DNA from: a virus | Virus record (IMG/VR): IMGVR_UViG_3300045988_014663 | Coordinates: 1 to 5,701 of that record | Strand: one strand, 5' to 3' | Length of the DNA stretch: 5,701 nt | Shown: in pieces, positions 1 to 5,701 of the stretch | Numbering within the stretch: position 1 is the first letter of the stretch | Layout of the letters: every line of letters starts with the position of its first letter | Notes under the pieces: model-generated | The model's database searches: none | Seen by the model: only the letters and a program-made list of their open reading frames with translations | Told to the model about the DNA's origin: nothing | Translations under genes and position numbers: made by a program

Positions 1-55
1 GCCTTTTCTACTGCGTCTTTGGCTTTTTCTCCCGCTTTCGCAAGGCCTGAACCTA
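1..55. repeat. Terminal direct repeat, copy 1 of 2, identical to 5647..5701; indicates a circular genome of 5646 nt
   Basis: A base-by-base comparison shows gccttttctactgcgtctttggctttttctcccgctttcgcaaggcctgaaccta at both ends (55/55). A reading frame runs unbroken across the join. Confidence 0.97.
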
Positions 56-755
56 ACTTGTTAGCTGCGTAGCTGTACTGCTGTGCTTGTTTTGCGCTTG
101 AGGTTGCCAGCTCGCTTGCTGCCTGTTCCCAGCTTTTTGCACTCTTAATTTGCTTTGCGCTGGTGGCCTGTTTTGCTAGCTGTAAGTATTTGTCTGCCAG
201 CTCTGCTGTGTTGTTGCCGTATTCGTACATAGCGCTTACACTTGCAGCCTGTGCGCTCTGCTGGTTATAATGTTGGCTTCCAATGCTTGCAGATGCTCCC
301 GATGGTGCGCTTGTTGCCCCGTTGGTCGCTGCCAGAATAGGATTGATGCCCGCTGCAATCATGTCCTTCACGGTGTCCTGATAGGCTGTTCCGCGCATTT
401 CCTTTTGGAAAGCCCGTTCTGCTGCCGCTTCTGCGCTGTTGTATTTCTTGGCGCTCGCCTGACTTCCAGCGTTTGCGAGGTTGCTAAGTAGTCCGCTCAT
501 CATTTGTAACGCGTTTGCGGTGTTTACACTGCTCTGGTTGCCAAATGTGGTAATGCCTGTTGGTGTGCTGATTTGTGTTGCTCCTATCTGCTGCGGTGCT
601 GTTACACTGCCCGTTGTGCTCTCGCTGCCTGTGCTGCTCTCGCTGCCGGCTCCTTGGCTGTTCTTGGCGCTGCTCTGGTTACTGTTCGTTATGATGCCTG
701 TTAACATGCTCAGTCCTTGCATGAGGTACGGCATAAAGCTTAACAATGTTTCCAT
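1..755 (-). CDS. VP2: Minor capsid / DNA pilot protein VP2, N-terminal 251 codons plus 2 nt. The ORF continues round the circle into 5529..5646, for 290 aa in total.
   Basis: Hand translation from ATG 755..753 gives METLLSFMPYLMQGLSMLTGIITNSNQ..., with no stop before position 1. The frame rejoins at 5646 and ends at TAA 5531..5529. The protein has a hydrophobic N-terminus and an S/G/T/A/Q-rich low-complexity stretch. It also carries AERAFQKEMRGTAYQDTVKDMIAAGINPILA, which matches the AYQ..V.DM..AG.NPIL signature I associate with gokushovirus VP2. In-frame ATGs at 734, 722 and 707 are alternative starts. Confidence 0.85.
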   Translation of the reverse strand, partial: METLLSFMPYLMQGLSMLTGIITNSNQSSAKNSQGAGSESSTGSESTTGSVTAPQQIGATQISTPTGITTFGNQSSVNTANALQMMSGLLSNLANAGSQASAKKYNSAEAAAERAFQKEMRGTAYQDTVKDMIAAGINPILAATNGATSAPSGASASIGSQHYNQQSAQAASVSAMYEYGNNTAELADKYLQLAKQATSAKQIKSAKSWEQAASELATSSAKQAQQYSYAANKLGSGLAKAGEKAKDAVEK

Positions 756-757
756 TC

Positions 758-783
758 AAAAATAGCCCCGCTTTTGCGGGGCT
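758..783 (-). terminator. GC-rich hairpin plus T5 between VP1 and VP2; probably a leaky intrinsic terminator or RNA structure
   Basis: The stem pairs agccccgc (764..771) with gcggggct (776..783) around a tttt loop. On the minus strand it is followed by ATTTTTG (763..757). It starts 10 nt after the VP1 stop and ends 8 nt before the VP2 ATG. Confidence 0.6.
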
Positions 784-784
784 T

Positions 785-790
785 CCTCCT
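785..790 (-). promoter_or_regulatory. Shine-Dalgarno AGGAGG, presumably for VP2, separated from the ATG by the 764..783 hairpin
   Basis: cctcct on the plus strand reads AGGAGG on the minus strand. It lies 29 nt before ATG 755 in linear sequence, but about 9 nt away if the 20-nt hairpin folds. Confidence 0.5.
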
Positions 791-793
791 TTC

Positions 794-2473
794 TTAGATT
801 CTTTCGACGCCGGGAATGCTGTAGATAGGCATCTCGCGGTACCATTCTTCGTCGAAGTAGAAGTCACACAAGAACTGGTGACTTTTTTCGCTCGTCACTG
901 CAATTGTTCGGTCGATGTTCTGCGTTCCTTCCTGAATCCACTCTGCCGAGAGATGCGGCAGTTTATCATAGTCGTCTGCATAGTGCCATGCGTCCAAACT
1001 CGTCTGGTAGTTAGACCGCATTTCTCCCGTTACATAGGATGGCTTGTATCGATAATCCGCCCATGCTTCTTGGTAGCCGAAGATTTCACCATCTTCAGCC
1101 GTGCCCTGTGCATAGATTTCGCGGTTATACACCGGTTGTTCGCCCAAGGCTGCAAGTCTCGGGTCGTAGTAGGTGAATCGCCCGCCACGTGTCCACTTGG
1201 TCGCGAGTCCTTGCTGGTAGCTGTGCTCCACTCGTACCACTGCCAGACCGATGATATAGCCGTATTCGGTCGCTGCATAGTCTACCATCTGTTTGCTGCA
1301 TGTGGTTAGACTGTATGCCGCCGTATTGCCCAGTGCCTGTTTGGTTGTCGGGTCCGTCTGGCTCGTCTGTACGACCTGATTCACATTGATCGCGATGCGC
1401 TGTCCGCCGATGTACTCAGGAATCTGTAGACGGCTGTCCGGACTTGTTACGCCCCACGTACCAGACAGGAACTCACGGTATCGCGTGCCGTTGCGTGCAT
1501 CTGCTTCAAAAATGTGCTGCAAGGCGATTGCCATGCGCAAGTCCTGAATGCTAATTGTGTTTACGTTGCTAAGGTCTGCGAACATATAACCGCCCGCTCC
1601 AACTTCGCCGTCCATTACTCCTGTGAATTGTATTTTTTTATCGTTTGAGTTTCCTGCGTATGCCAATGATCCTGCTCTACTTTGGCTTGCGGCTGTGCCT
1701 GTGCCTAAAACCATTTCTGGACCGCGGCCCGTTTCCAGGCTTGGAATCGTTGTGCCATCGGAATTTCCCAGTTTAATCGGCGCATTGCCCGTCAGGCTGA
1801 TTTCCACTGGGTCAGATTTAAGCGGACTTGGTAAACAGCTGGTGAAGTAGTCGTGGAATTTTCCCGCCTTTGCCGGAAACCGAGCATATAAGCTTGCTTC
1901 GTTTGTGTTTGTTGTTAGGTCTGGTTTGTTTACGTAGTAATCTTTGTTGTCGTTGCCGGGTGTCTGGTCAGTTCCCCCGTCATCGTCTTTTTTATAGCCT
2001 AGCATTAACGGTGCTTCAAGGTTTTCATCTCTGAACCACTCATTGTAGATCATGGCGTAGGCGCGTGCTGGAAGTGCGTTGACCTTGATTGCGTTTTTGA
2101 CTCCGGTCGGCAGTCCGAAGTAGTCGCCAATGCTGCCTTTTACAAGGCCGCTTTTGCCGCCGATTGTGCAAGTCGGCGTGCTGTATTCGGTCTTTTCTGC
2201 CCAATAGTCGGTATCATTTTCGCCGAACATATTTTCCCAGTGTTCCCACAGCAGACGGCACGGAACAAAGAAGAAATAGGTGTCCATGTAGCAGTTATCC
2301 ATGATAGGATAGATAGGTGTGCTCATACGGATGAGGCCGTTCAGGCGTACACGTGCGGTATCACCCGGAAGTACTTCATCACAGTAGATGGGCACTAGGT
2401 CGCCCTCGTTGATGGTCGTCAAGAGCTGGTGACTGCGGTCAAATTTGCTTCGCGGTCGTTCCATCCGCGGCAC
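794..2473 (-). CDS. VP1: Major capsid protein VP1 (Microviridae F-protein family), 559 aa
   Basis: The N-terminus SKFDRSHQLLTTINEGDLVPIYCDEVLPGDTARVRLNGLIRMSTPIYPIMDNCYMDTYFFFVPCRLLWEHWENMFG matches the conserved microvirus capsid N-terminal pattern (G.L.P, EVLPGD, FFFVP.RL.W..W). The length is typical of gokushovirus-like VP1. Codon 2473 is GTG, and the first ATG is at 2464 (MERPRSKF...). No clear SD precedes either start, so translation may be coupled to the VP3 stop at 2490. Confidence 0.95.
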   Translation of the reverse strand: MPRMERPRSKFDRSHQLLTTINEGDLVPIYCDEVLPGDTARVRLNGLIRMSTPIYPIMDNCYMDTYFFFVPCRLLWEHWENMFGENDTDYWAEKTEYSTPTCTIGGKSGLVKGSIGDYFGLPTGVKNAIKVNALPARAYAMIYNEWFRDENLEAPLMLGYKKDDDGGTDQTPGNDNKDYYVNKPDLTTNTNEASLYARFPAKAGKFHDYFTSCLPSPLKSDPVEISLTGNAPIKLGNSDGTTIPSLETGRGPEMVLGTGTAASQSRAGSLAYAGNSNDKKIQFTGVMDGEVGAGGYMFADLSNVNTISIQDLRMAIALQHIFEADARNGTRYREFLSGTWGVTSPDSRLQIPEYIGGQRIAINVNQVVQTSQTDPTTKQALGNTAAYSLTTCSKQMVDYAATEYGYIIGLAVVRVEHSYQQGLATKWTRGGRFTYYDPRLAALGEQPVYNREIYAQGTAEDGEIFGYQEAWADYRYKPSYVTGEMRSNYQTSLDAWHYADDYDKLPHLSAEWIQEGTQNIDRTIAVTSEKSHQFLCDFYFDEEWYREMPIYSIPGVERI

Positions 2474-2489
2474 TTGCGCAAAATGGTTT

Positions 2490-2909
2490 TCACTGTTTCG
2501 GTTCGTTTTCCTTCACCTCTTCCTTTTTTTCTTCCGGCTTCGGCTGTTCGGTCTGCTGCACCTGTTTCAGCTGTTCCAGCGTTTTGGCTGCCGTTTCGGC
2601 CTTTTCGTGCATTGTCATGATGTCTTTTGGCAGATTTTCGAGGTCGGTGCCCTCGGTGTATACCATGCTTTTAGCCTTGATGCTGGTATCTCCAGCTTCC
2701 AGCCGTGCGATTGCGCTTGCAAGGTCGTAGCCTTCGCCGGCTCGCTGGATTTTTTGGTATGTGTTCTCGTCCGGCTGCTCGATGTAGTCGGTTGTGCCAT
2801 TCGGTCGCTTTACCGCTTTCCACGTTGGCGCGGTCATGCTGCCCGGATTGTTTGTCACTCTCTCGGTCGGTAGTCCGTAGTATCTTACCAGTGTATCAGG
2901 ATTTAACAT
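2490..2909 (-). CDS. VP3: Internal scaffolding protein VP3-like, 139 aa
   Basis: ATG 2909 is preceded by GAAGGAGA with 6-nt spacing, and the gene sits immediately upstream of VP1. Its size, the central YQKIQ...DL..I..R...GD segment and the acidic/lysine-rich C-terminal tail resemble gokushovirus VP3. This assignment rests on memory of the family, not on a search. Confidence 0.7.
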   Translation of the reverse strand: MLNPDTLVRYYGLPTERVTNNPGSMTAPTWKAVKRPNGTTDYIEQPDENTYQKIQRAGEGYDLASAIARLEAGDTSIKAKSMVYTEGTDLENLPKDIMTMHEKAETAAKTLEQLKQVQQTEQPKPEEKKEEVKENEPKQ

Positions 2910-3150
2910 TGGCTGTCTCCTTCAGGTCGATGAGCCGTGCGATGTGTTCAGGCATTGCCTCGCTCATGTAGCCGGTTTCGGTGTCGAACTCGCCCAGCTC
3001 CACGAGTGAAATATCTTCAATTTCGCTGGGCTTGCTCTCGTTGGCCTTCCATCGTGCCGTTCTAACTGCCTGTGCTCGGTTGTTCTGCAGAAACGGCTGA
3101 GAATAGCCGTTGGTCAATGCATCGTGGAATGAGTAGAATTTCAGTTTCAT
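2896..3150 (-). CDS. VP5: VP5-like small non-structural protein, 84 aa
   Basis: ATG 3150 is preceded by AAGGAGA. The sequence FYSFHDALTNGYSQPFLQNNRAQAVRTARW...EDISLVELGEFDTETGYM fits the gokushovirus ORF5/VP5 pattern I recall (D.ka..y..PF......A.R.F ... D..L..iGeFD..tG). It overlaps the VP3 start by 14 nt. Confidence 0.65.
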   Translation of the reverse strand: MKLKFYSFHDALTNGYSQPFLQNNRAQAVRTARWKANESKPSEIEDISLVELGEFDTETGYMSEAMPEHIARLIDLKETANVKS

Positions 3151-3161
3151 GTTTTTCTCCT

Positions 3162-3278
3162 TTACTTTTTGTCTTCGCTTGCATTCTTCAGCGCGTGGTA
3201 GATCTCGTCGAGCTTTTCAAGGATTCTCATCATCAGCGCGATCGCTTCCTTGACGTCCTTGACCTTGATCAGTGCCAT
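3162..3278 (-). CDS. Hypothetical 38-aa protein MALIKVKDVKEAIALMMRILEKLDEIYHALKNASEDKK (not in the ORF track)
   Basis: Hand translated. ATG 3278 is preceded by AAAAGAGGTGATTTA, a strong GAGGTGA SD at about 4-5 nt. Its TAA (3164..3162) is embedded in the SD of the next gene (TAAAGGAGA). It looks like an amphipathic helix, and I recognise no homology. Confidence 0.45.
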   Translation of the reverse strand: MALIKVKDVKEAIALMMRILEKLDEIYHALKNASEDKK

Positions 3279-3307
3279 TAAATCACCTCTTTTTTGGTTT
3301 GTGTCGT

Positions 3308-3424
3308 TTACAGCCGGATACCGCCCCGCGATACCTTCGGCCGGACGTTGATGTTTTTTACCCGCTTTGCAGTCTGGGTAAAACGTTTCTGGTCGCCTTG
3401 ACCCGCTCCGCTTCTATGTGCCAT
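3308..3424 (-). CDS. Small basic DNA-binding/packaging protein (gokushovirus ORF8/VP8-like, a functional analogue of phiX174 J), 38 aa (not in the ORF track)
   Basis: Hand translation gives MAHRSGAGQGDQKRFTQTAKRVKNINVRPKVSRGGIRL, with 9 Arg+Lys against 1 acidic residue. The ..KR.F..TA.R....N.......RGGIRL C-terminus matches small basic proteins I recall from gokushovirus-like genomes. The SD AAGGGAG lies 7 nt before ATG 3424. The start overlaps the end of the 71-aa ORF by 11 nt in another frame. Confidence 0.6.
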   Translation of the reverse strand: MAHRSGAGQGDQKRFTQTAKRVKNINVRPKVSRGGIRL

Positions 3425-3629
3425 CGTTATACTCCCTTCTGATTAGCTCTATTTCGATGGTCTTTACAAAACTTTTTATCTGCCAAGTTTCATCTATTAG
3501 CCTTTTTGCGTCTTCGATGTTTGACACTTTTTTAAGCATTTTGTAATTGCCATCAATTTCTTTGTATTTTCGTGTGATTAGTTCTTCCAATGTTTCTTTG
3601 GTCTGGTCTCGTGCATTCCATGCTTTCAT
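3414..3629 (-). CDS. Hypothetical 71-aa protein, charged and helical, with no TM segment
   Basis: The ORF track extends this ORF to 3704, but ATG 3629 has SD AAAGGGGG and lies 2 nt after the peptidase stop (GGGGGTATAACAATG). I therefore prefer MKAWNARDQTKETLEELITRKYKEIDGNYKMLKKVSNIEDAKRLIDETWQIKSFVKTIEIELIRREYNDGT. I recognise no family. Confidence 0.6.
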   Translation of the reverse strand: MKAWNARDQTKETLEELITRKYKEIDGNYKMLKKVSNIEDAKRLIDETWQIKSFVKTIEIELIRREYNDGT

Positions 3630-3631
3630 TG

Positions 3632-4021
3632 TTATACCCCCTTTCTGTATTTGCTGTTGCGCGTGTCGATATGTACCCATGTATCGTATACGATTATGCC
3701 GCATTCATCTGGAATGATTTTATTCAGTTTGTTGGCAATTTCTTTTGCGGTCATGCCATTAATCCGGATGTCTGCTGCCATTCCTCGCATGTGGTATGAG
3801 TACTTTGCACCGCCTACCGCTTTATTCCTTGCCGGTGTCCGGTATCCACTGTTGATGATTACAGGCTTTCCGACATGGTTTCTGAGGATGTCTAGGATTG
3901 ATACTAGGTAGCTGTCTATAAAAACTACCTGTGAGCCGTCTTTGCAAGCGAATTCTCGCACTTTGAAGTGTTGTCCTACTTTTTCGTTTGCGTCTGTATC
4001 CATGATATAGCTTTTAATCAT
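3632..4021 (-). CDS. Zinc D,D- or L,D-peptidase of the M15 family (Peptidase_M15_3/M15A-like), a putative peptidoglycan hydrolase, 129 aa
   Basis: Recognised motifs are FKVREFACKDG, INSGYRTPARNKAVGGAKYSYHMRGMAADI (SxHxxGxAxD, providing His and Asp Zn ligands) and WVHIDTR (the third His). The track ORF starts at TTG 4048. ATG 4021, preceded by GGGAGA about 9 nt upstream, is the more likely start. There is no signal peptide or TM segment. Confidence 0.88.
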   Translation of the reverse strand: MIKSYIMDTDANEKVGQHFKVREFACKDGSQVVFIDSYLVSILDILRNHVGKPVIINSGYRTPARNKAVGGAKYSYHMRGMAADIRINGMTAKEIANKLNKIIPDECGIIVYDTWVHIDTRNSKYRKGV

Positions 4022-4078
4022 TTTTTGTTTCTCCCATTCTTTTTTCAAGGTTCTTGAGTTTCGCTGCTTCTTGCCCTT

Positions 4079-4106
4079 ATCTTATCATGTTTTTGATTGT
4101 TGTCAA
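4079..4106 (-). promoter_or_regulatory. Putative sigma70-type promoter driving the peptidase and downstream genes
   Basis: On the minus strand there is a perfect -35 TTGACA (4106..4101). A 16-nt spacer ends in TGA, giving an extended -10 TGn, followed by -10 TAAGAT (4084..4079). An A8 tract (4114..4107) sits directly upstream, like an UP element. This is a prediction from consensus only. Confidence 0.45.
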
Positions 4107-4121
4107 TTTTTTTTGGTTTGA

Positions 4122-4139
4122 AAGGCGCTTTAGCGCCTT
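4122..4139. other. 7-bp GC-rich hairpin in the Rep-peptidase intergenic region
   Basis: aaggcgc (4122..4128) pairs with gcgcctt (4133..4139) around a ttta loop. On the coding strand it is followed by UCAAACC A8 rather than a U-run, so it is not a canonical terminator. Its function is unknown. Confidence 0.4.
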
Positions 4140-4200
4140 GCCGTGTGGAGCGCATGCGGAACTCGGCTTAATAAATTTTTCCTTTTTAGCGCTGTGCGCG

Positions 4201-5205
4201 TTATGTTTTCGGTTCACGCCACTTTTGCTTTAGCTTGTCCTTTTCTTTCTGAATGTTGAGATAGGTTTCGTAATCTACGCTTGTGTTCTGTTCGAGATTG
4301 ACCAAACTTTGTATTGCGCTGCGTCTGCGTCTGGCTCTAACCTCTCTCAGCTCGTCAGAATGTGCCTTAAAATAGCTTTCTGTGTCTTGGCTGGTATCTT
4401 TATCTAGAATCTTATCAAAATAGCGTGGAGGCCTTTTCTCGCGTCCTCCTGAGCATATGATGCTATCTGTTTTTAAGATTTCATCTTTGTGTTCGTTTAG
4501 ATATTTTTCGCCGATACCTTTCGACATGATCCTGAACTCTGGTTCTCTGCCTTCCATCCAGTATTTTGCCGCTTGCTCTGCACCTATGGCTTTTTTGTTG
4601 ACGTACTGTGCTACATATGCGTAGCTACCCGGTTGTGCTGGTGAAAAGTCTATCATGCCTTTGCCCCAGATTTTTTCTAGCCACTCGCTTTTAAAATAGC
4701 TGTTGCCTTTTTGGTTTTTGTACCATTGTGCATCCGGTGGCTTTAGTCCAAATACTATCGCATGGTAGTGTGGTCTTTTTGTTCTGTCGCCGTATTCGGC
4801 TGCTAGGAAGTATTTTATTGGTTTCTTGTACGCTTTCCGTAGCCGTTTTATAAATAGCTGCACGTCTCGTTTGCTTACTGTCTGGCTTTGAATGCTTCTG
4901 TAGCCTTTGAGAATCTCGCCGTATGGGACATGATCATCGTCATAAGTCAGCGTTAGAAAAATTACATCGTCCCATTCTTTGGCTTCTAGCTCTATTCTAG
5001 TTGCCCATTGGTCAGCTATCTGTTTTCGACAGTATTCGCATTTACCGCATGGTAGCAATGCGAATTTTCCTTTTTTGACTCCGTCCATGATGTCCGTTTG
5101 TAGTCCTTGCTTTGATAGGTTCTCCAGACTTCCCCACAGTTTTGGTTTTTTCGTGTCCATCTGAAATATTAATGGTTTTGTACATGGCATTTTTGTTACC
5201 GGCAC
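4201..5205 (-). CDS. VP4: Rolling-circle replication initiator VP4 (HUH endonuclease, phiX174 gpA-like), 334 aa from GTG 5205 or 329 aa from ATG 5190
   Basis: RCR motif 1 is VIFLTLTYDD, the HUH motif is RPHYHAIVFG, and the two-tyrosine motif 3 is YAYVAQYVNKK. An N-terminal Cys cluster (LPCGKCEYCR) is typical of microvirus Rep. GTG 5205 has AAGGAAG 5 nt upstream, while ATG 5190 has no SD. Confidence 0.92.
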   Translation of the reverse strand: MPVTKMPCTKPLIFQMDTKKPKLWGSLENLSKQGLQTDIMDGVKKGKFALLPCGKCEYCRKQIADQWATRIELEAKEWDDVIFLTLTYDDDHVPYGEILKGYRSIQSQTVSKRDVQLFIKRLRKAYKKPIKYFLAAEYGDRTKRPHYHAIVFGLKPPDAQWYKNQKGNSYFKSEWLEKIWGKGMIDFSPAQPGSYAYVAQYVNKKAIGAEQAAKYWMEGREPEFRIMSKGIGEKYLNEHKDEILKTDSIICSGGREKRPPRYFDKILDKDTSQDTESYFKAHSDELREVRARRRRSAIQSLVNLEQNTSVDYETYLNIQKEKDKLKQKWREPKT

Positions 5206-5232
5206 AAGCTTCCTTGTCTATCTTGTGCCGGT
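5198..5232 (-). promoter_or_regulatory. Perfect 11-bp inverted repeat with a 13-nt loop over the Rep translation start
   Basis: accggcacaag (5198..5208) is the reverse complement of cttgtgccggt (5222..5232). On the coding strand the loop contains the SD AAGGAAG (5215..5209), and the 3' arm contains GTG 5205..5203. Confidence 0.6.
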
Positions 5233-5266
5233 TGACACCTCGCTTTCTTTATATATTAACTTGTTG

Positions 5267-5281
5267 TAGTAGTAGTAGTAG
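5267..5281. repeat. (TAG)5 trinucleotide tract, (CTA)5 on the coding strand
   Basis: tagtagtagtagtag can be read directly and is flanked by ttgttg and tggtgttga, so the period-3 pattern extends further in degenerate form. Confidence 0.9.
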
Positions 5282-5284
5282 TGG

Positions 5285-5451
5285 TGTTGAAAGTGTTGAA
5301 AACTCGTTTTTTTAACGTTACTACGTTTATTTATTGCTTTTTTGCCTGTTGAAAACTTTGTTGAAAACTTGTTGAATTGTTGAATGTTCGTCATAATGAC
5401 GAATTTCTTTGTGCAACTTGTTGTTGAAAACCTGTTGAAAGTGTTGAAAAC
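5285..5451. repeat. Array of nine direct GTTGAA(A/T) iterons, consensus TGTTGAAAAC (GTTTTCAACA on the coding strand), in three clusters
   Basis: The copies lie at 5285..5293, 5294..5303, 5347..5356, 5359..5368, 5371..5377, 5378..5385, 5422..5431, 5433..5441 and 5442..5451. All share one orientation and are spaced 8-12 nt within clusters. An exact 21-nt duplicate tgttgaaagtgttgaaaactc occurs at 5285..5305 and 5433..5453. AACTTGTTG recurs at 5258, 5366 and 5415. An AT-rich spacer (5306..5346) separates clusters 1 and 2. Confidence 0.85.
5387..5403. other. Small hairpin between iteron clusters 2 and 3; candidate ori stem-loop
   Basis: ttcgtc (5387..5392) pairs with gacgaa (5398..5403) around the AT-only loop ataat. 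The stem is short at 6 bp, so this feature alone is weak. Confidence 0.4.
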
Positions 5452-5493
5452 TCAAGTTTTCCACATTCTCTATTTTTTGGATTATTGTTACTG

Positions 5494-5520
5494 AAAAAGG
5501 GGGATGTTTTACCATCCCCC
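5494..5520 (-). terminator. Rho-independent terminator after VP2
   Basis: On the coding strand GGGGGATG-GTAAAA-CATCCCCC forms an 8-bp stem (5520..5513 with 5506..5499). It is followed by TTTTT (5498..5494) and begins 8 nt after the VP2 stop. Confidence 0.7.
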
Positions 5521-5528
5521 TTCCTTTC

Positions 5529-5701
5529 TTAGTCTCCTGTGTATGGTTCTCCATGTTTGAACCCATCAATCAGTTTGCGCCTTCTTGCTGTCTTGTTGAT
5601 AGTATCTTCGACTACTTTGTCAATGCCTTCTTTGGTTGCTTTACCAGCCTTTTCTACTGCGTCTTTGGCTTTTTCTCCCGCTTTCGCAAGGCCTGAACCT
5701 A
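5529..5701 (-). CDS. VP2: VP2 C-terminal portion; 5647..5701 duplicates 1..55, so the unique part is 5529..5646
   Basis: The frame from 1..755 continues as ...VEKAGKATKEGIDKVVEDTINKTARRRKLIDGFKHGEPYTGD and ends at TAA 5531..5529. Confidence 0.85.
   Translation of the reverse strand, partial: GSGLAKAGEKAKDAVEKAGKATKEGIDKVVEDTINKTARRRKLIDGFKHGEPYTGD
5647..5701. repeat. Terminal direct repeat, copy 2 of 2, identical to 1..55
   Basis: 55/55 identity to the window start. Confidence 0.97.

Follow-up and report, generated by a model that had tools for sequence, protein, structure and literature searches.

An M15A zinc peptidase gene with tailed-phage affinities and a presumed role in lysis in a gokushovirus genome

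Introduction

Peptidases of the M15_3 family in human-gut Gokushovirinae and Alpavirinae, together with a proposed endolysin role, were described by Roux et al. in 2012 (PMC3394797). The genes reported there lie after VP4, have Faecalibacterium-like affinities, and adjoin an unknown ORF that was also remarked upon, and a role in lysis is now the consensus of the literature (PMC3394797, PMC9239249, PMC11499846). That such phages carry a peptidase gene, that they acquired it horizontally, and that it presumably acts in lysis have all been in print since that paper, and our search of open-access papers turned up no microvirus peptidase that had been tested biochemically or genetically.

Several other systems provide points of comparison. 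Phage phiX174 is likewise a small ssDNA phage with minimal coding capacity that lyses its host without a holin-endolysin pair, and its E protein is a small membrane protein, overprinted in another gene, that inhibits MraY. The zinc D-Ala-D-Ala carboxypeptidase of Streptomyces albus G (1lbu, MEROPS M15A, a "muramoyl-pentapeptide carboxypeptidase"), VanY, and VanXYc share a fold and an H-x6-D...H zinc site; 1lbu additionally binds peptidoglycan through a domain at its N-terminus, and VanY has a membrane anchor. VanX and VanXYc work in the cytoplasm. The Escherichia coli L,D-endopeptidase MepK (YcbK; Peptidase_M15_2 / DUF882), which has a related catalytic domain, is exported. Among tailed phages, the Faecalibacterium phage FP_Toutatis encodes an endolysin, gp86, in a lysis cassette that continues with the membrane proteins gp87 (KD 2.59) and gp88, the latter XhlA-like.

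Here, we analyze a 5,701-nt stretch of viral DNA (the window; positions 1 to 5,701 of IMG/VR record IMGVR_UViG_3300045988_014663) in which an M15-type peptidase gene had been predicted from the sequence. The gene shares its family, its site after VP4, its virus group, its gut origin, and its Faecalibacterium-like affinities with the peptidases of Roux et al. (PMC3394797), and the statement in the original prediction that M15-like genes had been noted in some metagenomic Microviridae is correct. Such genes are common in gut gokushoviruses, and the window adds one more member rather than a discovery.

Results

Because the window closes on itself through a 55-nt direct overlap at its end, the genome is circular with a length of 5,646 nt, and all of its genes are carried on the minus strand (Table 1). 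A circle within the range of ~4.5-6 kb with VP1, VP2, VP3, VP4, VP5, and a probable VP8 on one strand places the virus in the Gokushovirinae (Microviridae), and a Pfam search recovered Phage_F (E=5e-150), a Rep domain, and Phage_ORF5; the Chlamydia-phage scaffold family matched weakly, below the threshold. The window is 88% identical to Human gut gokushovirus, and the nearest GenBank genome is KX513876 (88% nucleotide identity overall), where the gene already bears the annotation "peptidase M15" and where the peptidase, 87% identical as a protein, differs in nothing essential. An Rfam scan of the window gave no match. When the host was sought through prophages in one-genome-per-species bacterial assemblies, none of 40 matching loci had a microvirus VP1, and Clostridia are suggested as the host group only by donor-gene similarity.

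Table 1. Features of the peptidase region and of the VP1-VP2 gap, in window coordinates
Feature	Coordinates	Strand	Remarks
Intrinsic-terminator-like hairpin and T run	764..783	-	VP1-VP2 gap; 8-bp stem, 7 GC pairs
o38a, 38-aa conserved mini-protein	3162..3278	-	No assigned function; dN/dS about 0.10
38-aa very basic protein (probable VP8)	3308..3424	-	RGGIRL end; start overlaps ORF71 end by 11 nt
ORF71, 71 aa	3414..3629	-	No assigned function; AF2 two-helix hairpin; dN/dS 0.18
M15A / Peptidase_M15_3 zinc peptidase	3632..4021	-	ATG start, 129 aa, 14.6 kDa, pI 9.5
Shine-Dalgarno GGGAGA	4030..4035	-	8 nt 5' of peptidase ATG; read from sequence
Sigma-70-type promoter TTGACA-16 nt-TAAGAT	4079..4106	-	TG one base before -10 hexamer
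Conserved noncoding hairpin element	4122..4202	-	Between VP4 stop and -35 hexamer

An alternative TTG start of the peptidase gene at 4048 would extend the product to 138 aa; the ATG is preferred because most homologues are 129-130 aa long, and relatives have GAGG at the position of its Shine-Dalgarno sequence. The protein matches PF08291 (Peptidase_M15_3) at E=7.8e-24 over 107 of 108 profile positions, with 84.3 bits against a cut-off of 23.2, and PHROG 894, "endolysin," at E=1.9e-45. It contains the motifs YSYHMRGMAAD and WVHID, in which H77, D84, H117, and D119 are invariant among 29 homologues, and H77, D84, and H117 are the predicted metal ligands, in the arrangement expected of M15 zinc sites (H77-x6-D84 with the distal H117 within WVHID). 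The first motif aligns with SRHMYGHAAD of 1lbu across SxHxxGxAAD, and the zinc ligands are also conserved in FP_Toutatis gp86. The gene is under purifying selection beyond chance (dN/dS = 0.13). The AF2 model, which is moderately confident (pLDDT 74.6), was placed by Foldseek in the LAS / Hedgehog-DD-peptidase fold, with VanY, VanXYc, 1lbu, Ply500, hedgehog N-domains, and LdcB as the top PDB matches at probabilities of 0.85-1.0 and TM-scores of about 0.4-0.6; E-values against the PDB were weak (best 3.7e-3) even though probabilities reached 0.99-1.0, and there were 37 viral M15A fold matches at E<=1e-3. Among solved structures, 1lbu alone is detectable from the peptidase sequence, and its core is just about 25% identical. 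The family searches, the invariant ligands, and the fold together bear out the predicted 129-aa M15-type zinc peptidase with intact SYHMRGMAAD and WVHID motifs. The protein also matches Pfam M15_2 (E=6e-8) and the NCBIfam MepK model NF053624 (E=2e-12), but it is not MepK, since it reaches 47.3 bits against an equivalog cut-off of 185, and unlike the exported MepK, it has no signal peptide. JGI labels some homologues "YcbK."

The promoter upstream of the gene scores 10/12 plus the TG and was the best site in the window in a consensus scan; no other strong coding-strand promoter-like site occurs in the genome. Relatives that share the promoter element keep both hexamers with a variable spacer, and 78% of 73 non-redundant upstream regions reach 11/13 or more, compared with 0% of coding controls, with a mean of 11.1 compared with 8.3 in shuffles. 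The noncoding element between VP4 and the promoter has an ssDNA folding energy of -17.5 kcal/mol (z -2.8) and is kept between lineages in which VP4 is just 39% identical. A terminator scan found no terminator-like site between the promoter and the hairpin at 783..764, in the VP1-VP2 junction, which is alignable across lineages. Given a sole strong promoter with no terminator-like site found before this hairpin, the promoter most likely drives the whole block from the peptidase to VP1. The cassette "with its own promoter" of the original prediction therefore holds insofar as the promoter is real and conserved, but it would head the entire downstream block rather than the peptidase alone.

Homologues of the peptidase form about 2,000 protein clusters. 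Between two gokushovirus lineages in which VP1 and VP4 are about 40% identical, the peptidases are 73-95% identical, and a segment corresponding to 4202..3627 is shared at the nucleotide level, with the hairpin element as its 5' portion. These alignments demonstrate movement of the peptidase among gokushovirus lineages as a segment of ~580 nt that comprises the hairpin element, the promoter, and the gene, and a comparable transfer event has been described (PMC9239249). Outside the microviruses, the closest tailed-phage homologue is FP_Toutatis gp86, 48% identical end to end and like the microvirus protein in size (137 vs 129 aa), in its motifs, and in having no cell-wall-binding domain, whereas the microvirus copy has no neighbor like gp87 or gp88. 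The closest cellular homologues (38-50% identical) are from Clostridia nearly throughout, and a small TM ORF lies within 1.2 kb in 22 of 26 of these loci, a frequency above that in control windows (16 of 53; Fisher p=8e-6). Judged by similarity and gene neighborhood, the closest kin of the family beyond the microviruses are clearly the endolysins of tailed phages and prophages of gut Clostridia.

The ATG of ORF71, at 3629, lies 2 nt past the peptidase TAA (3634..3632), and its Shine-Dalgarno sequence, AAGGGGG, is within the 3' end of the peptidase gene. The AF2 model is confident (pLDDT 93.8; helices 11-32 and 38-70), and a fold search returned only uncharacterised Microviridae proteins as matches. 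The original prediction regarded this protein as an ORFan translationally coupled to the peptidase. The 2-nt gap is present in the window, but the spacing is not conserved among relatives, and the remainder of the proposal fails: the ORF71 family contains ~1,533 clusters of homologues, and many of these come from contigs of microvirus size; of 15 close relatives with a peptidase, 11 have no ORF71, KX513876 among them; and ORF71 occurs in peptidase-less viruses, namely most clade-C loci and each of the four GenBank genomes examined, in the order o38a-ORF71-VP8-VP5. On its distribution, ORF71 is a widespread gokushovirus accessory gene and no dedicated partner of the peptidase. The 38-aa basic protein matches PHROG 10695 (E=2.9e-06), occurs in 78/82 loci with dN/dS of 0.10-0.18, and has a homologue annotated as "DNA binding protein" in the Dulem viruses; we consider it the probable VP8, the DNA-binding protein of gokushoviruses, with the name taken from PMC9239249. 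The mini-protein o38a, found in 80/82 loci and in peptidase-less genomes as well, has no family match in Pfam, PHROG, or NCBIfam searches and from its sequence appears probably helical. Its gene is directly 3' of the peptidase gene in lineage B, whereas here it is 5' of VP5.

Among coding-strand ORFs of at least 25 aa in all three frames, no 19-residue hydropathy (KD19) exceeds 1.42, a maximum found at the VP2 N-terminus, and the peptidase has a hydrophilic N-terminus with no signal peptide. Across about 160 loci that include a peptidase gene, no TM ORF recurs at a conserved site, and no TM partner was found in three more divergent peptidase-carrying genomes. The statements in the original prediction that the coding strand has no TM ORF apart from the VP2 N-terminus and that the peptidase has no secretion signal thus agree with our scan and extend across the clade. 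An overlooked or overprinted E-like membrane lysis gene was sought and rejected, as no coding-strand frame contains a TM segment; in contrast to phiX174, the candidate effector is a soluble enzyme. The muralytic half of a holin-endolysin system is identified solely through homology (a match to PHROG 894 and 48% identity with an annotated endolysin), and the holin, or a signal or SAR sequence that would give access to the wall, is absent. On the opposite strand, a hydrophobic 59-aa ORF (4054..4233, +) that overlaps the hairpin element is interrupted in relatives, where it has acquired stops and frameshifts, and the remaining hydrophobic plus-strand ORFs are expected by chance from a T-rich strand. 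The peptidase-less sister clade, C, often has a coupled TM mini-ORF of 32-38 aa, and the exclusivity of peptidase and mini-ORF holds for clades A/B versus clade C. It is not strict, as the lemur "Dulem" microviruses combine a peptidase with a small TM ORF located after VP2, and the pattern is one of clades, with few independent events.

Discussion

The explanation that we favor, with moderate confidence in the whole, is that the gene product is a free-standing, single-domain M15A (LAS-fold) zinc peptidase of tailed-phage or prophage origin, most likely serving as an accessory lysis enzyme. As the first gene after the sole strong promoter, the peptidase would most likely be made together with VP8, VP5, VP3, and VP1, a step that the promoter analysis supports in part. 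Its activity, bond specificity, and timing are inferred; it presumably cleaves peptidoglycan at peptide stems or cross-links, aiding the release of progeny at lysis. Its route to the wall is more speculative. The six-gene gokushovirus EC6098, with neither a peptidase nor a TM ORF, lyses E. coli (PMC7062461). Since the phage encodes no holin, E-like protein, or signal peptide and six-gene relatives nonetheless lyse, wall access likely depends on a core gokushovirus function, at present hypothetical, that might compromise the membrane first; speculatively, the hydrophobic N-terminal helix of VP2 could be a candidate. The peptidase would then be an accelerator of lysis rather than a self-sufficient lysis system. 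No feature separates it from its holin-dependent homologues.

Alternatively, the enzyme could be packaged in the virion and open the wall locally at genome delivery, as do the virion-associated lysins of tailed phages. Tailed phages do have M15A domains within very large proteins for structure or ejection (1,020-1,191-aa "cell wall hydrolase," gp5-like), and a thick-walled Clostridial host, if real, would make such an opening useful. We nevertheless consider a function in entry improbable, as the peptidase is free-standing, fused to neither VP2 nor any other structural protein, its closest relatives are soluble endolysins rather than structural proteins, and many sister genomes do without it.

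It is also conceivable that the peptidase needs no export and trims wall precursors inside the cell as an "enzymatic protein antibiotic," removing D-Ala from UDP-MurNAc-pentapeptide or lipid II in the manner of VanXYc, or cleaving the stem, such that cross-linking is blocked and growing cells lyse, an outcome like that of phiX174 E but reached by catalysis. The lack of any encoded export route is consistent with this, as is the finding that the best solved matches, VanY, VanXYc, and 1lbu, are DD-carboxypeptidases acting on pentapeptide termini, and if true, it would explain why hundreds of microvirus genomes have the enzyme without a membrane partner. Against it, membrane proteins accompany the nearest homologues (48%), which are endolysins encoded in lysis cassettes. 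This implies that these endolysins act on the mature wall and do no harm when they accumulate in the cytoplasm. The microvirus protein has no distinguishing change, and its residues 2-126 align with gp86. Action on precursors therefore seems unlikely to very unlikely. A third alternative, that ORF71 or o38a acts on the membrane in an unconventional way and thereby releases the peptidase, is very unlikely, and we rejected it because of the distribution and hydropathy of the two proteins. Their genes are closely spaced (gaps of +1 to +7 nt in lineage B, 2 nt in the window), under purifying selection, and apparently largely helical in product (the AF2 model for ORF71, an impression from sequence for o38a), but neither has a hydrophobic segment (KD19 <=1.02) or resembles holin, spanin, or disruptin families, most of the close peptidase carriers have no ORF71, and peptidase-less genomes carry both in the same order beside VP8 and VP5.

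An accessory role in lysis thus remains our preferred reading for the peptidase. The comparative picture, consisting of a mobile promoter-plus-gene segment, homologues adjacent to TM ORFs, and the mini-ORFs of clade C, yields constructs that can be tested. Gokushoviruses are among the most abundant ssDNA phages of guts and oceans, and a soluble wall hydrolase with no encoded means of passing the membrane sharpens the question of how they lyse their hosts.

Results

The 129-aa reading frame of the original prediction stood, as did its metal-ligand motifs (YSYHMRGMAAD and WVHID), and the assignment of the protein to the M15 family is secure. The peptidase matches Pfam Peptidase_M15_3 (E=7.8e-24, 84 bits against a cut-off of 23) and PHROG 894 'endolysin' (E=1.9e-45), and H77, D84, H117, and D119 are unchanged across 29 homologues. 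The only solved structure detected by sequence search is the Streptomyces albus DD-peptidase 1lbu, whose zinc site aligns with the H-x6-D stretch. The NCBIfam model for MepK scores 47 bits, far under its 185-bit cut-off, and the peptidase is therefore related to MepK but is not MepK itself. The AlphaFold2 model (pLDDT 74.6, core above 85) places the protein in the LAS fold when compared with Foldseek, the structural check proposed for it, with matches to VanY, VanXYc, 1lbu, Ply500, LdcB, and hedgehog N-domains, as well as to 37 viral M15A peptidases at E<=1e-3. The M15A zinc peptidase is intact, and purifying selection acts on its gene.

Such genes are widespread. At E<=1e-5 the homologues fall into 1,984 protein clusters, and among the top matches listed nearly all are 129-130 aa long, many on ~5.7 kb contigs; tblastn matched 773 phage records, including dozens of microviruses, and close relatives in IMG/VR number at least 173 contigs. 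That M15-like genes occur in some metagenomic Microviridae, as the original prediction stated, is correct: Roux et al. 2012 showed that five human-gut Gokushovirinae and six Alpavirinae encode M15_3 peptidases, horizontally acquired with nearest relatives in Faecalibacterium, and that an unknown ORF adjoins the gene in 5 of these 11; they set the peptidases against phiX174 E and suggested that they act as endolysins (PMC3394797). Kirchberger et al. 2022 counted peptidases among the very few accessory genes of microviruses and described how a segment of ~700 nt with a peptidase gene had recombined between families that are distant from each other (PMC9239249), and roseophage microviruses with M15 peptidases are in culture (PMC11499846). 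The homologue in the nearest GenBank record, Human gut gokushovirus KX513876 (91% covered, 88% identical), is annotated 'peptidase M15'. Because it is already published and annotated, the gene itself is not new. We found no experimental work on any microvirus peptidase in the open-access literature.

The first 55 nt of the window are repeated exactly at its end, and the genome is therefore circular, at 5,646 nt, with all genes on the minus strand (table). GC content divides the window into two halves (1-3000 and 3250-5500), at 0.50-0.55 across VP2, VP1, and VP3 and 0.36-0.44 across the small ORFs, peptidase, VP4, and an intergenic array. This array, between VP2 and VP4 (5253-5455), repeats TGTTGAAA(A/C) ~10 times on the strand opposite the genes, and the same region has a TTCGTCAtaATGACGAA hairpin (5388-5404) and a (GTA)n run (5267-5283). 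Its possible roles are to bind protein, as an iteron-like array, or to belong to a replication origin.

Positions of genes in the window and of TM ORFs in related loci
Feature	Genome	Position	Strand	Remark
VP2	window	755..1 joined to 5646..5529	minus	290 aa
VP1	window	2473..794	minus	
VP3	window	2909..2490	minus	
VP5	window	3150..2896	minus	
o38a	window	3278..3162	minus	38 aa
Probable VP8	window	3424..3308	minus	38 aa, basic, ends RGGIRL
ORF71	window	3629..3414	minus	71 aa
Peptidase	window	4021..3632	minus	129 aa, ATG at 4021
VP4	window	5205..4201	minus	
Clade-C TM mini-ORF	L160	4756-4872		
Clade-C TM mini-ORF	L161	2290-2391		
Clade-C TM mini-ORF	L164-L195	e.g. L170 909-1025, L190 3328-3426		
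Dulem locus with peptidase and TM ORF	L250 (PP511409)	2593-2700 and 4179-4562		
Dulem locus with peptidase and TM ORF	L254 (PP511623)			

A strong, conserved promoter precedes the peptidase gene (TTGACA-16-TAAGAT, TG upstream; 4106..4079, minus); it is the best promoter-like site in the genome and the sole strong one on its coding strand. Relatives sharing the element keep the -35 (TTGAC) and the -10 (TAnnAT, mostly TG-extended) while the spacer varies; a site of >=11/13 occurs in 78% of 73 unique upstream regions and in none of the coding controls, and the mean score upstream is 11.1 vs 8.3 in shuffles. A terminator scan of the window found no terminator-like site between this promoter and the GC-rich hairpin after VP1 (783..764), so one promoter most likely drives the peptidase, ORF71, VP8, o38a, VP5, VP3, and VP1 together. 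The proposed promoter is therefore real and conserved but not private to the peptidase. In many relatives, including KX513876 (about 1000-1358, unannotated) and many lineage-A and clade-C loci, a further hydrophilic ORF of ~59-65 aa (the u59/u60/u65 group), absent from the window, lies between promoter and peptidase gene, or precedes o38a where the peptidase is missing.

ORF71 is a real gene, subject to purifying selection (dN/dS 0.18) and modeled as a confident two-helix hairpin (pLDDT 93.8) whose structural matches are uncharacterised Microviridae proteins only. It is, however, neither an ORFan nor a dedicated partner, as had been proposed: its homologues form 1,533 clusters, the peptidase occurs without it in 11 of 15 lineage-A relatives, and the order o38a-ORF71-VP8-VP5 recurs in all four peptidase-less GenBank gokushoviruses examined and in most loci of a whole peptidase-less IMG/VR clade. 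It does start 2 nt past the peptidase stop, but this coupling holds in just a few genomes. The 38-aa o38a (MALIKVKDVKEAIALMMRILEKLDEIYHAL...) is strongly conserved (dN/dS about 0.10), being found in 80 of 82 related loci as well as in peptidase-less clades; in lineage B it comes next downstream of the peptidase gene, in the window it lies ahead of VP5, and it is probably a helical mini-protein, for which no family or fold could be assigned.

In two gokushovirus lineages, A and B, the peptidase is 73-95% identical at the protein level. Lineage A is close to the window (VP4 about 95%, VP1 78-92%), whereas VP1 and VP4 of lineage B are just ~40% identical to those of the window. The nucleotide block common to the lineages (4202..3627, 79-84%) begins at the VP4 stop and finishes with the peptidase gene; ORF71 and o38a match separately and less well, and the remaining genome is essentially unalignable. 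The mobile unit is therefore the peptidase gene together with the promoter and, ahead of both, a noncoding hairpin element. This element (4122-4202, minus; ~80-95 nt) separates the VP4 stop from the -35 hexamer, has stems GCCG...CGGC and AAGGCGC-TAAA-GCGCCTT, folds as ssDNA with z=-2.8, and is kept between lineages whose VP4 is 39% identical; it could serve as a complementary-strand origin or as a structure that ends the VP4 transcript. Also alignable with lineage B is the VP1-VP2 junction with its terminator hairpin (753-833, minus; 74-78%), one of few such stretches. Lineage-B genomes have the ~200-nt intergenic array as well (76-80% identity), in inverted orientation and at another place, where VP4 flanks it on one side and the hairpin/promoter/peptidase segment on the other. 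One IMG/VR contig of about twice genome length (3300045988_004182, 10.7 kb; L207/L134) joins lineage-A VP2 and VP4 (95%) to lineage-B-type VP5, VP3, and VP1, and may be a chimeric assembly or a true inter-lineage recombinant.

Hydropathy over 19 residues (KD19) revealed no hydrophobic stretch in coding-strand ORFs >=25 aa besides the VP2 N-terminus (1.42), and the peptidase N-terminus is hydrophilic, in agreement with the predicted lack of TM ORFs and secretion signal; this clade encodes no holin-like ORF, E-like ORF, or signal peptide. Neither ~160 peptidase-carrying microvirus loci (for a positionally conserved TM ORF) nor three more divergent peptidase-carrying genomes yielded one. The nearest tailed-phage homologue, FP_Toutatis gp86 (137 aa, 48% identical end to end), is likewise single-domain; downstream of it lie genes for a TM protein (KD19 2.59) and an XhlA-like protein, partners the window copy lacks. 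Bacterial and prophage homologues (38-50% identity) are nearly all from Clostridia (Oscillospiraceae including Faecalibacterium, Lachnospiraceae, and Peptococcaceae), and a small same-strand TM ORF lies within 1.2 kb at 22 of 26 homologue loci vs 16 of 53 control windows (p=8e-6). Outside the microviruses, sequence comparison thus places the peptidase closest to endolysins from phages and prophages of Clostridia, which points to an origin there.

Discussion

The observation that gave rise to this analysis holds overall, each of its sequence details being correct, and we infer that the peptidase hydrolyses peptide bonds in peptidoglycan and helps to lyse the host. EC6098, a six-gene gokushovirus with neither peptidase nor TM ORF, lyses E. 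coli (PMC7062461), which would mean that the core gene set can already breach the envelope. Speculatively, core genes would open an envelope lesion first, which the peptidase would probably exploit, speeding or completing wall breakdown. The peptidase might instead trim peptidoglycan precursors in the cytoplasm, for which VanXYc is a precedent and which would fit VanY, VanXYc, and 1lbu being the best solved matches, but its closest homologues are encoded alongside membrane proteins in cassettes, and we consider this unlikely. An entry enzyme borne on the virion seems equally improbable, and an unconventional partnership with a small neighbouring ORF, against which the distribution of these ORFs speaks, slightly more so.

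Relatives offer a suggestive contrast at the level of clades. The peptidase-less sister clade C (KT264788-like, gut) carries, in ~22 of 38 loci, a mini-ORF of 32-38 aa with one TM segment in the VP8-VP5 interval, whose GTG start overlaps the VP8 stop (CTGTGA), whereas lineages A and B carry the peptidase; the window has no such mini-ORF because its VP8 ends in CTGTAA. The mini-ORF occurs in three sequence types, with dN/dS of about 0.33, and is unannotated in both GenBank records carrying it (KT264788 and MG945382); it is a candidate for a gokushovirus gene with a lysis or holin-like role. An exception is provided by the lemur 'Dulem' microviruses, in which the peptidase occupies the VP8-VP5 slot where clade C keeps its mini-ORF, and a small TM ORF (a 35-aa hypothetical protein in the PP511409 annotation) overlaps the end of VP2, an arrangement that resembles a holin-endolysin pair whose genes are unlinked. 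By what route a soluble enzyme of the endolysin type gets to the wall in a holin-less phage is a real and testable question, already implicit in the 2012 description (PMC3394797).

Follow-up and report, generated by a model that had tools for sequence, protein, structure and literature searches.

A portable cassette resembling the oriC unwinding module in a gokushovirus genome suggests recruitment of the host initiator DnaA

Which protein recognizes the nine direct repeats lying upstream of the replication gene of this gokushovirus, and do these repeats belong to an origin of replication? To our knowledge, the origins of gokushoviruses are undefined. The window, i.e., the whole 5701-nt stretch of DNA analyzed here, carries a 55-nt terminal overlap and hence corresponds to a true circle of 5646 nt, with all its genes on the minus strand. 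Its largest non-coding stretch (5191-5528) is bounded by the VP2 stop (5529) and the ATG start of the VP4/Rep gene (5190) and contains a terminator hairpin after the VP2 stop (5522-5497) as well as the repeat array, in agreement with the first-pass annotation, which had described the only large non-coding region directly upstream of the HUH Rep gene. The phage has kept an intact Rep of the HUH type (VP4), in which the motifs HYH and YVAQYVNK are present. The same annotation had proposed a candidate origin or Rep-binding array. The presence of a conserved, origin-type protein-binding array is borne out by our analysis, its attribution to VP4 is not: we consider it reasonably probable, from sequence comparisons, that the array is a portable cassette of ~220 nt which corresponds to a Firmicutes-type oriC unwinding module and is bound by the host DnaA.

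The nine GTTGAAW copies previously noted are all found in one orientation, on the + strand, at 5286, 5295, 5348, 5360, 5371, 5379, 5423, 5434 and 5443, with no further copy elsewhere in the 5701-nt window. Shuffled sequences contain 1.78 copies on average and six at most, none of 200 shuffles reaching nine. Within the clusters, the start-to-start spacings are 9, 12, 11, 8, 11 and 9 nt, and the full reading, TGTTGAAWN in all nine repeats, is that of a putative variant DnaA box. Other elements reported at first pass were likewise recovered, including the exact 21-nt duplication (TGTTGAAAGTGTTGAAAACTC, 5285-5305 and 5433-5453), the three copies of AACTTGTTG (5258, 5366 and 5415), the AT-rich stretch 5306-5346 (73% A+T vs. 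53% for the genome) and the stem-loop at 5387-5403, an inverted repeat of TTCGTCAT (5387-5394) and ATGACGAA (5396-5403). The latter two are secondary spacers, the informative parts being the (TAG)5 trios and the AT-rich tract 5244-5268. Five consecutive TAG units, an 84% A+T tract at 5244-5268 and an inverted canonical DnaA box had escaped the first-pass annotation.

The whole oriC-like cassette occupies 5250-5473 on the + strand (~224 nt, 70% A+T), its approximate ends being set by comparison of the window with a relative, L261 (relatives, bacterial genomes and phage contigs are named here by L-numbers); between swapped alleles of other relatives (L008/L015 and L101/L018), its length is ~215-225 nt. 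The tract at 5244-5268, a candidate DNA-unwinding element beside the trios, ties for the highest A+T content of any 25-nt window in the genome (one of three) and matches in position the AT-rich DNA past the trios of host oriCs. TAACTTGTTG, found here, is >90% conserved among microvirus cassettes. The DnaA-trio array, 5'-(TAG)5-3' (3'-GAT-5' repeats), was read in the sequence at 5267-5281 on the + strand, where it abuts the first two repeats, and its columns (>=90% conserved) are among the best kept in an alignment of 80 cassettes. A short G-rich spacer, TGG (5282-5284, + strand), takes the place of the GC-rich cluster between trios and boxes; relatives have 4-nt spacers such as GGGC, GCAA or AGGT, and hosts GGGG(T). 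Next comes a tandem pair of DnaA boxes, TGTTGAAAG and TGTTGAAAA (5285-5302, + strand), pointing to the trios.

Past this pair, the spacer holds a small hairpin, AACGT-TACT-ACGTT (5314-5327), predicted in the centroid fold of both strands and showing compensatory variants in relatives (GCGT..ACGC and ACGC..GCGT). The second cluster (5347-5386, + strand) consists of four boxes, TGTTGAAAA, TGTTGAAAA, TGTTGAATT and TGTTGAATG, spaced by 12, 11 and 8 nt and >=90% conserved over the 80 cassettes. It is followed by the palindrome TTCGTCAT-A-ATGACGAA (5387-5403, loop of 1-3 nt), retrieved by inverted-repeat search, the arms of which are kept in about half of the cassettes; at this position other cassettes have different hairpins (AACAC..GTGTT, ACTTTA..TAAAGT) and some none, and no compensatory changes were seen in the main hairpin type. 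The third cluster (5422-5450, + strand), also conserved, contains three boxes, TGTTGAAAA, TGTTGAAAG and TGTTGAAAA, most relatives having four there. Finally, an inverted canonical DnaA box, TTTTCCACA (5457-5465 on the + strand), fits TTWTNCACA, as no other site of the genome does. Through an inverted repeat (5437-5452/5455-5470, 81% complementary), this box is able to pair with the last direct one, and its position is gapped in more than half of the 80 aligned cassettes.

This organization is that of the basal unwinding system (BUS) of bacterial oriC, reportedly described for Bacillus subtilis incC and Clostridioides difficile oriC2 by Richardson in 2016 and 2019. In the published definition, the better DnaA box has at most two mismatches to the 9-bp consensus and a tandem second box at most four (PMC8287927); here, TGTTGAAAA (5294-5302) has two mismatches to TGTGGATAA, and TGTTGAAAG (5285-5293) three. 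Among 65 scored relatives, the trio-proximal box is GTGGAAAA in 37, and in 26 of these 37 it is the fully canonical TGTGGAAAA. At least three NAN trios of consensus 3'-GAT-5' are expected on the correct strand relative to the box (PMC8287927), and the window has five TAG on the strand of TGTTGAAAA. Up to 16 bp may separate the better box from the first trio, 13 bp being the commonest distance (PMC8287927); it is 12 bp in the window (TGG plus the proximal box) and 13 bp in 45 of the 65 scored relatives, and AT-rich DNA extends beyond the trios as in an unwinding element. The same succession of box, GC-cluster, CTA-repeat and unwinding element is known from C. difficile oriC2 (PMC7561715). The cassette is similar to the BUS of incC and oriC2 in element order and orientation, 3'-GAT-5' trios, a 12-13 bp distance from trios to distal box, a tandem box pair and AT-rich DNA beyond the trios (PMC8287927, PMC7561715). 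It differs from them by its TGTTGAAAA boxes, its compact, mobile format of ~220 nt, its putative function and its setting, the VP2-VP4 interval of a 5.6-kb ssDNA phage instead of the dnaA/dnaN neighborhood of a chromosome. It therefore resembles an oriC module, from which it would seem to descend, without being a chromosomal origin. Matches to the pattern (TAG)3-N2-8-GTKGAAA-N1-3-GTKGAWA are confined to a single locus of the window, where two registers overlap, none being expected.

The closest counterparts were found in bacterial chromosomes. In four Oscillospiraceae/Ruminococcus genomes (L130, L170, L199 and L241), the region between dnaA and dnaN shows the layout AT-rich/(TAG)4-5/GGGGT/GTTGAAAcTGTTGAAAA, with GGTAT in place of GGGGT in L199 and a box pair reading GTTGAAAc-tGT(T/G)GAAAA, while a fifth genome, that of a Negativibacillus (L212), has a looser version with trios, three direct boxes ~100 nt off and no match to the cassette profile. 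In all five, the array adjoins a dnaA gene confirmed by Pfam or tblastn; a full dnaN lies on the far side in L170, L212 and L241, whereas dnaN is matched in part in L199 and the L130 region is cut by the contig edge. A profile built from 80 phage cassettes gives collinear matches to the origins of L170 (E=1e-15), L199 (7e-14), L241 (5e-12) and L130 (3e-9), the alignments spanning ~175-195 nt. In L241, GTTGAAA is present in 23 copies within 869 nt vs. two in the other 3022 nt, with no canonical box, and GTTGAAA and GTGGAAA exchange at equivalent positions. The first four host regions share with the phage cassette their box variant, their (TAG)4-5 trios and their G-rich spacer; unlike the phage cassette, host regions extend over 0.4-1.3 kb, have boxes in both orientations, more of them canonical, and contain neither TAACTTGTTG nor phage-type hairpins, the likeness being thus one of motif and architecture and not near-identity.

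In the regions examined, TGTTGAAAA is the dominant box variant of Oscillospiraceae/Ruminococcus dnaA-dnaN origins, and from this position it is likely the DnaA box of the Oscillospiraceae. Because TGTTGAAAA dominates these regions, the Oscillospiraceae/Ruminococcus group, i.e., Gram-positive gut Clostridia, is likely to provide both the hosts of these phages and the source of the cassette, a link drawn from five origin regions among the 120 matches listed, in a sample chosen for the motif. CRISPR spacers also tie a human-gut gokushovirus-like clade to Firmicutes (bioRxiv 10.1101/2020.09.04.282665). No microvirus prophage was found among the genome matches.

Conservation among relatives, which had been proposed as a check, proved complete: in 49 of 49 full-length genomes retrieved by VP1 capsid similarity, motif and spacing are kept and each genome has one cassette. 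It is absent from five distant gokushoviruses (VP1 31-34% identical) and reappears in a second gokushovirus clade with VP4 proteins only 32-46% identical. Cassette DNA keeps 72-90% identity across clades that share ~40% identity in the proteins VP1 and VP4. Its location also varies, between VP2 and VP4 in the clade of the window and after VP4 in the second clade, where 48 copies are sense and four antisense. L261 (VP4 96% identical, 5' region intact) carries the cassette downstream of VP4, its VP2-VP4 intergenic region being the same but cassette-free. Flipped alleles also occur among close relatives. A simple site-specific inversion switch was rejected, the flipped cassettes being more diverged than their flanks (79% vs. 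93% and 76% vs. 87% identity), which points to allele replacement rather than a flip. Outside microviruses, the cassette is present in two phage contigs, the siphovirus-like L060 (E=3e-17) and L084, without a VP4 match in the stretch fetched. Its neighbors are tail genes in L060 and an integrase in L016, no replication gene being found beside it, and three further phage contigs (L054, L100 and L110) have clusters of boxes but no trios.

From this architecture, the match to host origins, the conservation and the mobility, we infer DnaA binding, unwinding and downstream use, which suggests a phage recruiting the host initiator. The cassette would be read along the + strand as AT-rich tract, five TAG trios, G-rich spacer, box pair, clusters of four and three boxes and inverted box. 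Host DnaA-ATP would use its domain IV to occupy the boxes of the double-stranded replicative form, extend from them as a directional oligomer along the TAG strand of the trios and melt the AT-rich DNA beside it (5244-5268). Host helicase and replisome would be loaded at this opening, and the host machinery could then replicate or maintain the replicative form, alongside VP4 rolling-circle replication or feeding it. Three points count against this model: TGTTGAAAA departs from the universal box at the usually conserved C6, the HUH Rep is kept intact so that a second initiation route is not obviously needed, and the G-rich spacer of this genome is only TGG. The microvirus-specific TAACTTGTTG and the two small hairpins are left unexplained by it. 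As a tentative extension, possible but rather doubtful, these phages might combine two replication modes, VP4 rolling circle and DnaA-driven initiation, the replicative form behaving as a plasmid-like, DnaA-dependent minichromosome timed by the host initiator. In this reading, the cassette also appears to pass horizontally between phages of Oscillospiraceae that are not related to one another, microviruses as well as siphoviruses. More speculatively, DnaA melting may expose TAACTTGTTG as the VP4 nick site, in which case the orientation of the cassette would decide which strand is packaged.

Binding by DnaA might also occur without any initiation. Each genome has about ten boxes, and the replicative form is present in multiple copies, so that the cassette could act as a sink or regulator that titrates DnaA and either blocks host initiation or couples phage expression to DnaA, and extra DnaA-box clusters such as E. 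coli datA and those of B. subtilis are known to perturb initiation. The packing of ten boxes into ~180 nt, the occurrence of the cassette in either orientation and at two positions, as for a sink, and the trio-less clusters of L054, L100 and L110 are all consistent with titration. However, a sink needs neither trios nor an AT-rich tract, which are among the best-conserved columns, nor a trio-to-box spacing held at 12-13 bp, and we consider this explanation unlikely.

Somewhat less likely still is a role on the incoming ssDNA, where the cassette or its hairpins would recruit the host primosome as a complementary-strand origin, perhaps via a DnaA box in a stem. The "A site" of the ABC-primosome is indeed a DnaA box in a hairpin stem, and gokushoviruses must have a complementary-strand origin, although we know of none that has been defined. 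Hairpins at fixed places between the clusters, one of them (5314-5327) with compensatory changes, as well as the possible pairing of the last direct box with the inverted canonical box, would suit this role. Against it, the boxes are all direct repeats and unpaired in ssDNA folds, more than half of the aligned cassettes are gapped at the inverted box, not every cassette has the 5387-5403 hairpin, and either orientation relative to the genes is found. The coding-strand A>T skew does not differ between the two orientation groups and gives no hint of different packaged strands; as this skew may simply follow coding, strand composition was discarded as an indicator. The region was also considered as a strongly folded ssDNA element and rejected, the fold z-score of about -5.8 coming from the VP2 terminator and a VP4-upstream hairpin.

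That the nine repeats are iterons for the phage VP4, within a rolling-circle origin nicked in or near the cassette, is quite improbable. In favor of this reading, VP4 follows the array directly in this genome and has catalytic motifs of the phiX type, and TAACTTGTTG is both specific to microvirus cassettes and >90% conserved. The phiX174 origin is a 30-nt site within gene A, with the core CAACTTG^ATA recognized by protein A, and the AACTTG found at 5258-5263 beside the meltable tract corresponds to the first six bases of this core, less the leading C. This hexamer is all that they have in common: CTTGATA is absent from the whole genome on both strands, and the element of the window is intergenic and ~220 nt long. 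Rep-specific iterons normally co-vary with their Rep, but the boxes stay unchanged with VP4s of 32-46% identity (32-100% overall), are identical in VP4-unmatched phage contigs and in host chromosomal origins, and flip and move with the cassette without VP4 change. On these comparisons, the motif probably does not serve as an iteron for Rep (VP4). Direct repeats close to a hairpin and ahead of an HUH Rep gene also recall the origins of CRESS-DNA viruses and rolling-circle plasmids. Unlike these, the array shows no Rep co-variation, and in place of a conserved hairpin with a nick site in its loop it has one (5387-5403) that is replaced or absent in part of the family and has no nonanucleotide-type loop.

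Plasmid and phage origins using DnaA boxes as accessories, such as P1 oriR, pSC101, RK2 oriV and F, resemble the cassette as mobile replicons with DnaA boxes near an AT-rich region. They nevertheless pair a small number of DnaA boxes with iterons that their own Rep binds, whereas in the cassette no own-Rep iterons are seen and the whole module is of the chromosomal type; we know of no report of an accessory-box origin with a trio-type unwinding module.

The least plausible reading, put forward in the first-pass annotation as an alternative, is a transcriptional operator or promoter for VP4 or its neighbors under a host or phage regulator. In its favor, members of the window's clade have the array in the intergenic region immediately preceding VP4, and DnaA itself is a transcription factor. 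Against it, no sigma-70-like promoter was found in 5100-5701, L261 keeps its VP4 and 5' region without an upstream cassette, and in the second clade the cassette follows VP4, usually with its orientation reversed. A coding repeat was also rejected, the spacings not being multiples of three and only short mechanical ORFs crossing the region.

Searches of the region 5100-5701 against the Rfam 15 families gave only matches far below the gathering scores, and no plasmid homologue was found in PLSDB by distant blastn. A literature search combining Microviridae with DnaA boxes returned nothing, and among papers on DnaA-trios and bacteriophages, the titles and abstracts mention no phage-borne trio module. 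We found no prior description of the cassette.

The hosts of human-gut gokushoviruses are largely unknown and microviruses of Gram-positive bacteria barely documented (PMC9239249). The cassette provides a sequence-based pointer to Oscillospiraceae/Ruminococcus hosts for at least two abundant gut gokushovirus clades, and marks TGTTGAAAA as the probable DnaA box in one of the major families of gut bacteria. It is also a concrete, testable cis-element, DnaA binding and unwinding being assayable by published methods. If recruitment of DnaA is true, a virus would bear the unwinding module of its host chromosome, beyond stray DnaA boxes. Dozens of public microvirus genomes would moreover gain an annotation in a region that GenBank leaves unannotated: among 35 records with the element, 31 have no annotated feature there and four only a "similar to hypothetical protein".

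The nine copies of GTTGAAW lie on a single strand between 5286 and 5449 and nowhere else in the window (1.78 expected; none of 200 shuffles reaches nine), and the 21-nt duplication and the three AACTTGTTG copies, all exact, as well as the palindrome at 5387-5403, are as the first-pass annotation had described them. All nine repeats read TGTTGAAWN, one base off the relaxed reverse-complement DnaA box TGTGNAWAA. The repeat pair at 5285-5302 comes directly after TGG and (TAG)x5 (5267-5281), beyond which the AT-rich stretch 5244-5268 (84% A+T) ties for the most AT-rich 25 nt of the genome, while the sole perfect TTWTNCACA box of the genome is found inside the same cassette, inverted, at 5457-5465. 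The composite trio-plus-box pattern matches the window at a single locus, in two overlapping registers, against 0 expected. Judged from its sequence, the layout of 5244-5302 is that of the bacterial basal unwinding system (BUS), i.e., a tandem DnaA-box pair, a short GC spacer, DnaA-trios (3'-GAT-5') and AT-rich DNA. Published BUS search rules call for at least three NAN trios, a spacer no longer than 16 bp (13 being the commonest length) and a better box with at most two mismatches (PMC8287927); the window array, with its 12-bp spacer, falls within them. Among 65 scored cassettes, the spacer is 13 bp in 45 and the trio-proximal box is GTGGAAAA in 37, including 26 with canonical TGTGGAAAA. The order of elements is also that of C. 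difficile oriC2, where 5'-CACC-CTACTACTATTACTACTA-3' runs into the unwinding element (PMC7561715).

Arrays of this kind also occur in bacterial chromosomes. With each bacterial species represented by one genome, a scan for three GTTGAAA in tandem gave at least 120 loci and, with dnaA and dnaN confirmed by Pfam and tblastn, the array adjoins dnaA in at least five of them: L130, L170 and L241 (Oscillospiraceae MAGs), L199 (Ruminococcus sp.) and L212 (Negativibacillus sp.). On its other side lies a full dnaN (L170, L212, L241), a partial dnaN match (L199) or the contig edge (L130). Starting from dnaN, the order in L130, L170 and L241 is AT-rich DNA, (TAG)4-5, GGGGT and GTTGAAAc-tGT(T/G)GAAAA, then more box clusters; L199 has the same layout but with GGTAT replacing GGGGT, and in L212 trios are present with the first boxes about 100 nt away. 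Copies of GTTGAAA cluster in the dnaA-dnaN region, with 23 in 869 nt against 2 in the remaining 3022 nt of L241, and 26 in 1275 nt against 8 in the remaining 6726 nt of L199. As the L241 region (1628-2496) contains no canonical TTWTNCACA beside its 23 boxes, this origin appears to depend entirely on the variant box. At equivalent positions, hosts and phages alike have either GTTGAAA or canonical GTGGAAA, an interchange which supports a single binder, DnaA.

A profile of 80 phage cassettes matches four of these loci collinearly from the trios to the last box cluster (L170, E=1e-15; L199, 7e-14; L241, 5e-12; L130, 3e-9), all of them within the top five by score of the 120 matches listed; since these loci had been pre-selected for the motif, collinear coverage and dnaA context outweigh the E-values. 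The fifth, L157 (7197-7377, nhmmer E=1e-9), is a similar trio-plus-box module on a 7.9-kb contig labelled Anaerolineae, with no dnaA nearby within the stretch covered; either a mobile element or mis-binning could explain it. A GTTGAAA repeat in another genome match (L189, 6680-6740) appears by eye to lie within coding sequence, roughly a VETVEN-type peptide repeat, so the bare motif search also catches unrelated coding repeats. Regarding the variant box, E. coli DnaA contacts box bases through T435 and H439. In the DnaA C-termini of L130, L170, L199 and L212, the DNA-recognition helix reads RDHST(V/I)VY(A/S), against RDHTTVIHA in B. subtilis and Aquifex; changes at base-contacting positions may therefore underlie the TGTTGAAAA box variant.

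In phages, the first clue against a Rep-specific reading came from two GenBank phage records matching this region only in megablast, MG945447 (5249-5449, 81%) and KT264791 (5347-5449, 90%), whose genes have no detectable DNA similarity to the window and whose element lies downstream of VP4, in one of them inverted relative to the genes. Among viral contigs, an exact-pattern scan listed 120 stretches, 77 with microvirus genes, the other 43 including larger contigs with similar arrays; together with five GenBank loci and the window, the 77 make a set of 83 microvirus genomes falling into two groups. In the window's clade (VP4 at least 75% identical), the cassette lies between VP2 and VP4 in 30/30 genomes with its boxes on the non-coding strand, and in the second clade (VP4 32-46%, VP1 about 38-48% identical) it follows VP4, 48 copies being sense and 4 antisense. 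Across the 80-cassette alignment, conservation is 90% or higher for the trios, the adjacent TAACTTGTTG and the box clusters. When relatives were retrieved independently, by VP1 similarity, each of the 49 full-length ones carried one cassette (48 antisense, one sense), which bears out the motif conservation that the first-pass annotation had proposed to test; five distant gokushoviruses (VP1 31-34% identical) have no cassette. GenBank holds the cassette in 35 microvirus records from the gut of human, pig, mink, raccoon, monkey and dog, with no feature annotated over it in 31 and only 'similar to hypothetical protein' in 4.

The single sense copy, in L261, is decisive for mobility. Its VP4 is 96% identical to that of the window and its VP2-VP4 spacer is intact, with the cassette missing from the spacer and a second-clade-type cassette downstream of VP4; this comparison sets the limits of the window cassette at about 5250-5473. 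Flipped cassettes also occur in two close pairs, L101/L018 (92% identical genome-wide) and L008/L015 (88%), and in both they diverge more than their own flanks, indicating that cassettes were exchanged, not merely inverted. The cassette further seems common to unrelated phages, since the full module is also found on two viral contigs that are not from microviruses: L060 (1787-1978, nhmmer E=3e-17), which is 39 kb long and has siphovirus tail genes adjoining the module, and L084 (2029-2308, E=2e-12).

DnaA, the host protein binding exactly this architecture, is the putative binder of the array. Strong conservation of the trios, of the fixed spacing (12-13 bp) and of the AT-rich neighbour argues for actual unwinding over mere DnaA titration. 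The cassette is free in orientation and position, which points to a role on the double-stranded replicative form and speaks against a VP4 operator, a nick site or an ssDNA signal tied to one strand. The VP4 iterons proposed by the first-pass annotation are very unlikely because the boxes remain constant with VP4s 32-100% identical, in phage contigs with no VP4 match over the stretch covered and in chromosomal origins. The favoured reading is DnaA-dependent opening: host DnaA would open 5244-5268 on the double-stranded replicative form and host replication proteins would then be loaded. In the phage cycle, this could serve theta-type amplification of the replicative form or its maintenance, aid VP4 nicking, or provide priming. 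No paper linking Microviridae to DnaA boxes was found by full-text literature search, nor a phage-borne trio module in the titles and abstracts of the papers retrieved on DnaA-trios and bacteriophages. The array is read here as a putative DnaA unwinding module of chromosomal type that ssDNA phages carry as a mobile cassette. The putative link to Oscillospiraceae hosts agrees with CRISPR-based evidence that Firmicutes target a human-gut gokushovirus-like clade (bioRxiv 10.1101/2020.09.04.282665), and contrasts with the nearly absent documentation of Gram-positive microvirus hosts (PMC9239249).

Several parts are left unexplained by the DnaA reading. TAACTTGTTG, which is microvirus-specific and abuts the trios, resembles a box junction (GAAAACTTGTTGAA) and has AACTTG in common with the phiX174 origin core; a small hairpin at 5314-5327 shows compensatory variants among relatives; and the 5387-5403 palindrome has its arms conserved in about half of the family, with other short stems or none elsewhere.

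The window is a complete circular gokushovirus genome whose true length is 5646 nt, given the exact 55-nt terminal direct repeat (1-55 and 5647-5701). The minus strand carries all genes: VP4/Rep (5190 to 4201; Pfam REP_ORF2-G2P, with HYH and YVAQYVNK motifs visible), an M15 peptidase (4048 to 3632; Pfam), VP5-like (3150 to 2896; Pfam), scaffold-like (2909 to 2490; Pfam, under the curated cut-off), VP1 (2473 to 794; Phage_F, E=5e-150) and VP2 (755 across the junction to 5529), which has no Pfam match and was assigned from position and GenBank relatives. A strong excess of A marks the coding strand, unlike the T-rich viral strand of phiX174, with an A>T skew at 4-fold sites of about +0.5 in all groups regardless of cassette orientation (whole genome; VP1 of 83 genomes), so that composition gives no hint of which strand is packaged. 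From high to low coordinates, the non-coding stretch 5191-5528 holds a terminator hairpin, the repeat array, the AT-rich tract and an 11-bp hairpin. The terminator hairpin (5522-5497, minus strand), a G+C-rich 10-bp stem then a T-run directly 3' of the VP2 stop, looks like an intrinsic terminator closing the late operon ahead of the cassette. The 11-bp hairpin (5198-5232, minus strand), perfect and just 5' of the VP4 ATG at 5190, has a conserved loop (ATAGACAAGGAAG), a GAGGTG, likewise conserved, 5 nt before the stem and three types of compensatory change among relatives (CGGCAC/GTGCCG, TGGCGC/GCGCCA, TGGCCC/GGGCCA). Because it remains beside VP4 in L261 despite the relocated cassette, it probably belongs to the 5' region of VP4, e.g., bringing the Shine-Dalgarno near the ATG; it is a candidate for a Rep-related site as well.

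The M15 peptidase (3632-4048) shares up to 92% protein identity with its counterparts in L018, L026, L076, L089 and L123, where VP1 and VP4 reach only about 40% identity, a pattern indicating exchange of modules among these phages; a true endolysin would suit a Gram-positive host. Larger viral contigs (L054, L100, L110; L009, L016, L050, L067) carry GTTGAAAAC arrays without trios, one group with added GGGGGTTAGTTTTT repeats alongside while in the other the array immediately precedes a tyrosine integrase gene. Finally, long G+C-rich palindromes of alternating purines and pyrimidines (GCGCGCACGCGCG...) lie beside second-clade cassettes (L004, 4700-4790; L005, 3690-3740; flanks of L018 and L101) and also in L003 (2548-2585), the window having none. 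As the opposite side of the second-clade cassette begins with ACGCGCAC, short inverted repeats bracket it, and these palindromes may be recombination or cruciform/Z-DNA sites serving cassette exchange.
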